From Spirochaetia bacterium (GTDB lineage: Bacteria; Spirochaetota; Spirochaetia; DSM-2461): DNA of 64,000 bases. A program made the position numbers and the translations under genes. The notes beneath the pieces are model-generated. The model was not told where the DNA came from. It made no database searches and saw only the letters and a program-made list of their open reading frames with translations. Positions 1 to 64,000 of the stretch are shown piece by piece (the stretch's first letter is position 1; each line of letters starts with the position of its first letter). Location: the NCBI GenBank assembly GCA_963668315.1, contig OY764216.1, forward strand, positions 5,472,001-5,536,000. Reading direction: 5' to 3'.

Positions 1-1
1 G

Positions 2-1618
2 TTGAGAGATGCCGGGAAGGCATTCGTAGCCATGGAGTCTTGTCGCGCGCAGGGATTGCAGGATTTGATGCGATCAAGCAATATTGACTTGCTCCAAAAC
101 GTACCGGAGCCAACCGCGACCGCCCTGCGTGAGGCGGAGAGTCGAGCCCAAGCGGAATTGGCCGCATGGGAGAAGCAGTTTGAAGTTTTACGCACGCGAG
201 CCGACATGAATGACGACCACAAGGTCGCCGAGGCCAAGCGACTCGAAGAAGAACTCGGTACCGCCCGGCAACGGCTTGTCCAGGCCTGGGCCAATATCAA
301 GAATGCCAGCCCTGCCTATCGGCTCGTCGTTTCCGAAGATCGAGAACCGGTGCGGCTGGCAACGCTTCGGAAAGAACTGGACTCGTCAGATACGGTGGCG
401 CTGCAATACATGCTCGGAAAGGAGAACGGATATCTGCTCGCCTATGGAGGGGGCAGAGAGCCGACCTTGACGGCCCTCCACGTCAGTCCGGCTCAGGCCG
501 AGACGCTCGGATCCGAGTCCGGTCCTCTGACCTCGGCGCGGGCCCAGCAGATCTTGTTGGGCAGCAAGAATCGGCACGGGCTGCTCCAGGGGCTGACTGA
601 TCTTCGGGCGATAAGCGTCGACGGCCTGCCGGCAAAGAGCACACTCGAACAACTTCGGACGTTCTGGTCCGTTCTGGTGCCCGACGAGTCGCTCCGCGAG
701 CACCTCCTCGACGGCAAGAGTTTCAAGCGATTGCTCATCCTGCCCGACGGCGCATTGGCCCGACTGCCCTTCGAGGCCTTGCTCGTCGGTGACGATCCTG
801 CAGATCCGGAGTACTTGCTCGATCGTGGCCCGGCAACCGTGTACGCTCCCTCCGCCACGGTCTTCCACAACCTCAAGCATCGTCGGAACGAAGCTTCGAG
901 CGGGACAACGCTTACGGTTGGCAACCCAGACTACGGGGCCCGTGGAGAATCCGAGGATCGAGGCGGTGTTTTGGACGGGGTGAAGGTGGCAAGCCGCTTT
1001 GCCAGTCTGGGCAAGCTTTCCGATCTGCCCTGGACGGGCGACGAGAGCCGATGGATCAAGGAGACGTGTGAGGCCAAGGGCCTGCCCGTCCTTCAATTGA
1101 CGAAAGAGGCTGCCACCGAGGCCAATGTTCGCGAGAGCGTTGGCGGCCGCTCCATGGTGCACTTTGCCTGTCACGGACTGGCAGACGATTCCTATGGGAA
1201 CCTGTTCGGGGCGCTCGCGCTCACGCCGGTCGATGCGGGCGACCCGTCGGACGACGGGTTCCTGACGGTGGCGGAGATGTTCAACCTGAATTTGAAAGGT
1301 TGCGAACTGGCGATTCTCAGTGCGTGCGACACCAATATCGGGCCGAATCAGCGGGGCGAGGGCACATGGTCGATGTGCCGCGGGATGCTCACGTCGGGAG
1401 CCCGGCGGGTGATCACGACGGATTGGCAGGTGGCCGACGAGGCTTCGGCGCACCTGGTTTATGCCCTGGTGTACTATCTCCACGAATCCGAGGCCGGTCA
1501 GTGGGATTACGCCACGTCGTTGCGCGATGCGCGGCTTTCGATTCGGCAGCATGAAGAGAATGCCCATTGGCATCATCCCTATTTCTGGGCCCCGTTCGTT
1601 TTGATGGGGCCGGAGTAA
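2..1618 (+). CDS. CHAT domain protease (clan CD), 5' end outside the window
   Basis: LLILPDGALARLPFEAL, catalytic HFACHG and LSACDT, C-terminal HPYFWAPFVLMG; frame open from the window edge. Confidence 0.93.
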   Translation: MRDAGKAFVAMESCRAQGLQDLMRSSNIDLLQNVPEPTATALREAESRAQAELAAWEKQFEVLRTRADMNDDHKVAEAKRLEEELGTARQRLVQAWANIKNASPAYRLVVSEDREPVRLATLRKELDSSDTVALQYMLGKENGYLLAYGGGREPTLTALHVSPAQAETLGSESGPLTSARAQQILLGSKNRHGLLQGLTDLRAISVDGLPAKSTLEQLRTFWSVLVPDESLREHLLDGKSFKRLLILPDGALARLPFEALLVGDDPADPEYLLDRGPATVYAPSATVFHNLKHRRNEASSGTTLTVGNPDYGARGESEDRGGVLDGVKVASRFASLGKLSDLPWTGDESRWIKETCEAKGLPVLQLTKEAATEANVRESVGGRSMVHFACHGLADDSYGNLFGALALTPVDAGDPSDDGFLTVAEMFNLNLKGCELAILSACDTNIGPNQRGEGTWSMCRGMLTSGARRVITTDWQVADEASAHLVYALVYYLHESEAGQWDYATSLRDARLSIRQHEENAHWHHPYFWAPFVLMGPE

Positions 1619-1650
1619 CGATTTCGTTTTTTCCCAGGAGTCGCGTAATC

Positions 1651-1728
1651 TTGGCAGCAATCCACGACAATCCCCAATGGCACCACCCCCATTACTGGGC
1701 ACCGTTTGTTCTGATGGGACCGGAGTAG
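1651..1728 (+). pseudogene. Isolated C-terminal remnant of a second CHAT gene (or a 25-aa mini-ORF)
   Basis: Manual translation (L)AAIHDNPQWHHPHYWAPFVLMGPE* closely matches the end of the preceding CHAT (AHWHHPYFWAPFVLMGPE*); CAGGAG lies just upstream of TTG 1651. Confidence 0.7.
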
Positions 1729-1863
1729 CGATTCTGCGTGCTCGCGGGCGCAATCTCGACTGCGTTCGAGTGTATGAATCGTGGGCTCCGATCAAGAGCT
1801 CGCCACCCCCACCAGGGGAGGGTGATAGATTTGCGGCACTCATTACGACAAGGACCTCCCACC

Positions 1864-4002
1864 ATGCGACGAGCATTTCTCACGTCACTTATGAGCGTTA
1901 TGGTCTTCATCTCGCACCTCTTGGCCGCCCAAGGAGCCGGCAAGGCCCTCATCATCGGCATCGAACAATACGAAAAGGCGCCGCGACTGGATTTCGTCAG
2001 AAACGACGTCAAGAATCTGGCCGAAGCCCTCTCGAACCGCTGCCTCTACGACGTCACCATGGTGATCGATTCGGCCGTCGACTCCCGGTTGGATTCCATC
2101 GGCCCCACCACCCATCGCGACGCGATCATGCGCCGCATCGAGGATTGGCTCGCCGGAATCCAACCAGAAGACAACGCGATCCTCTATTTCAGCGGGCACG
2201 GGTTCTTGGACGCGGACGGAAAACTGTACCTCGCCGTAATCAACTGTGACCCCCGAAACCCGTCTCCCGGGGGAATTCCCGTGGAGTGGCTCCGTGAACA
2301 CTTGAAGCAATGCCGGGCTGCCCGGAAGGTTCTCCTGCTCGATGCCTGCCATTCCGGCAACGCGAGAAGCAACGCCGTCCAGTCGGTTTCGGCCAAGGCT
2401 ATCGCCGTCGAATTCGCCGGCGTGGAGGGCATTACGACGCTTGCGAGCTGCCAGGGTGACGAAAACAGTTATCTCTGGTCGCAGAAGGAGCACTCCCTGT
2501 TCACGTACTGGCTTGCCCAGGGACTCCTGGGCCATGCCGATGTGGGCTGCGACGGGGAGATCACCTTCGACGAACTCGCCGATTTCGTGTCGAACAACGT
2601 GTCGCTCGTCGCCGACATGGAATTGGGCAAGAAGCAAACTCCTGTTGTTGTCGGCGACAGGAATCCCAACGGCGCCCTCACACTGCAGGTCAAGCCCGTG
2701 GAGCTTTCGCTGCTGATCTCTGACATGGCCGACCAGATCGATACACAGCTTCGGCGTGAGGAGTTCCCCGCCGTGGGAATTGTGCCTTCCTTCACCTGCG
2801 GTGAGACGGGGCAGAGACTGGACCCCCAGTTCGGAATGCTCCCGAGCTATGTGGCCGCCGAACTCCGCCGCTTGCTTTCCAGCCGAGGCCGTCATGAGTA
2901 TCGAATCATCAGTGAGAATGCAATGCGAGAGACGTTGCAGGAGATCGGGGCCGGACTGTCCGACATTGGGGCCAGCAAGACGAGAAACCTCCGGGCCGCG
3001 CGTTCGTCCGAAGAGATTCCGATTCCTTCCCTGGTGACCGGCAGGATCCGCCGTGGCCACGGCCCGATCGTTCGCGTTTCGTGCAATCTTGTCGACGCGA
3101 AGAACATGTACGAAATCGGCTCGGCCGGCGGCACTGCCTACCTGAACGAATCCGAACTCGCCATGGCCCCCGACAGCGTGTCGCACGTTGACTCGGGCGA
3201 GAAGCAGCGCCCAACCGTGGCGCCTGCACCGGGGCCCAAGAACCGGGTCCGACCCCGCCCGCAAACATCCACCGGAAGCGGCGGAGCGGTCGCTCCTGCC
3301 ATGCCTCCCGGCGTCGTTGAGGCCCACCAGAAGCACAAGCAGAAGGCCAAGCTGCCCCATCCGTTGAAGGATCCGAACTTCCCCTACCGCATTGCGATCT
3401 ACGTCAAGGTCGGACCAAACAGGTACCTCCCACGCGAGCTGCATTTCGAGGGAAACCAGTGCTTCGTGACGCTTGATCGGGGCGAGGTCTACGCGATCTG
3501 GATTGAAAACCGCACGGATCACGGCGTCTTTCTGCGGTTGATGGTCGACGGACTGAATACCCTTGCACAAAGCGTTGGGGTCGATGAATCCGGGATCGAA
3601 GTGAAACCGAGTGAAGAAAAAGTCGTCGCTCCTCGCGTCAGCCTTGAGAACGCCCAGGCCTGGCATGTCGACCCGGATAAGATCAACGCGGTAGTCGGCT
3701 TCCACAGCAACGAGGAGGATACGGCGTATGAATTCCAGGTTGTTGACCTGGAGGAATCGGCCGCTGCAAGTCAGGGCTACACCGAGAACATCGGGCTCAT
3801 CACGGCAGCATTCTACAAAGAAAAAGCGAAGACCCGAGGCAGGGGGGGCCCTTCGGTGCAAGCACGTGATCCAGACGGCGGTACAAAGGTCGGCGAGAAG
3901 GTGATTCAGGTCGTTGAGAAATACGAAGGGCCCTACGTTCCTGGCGACCTGCTTACCGTGCTTCACATTCGCTATGTTTATTCCAGTGACAAGTCGGAAT
4001 AG
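1864..4002 (+). CDS. Exported caspase-family (peptidase C14) protein with FlgO/CsgG-like middle domain, Pro-rich linker and uncharacterised C-terminal domain
   Basis: Signal-like MRRAFLTSLMSVMVFISHLLAAQG from ATG 1864; KALIIGI, YFSGHG, LLLDACHSG, HSLFTYWLAQGL. Confidence 0.9.
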   Translation: MRRAFLTSLMSVMVFISHLLAAQGAGKALIIGIEQYEKAPRLDFVRNDVKNLAEALSNRCLYDVTMVIDSAVDSRLDSIGPTTHRDAIMRRIEDWLAGIQPEDNAILYFSGHGFLDADGKLYLAVINCDPRNPSPGGIPVEWLREHLKQCRAARKVLLLDACHSGNARSNAVQSVSAKAIAVEFAGVEGITTLASCQGDENSYLWSQKEHSLFTYWLAQGLLGHADVGCDGEITFDELADFVSNNVSLVADMELGKKQTPVVVGDRNPNGALTLQVKPVELSLLISDMADQIDTQLRREEFPAVGIVPSFTCGETGQRLDPQFGMLPSYVAAELRRLLSSRGRHEYRIISENAMRETLQEIGAGLSDIGASKTRNLRAARSSEEIPIPSLVTGRIRRGHGPIVRVSCNLVDAKNMYEIGSAGGTAYLNESELAMAPDSVSHVDSGEKQRPTVAPAPGPKNRVRPRPQTSTGSGGAVAPAMPPGVVEAHQKHKQKAKLPHPLKDPNFPYRIAIYVKVGPNRYLPRELHFEGNQCFVTLDRGEVYAIWIENRTDHGVFLRLMVDGLNTLAQSVGVDESGIEVKPSEEKVVAPRVSLENAQAWHVDPDKINAVVGFHSNEEDTAYEFQVVDLEESAAASQGYTENIGLITAAFYKEKAKTRGRGGPSVQARDPDGGTKVGEKVIQVVEKYEGPYVPGDLLTVLHIRYVYSSDKSE

Positions 4003-4035
4003 GCCGTTGCCGAGGATGATAGGAAGGAGCTACTC

Positions 4036-5493
4036 GTGATAGAATCAACTGTCCTGCACCGAGGCGACCGGCGGGGTGCGAGCCGTTGCTTCATGGCCGT
4101 CTTCATTCTGGTCTCTCTGCTCGGTCCTGCCGCATTACACTCTCAGGATCAGCCTGCCGGGGCGGACAGCCTGACCGTCGGACGCCGCTGGGCCGTGATC
4201 GTTTGCGTCAACGACTATGACGACGCCGGCATCCCGGATTTGCGATTTTGTGAGGCCGACGGGCAATTGTTGGCCGGCGTCTTGAGCGAGGAATGCGGAT
4301 ACAACCCGCGCGACGTCGTAATGCTGGTGAGCGGCGCCACGAGCAGTTCGATGCGTCCCACGCTCGCAAACATTCGCACGGAACTCCGGTTTCTTGCGCG
4401 GCGTGCCCAAGCGGATGATGTTGTTCTCGTCTATTTCTCCGGGCATGGCTACCTGGACGACAACGGGCGGGGCTACCTTCTGCCGGAAGACTGTCGGCGA
4501 GACAACCTCGAGGGCTCGACCCTTCCGACGGCTGAGTTGCGTGAATGCCTGGCCGATTGTCCTGCTCGCGGCAAGTTGCTCGTCCTGGACTGCTGCCATG
4601 CGGGAGGCAAGGGCTTGCAGGTGGATCCGACCGGCGAGGAACTGGGCACGGTGTTTCGGGAGACGCCTGGACTGCTCACGCTTGCCAGTTGCCGGGCGGG
4701 GGAGCGATCCTGGGAATGGGAGCACAAACGCCACGGCCTTTTCAGCTACTACCTCGCCGAAGGACTCCGCGGCGAGGCCGACACGCAGTATGACGGTCTT
4801 GTCGACAGCACGGAACTCTACAGTTACGTGCGCGGCAAGGTCATCTCGACGGCCCAGGAAATCGACGCCGCCCAGACACCGGTCCAGGTCGTCGGGCCCG
4901 GCGAGGTGCCCGTATTCGCCTTGGCCAAGGTGAAGCCCAAGGTCTATTTCGAGGACTTTTCCGGAACTCAGCCCGGCATGGCTCCCGAGGACTGGAAAGG
5001 TCGGGGGCTGACCGTTCAGGAGTTGGGCGGCCAGCGGGTGTTGCAGGCCCGCGACCTCGGCCAGGGCTTTGTCGACTTGCCCGCCCAGCGGATCACGGGG
5101 GATTTCTTTGTCGAGTGTTTCTTCGACACCAACGGCTACGTGAACAAGCCTCGCAGTTTCGAGTTGAGTCTGTTCACGAAACAGGGCTCGCCGATTGTCC
5201 GGGTCGCCGTACTGGATCGCTACCCGAACTGCGACGTTACCGTGAACAATCGCCACCTCCGTGCGCCGAGACTCAACCGGAAGAACAGGCTGTACATTAC
5301 TCGCTCAGGTCGCGGCCTGAGCGTGCAATTGAACGGCGAGCCCGTCGAAGCCACGCAAATATCCGACGCCGATCTTCCCGGCCTGCGACTGGCCCTGGGC
5401 AACAATCGCGACGAATACGGCCGCGTGGACACCAGCAAGTTTCCCACCGTCTACTCGATCCGCGTTGGACCACTGGCTGCGGACGGAGGTTGA
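4036..5493 (+). CDS. Exported caspase-family (peptidase C14) protein with C-terminal beta-sandwich (ConA/LamG-like) domain
   Basis: RBS GAAGGAG; hydrophobic N-terminus; RRWAVIVCVNDY, YFSGHG, LVLDCCHAG, HGLFSYYLAEGL. Confidence 0.9.
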   Translation: MIESTVLHRGDRRGASRCFMAVFILVSLLGPAALHSQDQPAGADSLTVGRRWAVIVCVNDYDDAGIPDLRFCEADGQLLAGVLSEECGYNPRDVVMLVSGATSSSMRPTLANIRTELRFLARRAQADDVVLVYFSGHGYLDDNGRGYLLPEDCRRDNLEGSTLPTAELRECLADCPARGKLLVLDCCHAGGKGLQVDPTGEELGTVFRETPGLLTLASCRAGERSWEWEHKRHGLFSYYLAEGLRGEADTQYDGLVDSTELYSYVRGKVISTAQEIDAAQTPVQVVGPGEVPVFALAKVKPKVYFEDFSGTQPGMAPEDWKGRGLTVQELGGQRVLQARDLGQGFVDLPAQRITGDFFVECFFDTNGYVNKPRSFELSLFTKQGSPIVRVAVLDRYPNCDVTVNNRHLRAPRLNRKNRLYITRSGRGLSVQLNGEPVEATQISDADLPGLRLALGNNRDEYGRVDTSKFPTVYSIRVGPLAADGG

Positions 5494-5585
5494 CGGGGGC
5501 AGCATCCAATCGGCAATCCGTCGATCGGCGCGGTTTCTCTTCATGAACGAGATGGAAATCCAGGATAGATTGAGCGAGGGCATCA

Positions 5586-8500
5586 ATGAAGTCAAGCACG
5601 TTCTGCCGGCTGTGTTTGATCGCCGGAAGTCTGGCGGGTGTTTTCGGGCTGAATTCGGGCTTGCCCACGCGGGCAGCCGAGTCGACGGAGGAATCACCAC
5701 CGGTCTTGCTGCGTTGGAAGCTCCAACCCGGAGAAGAGCTGCGTTATTCCCTGCAACAGACGGATGTCGGACTGTCTTCTTTCGGCAGCATGCACGAAGA
5801 AGCAACCGAGGAAGGTCGACGTGTTATGAGTGTCGACATGTCCTGGCATGTTGACGAGGTCCAGTCCGAGAAGGTTGATCTCTCCATGCAAGTCCGGCGA
5901 CTTCGATTCTGCATGGAGCAACTCGAAGGAACGACGAATGAGCCAGGTGATGCCTCCAAGTCGCTCTCCGTCCGGTTTGACTCCCAAACGGAGGACTTCA
6001 AGCTCCGCCTCGATCCGTCCAAGCGGCACGAGCCGTTGCTGATCCCACAAAATCAGGCAGGAAATGCCCTGCAAGACTACGCCAGGCTGTGTGGCCAGAA
6101 ATCCCGCTTCACACTCTCTCCTCGCGGAGACGTTCTCCAAGCCGAGTTGCCCCAGGGACTGAAACGCCGGTTCCAACTTGGCGAAGGAGGCGAACAAAGG
6201 TTCCTGGCTCTGCAGTTTGATCCGCTGGCAAGGCTGACCAGTTGTTTTACACAAGGAGACTTCGCGTCCGTGGCCCTGGGGTCGTTCGTTCCCCCTGGCC
6301 TGCAAGTAACAACGAACCGGGGACCAACGGCCTTCTCGCAAATCTCGTCACTGCTATTCGGGTGCCTGCCGAGCCACGCGGTTCGAATCGGCGATCGTTG
6401 GGAGAGGGAGACGTCCATGGAGACGATGTTGTTCAACGCCACCACAACGTCTCATTTCACCTATCAAGGTCTTGTTGAGATGGACGGCCGGGCGATCGAC
6501 AAGATCTCCATGGAGATGGAGTTACATCTCACGCCGTCTCAAATGGTGGCAAACGCGAGCCCTGGAGCACAGCTTGGCGAGTACTGGAAGAAGTTCAATC
6601 AATTCGTGACCTTTCAACTGAATGGCACGTGGTGCTTCGATCGCGATCGAGGGCGTACTGTTGAAATGATGATCGACGTGAACACCCAGTTCCGGGTTGA
6701 CCCGCAAGAATACAGCGGCGCGTATGCATCGGTGATGGCCAACCAGGAACGGCAGTCTCGTCACAGGATTCACATCGCGGAGGGCGCAAGCGGTGAAGAA
6801 GAACTTAAGATGCCCGCCTATCTTTCGGAAAATCGACCGCAATTGGTCGACCTACGAACACAACTGAAGACGAGATACGAGGAACAGTTCCAGGCAGGGC
6901 AGTATGGGCAGGCGGCGAAGACAGCAGACGAGCTCTTTCGACTGCACCAGCGTTTCATCCATTGGACGCGTCAAGGCAATCGGGACAATGGCGACGGGAT
7001 CCCCGCGAACCACTTTCTGAGCCAAGGTTCGGAGTTTCTAGAAGGTTTGGATTGGGCGGCGCAGGCCCTGATGATGCGAGGGGACGCCGAGGCGAAGATG
7101 TCTCGTTTCGCCGAGGCAGAACGCTCCTATCTCGATGCTGAACAGGGGTTACGGTCGCTCCGAGGATGGTGGAGCCCCGAACTGGCCGCCACTTATCAGC
7201 GTCTGGCTGATCTGTCCGCGGAACAGGAACACTGGGCCAAGGCACTCGAATACCAGGAAAGGTCCGCCAATATTCGTGAGACCCTCCTCAAGCCCACTGG
7301 GGAATTAGGGCTGCGGTTTCACGTCGTCATGGATGAAACGAGTGGGGCAGCAGGCCGACGGCCTTTCGGATTCCTGCGGATTTCCGAGGTGGCTCCCGGT
7401 TCCGCGGCGGCTACGACCCTGGGCCTGAAAGTTGGCAACACCATTGACTTCATCCAGGCAGACGGCGGAGTCCTGCTCAACTGCGGCGGCGAAGTCCGGG
7501 GGAACGAGGCAGCGGAGTGCCTCAACAGCTTGCTGAGCGGGCCTGCTGGGACGAAGGTCGCCGTCCGAGCCCATTACGGTCGCAACGCAGCATCCGAGTT
7601 CCAATGGCTCGAACGTGCAGCCCGTGAAGACCACGAGCCACCCTCCGAAGCCGCGGTGAGCAATCTGGTCTCCTGCCTGCTTCGCATGGCCTCGCTCTGC
7701 CGACACGCCGGCGATTTGAAAAGAGCGAGAAGTTCCCTGCTCCGTGCAGCCGATCTGGCCGACAGCGTTGACAATCTGGACGGCGGATCGGCGGCAACTC
7801 GCTACGAGTTGGCATGCGTGTTGCAGGAAGAGGGCCGATCCGAAAAGGCGGAACAGCTCTTTCGGGAATGCGCGGAACAACTGAAAGAAGAGACACAGGA
7901 TCGGGAGTTGTACGCTTGCGTGCTGGCGAGTTGGGCAACATTGGACCAACAGGCAGGCAACACGGAAAAGGCCGTACAACGAATCCGGAAAGCCGCATCG
8001 ATCCGAACGGAGTTATTCGGCTCGAAACATCCGGAAACGGTGGCCACCCATTGGCAACTGGCAAGGTTTCTCCTTGAGTCGAAGGCCGCAAACGAAGCCT
8101 CCCGGGTCCTGGAAGCAACGCTCGATGAAATCGACGACAGTGCGGGCAGCTTCACCCTAAAGGCCAAATGCCTGCAAACATTGGCGGAAGCGAAATGGGC
8201 TCTGCAGGAACGTGACGCAGCGATCGACCTCCTCCGCCAAGCCATGAATCAGGCCGAACTTCAGCGCGGGGCAACCAAGGGAGGGGACTCGGTCCGGGTC
8301 AGCCTGTTTGGCCGATTTGCAGGTGCTTATGAGCGGATGGTCGAGTGGCAGATCGCTCGCCAGCAACCTGCGGAGGCTTACGAGGCCATCGAACGCTCCC
8401 GCGCACGATCCCTTATCGACCATCTGCAGTGGTACGGCGTTGACCTCCTGCAGAGCGTGGACGACTCGAATCTGAATGTCATGCGTCTCTTGGGGGGAGA

Positions 8501-10259
8501 GGAAGACCCGGTGCTCGACTCGCAGGCCTGGCAGCGTACGAAGCAACTGGAAGACACAGCTCAAGACACGGAACGCTACCGCCAACTGTACGCACAGTCG
8601 CCGCTCCGCGGCCGAACGGAACAAGAACAACTCCGCGAGGAAATCGCCGAGCTCCGCCGCGGCGGGAGGCGGCATGCTTCCTACGATGATGAAACTCGTC
8701 TGCAGCGTCTTTCCATTGAATACGCCTCTATGAATCTGCCAAAGGAGCTGCGACGCGATCTGTTCTACCTGTTTCGCGACGAGTTCTCGCGATTGTGCGA
8801 CGAGACCATGCGCATCGGGCGCGAACGCCGGCAATCACGCCCACAGTACTGGGAACAGATCGCGAATAACTGGCATCCTCTCTCGATGGAAGAAGTTGTC
8901 AATCTCGTTCGAAGCAGCAAAGCCCTCTACGTGCAATATCTTGTCGGCTCGGAAGGCACCTACGTGCTCACCGTCGCGCCCGACGGAAAGACGGAAACGC
9001 AAACGCTCCGCATTCGGGATCAGGAAGGCTCCATTCTCGGGGTGCCTGTCGGGCCCTTGACGCGAGAGAAGCTGCGGACAATTCTCCTGGCTCCCGACTG
9101 CGGCGTATGCCGCTTGCTGGCGTCACCGGAAAAGGCACTTGAGGCAACCAGCCGGTTGGCGGCGCTCTGGTCGCTGTTGATTCCCGACCACGCCAAACAG
9201 CTGCTACGTAGCGGCAGTCCTGAAGAGATCATAGTCATCCCCGATGGCCTGCTCTCAATCCTCCCGTTCGAAGCACTGGTGATGAACACGGCTCCCAGTA
9301 CGGAGTACCTTCTCGATTCAGGCATTCCGCTTAGCTACTGCTATTCGGCCACCCTCCTGCAATTGCTTCGGGACCGGCCGGAGGCGACGTCGTTGCCCGG
9401 GGTTGAATCCGTCTTGTCCGTCGCGGACCCCGCGTACACGAATTCAACGCCTGGGGTCGAGGACGGAAACGACCGTAATGGCACACCGGCCACACGTTAC
9501 GTGCTTGCGGGAGGCTCATTGGCCAAGTTGCCTTTCACTGCCGTGGAGTCGCAATGGGTTGCCGACGTCTTTCGCGATGCGGGGAGGCAAACCGAGTCCC
9601 TGCTCGGAAATTCCGCCACGGAGAACGCGGTGCGTCAGAGGATCGCAGGTCGTCGCTACGTCCATTTCGCCTGCCACGGTCTGGTCGATGAATCGGCGGG
9701 AAACCGCTTTGCCGCGTTGGCAGTCACCCCTGGAACATCTGCACGCCTTTCCCGAGGAACCCTGCGGCAGCGTTATGAGAGTCTCATATCGCCCAGACTG
9801 TTTCCGCACCTGGACTCCGCCGGCTTGATGCCTGCTTCGCTTCGCGAGGAGGACGCCTACGGCGATGAGCCGGGCGAGGTGTCCCGTAGCGAATGCGACG
9901 GCTTCATCACTCTCGACGAGATATGCCAACTGAACCTGCACGGGTGTGAACTCGCAATTCTTAGCGCCTGCAATACGAACTTCGGTCCGGAGCAAACCGG
10001 AGAAGGTGTTTGGTCCCTGTCTCGCGGCTTCTTCGTAGCCGGCGCTCGTCGTGTCGTGGCAACCAACTGGTCAGTCGATGATGAGGCCGCCTCAAGTCTC
10101 GTAAGTTACTTTTGTAGTTGCCTCGCTCAGGGCGAAGTGTTTGGAGACGCTCCCAACTACGCGAAATCACTGCATCGCGCGAAGAAATGGCTGCGAGATC
10201 AGAAAGAATGGGAGAGCCCGTCCTTCTGGGCGCCCTTCGTCCTGATGGGGCCTGGCTGA
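5586..10259 (+). CDS. Exported multidomain protein: N-terminal beta domain, TPR repeats with an inserted PDZ-like domain, C-terminal CHAT protease
   Basis: Signal peptide; TPR-like helices; PDZ-like GELGLRF...ISEVAPGSAA...GPAGTKV; ERSRARSL; HFACHG, LSACNT, FWAPFVLMG. Confidence 0.92.
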   Translation: MKSSTFCRLCLIAGSLAGVFGLNSGLPTRAAESTEESPPVLLRWKLQPGEELRYSLQQTDVGLSSFGSMHEEATEEGRRVMSVDMSWHVDEVQSEKVDLSMQVRRLRFCMEQLEGTTNEPGDASKSLSVRFDSQTEDFKLRLDPSKRHEPLLIPQNQAGNALQDYARLCGQKSRFTLSPRGDVLQAELPQGLKRRFQLGEGGEQRFLALQFDPLARLTSCFTQGDFASVALGSFVPPGLQVTTNRGPTAFSQISSLLFGCLPSHAVRIGDRWERETSMETMLFNATTTSHFTYQGLVEMDGRAIDKISMEMELHLTPSQMVANASPGAQLGEYWKKFNQFVTFQLNGTWCFDRDRGRTVEMMIDVNTQFRVDPQEYSGAYASVMANQERQSRHRIHIAEGASGEEELKMPAYLSENRPQLVDLRTQLKTRYEEQFQAGQYGQAAKTADELFRLHQRFIHWTRQGNRDNGDGIPANHFLSQGSEFLEGLDWAAQALMMRGDAEAKMSRFAEAERSYLDAEQGLRSLRGWWSPELAATYQRLADLSAEQEHWAKALEYQERSANIRETLLKPTGELGLRFHVVMDETSGAAGRRPFGFLRISEVAPGSAAATTLGLKVGNTIDFIQADGGVLLNCGGEVRGNEAAECLNSLLSGPAGTKVAVRAHYGRNAASEFQWLERAAREDHEPPSEAAVSNLVSCLLRMASLCRHAGDLKRARSSLLRAADLADSVDNLDGGSAATRYELACVLQEEGRSEKAEQLFRECAEQLKEETQDRELYACVLASWATLDQQAGNTEKAVQRIRKAASIRTELFGSKHPETVATHWQLARFLLESKAANEASRVLEATLDEIDDSAGSFTLKAKCLQTLAEAKWALQERDAAIDLLRQAMNQAELQRGATKGGDSVRVSLFGRFAGAYERMVEWQIARQQPAEAYEAIERSRARSLIDHLQWYGVDLLQSVDDSNLNVMRLLGGEEDPVLDSQAWQRTKQLEDTAQDTERYRQLYAQSPLRGRTEQEQLREEIAELRRGGRRHASYDDETRLQRLSIEYASMNLPKELRRDLFYLFRDEFSRLCDETMRIGRERRQSRPQYWEQIANNWHPLSMEEVVNLVRSSKALYVQYLVGSEGTYVLTVAPDGKTETQTLRIRDQEGSILGVPVGPLTREKLRTILLAPDCGVCRLLASPEKALEATSRLAALWSLLIPDHAKQLLRSGSPEEIIVIPDGLLSILPFEALVMNTAPSTEYLLDSGIPLSYCYSATLLQLLRDRPEATSLPGVESVLSVADPAYTNSTPGVEDGNDRNGTPATRYVLAGGSLAKLPFTAVESQWVADVFRDAGRQTESLLGNSATENAVRQRIAGRRYVHFACHGLVDESAGNRFAALAVTPGTSARLSRGTLRQRYESLISPRLFPHLDSAGLMPASLREEDAYGDEPGEVSRSECDGFITLDEICQLNLHGCELAILSACNTNFGPEQTGEGVWSLSRGFFVAGARRVVATNWSVDDEAASSLVSYFCSCLAQGEVFGDAPNYAKSLHRAKKWLRDQKEWESPSFWAPFVLMGPG

Positions 10260-10415
10260 ACAAACTTAACACGGAATGCGAAACGGAATGTGATTCCTGT
10301 TGTCCCTGCAAGGCATAGAACAATGTGGTTGCAACAATCTGGTTGTGTTTTAAGAACAGAGGGAGCTCGCCCAGGCGGATCTTCCACGTGCGTAAGCCGT
10401 TATGCACGGAAGACG

Positions 10416-12487
10416 ATGCCGTTGTGCGTACCTCTTTGGCTGGCCTTGATCCTGCTGCTCACGGCAGAAAGCCAGGCTCAAGTGACAATACGCGGTACGC
10501 GACTGATTGCCCCGCCTGAGGAAGATGTCACGGCTGTCGATCTGCAGGGTGCCGAGGCGGTCGTCAGAAGTCCCACCCTCTATCACTCGATTGCATTTCC
10601 GAAAGAGCCCAACCGTCTTGTGACGGTGGATCGCGACATCGAAATCTGGGATCTGGCCTCGCGCAAAAAGGTGGACCGCTGGAAACTGGACGATCCGGCA
10701 AATGCCCGCGACGATTCAACAAATCTGTCGAGAATCATGTCGCAACTTCAATCTGGGGCAACACGTTCCCTTGCCGTGTCGCGTGACGGGCAGTTCCTGG
10801 CATGTCTTGGGGCGCAACTGTGCGTGTTTCATGCGGCGACGGGCAAAAACCGTCTGGAAAGGCGCCCTGGCTGCCGCCGTCTTCCAGGATAACCAAACGC
10901 CCATTGCCTTCTGGCCCACGCGACCGTGGCTGGTAACCCAGGGCCCGGGCAGCGGTGGAACGGTTGTCGATTTCCAGACGGGTGACCAGGTTGCGGTGGT
11001 CGGGCCACCACGTCCCAGGGCCGGTTCCTCCGAACCTCGCCTGGCTGTGTCGGGGCACTATGGCCGAACTTGCGCGGTCTCTCCAACGGGGCGTGACCTG
11101 GCGTTCATCGATTTCGAGATCTTTCCAGGCGGCTGCGTCCGGTTCTGGGAACCGAATGAAAAGCAACTCCTCACCAAGGCCATACGGACCTCCGAAGACA
11201 TCGCCTCCATTGCCTATTCGCCCGACGGCAAGACGATTGCCGCGCTGGTCGGGAACGGGGATTGTCATGACATCGTGTTGTTCGACGCAGAGTCATGCCG
11301 GCGGTACGCCACCCTTGCCCATTCACGCAGCACTCGCCACCTGGTCTTCTCCCCCGACGGGCGCTGGCTGGCGACGCACTCGGCTGGAGATGTTCTCATT
11401 TGGGATGTGAACAGTCGTCAGATCATTGCGGTGTTGACCGGTGCTGTCGGCTGGAGTCCCTGCATAGCCTTCTCTCCCGATTCCCAGTGGTTTGGCGCGG
11501 CGGACGGCGGCGTGTACCTCTGGTCGCTGGCGGAGATCGCAACTGACAAGATCGAGGCGGTCGACACGAAACCACCGCTGGTTGGGCACGCCCACAATGC
11601 GCCGGTTACCGATCTCCACTTCGCGCCGGCGTCCAACACACTCTATTCCGTTGGGCAGGACGGCGCGTTGAACGCCTGGAACTTACCCGGCGGCGACGCC
11701 TGCTGGTCGCAACAGGAGGAACGGCTTGAACTAGCCCGTGTCACCGCTTCTTCCGATGGAAAGCAGCTTATTGCCGCCGGGGCCAGGCGCGGCCGGGGTG
11801 TGATTCGATTTCACGATCCGCAACACGGGACGCTTGGACGCGAAATGACGCGCCCCGCGGGCATGGTGTTAGCGCTCGCGTTGGCTCCAGGCGACCGGCA
11901 ACTTGCCTTCGGAACGAGCGAAGGGGAGATCGCCGTTTACAGCATGGAAGACGAAGGGATCCAGGACACGTTCCAGGCCAAGGGCGCCCCGATTTGGAGT
12001 CTCGATTACTCGCCCGACGGACGCCTGCTGGCCTCTGCCGGCTGGACACGACATGTCGAGTTCAACGATCATACAACTCTGGGACACATCCGCAGGAACT
12101 ATCGTTGGGAAACTCGCAGCTCTCCAGGGAACCGTCTACGTCGTGCGGTTTTCTCCTGACGGAAAGCAATTGGCATCCGGAGGAACGGATGGCGTCGTCC
12201 GCGTGTGGGACGTATCTTCCAGAAGGCTCATCAAGAAGATGGGCGATACCAGCGGAAGTGTCTTCGACTTGGCGTTCCAGCCAGAGGGAGATGCACTCAT
12301 TTTTGCGGGAGCGGACGGTCTTCTCCACCGTTGGCCGCTCAAGACGCGCTCTGCCCGGCAGCTATTGCCCGGACTGGGCGGCTACGGTTTCACCGTGGAA
12401 ATCATGCCCGATGGCCTGGCTGTCCTGGCGGCTGGCGCCGATCGCTCGCTTCATCGCAGGACATTGCCGACACTCTCTGCAGAATGA
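10416..12487 (+). pseudogene. Exported WD40-repeat protein split over three frames (frameshifts near 10845-10849 and 12045-12075)
   Basis: WD40 repeats (IAYSPDGK, LVFSPDGR, VRFSPDGK...VRVWDV) continue across ORFs 10290-10892, 10702-12159 and 11903-12487; removing one A from the A5 run joins ...ATGK to TVWKG... Confidence 0.8.
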
Positions 12488-12533
12488 GGCAGGGGCCATC
12501 CACCGGATGTGCCACTGTGAGGGAACCTTGATC

Positions 12534-13378
12534 ATGAGAAGAACATCCTTGATTCTGGCCTGTCTACTTATCCTCTATGCCGGATGCGCATCAAGCCTGA
12601 ACGCCCAAGATGCCGAGACGCGAAAGCTCCAACACCCCAAATGGCGTTTTGGCGTTCCGGTGACGAAGGAGAACGTTCAGTCGCGCTCCCATATTGCAGT
12701 TGTATCTCCCGATGAGCGCATGATCGCGGTAAGAGTGTATCCCCCACACAACGTTGAGTGCATCGTTCTCTTCGACAGGAAGACCGGACGCGAGATCCGA
12801 CGACTTGCGACACGAGAGGAAGTGGGCCACCAATTCGGTTGGTTGAGTTTCTCGCCCGATTCGAAGCACCTATTGAGTTGGTCCGGCCAAGAGTTCCGGT
12901 ATTGGTCCGTTGAGACGGGTGAGGTTCTTCTGAAGCACGGTATCCGGCGCAAAGGTCCGATTGCCGGCCCTCCCATCTTCCACCCGACGGGCAAGTACTT
13001 CGTCTCGTGTGTTGGGAGTGGCGCCCAAGGCAACCTCTTGCTCTTCTGGGATCGTTCCACGCTGAAACACGTCGGATCGTTCAATCCGAGAGGGGAATAC
13101 CCTTGGTTCGACTGTGATCAAGCAAGGGAGATGAGCTGTCGTACGAAAAGCCTGCATGGGAGCACGGCGCATTCTGCAAGGCGGTTCTGGAAGCTCTCGC
13201 GGGAAAAGCAGATGCTGACGACAATGGGAAGGTCACCATCAAAGAGCTCGTGGACTATGCTCAGCTGCGAGTGGCCGAACTAACCGAAGATCGTCAGCAT
13301 CCGCATCTGCCGAATTTGAACGATTTCGCGCCGGACCTTGTACTTGCTCACGTCGTTGAACAGGCGGGGTCGCCTTAG
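12534..13378 (+). pseudogene. Internally deleted WD40 + caspase gene
   Basis: Signal peptide and WD40-like repeats 12534-~13110, then an out-of-frame caspase C-terminal segment at 13118-13378: SSKGDELSYEKPAWEHGAFCKAVLEALAGKADADDNGKVTIKELVDYAQLRVAELTEDRQHP...*. Confidence 0.75.
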
Positions 13379-13823
13379 ATAGTGGGCGGGATTTTGTCCG
13401 CGCCGGCTTCAAGCTAAGCGGTCCACGGCAGAAGGCGGGATGCGAATTGCCCCGCCTCCGCCCGGATCTTCTCAATCGCGATTGTGTCCCGATCGCGCTC
13501 ACAGTCCAGCACGATCGCGGCGCTGTGCGGTGACCCAGAAACCGATCATCACACGGTTCCCTTCTTTCCCCGAATGCATCGGGAACGCGCGCAATCCGTT
13601 CTGCCGACGGGACTATTCACGGTAAGCAACGGGAGGTCGGTTCCACCTCGACGTTGCTAGCGGCGAGACAAGCTTCTCGCTTCTTCCCCGGAACAGGCCG
13701 GGGCGGAGAGTCGGCAATCCAACCTCGTTGCCATGGGGCAGCGTTTTCATTCAGGCTGGCGCCGTCTTACTCGAGCCTGCTGCAACGGCACGTCCCCCAT
13801 TCACCGGCGTGAAAGGAAAAATC

Positions 13824-13955
13824 ATGAAACCGCTTGGCACGATTCTCATGTACTGTCTTGTCTGCGGACTTTATTGCCTGATGCTGTCGGCAGTAATGAC
13901 GCTCTGCCTGATGGCACTCTCCTTGTCCTATTGCCTGCCGCCGGTTGTCAACTGA
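13824..13955 (+). CDS. Possible 43-aa hydrophobic Cys-rich small protein
   Basis: GAAAGGA upstream of ATG; MKPLGTILMYCLVCGLYCLMLSAVMTLCLMALSLSYCLPPVVN; no family recognised. Confidence 0.3.
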   Translation: MKPLGTILMYCLVCGLYCLMLSAVMTLCLMALSLSYCLPPVVN

Positions 13956-14108
13956 TTGCACCGTGGACACGGCGGCCGTTTTCTCTTCTTCGGCGCGCAA
14001 TATCCCATACCGGCGGGACTATTCCTAGCAAGCAGCAGTTGAGCCGAAAAAGCCTCCCTCGAAACGGGGGCGGCCGGGCTGACATCAAACGAAAACAACT
14101 CCCTCCTT

Positions 14109-15269
14109 ATGAAAGCAAGAGAAACCATGACTGCGACCACGATAGAACGCCGGAAAACCGCTCGCCGCTCGTGCACGCTGATTGTCACGCATCGGTGCAA
14201 CCTGAACTGCCGCTACTGCTACGAAACCAACAAGTCGAACCGCAAAATGACGGTCGACACGGCCAAGGAAATCATCGAGCGCGTGTTGACCACCAACCCG
14301 GGATGCGAAGTGGCGATCGACTTCCTCGGCGGCGAGCCGCTCATGGAGTTCGAGCTCATCCGCGAGGTCGCCGAATGGACCTGGAGCCGCCCCTGGCCCG
14401 TCCCCTACATCATGTTTGCGACGACCAACGGGACGCTGCTCAACGACGAGATGAAACAGTGGTTCCGCGAGAACCGGGATCGATTCCACCTCGGGCTGAG
14501 CCTTGACGGCACTCCCGAGATGCAGATCACCAACCGCGGCTGCTCCTACGACGCCATGGACCTCGACTACTTCCTTAACACCTGGCCTTCCCAAGGCGTC
14601 AAAATGACGATCTCCTGCGAAACGGTTGGCACCCTCGCCGAGGGAGTCATCTATCTCCAGGAAAAGGGTTTTGACGTCCAGGCCACCGTGGGCTACGGAA
14701 TGCCCTGGTCCGACGACACCATCGCCGTGTTTGCCCAGCAGCTCCGCGAACTCGGACAGTACTATCTCGCCCACCCCAACGTCGCCCCGATCCGCTTGCT
14801 CGACCTCGGCCTGGAGTACGTCCTCGGAGAGCGGAAGCAAAAGCGGAAGTTCTGCGGCACGGGAACCCACATGACGACCTTCGACGTCGACGGCCACGCC
14901 TACCCGTGCCAGATGTTCACGCCCCTTGTGATGAACCGGTCGCAGATTGAAGGCCTTGCCGTAATTGACTTCCACGACGAACAGGCTGCCGTCGACGCCA
15001 AGTGCGACACCTGCCTGCTCCACGACATCTGCCCCACATGCTACGGATTCAACTACAAATACACCGGCAACATCGCCACCCGCGAGGACGTGATGTGCCG
15101 GCTCTTCAAAGTCCAGGTCCTGCAATACTGCTGGTTCGAATTCGAACGGCTGCAGGCCAAGGCAAGGCCCCTGAGCCGTGACGACTACCGGAAGGCGAAA
15201 GGCATCCTCAAGGTCCACGAAATGCTCACCCGGTCAGACATCTCGGAGACCGGCTGTGCGGTCGCCTGA
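14109..15269 (+). CDS. Radical SAM/SPASM peptide maturase
   Basis: CNLNCRYC (CxxxCxxC), FLGGEPL, TTNGTLL, SLDG; SPASM-type cysteines FCGTG, YPCQ, CDTCLLHDICPTCYG, MCR; directly upstream of Cys-repeat peptides; alternative start at 14127. Confidence 0.95.
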   Translation: MKARETMTATTIERRKTARRSCTLIVTHRCNLNCRYCYETNKSNRKMTVDTAKEIIERVLTTNPGCEVAIDFLGGEPLMEFELIREVAEWTWSRPWPVPYIMFATTNGTLLNDEMKQWFRENRDRFHLGLSLDGTPEMQITNRGCSYDAMDLDYFLNTWPSQGVKMTISCETVGTLAEGVIYLQEKGFDVQATVGYGMPWSDDTIAVFAQQLRELGQYYLAHPNVAPIRLLDLGLEYVLGERKQKRKFCGTGTHMTTFDVDGHAYPCQMFTPLVMNRSQIEGLAVIDFHDEQAAVDAKCDTCLLHDICPTCYGFNYKYTGNIATREDVMCRLFKVQVLQYCWFEFERLQAKARPLSRDDYRKAKGILKVHEMLTRSDISETGCAVA

Positions 15270-15389
15270 TCGGCCATGCCGCCAAGGCGGCCGAAGCACG
15301 TTGACCGCAATACTCGTTCTGTGTTGTGTGCGGCGAATGGTTTTCGTCGCGGTGCGTATCTTCAACCCACGTTTTGAAAGGGATTCGTG

Positions 15390-15575
15390 ATGACTGCTGT
15401 TCTGGAAATGAAAGACCTCGCCCTGTTGTCGGACTGCGTTCACGAGTACGAACACGAATTCGGAGTCGACATCGACGACGCCGAGCTTCCCGAGGCCGTC
15501 GACTGCAACGGCGGATGCGACGGCACTTGTGCCTGGACCTGCGGCGGCACGTGCAGCGGCACGATGCAGTTCTAG
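15390..15575 (+). CDS. RiPP precursor 1 (CXXX-repeat core CNGGCDGTCAWTCGGTCSGTMQF)
   Basis: RBS GAAAGGGA; acidic leader plus five evenly spaced Cys; present in three copies. Confidence 0.9.
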   Translation: MTAVLEMKDLALLSDCVHEYEHEFGVDIDDAELPEAVDCNGGCDGTCAWTCGGTCSGTMQF

Positions 15576-15600
15576 GCGACACCGCTTCCTGCCGACATCC

Positions 15601-15641
15601 GGTTGTTGGTGGCAAGAACAGCTTCTTTACCGCCAACAACC
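15601..15641 (+). other. Conserved stem-loop after precursor 1
   Basis: GGTTGTTGGTGGCAAG...CTTTACCGCCAACAACC; no U-tract follows. Confidence 0.7.
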
Positions 15642-15691
15642 AGTGCCGGCTGCTTACTCAAGAGAAAACCACGTTTTGAAAGGGATTCGTG

Positions 15692-15877
15692 ATGACTGCT
15701 GTTTTAGAAAGGAAAGACCTCGCCCTGTTGTCGGACTGCGTTCACGAGTACGAACACGAATTCGGAGTCGATATCGACGACGCCGAGCTTCCGGAAGCCG
15801 TCGACTGCAACGGCGGATGCGACGGCACTTGTGCCTGGACCTGCGGCGGCACGTGCAGCGGCACAATGCAGTTCTAG
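15692..15877 (+). CDS. RiPP precursor 2 (core identical to precursor 1)
   Basis: Same RBS; one M-to-R change in the leader, other changes synonymous. Confidence 0.9.
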   Translation: MTAVLERKDLALLSDCVHEYEHEFGVDIDDAELPEAVDCNGGCDGTCAWTCGGTCSGTMQF

Positions 15878-15903
15878 GCGAGCTCTCCCCTCGGCCGGCC
15901 TCC

Positions 15904-15941
15904 GGTTGTTGGGGGCAAGAACGCCTTTGTCGCCAACAACC
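15904..15941 (+). other. Conserved stem-loop after precursor 2
   Basis: GGTTGTTGGGGGCAAG...TTTGTCGCCAACAACC, flanked by a GGCCGGC/GCCGGCC outer stem. Confidence 0.7.
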
Positions 15942-15992
15942 TCCGCCGGCCAGTCACCCTAAGTGCGAACCACATTCAAGAAGGGGTCCGTG

Positions 15993-16178
15993 ATGACTGC
16001 TGTTTTGGAAATGGAAGATCTCGCGTTGTTGTCAGACTGCGTTCATGAGTACGAACACGAATTCGGAGTCAGCATCAACGACGCCGTGCTTCCCGAAGCC
16101 GCCGGCTGCAACGGTGGATGCGACGGTACCTGCGCCTGGAGCTGCCAAGCCATGTGCACCGTCGAGATGAAGTTCTAG
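15993..16178 (+). CDS. RiPP precursor 3 (divergent core CNGGCDGTCAWSCQAMCTVEMKF)
   Basis: RBS GAAGGGG; conserved leader and Cys spacing, altered C-terminal inter-Cys residues. Confidence 0.9.
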   Translation: MTAVLEMEDLALLSDCVHEYEHEFGVSINDAVLPEAAGCNGGCDGTCAWSCQAMCTVEMKF

Positions 16179-16205
16179 GCGAAACGAGTCCTCACCGACG
16201 CACCC

Positions 16206-16243
16206 GGTTGTTGGCGGCAAGGCCACCTTCGCCGCCAGCAACC
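16206..16243 (+). other. Conserved stem-loop after precursor 3
   Basis: GGTTGTTGGCGGCAAGG...CCTTCGCCGCCAGCAACC. Confidence 0.7.
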
Positions 16244-16313
16244 GAGCCTTACCCCTTCCGAATGTCGCTCTTCTCAACTCAGTGTTAACCACCGCATATC
16301 CGGAGTTGCATCC

Positions 16314-18146
16314 ATGACAAAGCGGCCCGATCACGCGTCTGACTGCCCCAAACCGCCCAAAACCGGCAACTCCGACCGGGGCGATGCGACCGATGCCGAA
16401 CGAATGTCAGCCTGGACCAGCCTGGCCTGGATCGTCGGCCGCATCCACGGCAAACCACTTCTGCTCGCTCTCTTGATTGCTTCTCAGGCAGCAACCGGAC
16501 TGGTGCCGTGGTGCCTCGGTCGGGTTGTCGACAGCCTGGGAACTCATCGCACCGGCAACCCCATTGCCATGGCACTGGCCGTCCTCGGCGTCTGCAGCCT
16601 TGGGGGCGTGGTCCTTCGTCGGCTCTTCGAACACCGGTTTCGCACGGCAATGCGACGCGTCGAACTCGCCCTCAGAAACGAAGTTTGGGATACGCTGCAA
16701 ATGCTCTCCCTTCGCACAATCGAAGAGCTTCCCCAGGGCGCGACGCTCAGCAAGATACTCCGTGACACGTCAATCGTTGCCCAAGCAGTTCAGCCCCTGA
16801 TCCGGGCGGCCTTCGCCGCGTCGCTGATGGGCTGCGTTGCCATCATCTCCGCCGGCGCGAAAGCGCCGCTGGTGGCTTTGGCCCTGGCTGCCATGTTGCC
16901 CTTGTACTATTGGCTCCTGCGCAGAGACGTCGCAAACGTTCAGACCGCGAATCACGGATTTCGACTCGGCATCGAAAGGCTTTCCGAAAACGTCTCGCAG
17001 CAGTTGGCAATGCTCCCCTTTCTGCGAGCGACGGCCGCATCCGGCGACGTCCGCCCGATCGTTGACGACGCCATGCGAGAGACGCGCCGCGCCGGCGAGA
17101 ACCTTGACGGGGCATCCGTCGACATGGAGTTTCGACTCGGTTTCCTGCTTACCGGCAGCCAATTTGCCGTTCTGGCCTTGTGCGGCTGGCTGGCATGGAA
17201 CGGCACGCTCACTGTCGGCGACGTGGTCGCCTACTACATGCTGTGTAACTTCGCCTTGGGAGCGTTTATTCAGGCCGTCGGCCTGCTGCCCAACCTCCAT
17301 GCCGTTCAGGAATCATGCCATTCGCTGCAGGAACTGCTCACCCGTCCCGGCGAGGAATGCGACGAAGGACGTCTCCAAATCGCAAACGTCCGTGGCGGTG
17401 TCCGCATTCAGAACCTCGAATTTCGCTACGACCACCACGGAGCAGAAATCCTCTCCCATGTGTCGCTGTCCATCGGACCTCGTGAAACCGTCGCGGTTGT
17501 CGGCCCAAGCGGCAGTGGAAAAACCACGCTGGCACGACTTCTGCTCGGATACGACCATCCAACAGCCGGGACGCTCGAAATCGGCGGTCACGACATCCGC
17601 AATCTCCACCGCGACGGTCTCCGCCGAAAGATCGCCTTGGTGCCCCAGGATGTCGAACTCTTTCGGGGAACGCTCCGCGACAACATCACGCTGCTTTCTC
17701 CGAAGGTGAGTGAGGAACAACTGGCCCGAGCCATCGACATTGCAGGGCTGAAGAGAGTCTTCCATCATCATCCGGCCGGGTTGGACACCGTTGTTGGTCC
17801 CGGCGGCGTTGAATTGTCCGGCGGAGAACGTCAGCGGGTTGCCATCGCCAGGGCAGTTGTCCGAGATGCCGACCTGATCATCCTGGACGAAATGGCCCAC
17901 AGGCTCGACGTGGCTGCCCGCGATGAAATCCTGCAGAAGATGCGAGCCTACTGCAAAACGAAGAGCGTGCTTCTGATCACCCACCAGTCGGAAATGCTCG
18001 ACATGGCCGATCGGGTCTTCGTACTCTGTGATGGGAATGTGACTCAAGTCGACAACCGTACTGCATGCACCGGCTTCGCTCCCCTGGTCAAGAGTCGCAA
18101 GCAAGAAGAGAGATACGGCATTTCTGACGCGCCGCTTTGCTCCTAG
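16314..18146 (+). CDS. ABC exporter, fused transmembrane and ATPase domains, no C39 peptidase domain
   Basis: N-terminal TM helices; Walker A GPSGSGKT, LSGGERQR, Walker B LIILDE, H-loop LITHQ. Confidence 0.93.
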   Translation: MTKRPDHASDCPKPPKTGNSDRGDATDAERMSAWTSLAWIVGRIHGKPLLLALLIASQAATGLVPWCLGRVVDSLGTHRTGNPIAMALAVLGVCSLGGVVLRRLFEHRFRTAMRRVELALRNEVWDTLQMLSLRTIEELPQGATLSKILRDTSIVAQAVQPLIRAAFAASLMGCVAIISAGAKAPLVALALAAMLPLYYWLLRRDVANVQTANHGFRLGIERLSENVSQQLAMLPFLRATAASGDVRPIVDDAMRETRRAGENLDGASVDMEFRLGFLLTGSQFAVLALCGWLAWNGTLTVGDVVAYYMLCNFALGAFIQAVGLLPNLHAVQESCHSLQELLTRPGEECDEGRLQIANVRGGVRIQNLEFRYDHHGAEILSHVSLSIGPRETVAVVGPSGSGKTTLARLLLGYDHPTAGTLEIGGHDIRNLHRDGLRRKIALVPQDVELFRGTLRDNITLLSPKVSEEQLARAIDIAGLKRVFHHHPAGLDTVVGPGGVELSGGERQRVAIARAVVRDADLIILDEMAHRLDVAARDEILQKMRAYCKTKSVLLITHQSEMLDMADRVFVLCDGNVTQVDNRTACTGFAPLVKSRKQEERYGISDAPLCS

Positions 18147-18361
18147 GCAGCCGTGGCCATGGATCACGGCATTTCCGGAGCCCCGACCGTCCTGCTGGGA
18201 AGAGTGGATGCTGGAGAGCGAGCCAGGCGAAGTCTGGAGGAGCCCTTCGGATGGGTGTCTTGTGCTCCGCGCGGGTCGGTTGTGGTCTTCCGAAAACTCA
18301 GCACGACGGGCGAAGTCCGTGGACAATACGGGACTATTCACGATTTCCCGCCCGTTTCCCC

Positions 18362-18407
18362 TTGCAAACTGACTGCACGGTCATATACTGAATATACAGT
18401 TCAGTCA
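18362..18407 (+). promoter_or_regulatory. Sigma70-like promoter overlapped by palindromes (probable TetR operator)
   Basis: TTGCAA(18362)-N16-TATACT(18384); TGAC-N6-GTCA at 18370-18383; ACTGAA-N7-TTCAGT at 18387-18405. Confidence 0.6.
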
Positions 18408-18457
18408 TTACCTGACCCTCTAGTCACCACCCCTTGCAGGGGCAGGAGGAGGCTTCC

Positions 18458-19048
18458 ATGGCACGGCTTCTGGAGCAGCGGAAACGGTTCACGAAAAACG
18501 CGATCTATGACGCCGCCATTGGGATCCTCACCCACGAGGGGTTCGATGCAATGACCATGGAACGTGTCGCTGAGGTTGCGGGCGTCGCCAAGGGCAGTGT
18601 CTACAACTACTTCCCCAACAAGCAGGAGCTTGCTCGCTTCGTTTTCACCAACACTATCGATCCACTCGCCGAAACCATCGAAGGGATTGCGAATCGGGAC
18701 CTACCGGCCCTCGAGAAACTCCGCCAGATTCTGCGGACGTGGTTCCAGTACGTGAACGAGCATCGCGGGGTGGTCAATATGCTGTTCAACGACCACGCAT
18801 TTCAGAAGCTGTTGAAGATGGTAGACCCGCCACCGAGGAACAAGCCAATCGGCCGCTTTGACGCGATTATCCGACAGGGAATCGAAGAAGGCGTTTTTCG
18901 CGCCGTTGATGCTCGCGAATACGCGAGGTTGTTGTTCGTCGTCGTTTGCGAAACTTGCGACGAACACGTTGCCCGACAAGAGACGTGGGGCATCGAAGAT
19001 TCGGTCGACCTTGTCATGGACTTCTTCCTTCATGGCGCCGGCAAGTAA
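18458..19048 (+). CDS. TetR/AcrR family transcriptional regulator
   Basis: RBS AGGAGG; HTH GFDAMTMERVAEVAGVAKGSVYNYFPNKQEL. Confidence 0.95.
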   Translation: MARLLEQRKRFTKNAIYDAAIGILTHEGFDAMTMERVAEVAGVAKGSVYNYFPNKQELARFVFTNTIDPLAETIEGIANRDLPALEKLRQILRTWFQYVNEHRGVVNMLFNDHAFQKLLKMVDPPPRNKPIGRFDAIIRQGIEEGVFRAVDAREYARLLFVVVCETCDEHVARQETWGIEDSVDLVMDFFLHGAGK

Positions 19049-19304
19049 TCGAGGGGAAGGATGGACCACGGGAAGAACCGGCATCGCAAGCGAGCAGATG
19101 TCTATTGGAGGTCGCCAATCTGACGGTCGGTTCGTGGTCCACGTTCGAACCGCTGTGCCCTCTCAGCGGCCCCCAATTCAAGGCTCAGCAGCCACCTTGA
19201 CTGAGACGTGATTCGCAGTGATCTTGCGGCGTTGCGTCCCACGGCGCACAGGCTGCGCAAAATGATCGGTCTTTCAATACACCGCGAAAAAACGGAACGC
19301 TTCA

Positions 19305-20720
19305 TTGAAGAAGGAGTATCGTGTGAATCGGAAGAGGAAAGGTGCCTTATCGTGCAGAATTCTCTGGATTGTCAGCGCGGCATTCGCTGCCGCTGTTGTC
19401 ATTGGAGTCGGGCTACCGAGGGCAGGTTCGCATCTGTTCTTCTCCAAGACGAACGAGCCCGGCACATCCGCGATGAAAACAGGACTTCGTCGGGTGCTGA
19501 CCGAGACGGTTTCGGACCACGCCGAAGCCGATTTGACGACGTTTCCGGGAGCAACCAAGGCTTCCCAAGCGTCTGACCTGGCATTTCGTGTCGGGGGACC
19601 GTTGATTGAGGTCAAGGTGAAGCCTGGAGATCACGTCTCACGGGGCGACGTGCTTATGCGCATCGATCCACGGGATTTCGAGACAGCAGCCAAGGCTGCC
19701 GAGGCAACCCTTGTCTCGGCGCAAGCCAAGCTCAAGGCCATGAAAGAGGGGGCGCGCGAGGAGGATATCCGCGTCCTGGAGGCGAAGCTTGCTGCCGGGA
19801 AGGCGCGTCGTGACTATGTGGAAAAGAACCACGTCCGCTACGGGGAACTTGTCAAGAAGAACGCGATTGCACGGCAGCAGATGGACAGCATCGAGGCTGA
19901 ACTCGAAGCCGCCGTTGAGGACGTTCGTGCTCTTGAGAAGGAGTTGGAAAAGGCCCAGAGAGGCGCTCGCCTTGAGGACATCCAGGCCATGGAAGCGGAC
20001 ATCCGTGGAATGGAAGCACAGCTTCAAGCGGCCCGGGACGCGTTGGAGGACACCCGGCTGCTGGCCCCTTTTGACGGTACGGTCACACAACAACTCGTCG
20101 AGAACCATGAACAGGTTGCCGCCGGCCAGGTTGTGGTCGGCATGCACAACGTCTCCACAATCGAAATTGAGGTCGACCTGCCCGAAAAAGAACTCGTCCA
20201 TCGCCGTCCAGGGGACGGATTTGCTGCATCCGTACGTTTTGCAGCGGTAGGCAACCGTCTCTTCGAAGCGACGCTTCACGAAATGAACACCAAAGCCGAT
20301 CAGGCAACAAAGACCTACAAAGTGACCTTTGCGATGCCCGCCCCCAACGATGTCACGATTCTCCCGGGCATGGTGGCGGAAGTTCAACTTGAATCACGCG
20401 CCAATGAAGACTCCGGTGGGCCCAAGGCGATGGTTCCCGCCGCGGCCGTCATGGGCAATCAACACGGCAACCGATTCGTTTGGGTCGTTGCCGACGATTC
20501 GACCGTTCAGCATCGCAACGTGGAACTCGGCTGGCTCTCGTCGAACAACCGCTACATCGTCCAATCGGGTATTCACCAAGGCGAACGCGTGGTCATCTCC
20601 GGGGCAGCGTTTCTCCACAATGGCGAACAGGTACTCGCGGAAGACACAGACACGACACCGAAAACGGCTTCTCACAACCAGTTGAAACCTCGCCCCTCGG
20701 CACAGCCACATGGCTGTTAA
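19305..20720 (+). CDS. RND efflux periplasmic adaptor (membrane fusion protein)
   Basis: N-terminal anchor, DLAFRVGGPLIEVKVKPGD, long coiled-coil hairpin, LLAPFDGTV, ILPGMVAEV; start uncertain. Confidence 0.93.
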   Translation: MKKEYRVNRKRKGALSCRILWIVSAAFAAAVVIGVGLPRAGSHLFFSKTNEPGTSAMKTGLRRVLTETVSDHAEADLTTFPGATKASQASDLAFRVGGPLIEVKVKPGDHVSRGDVLMRIDPRDFETAAKAAEATLVSAQAKLKAMKEGAREEDIRVLEAKLAAGKARRDYVEKNHVRYGELVKKNAIARQQMDSIEAELEAAVEDVRALEKELEKAQRGARLEDIQAMEADIRGMEAQLQAARDALEDTRLLAPFDGTVTQQLVENHEQVAAGQVVVGMHNVSTIEIEVDLPEKELVHRRPGDGFAASVRFAAVGNRLFEATLHEMNTKADQATKTYKVTFAMPAPNDVTILPGMVAEVQLESRANEDSGGPKAMVPAAAVMGNQHGNRFVWVVADDSTVQHRNVELGWLSSNNRYIVQSGIHQGERVVISGAAFLHNGEQVLAEDTDTTPKTASHNQLKPRPSAQPHGC

Positions 20721-20878
20721 GAGGTGGCAGAAAGACCGCATCCAACCTTCGCCACCGAGAACCGTCGCGACGCACGCCCCAAATACCGGTGAGTTGTCTT
20801 TGCGCTGATGCTGGATGCAGCCCTCGACACGTCACCGCCACGCGGAGCACCGCGGACTGACAGAAACAGGCAGAATTC

Positions 20879-23800
20879 GTGAATCCCGCCAAGATCGCAC
20901 TCAACAACCGAATATCGGTCATCGTACTGACACTCGTAGTCGCAGTTGTCGGCATCCGTTCCTACTTTCGTCTTGGGAGGCTGGAGAATCCGGATTTCGT
21001 TATTAAGACAGCTCTGATCTACACGGCCTACCCCGGTGCGTCTGCCGAGGAAGTCGAGCAAGAAGTGACCGACGTCATCGAGGAGGCCATCCAGTCCCTC
21101 GGGGAACTCGATGAAATCAGTTCCACCTCCATGGACGGCCTGTCGGTGGTCGAAGCGGAGATGAAGTCCAAATTCTCCGGGAACCGATTGCAGCAAGTTT
21201 GGGACAAACTGCGCCGGAAAGTGAGCGATGCCCAGGGATCTCTCCCACCAGGGGCCGGACCGTCTGTTGTGAACGACGATTTCGGCGACGTCTACGGGCT
21301 TTTCTACGCCATCTCGGGAGACGAGTACAGTTATGAAGCGTTGAAGGAGTATGGCGAGGACATCAAGAAGGAACTGCTCCTTTGTGACGACGTGGCGAAA
21401 ATCGACTTCTGGGGACTTCAGCCGGAAGTCATCTACATCGAAGTGTCCCAGGAACGGATGGCCGAACTTGGAATCTCACCGCAATCGATCGTGAACATCG
21501 TGCGGTCCCAGAACGTCGTACAGCCTTCAGGAAAGGTGCGAGTCGACGGCGACTACATTCGCATCGAGCCGACGGGAGACTTCAGTTCCGAACAACGTAT
21601 TGGCGACCTCCTGATCACCCCCACGGTGACGGGCGGCACGATTCGCCTCAGTGACATCGCCACCATACGACGCGGCTATGCCGATCCGCCCCGCCAATTG
21701 ATGCGTTTCAACGGCCACCACTGCGTCGGCATGGGCATTTCGACCGTGGTCGGAGGGAACGCAGTGACCATGGCGAATTCCGTCAAGGCGAGATTGAAGG
21801 AGCTCGCGTCCCTTCGCCCGCCCGGAATGAACATCGACACCATTTACGATCAGGGCGGCCTTGTCGACAAAGCGGTGAACGGTTTTGTACTCAACCTGGC
21901 CGAGTCCGTTGTGATCGTCGTCGTCCTTCTGCTCCTGTTTATGGGACTGCGGAGCGGCCTGATCATTGGGGCGGTGCTGTTCCTCACCATTCTGGCAACG
22001 TTCGTCTACATGGAAGTTGCCGGGATCGCCTTGCAGAAAATCTCTCTTGGTGCACTGATCATTGCGTTGGGGATGCTTGTCGACAACGCCATCGTTATCG
22101 TCGAGGGTGTGCTCATCAAGTCGCAGCAGGGGATCGACCGAGTGACTGCGGCAATCCAGACCGTTGGCCAGACGCAGATTCCTCTGCTCGGCGCAACGTT
22201 CATCGCCGCCTTGGCTTTTGCCGCGATCGGGTTTGCTCCCGGAAATACCGGTGAATTCTGCTCCTCCCTCTTCTGGGTCCTCGGCATTTCCTTGCTGCTC
22301 AGTTGGGTGACGGCGGTGAGCGTGACCCCGCTCTTGTGTGTCTGGTTCTTGAAGACACCTGCCGCAACGAACAACGACCCCTACGACAAGTTCTTCTTCC
22401 GCGTGTACCGCCGAGTGCTGCATGCCACACTGCATTTCTGGCCTGTAACACTGGGCGCCATCGTCGCGGTGGTTGTTGCGGCGGGAATCGCATTCCGATT
22501 CGTACCCGTGTTCTTCTTTCCCGATTCGACACAACCTTTCTTCCTGCTCGACTTCTATCACGCGGAGGGAACCCATATCGAGAAGACCTCCGAGAGCCTG
22601 CAGAGAATCGAGGAGTTTCTCAGCAAGGAGCCGTCGGTTGTTCGCACGACCACCTTCGTGGGGCAAGGGGCCCTGCGATTCATCTTGTCCTATTCTCCCG
22701 AAGACCCGAACAGCAGTTACGGCCAGATTGTGGTCACCTTTTCCGACGCGGCGGGGATGGAGGCTGCCCGGGAACGCCTCGCGACTTTTCTTCGTGAGAG
22801 TTTCGAAGATGCGGAGTGGAAAATCGAGCGAGTCCCCGAGGGTCCAACCTACGACTACGACATCGAAGCGAGATTTCGCGGACCGGACAAGGCCGTGCTG
22901 CATGACCTCGCGGATCAGGCCAAGGAGATCATGAGACGCTTTCCAACGGACAACGTTCGTGACAACTGGCGCAATCCGGTATGTGTTCTTCGGCCCGAGT
23001 TCGCCGAATCGGTGGCGAGAAAGACCGGCTTGACACAAAGCGATCTGGCCTATGTTCTGGCGATGAACTTCGGTGGACAACAGATCGGCATCTACCGCGA
23101 GAACAACGATCTTCTACCCATCACCTTGCGATCTCCCGCCGACCAGCATGATAGCTATGCCGATGCGCGACGCATCCATGCATGGAGCCAGATTCATGGG
23201 CGCGCCGTGCCTCTTGACGTGATCGTGAGCGAGTGGACCAAGAACTCGGTATGGGAAGACTCCTTGCTCAAACGGCGTTTCCGTCAACGGGAGATCACGG
23301 CCCAATGCAACGCACGAGGCGGATATGCATCCGCCCTCTTCCAACAAATAGGGCCCCTCATTGAGGGCATCGAACTACCACCAGGATACACACTCCGGTG
23401 GGGTGGCGAGTACGAAACGGCAATGGAAGGTCAGGAGCCCCTAGCGGCCATGTTTCCCCTTTGCCTCCTCACGATGTTTCTCATCCTGATCCTGATGTTC
23501 AACGCGTTGCGAGAACCGCTGATCATCTTCCTTTGCCTGCCCTTGATCGTTGTCGGCGTTGCCGCCGGGCTGCTCCTCAGTGGTTTGCCATTCGGGTTCA
23601 TGGCGATCCTGGGCTTCCTGGGACTAACGGGCATGTTGATCAAGAACGCGATCGTGCTGATCGACGAAATCGACGCCAACAAAGCGTTGGGCCTTGCGCC
23701 GTACAGATCCGTCCTGGATGCCGCCACAAGCCGTCTCAGACCGGTCACCATGGCATCGGGAACAACGGTCCTGGGAATGACGCCTTTGCTCTGGGATCCG

Positions 23801-23941
23801 TTCTATTGCAGTATGGGAGCAACCGTTGCCGGCGGGCTGATCGGCTCGACAATTCTCGTCCTGCTGGTGGTCCCCTTATTCTACGTCTTGTTTTTCCGTA
23901 TCAAGCCGCAGTGCCCGTTGTCTCCGCCGAAATCTGCCTGA
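20879..23941 (+). CDS. RND efflux permease (AcrB/AcrD/AcrF family)
   Basis: 1020 aa; YPGASAEEVEQEVT, GMLVDNAIVIVE, IKNAIVLID, RLRPVTM. Confidence 0.96.
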   Translation: MNPAKIALNNRISVIVLTLVVAVVGIRSYFRLGRLENPDFVIKTALIYTAYPGASAEEVEQEVTDVIEEAIQSLGELDEISSTSMDGLSVVEAEMKSKFSGNRLQQVWDKLRRKVSDAQGSLPPGAGPSVVNDDFGDVYGLFYAISGDEYSYEALKEYGEDIKKELLLCDDVAKIDFWGLQPEVIYIEVSQERMAELGISPQSIVNIVRSQNVVQPSGKVRVDGDYIRIEPTGDFSSEQRIGDLLITPTVTGGTIRLSDIATIRRGYADPPRQLMRFNGHHCVGMGISTVVGGNAVTMANSVKARLKELASLRPPGMNIDTIYDQGGLVDKAVNGFVLNLAESVVIVVVLLLLFMGLRSGLIIGAVLFLTILATFVYMEVAGIALQKISLGALIIALGMLVDNAIVIVEGVLIKSQQGIDRVTAAIQTVGQTQIPLLGATFIAALAFAAIGFAPGNTGEFCSSLFWVLGISLLLSWVTAVSVTPLLCVWFLKTPAATNNDPYDKFFFRVYRRVLHATLHFWPVTLGAIVAVVVAAGIAFRFVPVFFFPDSTQPFFLLDFYHAEGTHIEKTSESLQRIEEFLSKEPSVVRTTTFVGQGALRFILSYSPEDPNSSYGQIVVTFSDAAGMEAARERLATFLRESFEDAEWKIERVPEGPTYDYDIEARFRGPDKAVLHDLADQAKEIMRRFPTDNVRDNWRNPVCVLRPEFAESVARKTGLTQSDLAYVLAMNFGGQQIGIYRENNDLLPITLRSPADQHDSYADARRIHAWSQIHGRAVPLDVIVSEWTKNSVWEDSLLKRRFRQREITAQCNARGGYASALFQQIGPLIEGIELPPGYTLRWGGEYETAMEGQEPLAAMFPLCLLTMFLILILMFNALREPLIIFLCLPLIVVGVAAGLLLSGLPFGFMAILGFLGLTGMLIKNAIVLIDEIDANKALGLAPYRSVLDAATSRLRPVTMASGTTVLGMTPLLWDPFYCSMGATVAGGLIGSTILVLLVVPLFYVLFFRIKPQCPLSPPKSA

Positions 23942-23974
23942 CACGTGGCCAAATGCTGAACAGGAGCCGTCGTC

Positions 23975-24769
23975 ATGAGACCCTTTGACAACAAGCCGGA
24001 AGGGGCATCATTCTTCGCCGTGCAAGACCATGGCGATGTCACTGTCTTGAGACTCGGAATACACGTTCCCGAGCATATGACAGATCTCCGTGAAACCGAT
24101 CGACTGTGGGACTTCCTGGCAGGTCGTCACGGTCAGGCCAAGAAGGTTCTCCTGATCACGAGCGAGCCAGAAACGCTCGCTCCGGCAAGCTTGGACGAGT
24201 TCTGGACACATGTCCACAAGGATGAAGCCAAGGGCCGGTTGCCTGAATCGCAAATCGCCGCTGACGTTGCGATTGCGAGGGAAGAGAATGCATTCCGACA
24301 CTTCGTAGAACTCCTCCGGAACAGTGAGAGCTTTGTGATTTCTGCCGTTCAGGGGCAATGCGACTTCAGCTTCTTGGGCGGGATACTGGCCAGCGACTAT
24401 CGCATCGCTTCGGAGGATACGGCCTTCATCAATCGGCTGTTCAGATCCGAAACGACCGTGGGAGTGCTCCCGTGGTTCCTGTCACGCTTTCTCGGACACG
24501 CCGAGGCCGCTGACATCCTCCTCGAAGGTCGCTCCCTCACGGCCACGGAGGCCTATGATCTGAAACTGGTGAACAAACTCGTTCCCTCCGATTGCTTCGA
24601 GCAAATGGTGTTCGACGTGGCCGAGCGTTTTGCCTCCATTCCAACGCACGCCCTCCGCTCGCTGAAACGGAGTCTTGTTGCTTCCGTGGAGGGCCTTGCA
24701 GCATACCTCGACAGGATCGGGACAGGATTTCAATACCGTGCGAGGCTTCCTCAAAACGACCCTTGGTAG
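23975..24769 (+). CDS. Enoyl-CoA hydratase/isomerase (crotonase) fold protein
   Basis: VISAVQG, ASDYRIASEDTAF, LTATEAYDLKLVNKLVP. Confidence 0.75.
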   Translation: MRPFDNKPEGASFFAVQDHGDVTVLRLGIHVPEHMTDLRETDRLWDFLAGRHGQAKKVLLITSEPETLAPASLDEFWTHVHKDEAKGRLPESQIAADVAIAREENAFRHFVELLRNSESFVISAVQGQCDFSFLGGILASDYRIASEDTAFINRLFRSETTVGVLPWFLSRFLGHAEAADILLEGRSLTATEAYDLKLVNKLVPSDCFEQMVFDVAERFASIPTHALRSLKRSLVASVEGLAAYLDRIGTGFQYRARLPQNDPW

Positions 24770-24798
24770 GATGGTGGACTCGTTTTCCGGATGCCCCC

Positions 24799-27372
24799 TC
24801 ACTGCTCCTGTCGACTGACACTCCCTTCGCACACAACGCCCGCCGGCAGCTTTGCGTCTATCGGCGTTCCATGGACTTCCAGGGAGCCGTTGGCGATCGT
24901 GCCTAGGAGCGTGGCCTTCGCCTGCGATCCGGTCAAGCTCACGTGATCGCGGCGACCGGCGAAGTTGACGTTGACGGCAAATACTTCGCCGCTGCTCACC
25001 TGCAAGCCGTTGCCGTAACGCTGGGCGTGCAGGCCCTGCAATACGAGGCGACCGTTCTCCACAAGCGCCAGTGTACTGGGATCGCCCCACACCATCGTGT
25101 TGATCAGGCGAGCGACGCCCGAGTACCCCGCGCCGAGCTTGATGGCAATCTTGTTCTCGGACGACATCGCCACGAGTTCGGAATTGATCATGTCGATGCG
25201 CCCGTTGCCCTTCTCGAAGAACACGCCGACCTTCGAGCCGTCGGTACCGTGGCCATGGATCACGGCATTTTCGGGGCCCCGGCCGTCCTGCTGGACATAG
25301 TGGATGCCGTAGAGCGAGCCGTAAACAAAGTTCTGGAACAGCACTTCCTCACGGCAGTTGCCGATCAGCATGGCATCGAGGTTTTCCTTCTGAAACGTCC
25401 AGAGCGCGTTAAAATCCAACCTGCCTCGGGGGAAGAAAGGATTCCGTTGGTCAAAGCGGGACCAGTAATGGGGATTGAACTGGGTGTTGCGCACCTCACC
25501 CGCGACGCTGCCGCCTCCCAGGGCCACGCCGACCTTCAAGGGCGATCCGGAGAGATATTCCACGTAGTGCCGGTCGCAACGATACGTCATCAAATCCAGA
25601 AACCGATACGGGTTGCGACAGTTGACGTGGACAATATAGAGGTCCTCGCCTTTGCCCTGAATCAAGAACGGATACTCCTTCACGTTGCCGATACGGAGAT
25701 CCGGGTAGCTGAACGAGAGCCCTTTGAGCCCCGCCCGTGCGTTGACGGTTACGGCCGGAGTTTGCTCATCGGGAGCGGGATAGACATGGATCATGCTGCC
25801 GCTGCCCATGGTGTGATGGGGAACGTCGTGAATGCCACGCAACTCGACCCCGCTGGGCACAGAAAGCGTACCGCGCAGAATGTAGTTGCCGCCGGGCACG
25901 AACACGATGCCACCGCCGTCCTTGCCGGCCTGATCCAGTGCACTCTGCAGAGCCTGAGTGTCGTCGTCTTCGTCCCGCCCGTTGGCATTCCACGGCAACT
26001 CGGTGGCCACGTAGAGCACCTCCCGCGCGGCACGGGTCACGCGAGTCGTGTTGGCGTCGAATTGCGGGACGCCCTGCAAGGTTACCGGCCTATCGATAAG
26101 TTTGAGCTTCCCCGGCTCCATGTCGTTCTGGATCCTGGGCGGCCCCTGGGCGAACGTATTGCCCATCAGTGCCGCCCCCTGCGCGTCGGCGCCCAGTACG
26201 ATTCGCGAATCGGAATCGGTCATTTCAACTGACGTCATCGCCAGAACACCACCGGTCATGGTGATGTCGCCGCGCGTGATGCGGCTCTTCTGAATAATGA
26301 AACAGCCCGTGCCCTCGCAGTAGAGAGCCTGATCTCCGGATACGTCGCAGTCATTCAAGAGAATTGCGGCACCGAACGGCCTGCCCAGACGAAAGCCATA
26401 GTCGCGTCCAGCAAAGGCACATCGCGTGAAGACCATGCCGTAAGGGTTCGTTTCATGCACCTCGACCGCCGTCTTACAGTTACGAATGTCGAGACCGTAG
26501 AACTGGGCGTTTGCCGAACCGCGTGCCCCCCTGGTGATCAGGTAACCGGTGTGATAGCCGTCGACCGCGACGTAAGCAACGTACTCCCAGTCGCTCCGCT
26601 GCATGTGGATGGCCGTGCCGTTGTCCAGCAGCCATGCAGCAAATTCCGCTTCGCCCCGGGGACTGTTATCCAAACCGCAACGGCACCAATAGTCGGGTGA
26701 GAAGTGGATATTCTCCAGCCGCCCGATATCGGTGGTCGAGTCGTAGCGGATCCCGATCTTCAAGGGCGTGCCATAAACGTTGTGGACGAAGTGCAACTCG
26801 TTGCCGCCCGGTCCTATGCGGATTCCCTGATAAGGGTTGACCAGGGTCAGGTTCTCGAACGTGGCGTTGTCGCCGCTCTTCTGACTCAGACAGTAGGGAT
26901 AAGGAACGATGTCGTCGGCGTTCTGCTCGGGATACCAGATCGTCAGGTCCTTGACACCCGCACAGTAGTTGACGGTGATAAACGGCGTTCCTTCCTCTTC
27001 GCCTCGCCCGGCATAGGCCATCAGAACCGTGCCCTGGGCGGCGGGCTCTTCCTTCATCGGTGCGGTCCACTCACCGCGCAAGGTCACCGAGACAGGAACC
27101 TCGAGAGTCCCCTTGATCACGTAGCGGCCCGCGGGCACGAACACCGTGCCGCCCCCGGCAGCCGCCATCTGATCCAGGGCCTGCTGAAACGCTCCCGTAC
27201 AGTCCGTCTGCCCATCACCTTGGGCGCCGAAATCGACGACACTGTATCCGGCAATGACCGTGTCAGACGTGGAAAATCTGGTCTTGATGATCTTCCACTG
27301 AGGAGCTGCCGGAGCGCCATAAGCAACACTGCACAGTAGCAGGCTCACGATAACGTGCTTCAGGGACGTCAT
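24799..27372 (-). CDS. Exported beta-helix carbohydrate-active protein with two Pectate_lyase_3-like domains (GH55/GH28-like)
   Basis: Signal peptide; two copies of the (FGA)xGDGxxDxTxAxQxALD...GGGxVFVPxGxY motif. Confidence 0.8.
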   Translation of the reverse strand: MTSLKHVIVSLLLCSVAYGAPAAPQWKIIKTRFSTSDTVIAGYSVVDFGAQGDGQTDCTGAFQQALDQMAAAGGGTVFVPAGRYVIKGTLEVPVSVTLRGEWTAPMKEEPAAQGTVLMAYAGRGEEEGTPFITVNYCAGVKDLTIWYPEQNADDIVPYPYCLSQKSGDNATFENLTLVNPYQGIRIGPGGNELHFVHNVYGTPLKIGIRYDSTTDIGRLENIHFSPDYWCRCGLDNSPRGEAEFAAWLLDNGTAIHMQRSDWEYVAYVAVDGYHTGYLITRGARGSANAQFYGLDIRNCKTAVEVHETNPYGMVFTRCAFAGRDYGFRLGRPFGAAILLNDCDVSGDQALYCEGTGCFIIQKSRITRGDITMTGGVLAMTSVEMTDSDSRIVLGADAQGAALMGNTFAQGPPRIQNDMEPGKLKLIDRPVTLQGVPQFDANTTRVTRAAREVLYVATELPWNANGRDEDDDTQALQSALDQAGKDGGGIVFVPGGNYILRGTLSVPSGVELRGIHDVPHHTMGSGSMIHVYPAPDEQTPAVTVNARAGLKGLSFSYPDLRIGNVKEYPFLIQGKGEDLYIVHVNCRNPYRFLDLMTYRCDRHYVEYLSGSPLKVGVALGGGSVAGEVRNTQFNPHYWSRFDQRNPFFPRGRLDFNALWTFQKENLDAMLIGNCREEVLFQNFVYGSLYGIHYVQQDGRGPENAVIHGHGTDGSKVGVFFEKGNGRIDMINSELVAMSSENKIAIKLGAGYSGVARLINTMVWGDPSTLALVENGRLVLQGLHAQRYGNGLQVSSGEVFAVNVNFAGRRDHVSLTGSQAKATLLGTIANGSLEVHGTPIDAKLPAGVVCEGSVSRQEQ

Positions 27373-27408
27373 GTTTTTCCTCGTCGCAGAACTGCTGTTG
27401 GAAGAACC

Positions 27409-30168
27409 TCACTCCTGCAGATTCAGTTGGCCATCCAGCTTGTACGTTTCACCGGCAACGGTGTCGAAGGTACGAGCCAGGTCGCCATAGCGTAGTCGGC
27501 AGGTTCGCCCGGCCTTGGAAAGGATGGTGACGCCATTCAGTTTGCCCTCTTCCCAACGCATGTTGACGTCGAAGGCGCCCCGGGCGCAGAGGCCTGCGAT
27601 GCTGCCGCTCGGCCAGGCATCGGGCAGGGCGGGCAGCAGATGAACGACTCCCATGTGGCTCTGGAGCAGCATCTCCGTGACCCCCGCGGTGGCGCCGAAG
27701 TTGCCGTCGATCTGGAAGGGCGGGTGGGTGTCGAAGAGGTTGGGCAACGTGCTGTGGATCAACTGTTCCTTGAGCATGAGGTAGGAATGATTCCCGTCGT
27801 GCAGTCGGGCCCAGAAGTTGACTTTCCATGCCTTGCTCCAGCCCGTGCCGCCGTCGCCCCTGGCGGTTAGCGAAATTTTGGCCGCCTCGGTGTATTTCGG
27901 CGTGGTCAAAGGTGATATCTGCCGGCCCGGATGCAGGGCGAAGAGATGGGATACGTGGCGGTGTCTGTCATTCGGCCTGTCCCAGTCGGGTTTCCACTCC
28001 TGAAGCTGCCCCCACTTGCCAATCCGCAAGCCCGGGTCCAGTTTGTCCCTGGTTTCGATCAGGGTCGCTTTGAACTCGGGATCGGCCTGGAGGATGTCGC
28101 AGGCCTCGATGGTGTTGGTCAGCAGGTCCCAGGCAATCTGCTGGTGAATCGAGGCTCCCACGCAGAAGCCGCCGTTCTCGGGCGAATAGGAGGGCGACGA
28201 AACCAGCTTGCCGTCGTCGCCGTCGACGACCAGGTAGTCCAGCCAGAACTCGGCCGCTTCCTTCATGATCGGATAGGCCACGTTGCGCAGATAGTCGCGA
28301 TCCTGGGTGTAGCGATAGTGCTCAAAGACATGTTGGCACAGCCACGCGCCGGCTTCCGGGGCATAGAAAGCCCCGCTCGTGCTCGGCCCCGTGTGACCGA
28401 AGATGTTGTTCTCGTGGTGCGTGGTCCAACCTCCGGCCCCATAGAAGTTCCTGGCCGAGATGCGACCGCGCGGGCGCAGGCTGTCGATGTATTCAATCAA
28501 CGGGAGGTGACATTCGCTGAGATTCGTGACCTCAGCAGGCCAGTAGTTCATCTGGACGTTGATATTCGTGTGGTAGTCCGCATTCCAGGGCGGATTCATG
28601 ACGTTGTTCCACATGCCCTGCAGATTGGCGGGCAGCGTGCCGGGACGGGAGGAACTAATCAGAAGATAGCGGCCGAACTGAAAATACAGCGTCTCCAGCG
28701 CCGGGTCGTTGCCCTCATAGGCCTTGAGCGTTTCATCCGTCGGCAGCGCCGTCGGCAGCGCCGACGGCGTGGCGTCGAGATCCAGGCTGACCCGATTGAA
28801 GAGCCCCTGGTAGTCCGCCAAATGGCGGGCCTTGAGCTTGTCATAGGACATTGCGCTTGCCGCGTCGACCCGTTTCGTCACGGCCTCGTGCGGATGGGGG
28901 CCCTTGTAATTCGGGTACTCATTGACATAGCCCGTGCCAATGGCCGTGATGATCACCACCGAATCCGCTTTGCTGACAGCCAGGCTCTTGGCGCTCTCCG
29001 AGATCGTTCCTCCCTGAGCAATGACCTGGGTCTGCGATTCGAAGGCCATCTTGTTGCTGGTCAACGCTCCGCTGAAGGTAAGCCGGCCGTCCGCGACCGT
29101 GGTCACCGAATCGGAATGGGCCGACGCCAGACGCAGGTCAAAGGACAAGCTTCCGGCAGGCTGGGCGGCGAGCTTCATCACCAGCACGTTGTCCGGGTAG
29201 CTGATGAAATACTCACGGGTGTAGGAGACGCCATTGAGTTGGTAACTGACGCGGGTGACCGCCTCGGCGAGATCGAGTTGGCGACGATACTGCTGAACCT
29301 CGACGCTCTGCCCCGGGGGATCGAACCGTATCTCGGCCAATTGCAGCCCGATGCCGGCGTTGTTCTCCATGTCCAGGCGATAGAACGTGTAGGGCCGGTC
29401 GTTGTCGAAACGGAAGTTGCGAGTCATGTGCCGCTTGGGAAAATCTTCGTCGGACCGGCTGTCCAAGGTCTTCCAGGTATGGCCGTCGTTGGAGCCCTTG
29501 AGCGTCCAGTTCTTCGGGTCGCGATGGTCCGCATCGTTGGCAGAGGTCAACGAGTAGGTGGTGACCACCACGGGCTTGTTCATTTTGGCTTGGATCCAGT
29601 AGGGGCCTCCCGTTTGGCCGGTGAACCACTTGGAATGAACTTGGCCGTCAAAGGCCGATTCCTTCGGTTCGTTGTCCTGCTGGGCGCTGACCTGGATGTC
29701 GACGGCATGGAGTCTCTCCATGAAATCCAGATAGAGATCGCCGAAGGTCAGGTACGAACCGAAGCCGTTGCGGACGCCCTTGAGTTCCGGCATCAAGCGA
29801 GTGGCCTCTTCGTACTTCTTCTCGGCCAGCAGCGTTCGGATTTGGGCAAGATACTCGGTCCGATCCGGCCGGTTGCCGCCCGTGTATTCGGGATCCTCGC
29901 CCGGGCCCCCCGACCACAGGCTCTTCTCGTTGAGATTGATGTGCTCCTGGTCCACGCCCCCGAAGACCATGCCACCCATATGGCCGTTCCCCATGGGCAG
30001 GGCCTGGAATTCCCACCCGGTTGCCGGCGCACGATACCACAAGGCCAACGTGGATGCCGGACGATCGGCAGGCCGGGTGAAGGTGATCTCGGCCGCCGCT
30101 TGCTGGGCGTACCAGCCAAGAAAGAACATGGAAAAGACGAAGAAGCACGCAAAACTCTGTTTTTTCAT
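27409..30168 (-). CDS. GH95 alpha-L-fucosidase/alpha-L-galactosidase with an inserted F5/8-type C (discoidin/CBM32-like) module
   Basis: ALPMGNG, FQFGRYLLISSSR, PANLQG, YHTNINVQMNYW, HRHVSHL, PPFQIDGNFG; insert contains YSLTSANDA..RDPKNWTLKGSNDG. Confidence 0.95.
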   Translation of the reverse strand: MKKQSFACFFVFSMFFLGWYAQQAAAEITFTRPADRPASTLALWYRAPATGWEFQALPMGNGHMGGMVFGGVDQEHINLNEKSLWSGGPGEDPEYTGGNRPDRTEYLAQIRTLLAEKKYEEATRLMPELKGVRNGFGSYLTFGDLYLDFMERLHAVDIQVSAQQDNEPKESAFDGQVHSKWFTGQTGGPYWIQAKMNKPVVVTTYSLTSANDADHRDPKNWTLKGSNDGHTWKTLDSRSDEDFPKRHMTRNFRFDNDRPYTFYRLDMENNAGIGLQLAEIRFDPPGQSVEVQQYRRQLDLAEAVTRVSYQLNGVSYTREYFISYPDNVLVMKLAAQPAGSLSFDLRLASAHSDSVTTVADGRLTFSGALTSNKMAFESQTQVIAQGGTISESAKSLAVSKADSVVIITAIGTGYVNEYPNYKGPHPHEAVTKRVDAASAMSYDKLKARHLADYQGLFNRVSLDLDATPSALPTALPTDETLKAYEGNDPALETLYFQFGRYLLISSSRPGTLPANLQGMWNNVMNPPWNADYHTNINVQMNYWPAEVTNLSECHLPLIEYIDSLRPRGRISARNFYGAGGWTTHHENNIFGHTGPSTSGAFYAPEAGAWLCQHVFEHYRYTQDRDYLRNVAYPIMKEAAEFWLDYLVVDGDDGKLVSSPSYSPENGGFCVGASIHQQIAWDLLTNTIEACDILQADPEFKATLIETRDKLDPGLRIGKWGQLQEWKPDWDRPNDRHRHVSHLFALHPGRQISPLTTPKYTEAAKISLTARGDGGTGWSKAWKVNFWARLHDGNHSYLMLKEQLIHSTLPNLFDTHPPFQIDGNFGATAGVTEMLLQSHMGVVHLLPALPDAWPSGSIAGLCARGAFDVNMRWEEGKLNGVTILSKAGRTCRLRYGDLARTFDTVAGETYKLDGQLNLQE

Positions 30169-30260
30169 CGAGAATATCCTACGCAACGATCGCGACATGC
30201 AAAACGACTATTCTATTTGCCAGATCCGGCAGGTGCAATGTCCGTTGCGCGTCGTGATCG

Positions 30261-30430
30261 TCAGGCCACGCCAACCACTTGCTCCACGAATCGCTTTGCT
30301 TTCTTGACTTCTTCGAGCGTTTCGTCGAGATTGCCGGGCTTGACCATCTCGATCATCAGCGGCCCGCCCTTCAGGCCGCCACGGCGGAATTCCGCGAAGA
30401 GGGCCGGAAAGTCCACGTTGCCGGTGATCA
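30261..30430 (-). pseudogene. C-terminal remnant of a sugar phosphate isomerase/epimerase (xylose isomerase-like TIM barrel)
   Basis: Manual translation TGNVDFPALFAEFRRGGLKGGPLMIEMVKPGNLDETLEEVKKAKRFVEQVVGVA*; no start, abuts the upstream gene's stop. Confidence 0.6.
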
Positions 30431-30438
30431 CGTTCCGG

Positions 30439-32763
30439 TCAGTTACTCAGTTCCATGATCGCATCCGCGATCTTCCGACGCAGGCCGTTGTAGTCGCGGA
30501 ACTGGAATCCGTTGGCCATCTTGTGGTCGCCGGAGACGATCTTGCCGCCCTCGGCCCCGAGTTCTTTGCGGCCTGTCCAGTCGCCCTGGGCGGCGGACCC
30601 CGTCGAGCCGTTGAAGTCGATCCGCCCCAGTTGTTTCTCGATTTCTTCCCAAAGGACCCCGGCACGCTCCGCTCGTGGGTCATTCCTCGCGTTCAACTCC
30701 TTCACATGACTCTCCAGCGTGACCAGATACTTGTAGTCGTCGACGCCTTCGCGTATTGCCTCCCACGCCAACGTTGGGCCACCGGTTTCGTCGCCCGCGG
30801 GAGGATACTGATAGATGATCGTGTTCGGTTCTGCGTAAACGGACTCGGGCTGATCCGGCCGGAAGGCGGTCTGGTAGCTCCACTGAATGACGCCGGTGCC
30901 TCCGGCCTGATAGAGCCCGAAGCCGTATCCGAATCGGAGCACTTCGGGATGCCATCCGGTCAGGTCGAGATTGTAGAACCAGACCTCTTTCCTGTCCTCT
31001 CGAAGCTGGCGCAGAAACGCGTTCCAGCCACCTGCATCATAGGTTCCCCTTTGCAGGACGGGGCCATCGTGATAAACCAGGACGTCACAGAGGTCATACA
31101 GACGCTCGAGCGTTTGCGGGTTTCCGTTGGAGCCATCCTCTTCGGTGCGCACTCCGGGAATTGTCTTCAGCACTCGCAAACACGCTTCCGCGTCGTCCAG
31201 ACGGGCCGTGTGCTCAAACGGTTCATCAAGTGGCTGGAAGAGGATCTCCGGCCAACGGTTCTTCCGGCCACGTTCCAGAATGGCGACGATGATCTGCCTG
31301 TAGTAGTCGGCCAACTTCTCCTTATCGCCGTGAGCGTGTTCCTTGCACCAGCGTAAGACGTCCGAGCCCATGAGCCAGTCGATGGGCATGGTGAAACCGG
31401 CGTCAAGATACTCTCGAACGGCTCGCTCAAGGTCGCCTGAGCCGTCGAAGGCTACGTCCACCCGTTCACCATTGAGGGCAACTTTCGCGCCCAGGTTGCA
31501 GCATAGCCCCACGGTCGTCATTCCGTGCGCTCGCATGTCGCGCCAAGCGGCGGCGCGGAAGTTCTCGTCGCCCACGGGCCGATGGTACATTCCGAAATAG
31601 ATGGGATCCGGTTCACGAAGACGAATCGGCAGCACTTCCATTTCGAGCGGCAATTGGGTAATGCCCGCATTGGCCGCCGAGACGGTCACCGCAGCCCGAT
31701 AGTGCCCCGGTGGCGCGTCTTTCGGCACGCGGATCGTGATCCAGTATTGCTGCGAGGTCTCGGCCGCAACGTCGACTTGCCCATACGACGCCAGGTACAA
31801 CGGCACGACCATGGGGTCGGTATGGAAAGGGCCCCAACGCGATTGTCCCTCTTTTCTACCGTAGCGCACGGGACGAATCGAGACGTGCTTTTGAGCGATG
31901 GTCGCACCAGCCTCGTTCTCGAGCGATGTGCAAGTCACGTTGACGCCATTCACGTCCCGTAACGCCCGAATCGCGAACGAAACCGGCTCCGTTTCGCCGG
32001 GCGTCGCAAAGCAGGATAGACTGGGGGCGATTTCTTCTTCGTCAGGCACGGAAGCAGGGAAGATGAGCCGCAGGTAGTCGCGTCCGTAGCAGATGTAGCC
32101 TTTGGCTCGCTGCTCGTCCGTCAGGGCTGGGAGCACTCGATCATCTTCGTAACGCTGGCTCGGCTTCACGATGCGATCTGTAGGGACGAGGCTGATATCG
32201 TCGTACCAGACGGCGCCGGTTCCCGTGTAACGCATGTTGAGCCAAAGGCGAAGGCGGATTCGTGTTGTGCCCTCAGGCGGTTCGAGGTAGCCCGTGTAAC
32301 GCGTCCAGTCCCGGTCCACATTCACGGCGACCGCGTCGTAGTTCGCGTCCAGCCACTTGCCGCCGTCGCCGAAAAACACTCCCGAGACCAGGGCCTCCGT
32401 ATTCTTCATGCCCTGCGTTTTCATCCAGATCTGGAGCTTGTAGAACTTGACACTTCCGTCGACCGGGATGTCGGCCAGCGTCCATACGCCGTCGTCTTCC
32501 GCGCGCTGATTCGAAACGAAAAGGCTCCGTTCTCCGGAGTGGACGACCCTGCCGTCCCACCTCACCTGCGGCTTTTCCTTCTTCAGCCCTCGCTCACGAT
32601 CGTTGCTGTGCGTGTTCTGCCAGGCAAATGCCCAGCCGTCCGGCGTGCCGTCCCCGTCGACATCCTCTTCGAAGCCGGCGTTGACGATGAGATTCCCAGG
32701 CTCCTTTGCCAGGCACACCAGCGGCAGCGTGAAGATCACGAGCGTCAAGGTGATGAGTTTCAT
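30439..32763 (-). CDS. Exported putative glycoside hydrolase: CBM4/9-like N-terminal domain plus GH123/DUF4091-like region
   Basis: Signal peptide; NLIVNAGFEE; ATPGETEPVSFAI, WITIRVPKDAPPGHY, DEP, PTLAWEAIREGVDDYKYL. Confidence 0.7.
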   Translation of the reverse strand: MKLITLTLVIFTLPLVCLAKEPGNLIVNAGFEEDVDGDGTPDGWAFAWQNTHSNDRERGLKKEKPQVRWDGRVVHSGERSLFVSNQRAEDDGVWTLADIPVDGSVKFYKLQIWMKTQGMKNTEALVSGVFFGDGGKWLDANYDAVAVNVDRDWTRYTGYLEPPEGTTRIRLRLWLNMRYTGTGAVWYDDISLVPTDRIVKPSQRYEDDRVLPALTDEQRAKGYICYGRDYLRLIFPASVPDEEEIAPSLSCFATPGETEPVSFAIRALRDVNGVNVTCTSLENEAGATIAQKHVSIRPVRYGRKEGQSRWGPFHTDPMVVPLYLASYGQVDVAAETSQQYWITIRVPKDAPPGHYRAAVTVSAANAGITQLPLEMEVLPIRLREPDPIYFGMYHRPVGDENFRAAAWRDMRAHGMTTVGLCCNLGAKVALNGERVDVAFDGSGDLERAVREYLDAGFTMPIDWLMGSDVLRWCKEHAHGDKEKLADYYRQIIVAILERGRKNRWPEILFQPLDEPFEHTARLDDAEACLRVLKTIPGVRTEEDGSNGNPQTLERLYDLCDVLVYHDGPVLQRGTYDAGGWNAFLRQLREDRKEVWFYNLDLTGWHPEVLRFGYGFGLYQAGGTGVIQWSYQTAFRPDQPESVYAEPNTIIYQYPPAGDETGGPTLAWEAIREGVDDYKYLVTLESHVKELNARNDPRAERAGVLWEEIEKQLGRIDFNGSTGSAAQGDWTGRKELGAEGGKIVSGDHKMANGFQFRDYNGLRRKIADAIMELSN

Positions 32764-32850
32764 CGACACCCCCGAAGTTATCTTGATAACAGCCAATCTT
32801 GCACGAATCATGCAAGGTTCTTTCGCGTTCAGTTCTCACGACAATCCGAA

Positions 32851-33018
32851 CTAGGCTCTGTTTCAAAATTCAAGGTGCCGGGCTTCGAGCGGCTGCACGA
32901 ACCATCCGCTGCGTTGTCCTGCATCGACATATGTCCAATATGCCTGCTTCGGAGGCCTTGCGGACTGGCTCGTTCGCTCGCTCTCGGGCCTGCGGCAGAC
33001 TTTTCAAACAGAGCCTAG
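32851..33018. mobile_element. MITE-like element, 160 bp, flanked by CTAG (ends resemble IS5 family)
   Basis: Left CTAG-GCTCTGTTTCAAAA and right TTTTCAAACAGAGC-CTAG form an 18-bp inverted repeat with one mismatch; no transposase inside. Confidence 0.75.
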
Positions 33019-34559
33019 TTTCCCGCGGTTTCCCGGGCGACATCGCCATAGTCCTCGCCCCGCAGGCTTTTCAATACCGACTCCTGCCAGTCGCGCATCT
33101 GCTGCTTCAGTTTGTCGACGATTTCCGGCTGTTCCTGGCTCAGGTCGCGTGTCTCCGCCGGATCGTCGAGCAGGTCGAACAGTTCCACCTTGGGCTCGCC
33201 GGCTTTGCGGTCGTGAAGGACGAGCTTGAACTGGTCATCGACGAGGGCGCGAGGGCCGAGGAAATCCGAAGCATCAATCTCCGGATGGCGGAGATTCCGA
33301 AAGTTGCGGGTTGGGATGCCGCCCATCAACTTCACCAGCGGAGTGGTTCCCTTCTGCAGTTCCGGCTCGATCCACGGCTCCGTTTTCAGCCCGGCGAAGC
33401 GGCGCGTGTTGTAACACCAGACGAAAATCGGTTTTGGACGGGCAACCATCTCCCCGACAATCAGCGGCGACAGGTCAACTCCATCGATGGGCCGGGCCGG
33501 AAGCGGCTGGCCGACAATCGAGCAGAGAGTCGGCAACAGATCGCTGGTAACCGCACGCACGTTGCTTACACGCGGTTTCGGAATGCGGGCCGGCCACTCA
33601 ATGACCCCCGGCACGCGAATCCCTCCTTCATAGACTTGTCCCTTCAGGCCGCGATAGGGCGACCGCAGCAGGCCGCTCGGCGGCGTGCCGTTGTCGCCGC
33701 AATAGAACACCAATGTGTTCTCGCGCAGACCCGCTTTGGCAAGGTAGTCGCGGAGTGTGCCGATGGCGTGGTCCATGGCGGTGATTTCTGCGTACCGTTC
33801 TTGCAGGACCGCGCCGAGCGGGCGTTGGACCGGCAGGCCGGTCTCGTTCGATGTCAAGCGGACGGAGCGATCGGCATACTTGGCCGGTAGTTCCTCGTAA
33901 AGGGCGAGGTCCTCGGGCAGGCCGCTGTAGGGCTCGTGCGGAGAACCGAACCACACAACGGCAAAAAACGGCTTCCCCTTCTCCCGGGAATGCTCGATGA
34001 AACGCAACGCCTCTTCGACGATGACTTTGGAGCCCTCGCCGCGAAAGATCTCGGGCGGGGCACCGTTGCGTGACAAAGCCGGGTCCATTTCAAAGAAATT
34101 GTCGTGGGATACCCATTCGTCGAATCCCATCGCCCCGGGATTGGTAGGCGAAGCGGTCTTCACTGCCCCAACATGCCATTTGCCGAAGTGGCCGCAGTAG
34201 TATCCGGCTTCATGCAGAATGTGGCCGATGGTGATTTCTTCGGGACGCAGCGACCATCCTGGAGCGAACGTGCCGTAGCGATTTGGATGGCGGCCGGTGA
34301 GGAAGCTGCCTCGCGTGGGGGAGCAGGAAGGGTGTGCCGAATAGAAGCGATCGAACCGAAGCCCGGTGGCCGCCATCTTGTCAAGAACCGGCGTGTGCAG
34401 GTAGGGGTGCCCATTGTAGCCGGTCTCCTCCCAGCCATGGTCGTCGCCCATCATGAGGACGATGTTGGGGGCGGGCAGACGCGACGCGTCGTCAGCAAGC
34501 AATGACGCCTGTACAACAAGCAGGAGAGCAGCAAGCAAAGGGATTGGGAGTCGGTTCAT
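33015..34559 (-). CDS. Formylglycine-dependent sulfatase (S1)
   Basis: Signal peptide; PNIVLMMGDD, CSPTRGSFLTGR, GKWH, GDNG, YEGGIRVP. Confidence 0.95.
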   Translation of the reverse strand: MNRLPIPLLAALLLVVQASLLADDASRLPAPNIVLMMGDDHGWEETGYNGHPYLHTPVLDKMAATGLRFDRFYSAHPSCSPTRGSFLTGRHPNRYGTFAPGWSLRPEEITIGHILHEAGYYCGHFGKWHVGAVKTASPTNPGAMGFDEWVSHDNFFEMDPALSRNGAPPEIFRGEGSKVIVEEALRFIEHSREKGKPFFAVVWFGSPHEPYSGLPEDLALYEELPAKYADRSVRLTSNETGLPVQRPLGAVLQERYAEITAMDHAIGTLRDYLAKAGLRENTLVFYCGDNGTPPSGLLRSPYRGLKGQVYEGGIRVPGVIEWPARIPKPRVSNVRAVTSDLLPTLCSIVGQPLPARPIDGVDLSPLIVGEMVARPKPIFVWCYNTRRFAGLKTEPWIEPELQKGTTPLVKLMGGIPTRNFRNLRHPEIDASDFLGPRALVDDQFKLVLHDRKAGEPKVELFDLLDDPAETRDLSQEQPEIVDKLKQQMRDWQESVLKSLRGEDYGDVARETAGN

Positions 34560-34913
34560 GGCCCTTGTTCCTCTTGCACAATCGTCGCGTTGTTTGGGGG
34601 GCTCGCTTGCCCGTCGGCATTCCTTGACACTCTACAAACCACCGAGTTGCCCGTCAACTCACGGGCGACTGGCTGGCAGTCCGGCATTTTGCGATCGCCG
34701 CCAATCGGCAGTCGCCCAGATTCCACGAACTCGCTTCGACGACCTCCCTGTTGGCTGTTCCTTTGCCAAGCCAGGCACTGCGCATTGCTGGAAATTTGCC
34801 CCAGCATCACCTTTATGGTAGTGTAACCGATCGAGTATTTAGTGCGATTCTGCCCACCCGCCATCCCCCCCCGCCCGAGACGCCCCCCGAGAAGCTCCAA
34901 GGAACGTACAATC

Positions 34914-36269
34914 ATGCTGAAGAATGTCTCCCGCCGTGGTTTCCTCAAGACATCGGCCGCGATTGCGGCGTCCCTGTCCGTCGGCATCGGGAAATCCGCC
35001 TCTGCCGCGATAGGCAGTGCCTCGCAACCAAAGCGATGGTTCAAAGGCAACATGCACATGCATAACCAGTGGTCCGACGGCCACCCGCTTCCGGAGTGGG
35101 CTGTCGACTGGTACAAATCCCACGGCTACGATTTCATCTGCCCGAGCGACCACAATATCTTCCAGTCGGAGGAACTTCGCTTCGACGGTTTCGGGTTCAA
35201 CAACAAGCCTTCCGATATTGCGGCGTTCGAGGGCGAGACGTCCCTTTGGAAAGTCGTTTCGCCGACTGCCGGCTGGCCGAAGCTGACACAGAGACAGATC
35301 GACGAGGCAATCGAGAAGTTCGGCGACAGTTCCGTGCGGACAATCACCATCGCTGACAAGACCTACGTTCGGCTCAAGCCCTTTGCCGAACTGGAGCAGC
35401 AATTCGTCGAACCGGGCAAGTTCCTCATGATCCCCGGATTTGAGCAGACGGGGGCCTGCCACAACGATCAGCAGGTCCATATGAACTTCATCAACGTGCG
35501 GGAGGTGTTTCCGTACATCTCGGCGGAGAAGCCCAAGGAGATTCTCGAACGGACCTTCGAGAAAGGCCTGGAGATGTACGGGCAGGACTATCTCTTCACG
35601 GCCAACCATCCCCTATGGCGCTACTATGACTATTCGCCCAACGATCTGATTGCCCTTCCGCAGATTCGTCTGTTCGAACTGAACAACAACGGGATCGACG
35701 GGAAGTACGAGGCTCATCCGCAGGGCTGGAAGCCGGAACAGTTCTGGGATGTGGTCAATGCCTACCGGGCCGCGCACGACCAGTCGCTCCTGCTGGGAAT
35801 GGGGTCCGACGATCGGCACTCCTACCTGGAGCCGGCCAAGGCCTGGAGCGTTGTACGGGCGGCGACCCTGTGCGTGCAGGACCTGTTCCAGGCGATTCAC
35901 GCCGGCGATTTCTATGCCTCCAACGGTCTGGATTTCGAAGACATTCAGTTCGACGGCAAAACCCTTGCGGTGAAGATCGACGTGCGAGAGGAAGGCAAGT
36001 ACCGGATCCAGTTCCTTGGAACGAAGAAGGACTACGACCCCACAAGCCGCGTCATCGAGGTGGCCGAAGGCCCTCTCTGTCCGGCCCGCAAGATCGACAT
36101 CTATTCCGACACCATCGGCCGTGTTCTCGACACGGTGGAAGGCACGGAGGGCTCGTACACGCTCAAGCCGGACGATCTCTACGTTCGGGCGAAGATCGTC
36201 AAGGTGAGCGACGATCTTCAGGACGACTGGCAGTCGAAGCCCGCCGCCTGGAGCCAGCCGTACAAGTAG
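34914..36269 (+). CDS. Tat-exported PHP-like metallohydrolase (CehA/McbA-like)
   Basis: SRRGFLK twin-arginine motif; WFKGNMHMHNQWSDG, SDHN, NHP, GSDDRH, GDFYASNG. Confidence 0.8.
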   Translation: MLKNVSRRGFLKTSAAIAASLSVGIGKSASAAIGSASQPKRWFKGNMHMHNQWSDGHPLPEWAVDWYKSHGYDFICPSDHNIFQSEELRFDGFGFNNKPSDIAAFEGETSLWKVVSPTAGWPKLTQRQIDEAIEKFGDSSVRTITIADKTYVRLKPFAELEQQFVEPGKFLMIPGFEQTGACHNDQQVHMNFINVREVFPYISAEKPKEILERTFEKGLEMYGQDYLFTANHPLWRYYDYSPNDLIALPQIRLFELNNNGIDGKYEAHPQGWKPEQFWDVVNAYRAAHDQSLLLGMGSDDRHSYLEPAKAWSVVRAATLCVQDLFQAIHAGDFYASNGLDFEDIQFDGKTLAVKIDVREEGKYRIQFLGTKKDYDPTSRVIEVAEGPLCPARKIDIYSDTIGRVLDTVEGTEGSYTLKPDDLYVRAKIVKVSDDLQDDWQSKPAAWSQPYK

Positions 36270-36438
36270 CCGAAAGGAGAGTGATAGTTCGGAGGTTGTC
36301 ACGAACTACACCCAGGAGGCCTTTCCCTACCGGGGAAAGACGGTTGGAACCGAGGACTATCTTCTCTTTCCAGGAAGCGGGCCAGCGGATTAAGAAACGC
36401 CGACGTACGTTTGACGACGCGGGATCGGGCGACACCGG

Positions 36439-37614
36439 TCACTCGAACAACTTCGCATCGTCCTGCCGGGTCCGGTTGCGATAGTCTTTGATCGTGTCAA
36501 AGACCATGTAGTTCGAATCGTGGAAGTTCTTGCCATACCAACCGAGGCGGCAGACAAAATCGATGTCGTCGCCAACAATTCGCCAATCGCAATACTGGAA
36601 GCCGGCGACGTCGTTGCCCTGGGCATGCTGATAGATGATCGAGCGTACATCCCACTTCTTCAGATCATCGGAACAGACAAGGGCCAGCGTGGTTCGAGAG
36701 CCTTTTTGTTTGGGCTGGACCCAGTTGGTCAACGCCCAGTACTTTCGGGTGACCTCGTCGTAGCGGATGCAAAACTTGGACGCGCCGCCGGGGAAATCGA
36801 GGAAGCCGGTCTCGGGATCGAAGCGGAGCGTTTTGCCGTCGGCCGAGAGGTCGAGACAGGCCACGGTCCGGCCGCCCCCGCCCGGACGTTTCCAATCCTC
36901 CACGCGGGCGATGATGTGCAGCGAGCCGTTGGGAGCCGCCACGACGTTGCCCTCCAGCCATCCGGTGAAGTGCGGATGCGACGGCCACACCACGGCGTTG
37001 CTTCGTGTCCAATTCGCGGCGTCCAGCAAGTCGCTGTCCAAGGGGGCGCTAATCGCCATCATGCTGAACTGGCTGCCCCATCCCCCTTGACGCGGTTTGT
37101 CGACCAGGTCGACTTGCCACCATACGCGGCCGCCGTGAAACAGCACGGGAACGGGATCGGTGTAGTACGGGGCATCGGAGAGAATCAGGCCAGTCTTCGG
37201 GTCCTTGGGCTCCGACCACGTCCTTCCGCCGTCGGTCGATTTGCGAATCGCCACGCACTCGGGACTGACGCCCTCGATCTCCGGCATCGCATAGCCGATT
37301 TGATACAGGACGTTGTCAATGGCGAAGAGCGTCCCACTCCGTTGCCTGTCGAACTGCCCCACCTTGGTCCAGGTCTCGCCTCGGTCGGCCGACCGGAAGA
37401 CCTGCGTGTGCTTCTTGAAGTCGTCGTGCGAAAAGACGTACGTCCCGTCGGAGAGGATCTCCATCGACGGGGAGCCGAGAAACGCCTTGCGCCAATCGGC
37501 GCTGCGGGCGATCACCGTCCCCGGCGGCGGAGGCGTGTTTTCCTTCTGAGACTGGCCGTTCAATGCTGCCGTCGTAGCCAGAACTAACACGAGACTGACG
37601 AGTCTGACAATCAT
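36439..37614 (-). CDS. Exported BNR/Asp-box beta-propeller (sialidase-like)
   Basis: Asp boxes SADRGETW, STDGGRTW, SDDLKKW; signal peptide. Confidence 0.85.
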   Translation of the reverse strand: MIVRLVSLVLVLATTAALNGQSQKENTPPPPGTVIARSADWRKAFLGSPSMEILSDGTYVFSHDDFKKHTQVFRSADRGETWTKVGQFDRQRSGTLFAIDNVLYQIGYAMPEIEGVSPECVAIRKSTDGGRTWSEPKDPKTGLILSDAPYYTDPVPVLFHGGRVWWQVDLVDKPRQGGWGSQFSMMAISAPLDSDLLDAANWTRSNAVVWPSHPHFTGWLEGNVVAAPNGSLHIIARVEDWKRPGGGGRTVACLDLSADGKTLRFDPETGFLDFPGGASKFCIRYDEVTRKYWALTNWVQPKQKGSRTTLALVCSDDLKKWDVRSIIYQHAQGNDVAGFQYCDWRIVGDDIDFVCRLGWYGKNFHDSNYMVFDTIKDYRNRTRQDDAKLFE

Positions 37615-37872
37615 GGTGATCTATCCTTGTTGAAGGTCCCGTGGCCAATCATCGAGCCCGGTCCGCGTGAGGTCCGAAGACACGTTCGCCGGCATTTTCC
37701 AGGTACCATGAGCTGGAAACAGATTCCGGTCTCGTTCGTTCGACCATTCTAACGCAGTGCGTTCCCTGTGTATGCGCCCCACGGATTATCATTTCCCTCT
37801 GTCGGAGAACCACATTCCGGGCCTCTGACAGTGGGACGAGATCGTGGGGACTGACAATGAAGCAGCCTGTGC

Positions 37873-40069
37873 CTATTCTCGCATCGTTTTGAGCCAGGCG
37901 TCGTCGACGGCGATGGAATGGCTTTGCCCTTTGCGCTGGAGGAGGATTGTCCCCGTAATCGCCTTTGGTTCATTGCCCTTTCCGTCGCGGATCTTGAGGA
38001 TCGGCCGGTCGCGGTCGTCCTTCACGGTGAGGTTTTTGAAGTGAAGGTTGCCTGCCGGGCGGCCTTCCGCATCGATGCCTTGCAGGTAGAGGGGCGGAAA
38101 AAAGGGCTCGGCGAGGGCGCAGTCGCGAAAGGTGGAGTCCTCCAAGTCGATACGCACCGCATCGTAGGGATTGAACTGCACGGAGAGACCGGCCATTCCG
38201 TCGTTTTCCGCCAGGAATCCCGCGATCCGCAGTTCCCCGACGGGCGGGTCCTTGGGGTTGCTGCACAGATGGATGGCATGCTGTTGGTTTGCGCGGGAAA
38301 CGCACTGATCGAGGTGAATCGAGATGGGCGGGGACTGGCTGGTCAGGTATTGCGGACAGATCTGGAAGCCGGTTCCTGCATTGGATTCGGCGATGCAGCG
38401 ACGCATCACGCAGCGGACGAGGGAATCCTCAGGAGAATTGGGCTCGAAGTCGATGCCCGCCTGCGGCGCCGTGCCGTCCGTGTTGCGCAACCGGCAGTCC
38501 TCGATCAACAGGTCTTCCGCGCTGATGACGCTGATGCCCTGCCGGTGGTTGGCGTTGCAGTCCACACGGCGAATCGTCACCTGCCGGTTGGGGGCGTGGT
38601 TCGAGCCCGCGCCGAGGTAGATGCCGTCGCCTCCCGTCTGCTCGATCGAGAGGTCCTGAACCAGCACGTTGCGGCACCCGAAGAAAGCCACCCCATGCCG
38701 CCATTCGGAGCCTTCATAGTCGGCGGATTGATAATCTTGTTTGTGCATGCGGATGTGAGCAGACTCGCCGCCATCGGTCCGGTCGCCTCGGAGAACAACG
38801 TGTTCGCATTCGCGGAAGGAGAGAAGGCAGTCGCTCCTGGCCCGGAAGGCTCCTTTCAAGGCTACCAGTTCGGTTCCCGCCTCGAAGACGATTTCCTGGT
38901 CGCTCACGCCGGTCAGGGGGCCCGTGAACCAGGGTGACGCCTGCCGGTCCAGAATCAGCCGCTTGACTTTCGAGTGGATCGCTTCCTGGAGCTGGGCCGT
39001 AGAGTCCGTGGGATCGAATCCCCACCAGGATGCGCGAGCTTCCTGCCGTTTGCCCTCCAGCACCTCCCGGACCAGTTCCGGCCTGGCGAAAGCGTCTGCC
39101 GCGGGCAAAGACGCAGTCAGCGTTTTGACAAGGAGGGCGTCAAACGCCTTGCGGTCTTTCCAGCCGAGCTGGCAACGCACCGTCCTGCCCTCGGGCGAAA
39201 TGAGCGTGTGGCCCTCGTCGTTCACCGTGAGCGTTCGGGGCTCGATCCGTGCGTATTCTTCGGAAGAGGCCAGGTAGACCGCCGCCGTGTCGAAGAGGAC
39301 GCTGCTGGCATCCTGTGGATAGCCGTCACGGTGGGCCCAGAGGTTGTAGTTCTCGATCACGATGCGGGCCAGTGGGTGCGGAGAATCGGCCACGGTCGCG
39401 TATGACATGCCGCGAAAGTACCAACTCCCCGGAAGCGTCCAGCGGCGAGGTGGTGATCGTCCACGGCGCCGCGACCATCGCCTGCCAGGAGGGGGCGTCG
39501 GCCCGGACATTCCAGTCTGCCCAGGGCTTTCCGCCGTTCTCAAAGCCTTTGTAGATCCTGCCGCCGGTGCAAACGATGCGAGCCTTGGTCGCAATCTGCG
39601 GGTTTCGGCGCAGAGCCTCCTTGATGTTGGGAACCGGACCGATGGTGATGACCGTGATCACGTCTGGCTGCGCGAGGATCGTGTCGATCAGCGCCGCCAC
39701 GCCGTCCTCATGGACCTTTCCCGGGTAGGTGCCCAAATCAAAATCGCCCACCCAACGCTTTTGCGTCAGGGGCTCGTCTCCGGTCTTGATCCCGGTGCCG
39801 ATGGGGATGTCGGTGCGACCGACGCGTTGGAGAATCTTCGCCGCGAGCCGGGTCCGTTCCGGGGTGTTGCCATAGTCGGTGACAATCAACTTCAGATCCA
39901 CTTCCGGCATGCCTAGCAACATCGCCAGGGCCCAGGTGTCATCGATGTCGTCGCCAATATCCGTATCCAAGATGACCGGAATGGACGCTCCCTGCGCCAC
40001 GGCAGCGATGAAGCCGAAACCGAGAGTGGCGAAAAGGACGAAACAGAGACTCCATGGGAGTTTGTTCAT
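37873..40069 (-). pseudogene. Exported nucleoside hydrolase fused to a right-handed beta-helix domain, one frameshift at ~39415
   Basis: VILDTDIGDDIDD, IGPVPN and WNV in ORF 39326-40138 continue into LFDTAAVYL and beta-helix repeats (GGDGIYL, NHRQGISV, AGIDFEPN) of ORF 37873-39594; deleting one T gives ...ELVLRGMSY... Confidence 0.8.
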
Positions 40070-40413
40070 GGGACTTCGGCGTGGCGGGAGGGCGGTGGGA
40101 GGAAGGCCGCCGTATGGCGACCTCGAATGGTGTTCCACACCAGTTTGTCAAAAAGCGAAACGAAACACAACGCGCGAGCTTCAGTCTCAATCCGCTCTTC
40201 CGTGGTTGGCTAACCGAAATTCGAACCGCCGTGAGAAAAGTTGCCCGAAATAGGCGAGTCGGTTTCCACACGGTACGTAATGAATTCGCCGTTCTATTCT
40301 CGCAGAGCTTCGGGGTGCTGTTGCTGCGGAAGGAGGGATCGTTGAAGCAAGTCGCAAGCGCTGCCAGCATAAAAATTCACCGAAAGCTCTTTGCTCGTAG
40401 GAGGTCGCGTGAA

Positions 40414-42795
40414 TCAGTCGATCCTTACGATGCGCGGCGCCGCACCGCAGCCGGGGACCTTGACCGTGAGGATCGAGCCCTCTTCATCCCAAGGGCAATC
40501 GGCCAGCGTCTCGCCGTCCAGCTTGACTGCCTTGGGGCGATGTTGCAGGTGGACCGTCGCCGTGAAGTCACGCGTCGCCGGCATTCCGGCGTATTTGCCG
40601 TCGCGGGGGCCGATGGTCAGCGTGACGGTGGTCCCTTCCGTTTTGCAGTTCAGTGTTGTCCGTGCGAACTGGCCCTTGCGGTATCCCAAGCTCTGGCCGT
40701 CGTCTTCGTAGAGCGTGAAGCTACTTTCATCCGACGGATAGACCAGGAGCAACACGTCAGCCGACCAGCCCTTCTCGAGGTGATCGCAGTCAGGCCAGGT
40801 GGGAATGATGGCGCCGCTCTTGACCATCAAGGCACCGCCGCGGCTGGCCGTGATTTTGATTGGAAGCCTGCCCGGACCGGTGGTCCGCTCGCCGCTCCAG
40901 AAGTCGGTCCACTCGCCCGGCGGCAACGTGAGTTGCTTGGAGAACGCCGAGACGAGGAGAAACTCGCCAAGCATGTATTGGGACAGGCAAGTGTCCCAGG
41001 CCGGGTCCTCGGGGTACTCCATCGACATGGCACGCATGACCGGGTACCCCGTCAGCGCGGCCTCGGCCGCGGTCGAGTAGAGATAGGGGAGCAGCCGGTA
41101 GCGAAGCTGAGCGTACTGCCGATAGGCGTCCGTGTGGACCTGTTCGAGATACCAAGGCTGATACCAGTAGTCCCAGTTGTTCTGCTGCGCCCAGGTTTGG
41201 AGGAATCCGAAATGGAGGCCTTCCACGTTGGTAACGCTCATGTCGCAAGAATGATTCGAGTGGCCGGAGAAGGCCAGGTTCAACATCGAGGTCAGCGGTC
41301 GGGGGCCTCCACCGGTATCTCCCGCCCATGTGGCCACAAACTGCTGCACGCCCGCATAACCGCCGGCCGAGTAGACCATGGCGCGACGTTGCGTATGTTG
41401 CTCGAAGCCTCGGGCCATCTGCTTGGCATAGATCACCGGGTACAGGTTGTGCATCTCCTCGTCGGTCATGCCGTTGCCCCACTGACGTTTCGGGTGCTCG
41501 ATGACCTGAGCGGCCCCGTCGAGCTTGAACGCAGACACGCCCTGATCGACGAATTTCTTGAGGTGCTCGAACCAGGGTTCGGGCGTCTGCTGCGGCTCTC
41601 CCTCGGGAGCGGCCGAAGTCTTCTTGGCACCCTCGGGTTTGCTCAGCCGTTCGTCGACGAAGCCCTCTTGCACGTTGATCGAGTCCGCTTGCCCCACTTT
41701 GGCACCGGACGCGGTCCCATCCTTGCCGACAATCTGCTGCTCTTCGCAGACGCCCAGGTCATAGTCGCAGCAGAGCCAGAGACTCAGCTTGAAGCCCTTT
41801 CGCTTCAGGGCGCCGAAGAATGTGTGCGGGCCCTTGGGCGCCCAGTAGGGGATGGGAAATCGTTGCGGATGCCAGGCTTTCTGCGTGCTGAAGTCGTAGT
41901 TCTTCGACATCCAGCCGGGCTCCAACCCGATCACGTCGCACGGGATTTGCTCGCGCCGAAAACTGACCGCTTCGTTCATCATGTTGAAAGCGTCGATGTT
42001 CTGGTTGCAGACATAGGTGAGGCCATAACCCCAGATGGGCAGCAGCGTGGGACGACCGGTGAGCGAGGTGTACGTCTCCAGCAAGGTCCGGTAGTCCGCA
42101 CCGCAGAACAAGTAGTAGTCCACATCGCTCCGCGGCGCGGTGCAGATCAATCGATTCGGGTCGCTCTTGCCAACGTCCATCGAGTTGCGCCATGTCGTGT
42201 TCATCAGCAGGCCCCAACCGCGGTTGCTCAACACCATGGGGATCGGGATGTAGGACTTGACGTTGAGGACCCAGAACTCGTAGACGCCGCCGCGACGCAT
42301 CACGTTTTCGCGGCTCACGTCGCCCAGGCCGTAGAGACGTTCGTCGGTGGTTAGCGCGAAGCGAAGGTCATACCCCCCGCGGGGCTCGAAACTCGCGGAG
42401 GCCAGTTCGGTCAGCGTCTTGCCATCGGCGGTGGCCAGGGCGACCGTCCCGTCCTTACGATTCACGTTAAGCTTCGCCTGCCCCGTGGCGAGTGTGACGA
42501 TTCCATCCGCCTCGGTCCGTTGAACCGCGACTTCCGGAAAGGCGGCGTTCAAGATACCGTAGCGGTTCAACGCCGATTCGGTCCATTGCCCTGTCTTGCT
42601 GTGGCGAATGCGGAAAAGACGTTCCCCCAAAACGTCGACGCGGACGGCCGCTCCATTGCCCAAGTCGAAAACCAGATTCTGCGGTCCCAACGGCGAGGAG
42701 TCGAGCCATATGGGAGATTTGCCGGCATCTTCAGAGCGGGCCTCACCGCTGAGAAACGTACATGAAAGCACGAAACAGATCGCCAGTCGGTTCAT
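40414..42795 (-). CDS. GH31 alpha-glycosidase
   Basis: Signal peptide; ERLYGLG, YTSLTGRP, IPCDVI, FKLDG, HNLYP, WAGD, LRYRLLPYLY, QYMLG, LYEDDG. Confidence 0.93.
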   Translation of the reverse strand: MNRLAICFVLSCTFLSGEARSEDAGKSPIWLDSSPLGPQNLVFDLGNGAAVRVDVLGERLFRIRHSKTGQWTESALNRYGILNAAFPEVAVQRTEADGIVTLATGQAKLNVNRKDGTVALATADGKTLTELASASFEPRGGYDLRFALTTDERLYGLGDVSRENVMRRGGVYEFWVLNVKSYIPIPMVLSNRGWGLLMNTTWRNSMDVGKSDPNRLICTAPRSDVDYYLFCGADYRTLLETYTSLTGRPTLLPIWGYGLTYVCNQNIDAFNMMNEAVSFRREQIPCDVIGLEPGWMSKNYDFSTQKAWHPQRFPIPYWAPKGPHTFFGALKRKGFKLSLWLCCDYDLGVCEEQQIVGKDGTASGAKVGQADSINVQEGFVDERLSKPEGAKKTSAAPEGEPQQTPEPWFEHLKKFVDQGVSAFKLDGAAQVIEHPKRQWGNGMTDEEMHNLYPVIYAKQMARGFEQHTQRRAMVYSAGGYAGVQQFVATWAGDTGGGPRPLTSMLNLAFSGHSNHSCDMSVTNVEGLHFGFLQTWAQQNNWDYWYQPWYLEQVHTDAYRQYAQLRYRLLPYLYSTAAEAALTGYPVMRAMSMEYPEDPAWDTCLSQYMLGEFLLVSAFSKQLTLPPGEWTDFWSGERTTGPGRLPIKITASRGGALMVKSGAIIPTWPDCDHLEKGWSADVLLLVYPSDESSFTLYEDDGQSLGYRKGQFARTTLNCKTEGTTVTLTIGPRDGKYAGMPATRDFTATVHLQHRPKAVKLDGETLADCPWDEEGSILTVKVPGCGAAPRIVRID

Positions 42796-42804
42796 GGGAT
42801 GCTC

Positions 42805-43590
42805 CTATCGTGAACGATGTTCGTCGATCACCGCTTTCAGCCCGGCCAGGAAACGCTCGACCTCCGTCGTGAGAGTGACGAATCGCAGGCCGCAGTGGCG
42901 CAACTCGGCGATCAACTGGGGCGACGTGATGTTTGCGCCCCCCGCAACGCCGTGCGCCGCAGCCGTTCGCAGGATCCGTTCGAGCGCATCGCGGAGCTGA
43001 CCGCGTTCCAGGTTATCGGGACAGCCGAGGGATTGCGCCAAGTCGGCATTGCCCACAAAGGCGGCGTCGACCCCCGGAACGGCAAGGATCTCGTCGGCAT
43101 GTTCCAGGCCCTGGGCGCTTTCAATCTGCAGAACAAGAAGTGTGTTTTCGTTGGCCTCCTCGGTGAATCGGCCACCGGTTGGCGTCTGGAAAAGCGAGTG
43201 CGGGCGGCAGTACGAAACGCCGCGTTTGCCGACCGGCGGGTATTTCATCAGGTCGACACAGGCCCGGGCGTCGGCGGCCGACTCGACCATCGGCACGACA
43301 ATTCCCCCGAAGCCCAGATCGAGCGACGCTTGAAAGAACTCTCGCCGAATCGCTGGCACGCGGACCAGCGGCACGCACCGACAAGCCCGGAAACCGGGCG
43401 TCATCGCGGCCAGCTCTGCGAGCGTGTAGCTGCCGTGTTCCATGTCGAAGATGACAAAGTCGTAGCCCGCGGCATCAAGCAGCAAACCGATGCCGGGCGT
43501 ACGCATTTCCACCACGAAGAGGCCGAAGACCGTCTCGTCGGCGAGCAAACGTCTGCGCAATGAGCCGTCCGCCAGGTGTCTGCTAAGCAT
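42805..43590 (-). CDS. HpcH/HpaI-family class II aldolase
   Basis: DFVIFDMEHG, PLVRVP, VPMVES, YPPVGKRG, QIES, FVGNADL. Confidence 0.92.
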   Translation of the reverse strand: MLSRHLADGSLRRRLLADETVFGLFVVEMRTPGIGLLLDAAGYDFVIFDMEHGSYTLAELAAMTPGFRACRCVPLVRVPAIRREFFQASLDLGFGGIVVPMVESAADARACVDLMKYPPVGKRGVSYCRPHSLFQTPTGGRFTEEANENTLLVLQIESAQGLEHADEILAVPGVDAAFVGNADLAQSLGCPDNLERGQLRDALERILRTAAAHGVAGGANITSPQLIAELRHCGLRFVTLTTEVERFLAGLKAVIDEHRSR

Positions 43591-43636
43591 ATCTTCTCCA
43601 AGCGATTGTGATAATACAGGATGTGAGGCCGCGCTG

Positions 43637-44142
43637 CTAATGCTTGGCTCGCGGGTTGCGGAGGTAGTAGAAATGCCCGTCTTCGGCGCCGATCACGACG
43701 TCCGCGATACCGTTGTCGTCGAAATCAACCACGGTCGGGCAGGTCGTGTGTCCCGCAAGCCGCCGCGAATCGAGCGGTCCCCGATCTTCGAAATACCATT
43801 TGCCGTCGCGAGATTCTGTTTGACGCAGCCAACTCGCATTGGAGCTATTGACGAAGAAGTCCAGCTTGCCGTCGCCGTCAAAATCAGCAACACAGAGCTT
43901 TCGCCGACCGCTTGCGCCGGCCTGCTTGGCGTTGAGTTGACCATGTCCATCCGCCCGTCGCCGTTGACATCCATCGGCAGCGGCCACGCCCACAGGCCGG
44001 CCCCCAGATCGACGACCAGGCCGGGATGATTGTACTTCAGCCGCTCGAGTTTTGAATCCTGAGCGGTTACCACACTGGAAGAAGCGAGAAACAGCAAACC
44101 GGCCAGCAGGAGGCCCGGCAAGAACGTTGTATGTCGGGACAT
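43637..44142 (-). pseudogene. Internally deleted FG-GAP/VCBS repeat protein
   Basis: Signal peptide and LKYNHPGLVVDLGAGLWAWPLPMDVNGDG joined out of frame at ~43939 to GRRKLCVADFDGDGKLD...PTVVDFDDNGIADVVIGAEDGHFYYLRNP. Confidence 0.75.
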
Positions 44143-44357
44143 GAGAGGTCCTTTCTTTTGACCTTGGCAAGATACCATCTCGAAGCGACCGATGCTACTA
44201 GTTTCTGACGGCCAGCGTGACGGAGGACCGAATCCCCCATAGCGGTCATCGACGAGGTTGGCATTCCAACTGAAGCGTCTTGCCCCTCCGCCACCTCGGC
44301 AACGTTCGTATCCGGACAAGACGCCGGGAGCACGAGAAACCGCACGGGCGGTAAACG

Positions 44358-44576
44358 TCAATCGCAACCGCCGAAGAATCCGTCGTCGATCCAGATCGGC
44401 TTGTACCCGTGTTCCGTCACGTGGCGCAACGCGGTATCCCAACGTTCGAAAATATCCGATTTGTGGTTTCGATAGAACGGCCACCAGTACTGTTCGTGGC
44501 CCGCGATATTAATCAGCAGGTTCTGCTTCGGGTTGTCGAGCTTACGATGATGGAGCCATTCGGTCTTTATGCACTT
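44358..44576 (-). pseudogene. C-terminal remnant of an uncharacterised protein
   Basis: Start-less, protein-like frame ...NLLINIAGHEQYWWPFYRNHKSDIFERWDTALRHVTEHGYKPIWIDDGFFGGCD*. Confidence 0.5.
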
Positions 44577-44931
44577 TCAGGCTGGGTTCGTTGAGCAAGG
44601 CGGATTCCCTAAAGCATGTCGCAAACACCGCTTGCGCAAGAATTCAAGAAAGACTCATCCCGTCCACGGACGCGTGTGACAGTCCAATCCGCTTGCCGCC
44701 CGGAGGGACACGTCGACATGACGTAGGAGGACCCAGGCCACGCAGACGGGTCCATTTTTTCGGCCAGCAAGGTACTTTGACGACCATGCGCCACCCAGAA
44801 ATGCGAACCAGTTCCCTTCCTCTTCTGCGACATGACGGAGAACACTGGAATTGTGGCTGACACAGACGTACATTGAGATCGCTGCCGGTTTCCAAATCCA
44901 TTTTCGCTGTGCCGTTTTGGGAGAGCCTATC

Positions 44932-47214
44932 GTGAGAGAGTATCTGCTGGCCCTCGTTGCCTGCTTCGTGAGCACCACACTCCTGGTGGCGGACACGCCC
45001 GAGCCCGCCTTTCGCGCCGGTGCGGCTACGAGCAACATCACGCCGGCATTGGGGTCGGCGATCATCGGCAGTTCTCCGCCCATTCCAGCCGCAAACGTCC
45101 ACGACGGGCTTCCCGACACAAACAACGCCTTGGCGCAAGATGCCCAGAACCATCCCACGGTCGGCCCGGACAAGACAAGGGCGGCGCACGATTGGCTTGC
45201 GTCGACATTCGAAGGAAACGAGACGTTCTTCTCATTCCTGTACGGCGGAGAACCCTTCGCCACTCTCCGCAACGACTGGAAACTGGAGCGTGCGACCCGC
45301 AAGTTGGACGAAAGCCGCAGCGAACGCGTGCTCACATACACCGATCCGAAGACCGGCCTGGTCGTACGTTGCGTGGGCATCGAGTACCTCGATTTTCCCA
45401 CAGTCGAATGGACGCTCCACTTCAAAAACAGCGGCGATGCGGACACACCGATCCTGGAGGACATTCGGGCGTTGGACATCGAAGTTGTTCGCTCGCCTCG
45501 GGGGGGGCATGAGGGCGAAGACAAGGACTTCTGCCTGCACCACTACGTCGGCGGCGAGTGCAGCCCCCACGCATATCAACCGCTCACGACGGTGCTGAGC
45601 CCGGGTACTCAGATCCGATTCAGCGGCACAAGTGGTCGCCCCACCGACAAGCAAATGCCGTATTTCAATCTGCAACGCCCCGAAAACGCGGGCGGCCTTA
45701 TCGTCGTCGTGGGCTGGCCTGGACAGTGGGCTGCCGATTTCACGCGTGTCAGCGACACCCGGCTGCACCTTCGTGCGGGCCAGGAATTGACGCACTTCAA
45801 ACTCTTGCCTGGCGAGGAGGTCCGCAGCCCGCTGATCGTGCTGCAATTCTGGAAGGGCGACCGCGTCGAGTCGCAGAACGTGTGGCGCCGCTGGATGCTG
45901 GCCCACAACCTGCCGCGTCCCGGCGGCAAGTTGCCCGAGCCGATTCTGGCGTTCGGCCCTGGCGGCCTCTATCCCGGGATCATCACCAACGCGGCCGGAG
46001 AAGTGGAGTTCATTCGGCGAACGCTCGAAAGAAACTTCAAGCCCGACTACTGGTGGCAGGACGCCGGATGGTATCCGTGTGACAACCGTTGGCCGAAGAC
46101 CGGCACCTGGGAGGTGGACAAGACGCGGTTTCCCAAGGGCTATCGAGAGGTCAGCGACCTGGTGCACGCCAAGGGCATGAAGAGCCTCCTGTGGTTCGAG
46201 CCGGAACGCGTTGCCGCCGACACCTGGCTCGCCAAGGAGCGTCCCCAGTGGGTGCTGGGCGGAGAGAAGGGCGGCATCCTGAACCTCGGGAACCCGGAGG
46301 CCTGGAACTGGCTGGTCGAGCGGGTCGACACGCTGCTCGTCGAGCAGGGCATCGATCTCTACCGCCAGGATTTCAACACGGGACCGCTCGCCCTATGGCG
46401 AGCCAATGACGCCGAAGATCGCCAGGGCATCACCGAGATCAAGCATGTCACCGGCTACCTGGCCTACTGGGACGAGTTGCGGCGACGGCATCCAAACATG
46501 TTGATTGACACATGTGCCAGCGGCGGTCGGCGCAACGATCTGGAGACGCTCCGCCGTAGCGTGCCGCTCCTGCGCAGCGATCTCTTCGGCGAGGAGAATT
46601 CAGGCGTCCCCCAGGAATGTCAAACCTACGGCATTGCCGCCTGGTTCCCCTACTACGGCACCAATACGCAACGTGGTCCCGTGGTGAATTCCTATGCCTT
46701 TCGCGGGCGAATGTGTCCGTGTGCCACCATCGCCAAATGCGACACACGCCGCGAAGATATTGACTACCCGGAGCTTCATCGACTTGTCGGCCAGTGGCGT
46801 CAGGTCGCCCCATACTACTTCGGCGACTACTATCCCCTGACCGGGTACAGCCTGGAGGAAGACGTATGGATGGCCTGGCAGTTCAACCGGCCCGACCTCG
46901 GCGCAGGCGTGGTCCAAGTCTTCCGCCGTTCGAAGAGTCCCGTCGAGGCGGCCCGTTTTCAACTGCGAGGCTTGGACCCCGATGCCACCTACGCCATTGT
47001 CAACCTGGACACGCCGAATCAGAAGACGACAGTTACGGGCCGTGAACTTCTGGAAACCGGGCTTCGCGTGGCGATTTCAAACCGTCCCGAGGCAGTGATA
47101 TACACCTACACGGTTTGCGCCGATCTGCAACGAAACCGGGTACAGGAATCGGTTTCCGGGCGGAGAGGCACGGCTCCGGCTGCCGTCATTGCCAGATCGC
47201 GTCCATCGAGGTAA
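44932..47214 (+). CDS. GH36 alpha-galactosidase with a possibly chimeric N-terminus and extended C-terminus
   Basis: WWQDAGW, LWFEPE, YRQDFN, IDTCASGGRR, RSD, LRGLDPDATY. Confidence 0.88.
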   Translation: MREYLLALVACFVSTTLLVADTPEPAFRAGAATSNITPALGSAIIGSSPPIPAANVHDGLPDTNNALAQDAQNHPTVGPDKTRAAHDWLASTFEGNETFFSFLYGGEPFATLRNDWKLERATRKLDESRSERVLTYTDPKTGLVVRCVGIEYLDFPTVEWTLHFKNSGDADTPILEDIRALDIEVVRSPRGGHEGEDKDFCLHHYVGGECSPHAYQPLTTVLSPGTQIRFSGTSGRPTDKQMPYFNLQRPENAGGLIVVVGWPGQWAADFTRVSDTRLHLRAGQELTHFKLLPGEEVRSPLIVLQFWKGDRVESQNVWRRWMLAHNLPRPGGKLPEPILAFGPGGLYPGIITNAAGEVEFIRRTLERNFKPDYWWQDAGWYPCDNRWPKTGTWEVDKTRFPKGYREVSDLVHAKGMKSLLWFEPERVAADTWLAKERPQWVLGGEKGGILNLGNPEAWNWLVERVDTLLVEQGIDLYRQDFNTGPLALWRANDAEDRQGITEIKHVTGYLAYWDELRRRHPNMLIDTCASGGRRNDLETLRRSVPLLRSDLFGEENSGVPQECQTYGIAAWFPYYGTNTQRGPVVNSYAFRGRMCPCATIAKCDTRREDIDYPELHRLVGQWRQVAPYYFGDYYPLTGYSLEEDVWMAWQFNRPDLGAGVVQVFRRSKSPVEAARFQLRGLDPDATYAIVNLDTPNQKTTVTGRELLETGLRVAISNRPEAVIYTYTVCADLQRNRVQESVSGRRGTAPAAVIARSRPSR

Positions 47215-48574
47215 TCATAGTCGAATGGAGAAATGTCGATGCCGGCTGCAGCGAGAAACGTCGGAGCCATGTCGACGAAGCACGCGAAGTCCGTAACGAC
47301 TTTGCCGGCCGGAAACCGCTTGCGGTCCGACGAAACGACGATGATCGGGGTATTCAAGTCCCTGTCGTAGTGCAGGAACTTGCTGACCATGCCGTGTTCA
47401 TTGAGTTTCCACCCGTTGTCGCCACACACATAGAGAATCAGCCAGGGACGCGAATTGCTCTCCGAGTAGGCAACGAACTCGTCTACGAGCTTGCCCACGA
47501 GCGAATCGCCGTACGCGCAGTAGGCGCAGTAGTCGGCAACCATCTGCTGTTTCTCGGCGTTGGTAAAATGGTCGCTTTTCCAATTCTCAAAGGCTCTCAG
47601 GATCTGCAGAGGGAAACTGGCGAGTTCTTCGGGTGTAAACGTCGGCAGGGTGTAGCGCAATTCGCAAACTTCTCGCGGAATTCAGCGGGCGGCGGCACGG
47701 GCGTGTGAGGGAACTCAAATCCACAGTACATGAACAAGGGGCGCTGGCTGTCAGGACCATTCTGCTCCCGGCCAAGGACGTCCGTGTAGCTTTCGTCCGC
47801 ATGAGCCAAGTGGTCGACCAGGGCGGCGGCAAAATTGGCGTCCCGGGTGCCGTCGCTCGATTGCGGATTCGCGCCGCCAAGAATCTCGCCGAGACTACCA
47901 TCTTCGTTGGGACGATAGGCCCGGAATATATCGAGGCGTTCGCGGATAGCCTCCGCATCGTTGACTGTCGCCTCGGAATCCTCCGGCCATCGGAGTCTGG
48001 TGCCATCGGCAAAGAAGAATGTCTCGATTCTTGGCCCTGCCTTTCCGCCCGACCATTTCCTCTCCGGGTGCCAGTCCACCAGCCCCTTTGCGGCGAACTC
48101 GTTTCGATAGCCGAGATTCGTCTCATACAGCAGCGGCCCGTTCGGGTCCTTCTTGTTGGCGAAATGCTGGTCACGAATGCCGAGCTTGCCCACGGCGACA
48201 GTCTGGTAGCCTGCCTGATCCCGCAATATCTCGGGCACCATGGGCTTCCAATGGGGCATGCCGGCTGGGTTGTAGTACTCGAATCCGTAGACGCCGGTGC
48301 GATGGGAATAACGACCGGTGTGCATGGTTGTTCGCGACGGAGCGCAGCTTGGATTGTGGTTGAAGGTACTAATGAACGTCGTGCCCTGGGATGCCAACCG
48401 GTCGACGTTGGGCGAGAGCACGTTTCCAAGCCGACTGTCGGCGTTGCCGTGTCGGATGCGGTTGAAGGCGGAAATCGAGTCGGGACGCTGGTCGTCGGTG
48501 AGAATCCAGAGGATGTTGGGCTTCTCGGTATCTTGCGCGGAAAGCCCCCTGCACGATAGCAGCACGGCGAACAT
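47106..48574 (-). pseudogene. Sulfatase, frameshifted at ~47661 and apparently 3'-truncated
   Basis: PNILWILTDDQR, CAPSRTTMHTGR, PHTP; adding one A joins ...EKFAK to LRYTLP..., then GDNGW, VDMAPT, LDGRDL, after which it runs into the convergent GH36. Confidence 0.8.
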
Positions 48575-48668
48575 GCAGAGGACGAGTTGTGGGGCAGGTT
48601 TCCTATTGCCGTTCCTTGAATTCCCAGATACTCGTTGTTCTTTCTTCGGCTTGGCCCTTCGAAGGCTG

Positions 48669-49949
48669 CTAATTCCCAGGGAGTTTCTCGTTCGCTTCGC
48701 GAATTCGTTCTCGCTGCTGGCGATTCAGGCCGTGCTGGTAGTAGAACTCCGGCCTGTAAGTGTACCCGTGCCGTTTCATGTCCGGGTCATCGACATCCAG
48801 GCTGAGGTCGCAGTCGAATCGCATCAGGAGCGAGTGATTGGTGCGCGGGCCTGTGCCGGCCAGGGTGTTGTGGCAGATTCCCCAGGTGATTCCGCGGCCG
48901 CACTTTGTGTTGGTGAAGGCGTCCGGAACATAGGGCCCCGCCGCTACGGGCATCAGGCAGGTGATTGATGCAATTTCGAAGTTGACTCCATCTTCCGCAT
49001 ATTGAACGGTGAAGTGCTCGTTGCCGTCTTTGATGACCAGGGCCGCGATTCCTTCCTTGAAAGGGAACAGCGTGGTCTCGTGTCCGGAGTTGATCACGGG
49101 GTTGAGCGGATGCTTCTTGAACGGTCCTAGCGGATGGTCGGCGATGGCCAACCCTTGCATCCGGACGAGACGCGGGTCTCCGTCGCAATCGGACTTGTAG
49201 TACAGGTAGATCTTGCCTTTGTAGACGAGCGGGTAGGGATCGTGGATGGAGTACTGATCCCACTCGCCTTCGGCGCCGTTGGGAATCACGACTTGATTCA
49301 ACGGCGTCCACGGACCGTCGGGCGAGTCGGCGTACGCGACGGCCACGGGGCAGTCATCGCCGCGCGTCTTATCCTTGCCGCGGGTACCGCTAGGCGCGGA
49401 AAAGGCCTGATAGTAGAGGTAGTACTTGCCTTCCCACAGCAGGATGTCGGTCGTTGTCACCGATCGCCAACCGGGATTCGGTTTGGAAGGACGAGGCATG
49501 GCAACGCCCTGCTCCTGCCAGGTGAAGCCGTCGTCCGAGGTAGCATACCAGATGTCGCAAAGGTCCCAATCGCGCGACGGAATCGTATCCGTGCATTTCT
49601 CAGCGCCCTGGGGCGCCGTCGGCGTCTGTCGATGCGTGTACCAGACGTAGTATTTGCCGTTGACGACAATCACTTTCGACGGATCGCGACGCGTGATCGT
49701 TCCGTCATGGTTGTTGTAGTCCAGACCTTTCAACTCGGTGTACTTGAACAACGAATAGAGTTCGTTGTCTTCCGGGCGTGGGGCCGGGTATGCGGTGTAG
49801 TTCCGCTCCATGGCCGCACTCATCGGGCGGTTTGGCTTCTCCTTGGGGAGAATGAAGGGAAATCCGCGTTCTTGCGCCTCGATGGTGCATGAAAGCAGAG
49901 CGACAAGTGCGGCTGTAGCCACGAGGGTTGGTAGCCAGATGTTTCGCAT
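48669..49949 (-). CDS. GH117 family glycosidase (alpha-3,6-anhydro-L-galactosidase-like)
   Basis: RBS GAAGGAG; signal peptide; [52 protein letters not shown]. Confidence 0.88.
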
Positions 49950-49977
49950 GATTGTTCGTCACTCCTTCGTACACTGT

Positions 49978-50241
49978 GTTCAGGGACGCCCGGGTAGGCG
50001 TGCAAACCGGCTCGAAGTGATAGTCCTCGAGGCGAACGCTTTCGGCATGGAGACGGTCCAGGTTGGGCGTCTTGAGCCAGGGGTTTCCATGACACGACAT
50101 GTCGCCGTAGCGCTGATCGTCGGTGACGATCAAGATCACGTTGGGGCGGTGGTCCTGTCGCTGCGTTGTTGCAGAGGCGAATACGGCCGTGAGAACGATC
50201 GTCCCAACCAGGATGGCACTCGATAATCGTCCCATCTTCAA
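49978..50241 (-). pseudogene. 5' fragment of a sulfatase
   Basis: Signal peptide, [31 protein letters not shown], then similarity is lost right at the GH117 RBS. Confidence 0.85.
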
Positions 50242-50284
50242 TCTCTCGTTGCGAGTGCGCCAGCAGGCTGAAACGGGGCCCTGC

Positions 50285-50893
50285 CTATTGAATATTCGCC
50301 TTCAGGGCCGCAATCGCCGCCTTTCTGTCTCTCTTGCGAACAGCATCCACGATCGCGGCGTGTTCTCGGAAGCTCTCCATCATGCTGCGGTGGCGGCCGA
50401 AGTGAAACAACATGCGGCTGACAATGGGCATCCAAATCGCCAGCAGATCCGTGTTGCCGGTCGCTTCCACGATGTGGCGGTGCAGGGCCATGTCCTGCTG
50501 CAGAACCTCCGCGAGATCCTCATTTTCACAAGCCGTTTTCAATTGGCGGACCGTGTCCTGGAGACGTTCCACGTCGCGATCTGCGAGTTTGCCGAAGATC
50601 CTGCGAAGGGCGTACACCTCGATCTTTCGCCGCAGCTCGACCACCAGCGGTTGGATCTCCTCACCCGACGGCGAGCCAACCCGCACACCACAATTGGGCC
50701 TGGCCACTAGCAAGCCTTCCTGGGTCAATTGGAAGAGCGCATCGCGGATGGGCGCCCGGCTGACTCCGTATTGCTTGGCAAGCGTCTGCTCGCGGAGATT
50801 GGTTCCTTCCGCCAACCGGCCGGCAATGACGTCGGCACGAATCTGATCGGCGATCTGCTCGCGGATCGTGCGAAATACGGGAGGATGGGACAT
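50285..50893 (-). CDS. GntR family regulator (FCD domain)
   Basis: [43 protein letters not shown]. Confidence 0.93.
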
Positions 50894-50914
50894 GAGGGGC
50901 ATCCTTATAGCCAG

Positions 50915-50950
50915 TTGACAGAGCAATTGCAGAGTGTATGCAATCTGCAA
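50915..50950. promoter_or_regulatory. Divergent promoter region with palindrome (candidate GntR operator)
   Basis: TTGACA at 50915; TTGCAGA-N10-TCTGCAA at 50927-50950. Confidence 0.45.
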
Positions 50951-50989
50951 TCGACGTCAAGAGGCCAAAACGAACAGGAGGAGACTGCT

Positions 50990-51308
50990 ATGCGAACCGG
51001 CTTCCCGCGGACGCTGGCACTGCTGTTGCTGTCAATCGCCAGCTTGGCCCAGGCACAACCGTTCTTCCTACCCACGCGGGACCCAAAGCCGACAGACAAG
51101 GTCTGGGTGAAGGTCGAGAACATGTCGGATGAATTCGACGAAATCTCCTTGGATGCATTTTGAATGCCGCATGAAAGCCAACAAGACGGTCATGTCGTCT
51201 ACCTTCTGGCTCATGACCAAGAAGGACACCACGAAGAAGCTCGAGCTGGAGATTCAGGAATGCGTTGACAGGACCACCGACAAGACCGAAGGCTGCCAGA
51301 CGATGTAG
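50990..51308 (+). pseudogene. GH16 beta-porphyranase/agarase-like pseudogene (internal deletion and 3' truncation)
   Basis: RBS AGGAGG, signal peptide, DPKPTDKVWVKVENMSDEFD; out-of-frame 51159-51308 FECRMKANKTVMSSTFWL...ELEIQECV resembles the GH16 ExDxxE region. Confidence 0.75.
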
Positions 51309-51703
51309 CTCTTGTCGCGTCCGGCAATGGGGGTGATCTTGTGCCAAACCCTCGGTCGTTGCAGATTTTGTCGCAACAATTCGTTGACCTGCTTCTCCCG
51401 AGGGCGAAAGACGACCTTCAGTTGTTTCCCGCCCCACTGGTCTCTGCGACGACTTCAGAGCAACTGCGTGGTTACCACGTCGTGAACTGTGTGCAGAGGT
51501 TGCCTTGCCTGGATCGAGAGCGAGCAATTTACAAATGGGACCAAGAGATCGATGAGTTGGTGGTATACAAGTTGGCCGTCGATGCGACCATGGTTCCGGA
51601 TGCTATCCAGATATTTCGAGTGGATGAATGCCCGTACCGGGGGCTGATCTTTCGTGACCTGGTCGGGCAAGGTTTGCGCGGAGTTGCGTTCATCAAGTGT
51701 TGA
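51290..51703 (+). pseudogene. Imm11/DUF1629-like immunity protein, probably 5'-truncated
   Basis: DLVPNPRSLQILSQQF, QLFP, YHVVN, CLDRERA, IFRV, GLRGVAF; no convincing start. Confidence 0.55.
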
Positions 51704-51817
51704 TGGCGGGACGGACAGAATCTCCCAACATCTGCCGCCGCTGTGCTCCCGGTCGCATCGCCCTTTTCGACGTGGTAGGATGGCTACGCGCAGTTCTACC
51801 ACGAGGGAGGGAACACC

Positions 51818-54800
51818 ATGGCGTTCAACACACGGCGGCGTTGGGTCGGGACGAAACTCAAGTCACAAACGGGCTCGCAGAATGCCCGCGTTTGCCTGGC
51901 GGTGGTCATGGCGGTATCCCTGACGGGGACCACGCTCGCCCGCGGCAGCGAACCGTTCCCGGTTCCGTTGGCCAATCCGTCCTTTTCGGAGGACGCGAGT
52001 CCGGAAGGCATCCCTTCCGGCTGGAGTTGCTACGGAAGCGGCGGTGAGAACGTGAAGCTCGAGGTGGTTCGGCAGGGCAGCGATGGCACGCTGCTCATCT
52101 CCGACAGCGATCCGGCGGCCGAGATCGGCGTCTTGCAGAACTTCCCCTTGAAGGGCGGCGAGACCTATGAGGTCACCGCCAAGGTTCGCGGCGTGGAGGG
52201 GGCTTCCGGCTGGGGAGCCTACCTGCAACTGAGATTTCTCCCCTCGAACAAATACGTCCAGGCAGCCCTTTCGCCCAAGTCGGCTGACGAGTTGTCGGAG
52301 GTCTCCGTCAAGGGCACGGCGCCGCCGGACACCACCCGCGGCACCATCTATCTCTACACGCACCGCGATCCGACTCCCCAGGTGCTTGTGACCGAGGTTC
52401 GTCTGGCCGGGGGCCTGCCTGCTCCGCCGCCCCCGCCTCCTGAGCCGGTTCCTCCCCAATACGACCGGCTCAAGGACCTACACCAACAAATCCCGCTGGT
52501 GGGTGACCGGAAGGCGGCGTCCGCGATTGTCGTTCCTGCCGGGGATTCAACTTACCGGGCCGCGGCCACACAGATCCAGCAGGCCGTGGAAACGCGAACC
52601 GGCGTTCGATTGCCCATTCTGACTGACGACGATCCCGGTGCGGCCGTGCCCCTGCGTCAGAATCTCATTCTTCTGGGCAACCGTTCGACAAACCAAAGCC
52701 TGGCGCGGCTCTACGACCAGTACTACTGTCTCGTGGATCTCAAGTATCCCGGACCGAAGGGCTACATGATCCGAACGGTTCACAACCCTTACGGCAACGG
52801 CAACTCGGCCGTGATCGTCGGCGGGAGTGATGCAGAGGGCGTTGAGAAGGGGGCCCGCGTGTTGGTCGGGATTCTGTCGAAAGCCACGGCGGACCGTGAG
52901 AATTCCCTCCCCAGCGAAGCGAGGGGGAGGGCTAGGGAGGAGCGATCGCACTTGAAGGGGGATGCGAGCGATGCTTCGACCCCTCCCCAGCCCTCCCCCA
53001 CGTTCGCTACGCTCACTGGGGAGGGGGACCTCTCGCTCGGCTGGACGATGGAAACCGAGCTTGGCGAGGGCGTGGAGCCGCCCACCGACATCCGCAAGTT
53101 CGAGACTTGGGAGGCTTCGCGGGGCTACGGATCGATCGGCTACTTCGGTTGGTGCAGCATCAGTAAGCAGATGGCCATGTATTACATGACCGGCAACGAG
53201 GCTTGTGCCCGGGAGGTCGTTCGGCTTGCCTTCCCCGACGCCCAGGCGATCCGCGACATCGAGGAAATCGACGGCGAACGAATTGAGAACAAGCACGATC
53301 CCCTGGCGGGCTTCTATCACTACAACGCCCACATGGCGATCCTCTTCTGGGACCTGATCGAAGAGAGTCCCGTTTTCAGCGACGAGGAGCGTCTGCGGAT
53401 CACTAACGCCTTCGCCCGGCAGCTCAATCACCGGAAGGGAGAAGGGGTGTATCAGCTCACCCGGGCGCGGACGAGCGTCAGTTCGCGCCACGGCCAATGG
53501 GCGGCGATTTCGCTCTACTGCCTGGGCCGCTATTTCAACAAGTCCTATCCCGATCCCGTGTGGGCCCAATGCGTTCGGGGCGGGGAACTGGCCTTCGGTT
53601 CCCTTCATCATCATGCCTGGCTTGCCGGCGAGAGCGACAACCTGTTCTGGTACTGCACGGGGATCGCGCCGGTCATGACCTACATGACCCTGACCGGCGA
53701 TCGCAAGCCCTTGGAAAACGGCGTGCTGGAAGAACTGCTTCAGGGCCTGGATATCCTGATTTCCGGCCGGGAAAAAGACTGGGCCCTCAATTCGGCGTCG
53801 CTCGGCATGTTGAACAAGGCCGCCTACCTGACCGGCGACGGGCGCTGGTTGACCTATCGCGAGCGGACGGGCGTGGACACCGACGGATTCCGCCTGGGCC
53901 AGTCCTTCTGGCCCGATTCGGCGTTCCCCGCGACGCAGCCGGACGACCTGATCGGAAAATGGACGATCCAGCGGCTTCCGGAACCGGCCTGGGCGGCCCG
54001 GGCTAGCGGACTGCCTCCGGATCAATCGTTCTACTTCGGCAGTTTTCGAACGGCCGCAGATGACAGCGGTGACTACATCCTCCTCGACGGCTTCAATGGG
54101 GCGTCCCGCAATCCTTACCACACGTTCGATATTCTGCAGCTACGACTCGGCGGGCAGCTCGTTCTCGACGGCTACCACAACCAGGTTCTCACCAGCGCCG
54201 ACGGGATGGTCGAGCCCGCCGCCGCCATGGATGCTGCCCTGGTGCATGCCGACGTGGTTGGGCCCACGGCGTTCGCTACAGGCGAGGTTCCCAAGGCCGC
54301 CTTCTGCAATTGGCGTCGGCATCTCGCCCAACGCGCGGGTTGCTATGCGCTCATCGTGGACGACCTTACTTTCCGTACGGACAGTCAGAACATGGCGGTT
54401 ACCACCACCTGGCAATTGCCGGGCGGACGCTGGGATGGGAAGGCGCAAGCCGTTCGCACTTCCGAGGTCGACCTGCGCTGTTGCGACGTTCAGGAAGCAG
54501 GTGGACGGGGCACCGTGACCATGCGATGGACCGGTGGCGTTCAAAACGGCCGGCACCGGATCGCCTTCTATCTGATCGCGCCCCGGGCTTCGGAGTCGAA
54601 CGGAGTCCCGGCGTGTCTTCGCGTGGCCGAAAACGCCGCCGCCCTAGCGCTGCCGGAAGCGGCCCTCGCCGTTTTCGGGAAGTACGCTCAAACCAGCGCG
54701 GAACTGGCCGTGCTGGCCGAAGACCATCTTGTGGGACGAGCTTTGACCACAGCGGGGATCGACACGCAGCTTCTGACAAGCAATGCTCCGGTCGATATCG

Positions 54801-56293
54801 ACTGGGATTTCAAGACCGGCGTGGTTCACCTGGTGGCTGAGCAGGAGTCGTCCGTGCGTATGGCCCTCGAAACGCCGGCCCTGTTCCTGGCCGACACAAC
54901 GGCGGGCAGGGTCCAGGCGAACGACCCGGTTCCGGACCTGGTTTTTGACGGACCGCGCATGGTCCTGCCGCCAGGACGCCACGTGATCCGCGGCGCGTTT
55001 CCCGCGAAACACCCGCTCGCCGCATTGGCCGAATCGCTTCGCGGGCTGTTTGCTGATGGAGAGAGTGCACGCAAGGAACAACTTGCGGAGGACGGGAAGG
55101 CAGAGCAACTTCCCGCGGCCGACGTTCCTGTTGCCTTCACCTATCAGGCCGACGCCAAGGTGGCCGACATAACGCGTCTCGACGACTCGGGCGATGTACG
55201 GCTTGCCGTTGCGGCAGGCCAAACGATCCACCTGCTGGATTCGGCGGGAGGACTGGTCCGCACACTCGAAACGGACGGCCCGATCCGCGTCCTTCGCTGG
55301 TGGCCCGAGACCGATCTGCTCCTGGCCGGCTGTGTGGACGAGAAGGTTGTGGCTTTCGATCGCACGGGAAAGCGGACGTGGACCTTCACTTCCGAAATGG
55401 ACCGGGCCGTTTACGAGGCGGCCAAGACTTATTGGTTCAAATCGGCGCCCGGCCACGAAGGCATTCACGGACTCCACACGGGAGTGTTCGACGGCGGCAA
55501 GAGTCGCTGCTTTGTCGGCAGCGCGTGCACCCTCGAAATCCTGGACGAGGAGGGACAGCTTGTGAAGCGGACGCCCGTCTTCTGGGGACCTGGACGGAAG
55601 TTCCTCCTGCTGGACAGACCGGACGGTTCCCGCGATCTGCTGATCTCCCGCTGGCTCAACGGCACCGATTTCCTGGCGGTGGTCAACAGTTCGGCCATGG
55701 AGGTCACGTCGCGTGGCTATTACAGCGTTCCTTCGGGCCACTCGTTCGTGAGCGGTTGGATGGCCCAAAATCGAACGGGCCTGTTCCTCGACGACCTCGA
55801 CGGCAACGGTACCCCCGAGGTGGCCACCGCCATCAACGGGACGTGGAATCGAGTGACGGTCTATTCCGTGAAAGGAGATCCGCTCCACAACGCCCAATTC
55901 GGTCCCGGTGCAAGTTCCAAGCCCCGGTCGCGAATGCGCGACATGGACGTGGCCGATCTGAACGGCGACGGAAAGAAAGAGATCCTGGTTGGCCTGTCCG
56001 AAGGACTCGTCGTCTGCCTGGATCCCATCTGCGAACGGCTCTGGTCGACCCGGCTGCCCAGCCCGCCGCTTTCGATCAAAGCAGTTGTTTCCTCCACGGC
56101 GGGCGGAAATCAGGTGATTGTTGGTTGCGAGAATGGAGCTGTGATTTCCCTGGATCCGGACGGGACACCCCTTCGCATCGGGCAGGTCAACGGACGCCCC
56201 ACGGAGATCATCAGCCTCAAGGGCGATCACGCTTCCGTTGTTGTGCTCGCGACGGAGAAAGGTGAGGTTGCGGGGCTGAACGTCGCGAAGTGA
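51818..56293 (+). CDS. Large exported multidomain protein: CBM-like, GH20-domain-2-like, helical heparinase II/III-like region, C-terminal beta-propeller/FG-GAP
   Basis: RBS GAGGGAG; signal peptide; LANPSFSE; NLILLGN...PGPKGY...VGGSDAEG; DLDGNG and DLNGDGKKE repeats. Confidence 0.75.
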   Translation: MAFNTRRRWVGTKLKSQTGSQNARVCLAVVMAVSLTGTTLARGSEPFPVPLANPSFSEDASPEGIPSGWSCYGSGGENVKLEVVRQGSDGTLLISDSDPAAEIGVLQNFPLKGGETYEVTAKVRGVEGASGWGAYLQLRFLPSNKYVQAALSPKSADELSEVSVKGTAPPDTTRGTIYLYTHRDPTPQVLVTEVRLAGGLPAPPPPPPEPVPPQYDRLKDLHQQIPLVGDRKAASAIVVPAGDSTYRAAATQIQQAVETRTGVRLPILTDDDPGAAVPLRQNLILLGNRSTNQSLARLYDQYYCLVDLKYPGPKGYMIRTVHNPYGNGNSAVIVGGSDAEGVEKGARVLVGILSKATADRENSLPSEARGRAREERSHLKGDASDASTPPQPSPTFATLTGEGDLSLGWTMETELGEGVEPPTDIRKFETWEASRGYGSIGYFGWCSISKQMAMYYMTGNEACAREVVRLAFPDAQAIRDIEEIDGERIENKHDPLAGFYHYNAHMAILFWDLIEESPVFSDEERLRITNAFARQLNHRKGEGVYQLTRARTSVSSRHGQWAAISLYCLGRYFNKSYPDPVWAQCVRGGELAFGSLHHHAWLAGESDNLFWYCTGIAPVMTYMTLTGDRKPLENGVLEELLQGLDILISGREKDWALNSASLGMLNKAAYLTGDGRWLTYRERTGVDTDGFRLGQSFWPDSAFPATQPDDLIGKWTIQRLPEPAWAARASGLPPDQSFYFGSFRTAADDSGDYILLDGFNGASRNPYHTFDILQLRLGGQLVLDGYHNQVLTSADGMVEPAAAMDAALVHADVVGPTAFATGEVPKAAFCNWRRHLAQRAGCYALIVDDLTFRTDSQNMAVTTTWQLPGGRWDGKAQAVRTSEVDLRCCDVQEAGGRGTVTMRWTGGVQNGRHRIAFYLIAPRASESNGVPACLRVAENAAALALPEAALAVFGKYAQTSAELAVLAEDHLVGRALTTAGIDTQLLTSNAPVDIDWDFKTGVVHLVAEQESSVRMALETPALFLADTTAGRVQANDPVPDLVFDGPRMVLPPGRHVIRGAFPAKHPLAALAESLRGLFADGESARKEQLAEDGKAEQLPAADVPVAFTYQADAKVADITRLDDSGDVRLAVAAGQTIHLLDSAGGLVRTLETDGPIRVLRWWPETDLLLAGCVDEKVVAFDRTGKRTWTFTSEMDRAVYEAAKTYWFKSAPGHEGIHGLHTGVFDGGKSRCFVGSACTLEILDEEGQLVKRTPVFWGPGRKFLLLDRPDGSRDLLISRWLNGTDFLAVVNSSAMEVTSRGYYSVPSGHSFVSGWMAQNRTGLFLDDLDGNGTPEVATAINGTWNRVTVYSVKGDPLHNAQFGPGASSKPRSRMRDMDVADLNGDGKKEILVGLSEGLVVCLDPICERLWSTRLPSPPLSIKAVVSSTAGGNQVIVGCENGAVISLDPDGTPLRIGQVNGRPTEIISLKGDHASVVVLATEKGEVAGLNVAK
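52904..53027. repeat. REP-like double-palindrome element inserted in frame in a CDS
   Basis: CCCTCCCC-AGCGAAGCGA-GGGGGAGGG-CTAGGGAGG ... CCCCTCCCCAG-CCCTCCCCC-ACGTTCGCTACGCTCACT-GGGGAGGG. Confidence 0.75.
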
Positions 56294-56323
56294 CAACCGA
56301 TCAGCTTAAACAGCCTCCAGCGT

Positions 56324-57160
56324 TTAAATATCCAGGTCGTCCAGTTCGTCGACGAGGTTGTCGAGTTGATCGGTTTTGCTGGCTGCGTTCATTTGGGAGA
56401 GGGCGCGGTCCCGTTCCGTCGCGGCCAGGGTGTTTGCGTCGGCGCCGCTGAAGAGTTGGGAAAGATCCAACTTCAGTCCGGTCAGCGACGCCTCCGCATC
56501 GCCCGCGATGGCCGGGTCGTCGTGCTGGGGGAACATGATCGCCCCCTCGGGGCAGATACGACTGCAGGCGGGGCACCCGGGCCGGCATGCATCGGGCTGT
56601 TCGATGAGAATATCGTCGTCGGCATCCGTTCCGTACACGCCGAAGAGACAGAAGTTGAGACACTCCAGACAGCCCGAGCAGCGATCCCGGTCGATGACCG
56701 GGTACCAACGCTCGCGCGTCTTTTCTTCTCTTCGCTGCGGAGTAATGGGGTCGACTGGGGCGGCAGCCTGCAATGGCGGCTCGCCCCGGATGATCCGATC
56801 CACCTCGTCGAGGATTGTCTTATCCGTGGCGCCGGGCACAACGCCCAGGCACCAGATCGGGCGCCGCGTGTCGTCCGGCCCGGTTTCCTCATTGGCGAAG
56901 CGTCCGTCCACGTCAGAAACGTGCAGGGTCCAGAACGCCGCCCGGGGCTGAAGCCAGCACACCACGATCATGGGGCCCGGAATTTCACGGAGGAACTGCA
57001 TGGTCGGGCCCGACGGCTCCAGATCATAGAGGTGCGGAATGACTGTCAGGTCCACGGTCTTCCGGGTCATCAGGCCGCTGGAGAGAGACGCGACGAGTTG
57101 CTGGCGTTCGGCGTCGCCGGGACGCGGTTCGGAGAGGATCACGGAGATGGTTTCGGACAT
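56324..57160 (-). CDS. 4Fe-4S dicluster ferredoxin-domain protein
   Basis: CSGCLECLNFCLFGVY and CRPGCPACSRICPEGAI. Confidence 0.88.
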   Translation of the reverse strand: MSETISVILSEPRPGDAERQQLVASLSSGLMTRKTVDLTVIPHLYDLEPSGPTMQFLREIPGPMIVVCWLQPRAAFWTLHVSDVDGRFANEETGPDDTRRPIWCLGVVPGATDKTILDEVDRIIRGEPPLQAAAPVDPITPQRREEKTRERWYPVIDRDRCSGCLECLNFCLFGVYGTDADDDILIEQPDACRPGCPACSRICPEGAIMFPQHDDPAIAGDAEASLTGLKLDLSQLFSGADANTLAATERDRALSQMNAASKTDQLDNLVDELDDLDI

Positions 57161-57182
57161 TGGTTCCTATGGTTTCCGGGTT

Positions 57183-57656
57183 CTACCGGTCTTCTGTCGG
57201 ATTTCGACCGGCCTGACCTTTGAGAAGGCGTTGCGCGAAAGGCCAGGTGGCCTCCAAATGCTGGACGTAGGACTCGGGGGCGAGCAGGCCCTCGGGTGTG
57301 CCCCTCAGTTCCAGGAGCCACGCTGTATCATAGAGATTCGAGTTGATAAGGCCAGGGGCGGAAAGGACCAAATCATTGAGTTGCTCGACCCGTCCCCCCA
57401 CCGGCGAGTAGATGTCGCTTGTGGCCTTGGAGGCCTCCACGTAGCCGATTCGCTGGCCCGGTTCGATCGTGTCGCCCGTTGCTATCGACCACTGAAGGTG
57501 GTGCATATCGCCGAGCAGGCGAACCGCGTAGGCTGAGAATCCCAGTCGCAGCAGATCTCCGTCCGCCATGACCCACAAATGGCTTTTTGCGTAGTGGCGA
57601 TCGACCGGCAGGATTGCCGGCGATTTGCCCATCATGAATACGAGCGGTTTTTCCAT
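57183..57656 (-). CDS. Glycine cleavage H-like lipoyl-carrier protein
   Basis: YAKSHLW, LGFSAYA..LLGD, VEASKATSDIYSPVGG (lipoyl Lys), AWL. Confidence 0.88.
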   Translation of the reverse strand: MEKPLVFMMGKSPAILPVDRHYAKSHLWVMADGDLLRLGFSAYAVRLLGDMHHLQWSIATGDTIEPGQRIGYVEASKATSDIYSPVGGRVEQLNDLVLSAPGLINSNLYDTAWLLELRGTPEGLLAPESYVQHLEATWPFAQRLLKGQAGRNPTEDR

Positions 57657-57771
57657 GGAGAAGCAGGTAGCTATGAAAGGGGTGAAACCTCGCAAGGAGC
57701 CGAGACCTTTGCGGCGGGCTTGTTTAACCCGCAGCCGCAGGCGAGGATTGTCAAGCATTCCAAAGCGGCCA

Positions 57772-58905
57772 TTATCGGCTGCCGAAGCAGAACAGAGTTC
57801 CTTCGTCATTGCCGATGACGAGGCGTCCCTGGGCAACGGCCGGGGAACCGATCAGAGAGCCGCCGGTTTCGTACTGCCAGACCTCGCGGCCCGTCTTAAG
57901 GTCCAATGCGCGAAGTCGTCCATCCGCCGAGCCCACGAAGACTCGCTGGCCGACAATCACGGGCGACGTTTCAACCTTGCCGCGGGTGGCGAAACTCCAG
58001 AGGGCCTTCCCGGTGGCGGGATCGACGGCGTGAACGCTCTTGTCGAGGGATCCCACAACCACCACGTCGTTCCTGGCGGCGGCCGAACTGCGGAAGGGCA
58101 TCTGGCGGCGTTCGGCGTTGTAGCGCCAGACGATTTGCGGTGTCTTCCAATCGATTCCGAAGAAGGTGGACCCCTCGGTACCGACGAAGAGCAGATCGCC
58201 GAGAACGGCGGGAGTCGAACCGGTGGGGGCCTCGATGGGCACGCTCCCGATTTCTTTGCCTTGATTCAGGTCCACCACGTGGAGGCTGCCGTCGCAGCCG
58301 GCCACAAAGGCGCGATTCTCCACGATGGTGGGAAAGCAGCGGATCTGGTCCTCGCTCTCGAATTTCCAGACCAGGTTTCCGGTGGCCGCCTCAAGGCAAT
58401 AGAGCGTTCCGTCCTGGGAGCCGAAGAGCACGCGATCCCGATGAAAATTGGCGCTGGAGTTGATTTCGGCGTCGGAATCGAAATGCCAGAGTTCCTTTCC
58501 GTCGTCGGCGCCGATGCAGTAGAATCGCCCGTCCACATCGCCCGCGTAGACTCTGCCGTCGTGAACGGAGGGTGAAGCGGTGAAACCGAGTTCAGTTTCG
58601 AAGGCCCACACCTTCTTTCCTGATTGGAAGCCCACTGCGTAGAGGTTTCCATCGGTGGAACCGATGTAGAGGCGATCCTTGACGATCGCGGCGGTCGATT
58701 CGAACCAACCCTTTTCCGTGGCGAAGGTCCAAAGGACCTCCGGCTTCTCCGGCAATTCTCCCGCTGCCACGCCGGTGGCAAGGGGGTTGCCTCGAAACAA
58801 CGGCCAAGACACCTGGTTCGGCGTGTCGTCAGCCCGTGCCGAAGACGGCACGGGCAGAAGAACAACAACCAGGGCGAAAACGCGGAGGAAAGACCGGCAT
58901 CGCAT
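57772..58905 (-). CDS. Exported PQQ-type beta-propeller protein (BamB-like)
   Basis: WPLFRGN; repeated SP/SS...GSxDGxLY...TGxxxWxF blades. Confidence 0.9.
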   Translation of the reverse strand: MRCRSFLRVFALVVVLLPVPSSARADDTPNQVSWPLFRGNPLATGVAAGELPEKPEVLWTFATEKGWFESTAAIVKDRLYIGSTDGNLYAVGFQSGKKVWAFETELGFTASPSVHDGRVYAGDVDGRFYCIGADDGKELWHFDSDAEINSSANFHRDRVLFGSQDGTLYCLEAATGNLVWKFESEDQIRCFPTIVENRAFVAGCDGSLHVVDLNQGKEIGSVPIEAPTGSTPAVLGDLLFVGTEGSTFFGIDWKTPQIVWRYNAERRQMPFRSSAAARNDVVVVGSLDKSVHAVDPATGKALWSFATRGKVETSPVIVGQRVFVGSADGRLRALDLKTGREVWQYETGGSLIGSPAVAQGRLVIGNDEGTLFCFGSR

Positions 58906-58914
58906 GACGAGATT

Positions 58915-59385
58915 CTAACGCATGTTCGACGTGTCGGGGGTGGCACTCAGTTGGGAGAGCACCTGGAGCAAGCCGTTGAGATGGGCAACACGGGGGCCGA
59001 AGCGATCGACGAATTCGTTCAGCATGAACTCGCCGTCGCGGAGCGTTTCGAAATTATCGGTGATCTCGTCGGTCAACGTTTCGAGGTATTCGGTCTGGAT
59101 CCGGCTCAAGGACTCAGCCGCCATACGACACGCCCTGGCCAGGTCGGGGTTGGCTTGTTTCCACTGTCCGAGTTCCGCTGCGCGTTGACGCTGAGCAGAG
59201 CCCATTTGGTTGACAAGCTCTTCCAGCAATTCGTTCTGGCGATCCTGGGCAGCCAACATGGCGCGAAGGAGTCCTGCCATTTCGGCAAACATTGCGGCGC
59301 CGGAATGAGAAGGGGGAGGGGGAGCCCCGTGAGAAACGTCGATTTGGCTAAAGAGGGGGGTCTGTGGTCGCTGATGATCGGTCAT
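58915..59385 (-). CDS. Hypothetical helical protein
   Basis: RBS GAAAAGGAAAGG; first gene of a tightly spaced four-gene operon. Confidence 0.75.
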   Translation of the reverse strand: MTDHQRPQTPLFSQIDVSHGAPPPPSHSGAAMFAEMAGLLRAMLAAQDRQNELLEELVNQMGSAQRQRAAELGQWKQANPDLARACRMAAESLSRIQTEYLETLTDEITDNFETLRDGEFMLNEFVDRFGPRVAHLNGLLQVLSQLSATPDTSNMR

Positions 59386-59778
59386 AAGTAGCCTTTCCTT
59401 TCAGAGATCCAGTATAAACTCGGCGAAGTCGGAAAGTCGAGTGTCGCGTCCCGCATTATGCGTGCAAGTCCTCAAGTTTCACGGGCCAAAGACTACCCAG
59501 TCCGCACAGCCCGCAGAAACTATCGCCGCTGGCGCTCACCGCACGGGCGGCAAATTCGTCAAGTTGTTTCTGAACGACAACTAGCTTGGCGCCAACCGAT
59601 TTGCGTCAAACCCCGTTGCTGTCCCAAGCCGATCTGCCCTTCCGAAGAGTGACCTACATGGAGCGACCGTTAAAGTCGGCAGCCTTCAGCACCCGAATTA
59701 TCGAGAGGCAAGACCAACGCACGATGACTACCTGAGAAAATACGCAACTTGAGTGTGAAGGGATAAACGGGGAGGCAA

Positions 59779-60360
59779 ATGACAGCGTCTGATGTCAGTA
59801 CGGAGAGTCCGCTGGGATTTCTCACGGTCGTTGAGGATCGGAAGCACGGGCTTTTTGGGGGATATTTGGTCCTCAACCGAGCGGGCAGGCCTTTGGAGTT
59901 CCACTGCACGGCACCGGTTCGAGCGAATCGCGCGCAGGAAATTCTGTATGGGCCGACTCTACGTCCCTACCTTTATGGGGAACAGATCGGGCGTACCCTC
60001 CTGGAGCAGGGGAAACACGGAGCTGTGATGGTGCTGACCGATTGCGAGCCCATGCTTTCGGTTGGCGAATTCATCACGCCACCGGTGATTCTCGTCGGCG
60101 ATGGGGGGGGAGGGGCGTCTCCGTCTCGAAGCAATCCTGCGGAGAAGACCTGGCGAGTTGACCCGGCGCAAGGCGCGGAGCCGAAACTGCACTATTTCGA
60201 AGTTGCCGGGCAGAGGTTGGCCATAGGACGCAAGGAGAATGCGCAAGGGCGTGATAGGGTTGCCCAATCGTTGGAAGCCTTGGCGACGAGTTTGGATCTT
60301 TCGGAGCCTTTTGAACGGATCCGTGCGGCGATCGATGAGGCTCGCCGCGGAGGCCAATAG
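59779..60360 (+). CDS. Hypothetical protein
   Basis: RBS GGGAGG; GGYLVLN..GRPLEFHCT, EPFERIR; 3 bp from the SNF2 gene. Confidence 0.75.
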   Translation: MTASDVSTESPLGFLTVVEDRKHGLFGGYLVLNRAGRPLEFHCTAPVRANRAQEILYGPTLRPYLYGEQIGRTLLEQGKHGAVMVLTDCEPMLSVGEFITPPVILVGDGGGGASPSRSNPAEKTWRVDPAQGAEPKLHYFEVAGQRLAIGRKENAQGRDRVAQSLEALATSLDLSEPFERIRAAIDEARRGGQ

Positions 60361-60363
60361 ACG

Positions 60364-62187
60364 ATGGCTCAGGGATTCTGCAAGGGTGGAGATGCCGGGA
60401 CGTTTCAATGGACGGCGTCGCCGCCTCCGGCCACCTATCAACAAGGGATCGGATTCGACGTCCGACCTCACGTAACCGGCTGGAATCGCGCGCTCCAGCG
60501 GGAGATGCTCTTGCGTGTCAGCACGGCGGACCTGGAGAGCGCAAGGCCGAGGGCCGTGCGGATTCCGATGGAGACGCCTCGCGTGCCGGTGCGCAGTTTT
60601 TTCTTCAGCGGAGACCACGGGGCGGACCGGTTTCTGGCCGCCACGGAGCCCGATCTCCCGGCAGGTGACAGACCGCCCAAGAAATCGGGTTTGTCGATCC
60701 CGGTCGCGGGAAAGACGAGGATTCATCCTCCGAAGGACGTGATCAAGCTGGAAGACCGGCTCCAGTATCTGCTCCAGCCGTCGCTGGAAACGATCCTGTC
60801 GGAGCGATCCCTGGAATTTCCCTTCGTTCCGTTTCCCTATCAAATGGAAGGCATTGCCTTTCTTTATGCCCGGGAGGCAGCCATCCTTGCCGATGAGATG
60901 GGACTCGGCAAGACGATGCAAGCGATCACGGCGATCCGGCTGCTGCTGCGCTGTGGGGAAATCCGTTCCGTTCTTCTCGTATGCCCCAAGCCGCTGGTTT
61001 CGAACTGGCAGCGGGAATTCGCCCAATGGGCCCCGGAGATCCCGGTGGCCATTGTGGAGGGAGATCATCAGCGTCGGCGTTGGCAATGGAACCTGGCCGA
61101 CGTGCCTGTCAAGATAGCGAACTACGAGCTGATTCTACGGGATCGGGAACTGTTCGAGGGCACGGATCTTTCCGGAAGGGACCAATTGAAGTTTGATCTC
61201 GCCGTGTTGGACGAAGCCCAGCGGATCAAGAACCGGCGCAGCACGACGAGCCAGATCGCGAGGGCGATCAGTCGGCGGCGGAATTGGGCCCTGACGGGTA
61301 CGCCCGTGGAAAACTGTGCCGAGGATCTCGTCGGGATTTTCGAGTTTCTCGTGCCCGGTCATTTGTCTTCGGAAATGAAGCCCAGCAAGATGGGACGCTG
61401 TGTGAGCGACTACATCATTCGGCGCACCAAGGACAAGGTGCTGACCGAAATGCCGCCGAAGATGTTCCGCGACGCGGCGATCGAGCTTCTTCCCGAGCAG
61501 CGAGAGACGTACCGGCTGGCCGAGGACGACGGAGTGCTGCGTCTCAGTGAGATGGGAGACGGCGCGACAATCCAACACGTGTTCGAACTGGTTTTGCGAC
61601 TGAAGCAGATCTGCAACTTCGATCCGGCAACGGGAGCCAGCGCCAAGTTGGAACGGCTTGAAGCCGACCTGGAGGAGGTGGCGGCCAGCGGTCGGAAGGC
61701 GCTTATCTTCAGCCAATGGGTGGGCACGCTACGGCGTCTTTCCAAACGGTTGAACCGTTTCGGGACGCTCGAGTATCACGGAAAAATCCCTCCGAAACGC
61801 CGAAACAACATTATCGAAGAATTCCGCAACTCGCCCGACAAGCACGTTCTCCTGATCAGCTACGGGGCGGGGGGCGTAGGCCTGAACCTGCAGTTCTGCG
61901 AGTACGTTTTTCTCTTCGATCGTTGGTGGAACCCGGCCATTGAGGACCAGGCGGTCAACCGGGCCCACCGGATCGGTGCGGCCGGACCGGTCACCGTCAC
62001 ACGATTCCTTGTGTCCGACACCATTGAGGAACGAATCCATCTTGTCCTGGAGGAGAAGCGGGAACTCTTCGAGACGATCCTTTCCGGCACGGACCGGCCC
62101 CAGAACAAGCTGGGGCTCACGCAGAAGGAGATCTTCGGACTGTTCGACCTCCAATCGCCCAGCGGGCCGATACGTTATGCCGCGTAG
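60364..62187 (+). CDS. SNF2-family DEAD/DEAH helicase/ATPase
   Basis: LADEMGLGKT, DEAQRIKN, LTGTPVEN, GVGLNL, WWNPAIEDQAVNRAHRIG; start uncertain. Confidence 0.95.
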   Translation: MAQGFCKGGDAGTFQWTASPPPATYQQGIGFDVRPHVTGWNRALQREMLLRVSTADLESARPRAVRIPMETPRVPVRSFFFSGDHGADRFLAATEPDLPAGDRPPKKSGLSIPVAGKTRIHPPKDVIKLEDRLQYLLQPSLETILSERSLEFPFVPFPYQMEGIAFLYAREAAILADEMGLGKTMQAITAIRLLLRCGEIRSVLLVCPKPLVSNWQREFAQWAPEIPVAIVEGDHQRRRWQWNLADVPVKIANYELILRDRELFEGTDLSGRDQLKFDLAVLDEAQRIKNRRSTTSQIARAISRRRNWALTGTPVENCAEDLVGIFEFLVPGHLSSEMKPSKMGRCVSDYIIRRTKDKVLTEMPPKMFRDAAIELLPEQRETYRLAEDDGVLRLSEMGDGATIQHVFELVLRLKQICNFDPATGASAKLERLEADLEEVAASGRKALIFSQWVGTLRRLSKRLNRFGTLEYHGKIPPKRRNNIIEEFRNSPDKHVLLISYGAGGVGLNLQFCEYVFLFDRWWNPAIEDQAVNRAHRIGAAGPVTVTRFLVSDTIEERIHLVLEEKRELFETILSGTDRPQNKLGLTQKEIFGLFDLQSPSGPIRYAA

Positions 62188-62244
62188 CGGGCCGGCGGAA
62201 AAGGTGGAACCTGGCGCTTAATCCATTCGGCGGCTTGGAATACA

Positions 62245-63444
62245 ATGGAGGTCATGGCGAACCCCGACGGCTCCGAGATTCCGAAAGTTGCCCTGCTTGT
62301 CGAAACGGCTCGCGGATATGGACGCGGCCTGCTTCGAGGGATCGTGCGTTACGCGCGTCTCCACGGGCCGTGGAGCTTCTACGTGACGCCGGGCGATTTT
62401 GAACAGGCGGTCCCCAAAATGCGTCAATGGGGCGGCACGGGGATCATCGCCCGGATCGAAACACCGCGAATTGCCAAGGCCATTCTCGACACGGGCTTGC
62501 CGACCATCGCCCTGGATCTCTCCTCCTCCCAACTTGCCGCCGAGAACCCGCTTGCGGGGCTGAGCGAGGTTGCGTCGGATTCCTTCCAGGCGGCAGGCAT
62601 GGCCGCCGAGCATCTCCTCGAACGAGGCTTCTCACGTTTCGGCTTCGTGGGCGTTCCCGACCGAATGTGGTCGGAGCGTCGCGAACAAGGGTTCTGCCAT
62701 CGCATCAACGATGCGGGCTACGATCCCCTCGTGTATCCATTGCCGCGGAACCGACGGGATTGCCGGTGGGAACGGGAAATGGAACGTCTGAGCCGATGGC
62801 TGAGAGATTTGCCCAAGCCGATCGGCGTGATGGCCTGCAATGACGATCGGGGGCGACAGGTGCTGGAGGCGTGTCGCGAGGCAGGGATTCTCGTTCCGGA
62901 GCAGATTGCCGTGGTCGGGGTCGACAACGACGAACTGCTCTGCGACCTGGCCGATCCACCGCTCTCCAGCGTGGCGCTCAATGCCGAGGCGGGGGGCTAC
63001 CGGGTGGCCGCTCTGCTCGACGACATGATGTCCGGTCGTCAGCGAGGAAAGCAATCGCTCGTTGTGGAACCGCTTCACGTTGTTGTTCGACGGTCAACCG
63101 ACATCGTGGCTCTCGACGACGCCGACGTGGCAGCGGCGCTCCGATTTCTGCACGACAACGCCACGGCGCCCATCGGGGTTGCCGACGTCGTCCGCCACGT
63201 GCAATTGTCGCGGCGGACCTTGGAGATCCGGTTCCAGGAGGCCGTGGGCAGGACCGTGCATGCTGAGATCCAGCGGGTCCGATTGGAGCGTGCCAAACAA
63301 CTGCTGACCGAAACCGACCTGCCGATTCCAAGAATTGCGGAGGCAACTGGCTACGGGAGCGCCAGTTACCTTGGGCAGGTTTTTCGTCAGACGCTCGGCA
63401 CCACCCCGGCAAGGTTCCGCCGCCAGATCCGCACGGGGCTTTGA
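62245..63444 (+). CDS. XylR-type regulator (LacI-like ligand domain plus AraC HTH)
   Basis: YGRGLLRGI, PEQIAVVGVDND, PPLSSV, SRRTLE.RF, C-terminal HTH ending TPARFR. Confidence 0.93.
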   Translation: MEVMANPDGSEIPKVALLVETARGYGRGLLRGIVRYARLHGPWSFYVTPGDFEQAVPKMRQWGGTGIIARIETPRIAKAILDTGLPTIALDLSSSQLAAENPLAGLSEVASDSFQAAGMAAEHLLERGFSRFGFVGVPDRMWSERREQGFCHRINDAGYDPLVYPLPRNRRDCRWEREMERLSRWLRDLPKPIGVMACNDDRGRQVLEACREAGILVPEQIAVVGVDNDELLCDLADPPLSSVALNAEAGGYRVAALLDDMMSGRQRGKQSLVVEPLHVVVRRSTDIVALDDADVAAALRFLHDNATAPIGVADVVRHVQLSRRTLEIRFQEAVGRTVHAEIQRVRLERAKQLLTETDLPIPRIAEATGYGSASYLGQVFRQTLGTTPARFRRQIRTGL

Positions 63445-63838
63445 ACCGGCCATTCACGCCTTCTCCCTCGCCGTTGCACCAATTGCAGCCAAATGCCCAC
63501 ATTTGCAGGTCTGGCTGGTAGATTCTCATTGTCCGTCGTTCCCGTTGCGTCTGGCTCCGTTCCAAGAAGAGCCCCCGAGACGTGGGGGGGCAAAGGAGGT
63601 TGAAGGGGCGTACGCATATGCCACGTACCACATAGCTTTTCGGCCACGCCTGTTCTGCGGGTTACGCTGTTGGGCAGCGGGGTTTTTACGGCCAAACCCG
63701 TGGTTAGCTGGTTCTTCTGGCAACTCCGTGATCCATCCTTGAAAGGGATTATCTTGACCAGGACCGAATCTCGCATGGGGCCACCACTGGCAGGAACATT
63801 CATCGAGAAGGTCGTGGGGAGCATGGAGAGAATGCGTT

Positions 63839-64000
63839 ATGCAGTTGCAGGACTATATCGCCGGAAATCAACCACCTCCCACCATTGATCAACTGGTGCG
63901 GCGGGTCAACGAAATCTCGACGCTTCCGCAAATCGCAATGAAGACGATGGAGATTGCAAACGATCCCAAGTCCAGCGCGATCGACCTGAAGGAAGTGATC
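63839..64000 (+). CDS. HDOD domain protein, 3' end outside the window
   Basis: Manual translation MQLQDYIAGNQPPPTIDQLVRRVNEISTLPQIAMKTMEIANDPKSSAIDLKEVI. Confidence 0.75.
   Translation, partial: MQLQDYIAGNQPPPTIDQLVRRVNEISTLPQIAMKTMEIANDPKSSAIDLKEVI

Follow-up and report, generated by a model that had tools for sequence, protein, structure and literature searches.

What does a radical SAM/SPASM enzyme make of three adjacent small peptides with a Cys at every fourth residue, and to which organism does the pathway belong? The locus lies within a 64,000-nucleotide stretch of a deposited contig (the window, meaning the whole stretch that was analyzed), and we read it, with a probability of about 0.5, as a planctomycete RiPP pathway that forms tandem Cys(i)→(i+3) thioethers, likely at Cα. 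Gene content, family membership, enzyme–peptide linkage and the cluster-ligand pattern are directly established. Every gene of an earlier sequence-only reading (the radical SAM/SPASM enzyme, three 61-aa precursors and an exporter) was found where that reading had placed it, and the ribosome-binding site it reported before each precursor is present as a Shine-Dalgarno sequence (GAAAGGGA/GAAGGGG). The features, in window positions, are as follows.

14014..14024, + strand: 11-nt motif, ~110 nt 5' of the radical SAM gene; further copies at 13608 and 18329
14127..15269, + strand: radical SAM/SPASM maturase, 380 aa; an upstream ATG at 14109 would give 386 aa
15390..15575, + strand: precursor 1, 61 aa; leader acidic, with a helix at 7-24; core Cys 39/43/47/51/55
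15600..15641, + strand: RNA hairpin 3' of precursor 1, z -3.9, without U-tract
15692..15877, + strand: precursor 2, 61 aa; differs from precursor 1 by a single leader residue
15903..15941, + strand: RNA hairpin 3' of precursor 2, z -2.2
15993..16178, + strand: precursor 3, 61 aa; 77% identity to precursor 1
16206..16244, + strand: RNA hairpin 3' of precursor 3, z -4.6
16314..18146, + strand: ABC exporter, 610 aa; ABC_membrane and ABC_tran domains

The protein database entry for the enzyme is the 380-aa form starting at ATG 14127. The 11-nt motif is a possible promoter or operator and showed no conservation in the related loci compared.

The planctomycete host proposed earlier is borne out, and the deposited contig is a chimera: the 196-kb segment bearing the window is planctomycete DNA joined to a spirochaete chromosome. 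Anyone taking the contig as deposited would attribute the cluster to a spirochaete, and 196 kb of planctomycete genes with it. The region itself is represented in four public sequencing runs from one study, in which 0.98 of its words are present. Six-frame scanning for a five-Cys C-x3 array returned one occurrence in the 5.43-Mb main chromosome and six in the 196-kb segment, three of the six being precursors 1-3.

All three precursors carry Cys at positions 16, 39, 43, 47, 51 and 55, with a core of the form (C-x3)4-C, and the copies are true paralogues. Precursors 1 and 2 are separated by five synonymous codon differences and one non-synonymous, and precursors 1 and 3 by 11 synonymous and 14 non-synonymous, with every Cys retained at its position and the C-terminal part of the core diverged in precursor 3. 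The leader is acidic, as the sequence-only reading described it, but not peculiar to this locus: it is the conserved helix of a widespread family comprising 420 enzymes and 155 peptides with this common leader, for which no curated model exists. Conservation across the family does not extend to the leader Cys16 and His residues. A conserved RNA hairpin, absent from the earlier reading, stands 3' of every precursor; the one after precursor 1, which had no match in a comparison with Rfam and has no U-tract, probably stabilizes the transcript.

The maturase has the superfamily's defining features, a CX3CX2C motif at residues 24/28/31 together with a seven-Cys SPASM domain (Cys 243, 261, 293, 296, 302, 305 and 324), and its two C-terminal helices span residues 321-344 and 351-373. 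Unlike the RRE-dependent thioether maturases CteB, CrpC and SkfB, it has no fused N-terminal RRE, with 23 residues preceding CX3CX2C and a structural model that begins at the barrel; among relatives the median is 21 residues, and at least 70 are found in 4 of 109. A search for a stand-alone RRE gave no PqqD match in the 196-kb planctomycete segment, which is part of that genome only, and no small partner gene recurs in the closest loci examined.

Is this, then, a new RiPP system, as had been suggested? The pairing of a radical SAM/SPASM enzyme with a CXXX-repeat peptide holds, and the claim of a new class does not. In the comparison with CXXX-repeat models that the sequence-only reading called for, the enzyme scored 128.3 bits against TIGR04115 (cut-off 350; residues 20-340 align to 2-356 of 359), and a Cys-x3 repeat target does lie next to it. 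None of the 32 or 33 relatives tested (identity at least 33%) passed that cut-off, the best reaching 156; two loci at 26-27% identity did pass, with 384 and 469, and stand apart in a tree whose root is weakly supported. The PapB model NF047865 (cut-off at least 340) gave 131.7 bits for the enzyme and at most 158 for the 33 family relatives, and the GggB equivalog (cut-off at least 650) only 49.4 bits. Because the enzyme and its tested relatives fall below the TIGR04115 and PapB cut-offs, the clade is, as judged by sequence, a sister of the bioinformatically defined CXXX-repeat class, neither the TIGR04115 family nor a new class. On the peptide side, precursors 1-3 scored 16.1, 16.1 and 19.2 bits against TIGR04114 (cut-off at least 20), which 3 of 26 family precursors reach, and several family precursors match PF27846. 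Against TIGR04117 (at least 50) and TIGR04118 (at least 35), the window peptides scored at most 19.2 and 10.9 bits, respectively, and none of the 26 relatives passed. Since the clade escapes curated models, those precursors with a source name in databases are labeled "hypothetical protein".

The proposal that the enzyme matures cognate CXXX-repeat precursors is supported. Counting against it, enzyme–precursor linkage drops to 25 of the 54 related loci with 33-40% identity, and among newly examined loci, a precursor was missing in 6 of 13 under the filter used. The exporter had also been counted as part of the system. Its gene is present here but is not a constant component, as it occurs in 14 of 145 related loci and in none of the five closest loci with at least 3 kb downstream, and it is therefore accessory within the family. 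The domain listing for the exporter contains no peptidase domain, and no protease gene lies within the locus.

Across relatives the repeat, read in the downstream register, is C-x-G-[S/T/G], and for this reason tandem Cys(i)→(i+3) thioethers are favored. Gly is common at +3, and of the acceptors next to Cys proposed earlier, Ser and Thr are likely, whereas Asp/Asn have a small share of +3 positions, 18% in one set and 9% in the other. A cross-linked Trp, also proposed, finds no support, Trp making up 2% of +2 positions. Separately, we note that the +2/+3 preference might come from backbone turns rather than acceptors. The PapB rule, a link from Cys to Asp at i+4 in a Cys-x3-Asp motif, is inapplicable because i+4 is the next Cys; that motif is absent from the precursors, where i+4 is Cys or, after the last Cys, Met.

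Cys-to-carbon thioether chemistry, as first proposed, stands as the best inference: a thioether of some kind is very probable, and an i→i+3 register is moderately favored. The linkage is probably to Cα, as in streptosactin, to judge from acceptor composition alone, although Cα attachment taken by itself falls slightly short of an even chance. Along this route, the enzyme would grip the helical leader without an RRE, perhaps, and this is tentative, through its basic C-terminal helix pair. A 5'-deoxyadenosyl radical would abstract hydrogen from the third residue downstream of a core Cys. The Cys itself, bound to auxiliary cluster I through the open site of this cluster, would close the thioether. 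The predicted product has a series of non-nested rings, up to five in a row and each of four residues (C39-G42, C43-T46, C47-T/S50, C51-T/M54 and C55-T/E58), with a mass change of up to -10 Da. An unlinked protease would remove the leader and the ABC transporter would export the ~23-residue core; the three gene copies with their 3' hairpins may raise output and supply two core variants. As its most likely role, at about even odds, the peptide would be secreted to act as a signal or in narrow-spectrum competition, and not as a cationic membrane-lytic antibiotic.

Leader binding can be approached through charge. The charge of the leader and that of the extra C-terminal enzyme helix are related with a raw rho of -0.62, a signal that becomes weaker once the tree is taken into account; tree contrasts give r -0.20 (p 0.18) and signs that are opposite in 30 and the same in 15 (p 0.036), and p-values over related peptides overstate significance. 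The C-terminal helix may mirror leader charge and is a possible docking site. A whole family of RRE-less thioether maturases, each gripping a helical leader with its own charge-complementary C-terminal helix pair and converting (C-x-G-S/T)n into chains of 3 to >20 sactionine rings, is a speculative and rather unlikely extension. If true, it would place a polymer-like sactipeptide topology in many bacterial phyla and one archaeal genome, and provide a compact, programmable peptide-stapling enzyme.

The same enzyme–peptide pair might instead form short rings in which S is joined to Cβ/Cγ of side-chain acceptors (Thr Cγ or Asp/Asn Cβ, downstream or, as in NxxcA, upstream), with Gly units left unmodified, and we consider this unlikely though well worth weighing. 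The best profile matches of the enzyme are ranthipeptide enzymes; the PapB model and CteB, both ranthisynthases, lead the sequence and fold matches at ~21-25% identity. Its active-site residues resemble those of CteB, but GggB and QmpB, which are sactisynthases, have CteB-like residues as well (PMC10288494). N-x-x-C and D-x-x-C occur in the cores here, and NxxcA joins Cys23 to Asn20 (PMC8326336); the i→i+3 bonds that CrpC makes to D, M and V are ranthionines in its authors' reading (PMC13692751). Acceptor composition speaks against this chemistry, as Cγ-less residues (G, S or A) occupy +3 in 183/388 and 288/525 units of two sets, and D/N occupies the upstream position in only 42/388.

Less probable still is a largely free Cys array that binds metal or Fe-S in the manner of metallothionein, with the enzyme performing epimerization, Cys oxidation or a one-Cys change. 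Cys-x3 spacing with small residues would suit metal, the closest relatives consist of the two-gene unit alone, without exporter or protease, anSME, a Cys-oxidizing enzyme, is the second structural match after CteB, and Crp proteins are tied to growth on pyrite (PMC13692751). However, no fixed metal site is conserved because the number of Cys per peptide ranges from 3 to 25 across the family, the enzyme is clearly most similar to thioether synthases, and in related loci there are exporters and peptidases of the sort that usually accompany secreted RiPPs. A nested, long-range hairpin like subtilosin or thuricin, with Cys joined to distant C-terminal residues, is very improbable, even though the majority of known sactipeptides are hairpins (PMC8326336).

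The reading of tandem i→i+3 thioethers yields specific predictions from sequence analysis, namely five -2 Da steps, the register, and Cα versus Cβ/γ attachment, and a 380-aa enzyme with 61-aa substrates offers an easy experimental entry. The closest defined system is the CXXX-repeat class (TIGR04115; targets TIGR04114/04117/04118; PF27846), which likewise has Cys every fourth residue and a radical SAM/SPASM neighbor; it is named in annotation databases, and no chemical characterization was found in the searchable literature. CteB has ~90 N-terminal residues (its RRE) that are missing from the family here, and the last helix of the present enzyme (351-373) aligns to no top structure. The analysis also points to a candidate element for leader binding in a thioether enzyme that has no RRE. 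ChlB (PDB 9gm3), a 375-aa radical SAM enzyme solved with its leader, makes cyclophanes and not thioethers. CrpA/CrpC of Methanococcus voltae (TIGR04463, which is not among the best 25 models listed for the present enzyme) shares the AuxI/AuxII ligand layout, repeated Cys motifs and thioether motifs of four residues in which the acceptor varies (PMC13692751), but CrpC has an RRE, and its substrate is a large protein in which a 17-residue unit is repeated. Streptosactin (GggA/GggB) differs in leader, host and genetic context, and yet its tandem four-residue rings, which join Cys(i) to Cα of Ser/Gly at i+3 (PMC8172795), have the spacing and acceptor types of the family repeat; streptosactin has two such rings, whereas up to five are predicted here and more in relatives.

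The sequence-only reading had proposed a peptide-maturation cluster, and all four kinds of gene were confirmed where it had placed them, with the expected ribosome-binding site before each peptide ORF.

14109/14127-15269, radical SAM/SPASM maturase (rSAM) gene with alternative starts at 14109 and 14127; Pfam Radical_SAM
starts at 15390, 15692 and 15993, three 61-aa precursor ORFs, each with a strong Shine-Dalgarno sequence
16314-18146, ABC exporter; Pfam ABC_membrane and ABC_tran
18458-23941, + strand, TetR regulator, membrane-fusion protein and AcrB-family RND pump, adjoining the cluster's 3' side

The precursors, which had no Pfam match above cut-off, lie in a tandem unit of ~302 nt whose copies have diverged at synonymous and non-synonymous sites while retaining every Cys. 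A hairpin lacking both a U-tract and an Rfam match comes after each copy (z -3.9, -2.2 and -4.6), and we read it as a transcript-stabilising element. An 11-nt motif on the + strand precedes a small ORF (at 13608), the rSAM gene (14014) and the TetR gene (18329); these are its only exact copies in a 196-kb segment, and allowing one mismatch gave 4 matches against 0.7 expected. The shared motif hints that the TetR/RND efflux genes are co-regulated with the cluster; these genes do not recur as neighbours in related loci. The small ORF (13824-13955, +), just 5' of the rSAM gene, encodes 43 hydrophobic residues with five Cys behind a good Shine-Dalgarno sequence, and has no family match and no relative among 145 related loci. 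Further 5' (window 5586-13380 and upstream to contig position 5,448,000) are large TPR/CHAT-domain and WD40 genes, several of them duplicated. Six-frame translation also showed three candidate Cys-x3 arrays inside a DNA tandem repeat near 5.468 Mb (~5,467,700-5,468,060).

The deposited spirochaete genome, a single contig of 5.62 Mb and 51% GC, is a chimera with 196 kb of planctomycete DNA attached at its end. The last ~196 kb, which include the window, have about 60% GC, a tetranucleotide profile unlike the remainder and no tRNA. Three spirochaete FlaA genes lie in the main part, and the contig's two matches to PF07596, which we take to be a planctomycete hallmark family, are confined to the tail. 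In public runs, independent contigs break at position 5,428,913/914 (8913/8914 of the locus spanning the join, L147), each side running into other sequence, and the whole window lies beyond this break. Depth across the join was 182.7 vs 17.2 and 60.1 vs 4.3 in two runs from one sample (X1 and X3), and about 0-8 vs 56-101 in another run (X4). As independent contigs break at the join and depths differ in three runs, the contig is chimeric, and the cluster therefore belongs to a planctomycete, as the sequence-only reading had supposed. Among named relatives, the closest to the enzyme belong to one Thermoguttaceae MAG (55%) and one Kiritimatiellales MAG (53%). In the spirochaete part, six-frame translation showed a Cys-His-Ser-Ala repeat at ~478,000 adjoining another rSAM-like match.

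A phmmer search with a precursor returned 13 matches, comprising eight short peptides (precursor 3 among them) and five long repeat proteins, and a profile built on 28 precursors matched 155 of 444 candidates. The rSAM and precursor co-occur across related loci. With a loose ORF filter and at least 600 nt on either side, a same-strand precursor-like ORF was present in 7/7 loci at ≥49% enzyme identity, 18/23 at 40-49%, 25/54 at 33-40% and 6/29 below 33%, with antisense controls of 2, 1, 7 and 1. A strict four-Cys pattern matched 52/146 loci, own locus counted, and 7/13 new loci held a precursor once four rows repeating L103 and L129 were excluded. The closest relatives are two-gene units. Of the 145 loci, 93 of them with at least 3 kb downstream, 14 have an ABC exporter close to the rSAM; none of the five closest with that much sequence does. 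At ≥33% identity, 21 loci also carry a second rSAM, nine an M42 peptidase and eight a ClpP-like protease as recurrent neighbours. Six loci (L023, L083, L090, L091, L097 and L103) combine a precursor and two rSAM paralogues of this type with an ABC exporter, and a ClpP-like protease is present in most; this fuller pathway makes them a better target for isolating a mature product. In L162, an in-frame TAG (2524-2526) falls within the first C-terminal helix of a 46%-identical rSAM, beyond which the frame resumes, and no precursor was found nearby. Three loci of the curated CXXX-repeat maturase type TIGR04115 (L134, L141 and L143) carry 210-250-aa Cys-repeat proteins amid genes resembling, by eye, phage baseplate and tail-fibre genes.

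The leader is acidic, as first described (net charge -9 to -11), with a helix at 7-24 in a predicted model (whole-model pLDDT 60), and the motif [LIVM]xx[YF]xxx[HNYF]G occurs in 112/117 newly found precursors. Leader charge correlated with that of the enzyme's C-terminal helices at rho -0.62 (49 enzyme-peptide pairs), -0.55 after GC correction and -0.45 without the nine closest loci (n 40); 40-residue enzyme windows ending before residue 346 never exceeded |rho| 0.29. Seven later pairs gave rho -0.68 (p 0.09). The signal weakened in independent contrasts to an r of -0.20 (p 0.18); 30 contrasts were opposite and 15 same-sign (p 0.036), and one internal window had r +0.34. These values are suggestive of leader recognition by the C-terminal helices through opposite charge.

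As to function, the cores carry no net positive charge and differ among relatives, and exporters and peptidases accompany part of the family. By analogy with streptosactin and with SCIFF (CteA-type) peptides, linked to quorum sensing, we favour a product that would be secreted and act either in signalling or in narrow-spectrum competition. The closest relatives lack an exporter, which makes metal binding the leading alternative.

CXXX-repeat targets and maturases are existing curated families, and the cluster is a genuine, new form of this known kind. The literature covered, with subscription journals largely outside its scope, held no chemistry for these families and no account of this clade, which the available parts of PMC10352776 and PMC9062424 do not cover. 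The repeat was analysed in 75 precursors (388 C-x3-C units), after removal by hand of 20 candidates (false positives, duplicates and TIGR04115-type loci) and three near-duplicates. Gly occupies +2 in 59% of units; at +3, S accounts for 28%, T for 21%, G for 16%, D for 11% and N for 7%. The pattern persists beyond the final Cys (34/73 have G at +2, 29/73 have S/T at +3) and is absent before the first (11/75 and 14/75), which makes the unit C-x-G-[S/T/G], led by Cys. A second set of 117 precursors gave the same picture, with a recruiting profile that favours this pattern. The window's units are CNGG, CDGT, CAWT, CGGT and CSGT, plus CAWS, CQAM and CTVE in precursor 3.

We infer that the enzyme forms thioethers, with a probability of about 0.8, and each Cys probably bonds to its +3 residue. 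Were that so, Gly acceptors would force a bond at Cα, a placement we hold tentatively, at slightly under even odds. The main rival is a ranthionine-type or upstream-acceptor bond, as in CrpC, whose four-residue motifs have been interpreted as ranthionines, and NxxcA, whose Cys is bonded to an upstream Asn according to the available part of PMC8326336. For the downstream register there is a precedent in streptosactin, whose rings (Cys25-Ser28 and Cys31-Gly34, in the accessible part of PMC8172795) are of exactly the Cys-to-+3 (Ser/Gly) kind proposed for this family.
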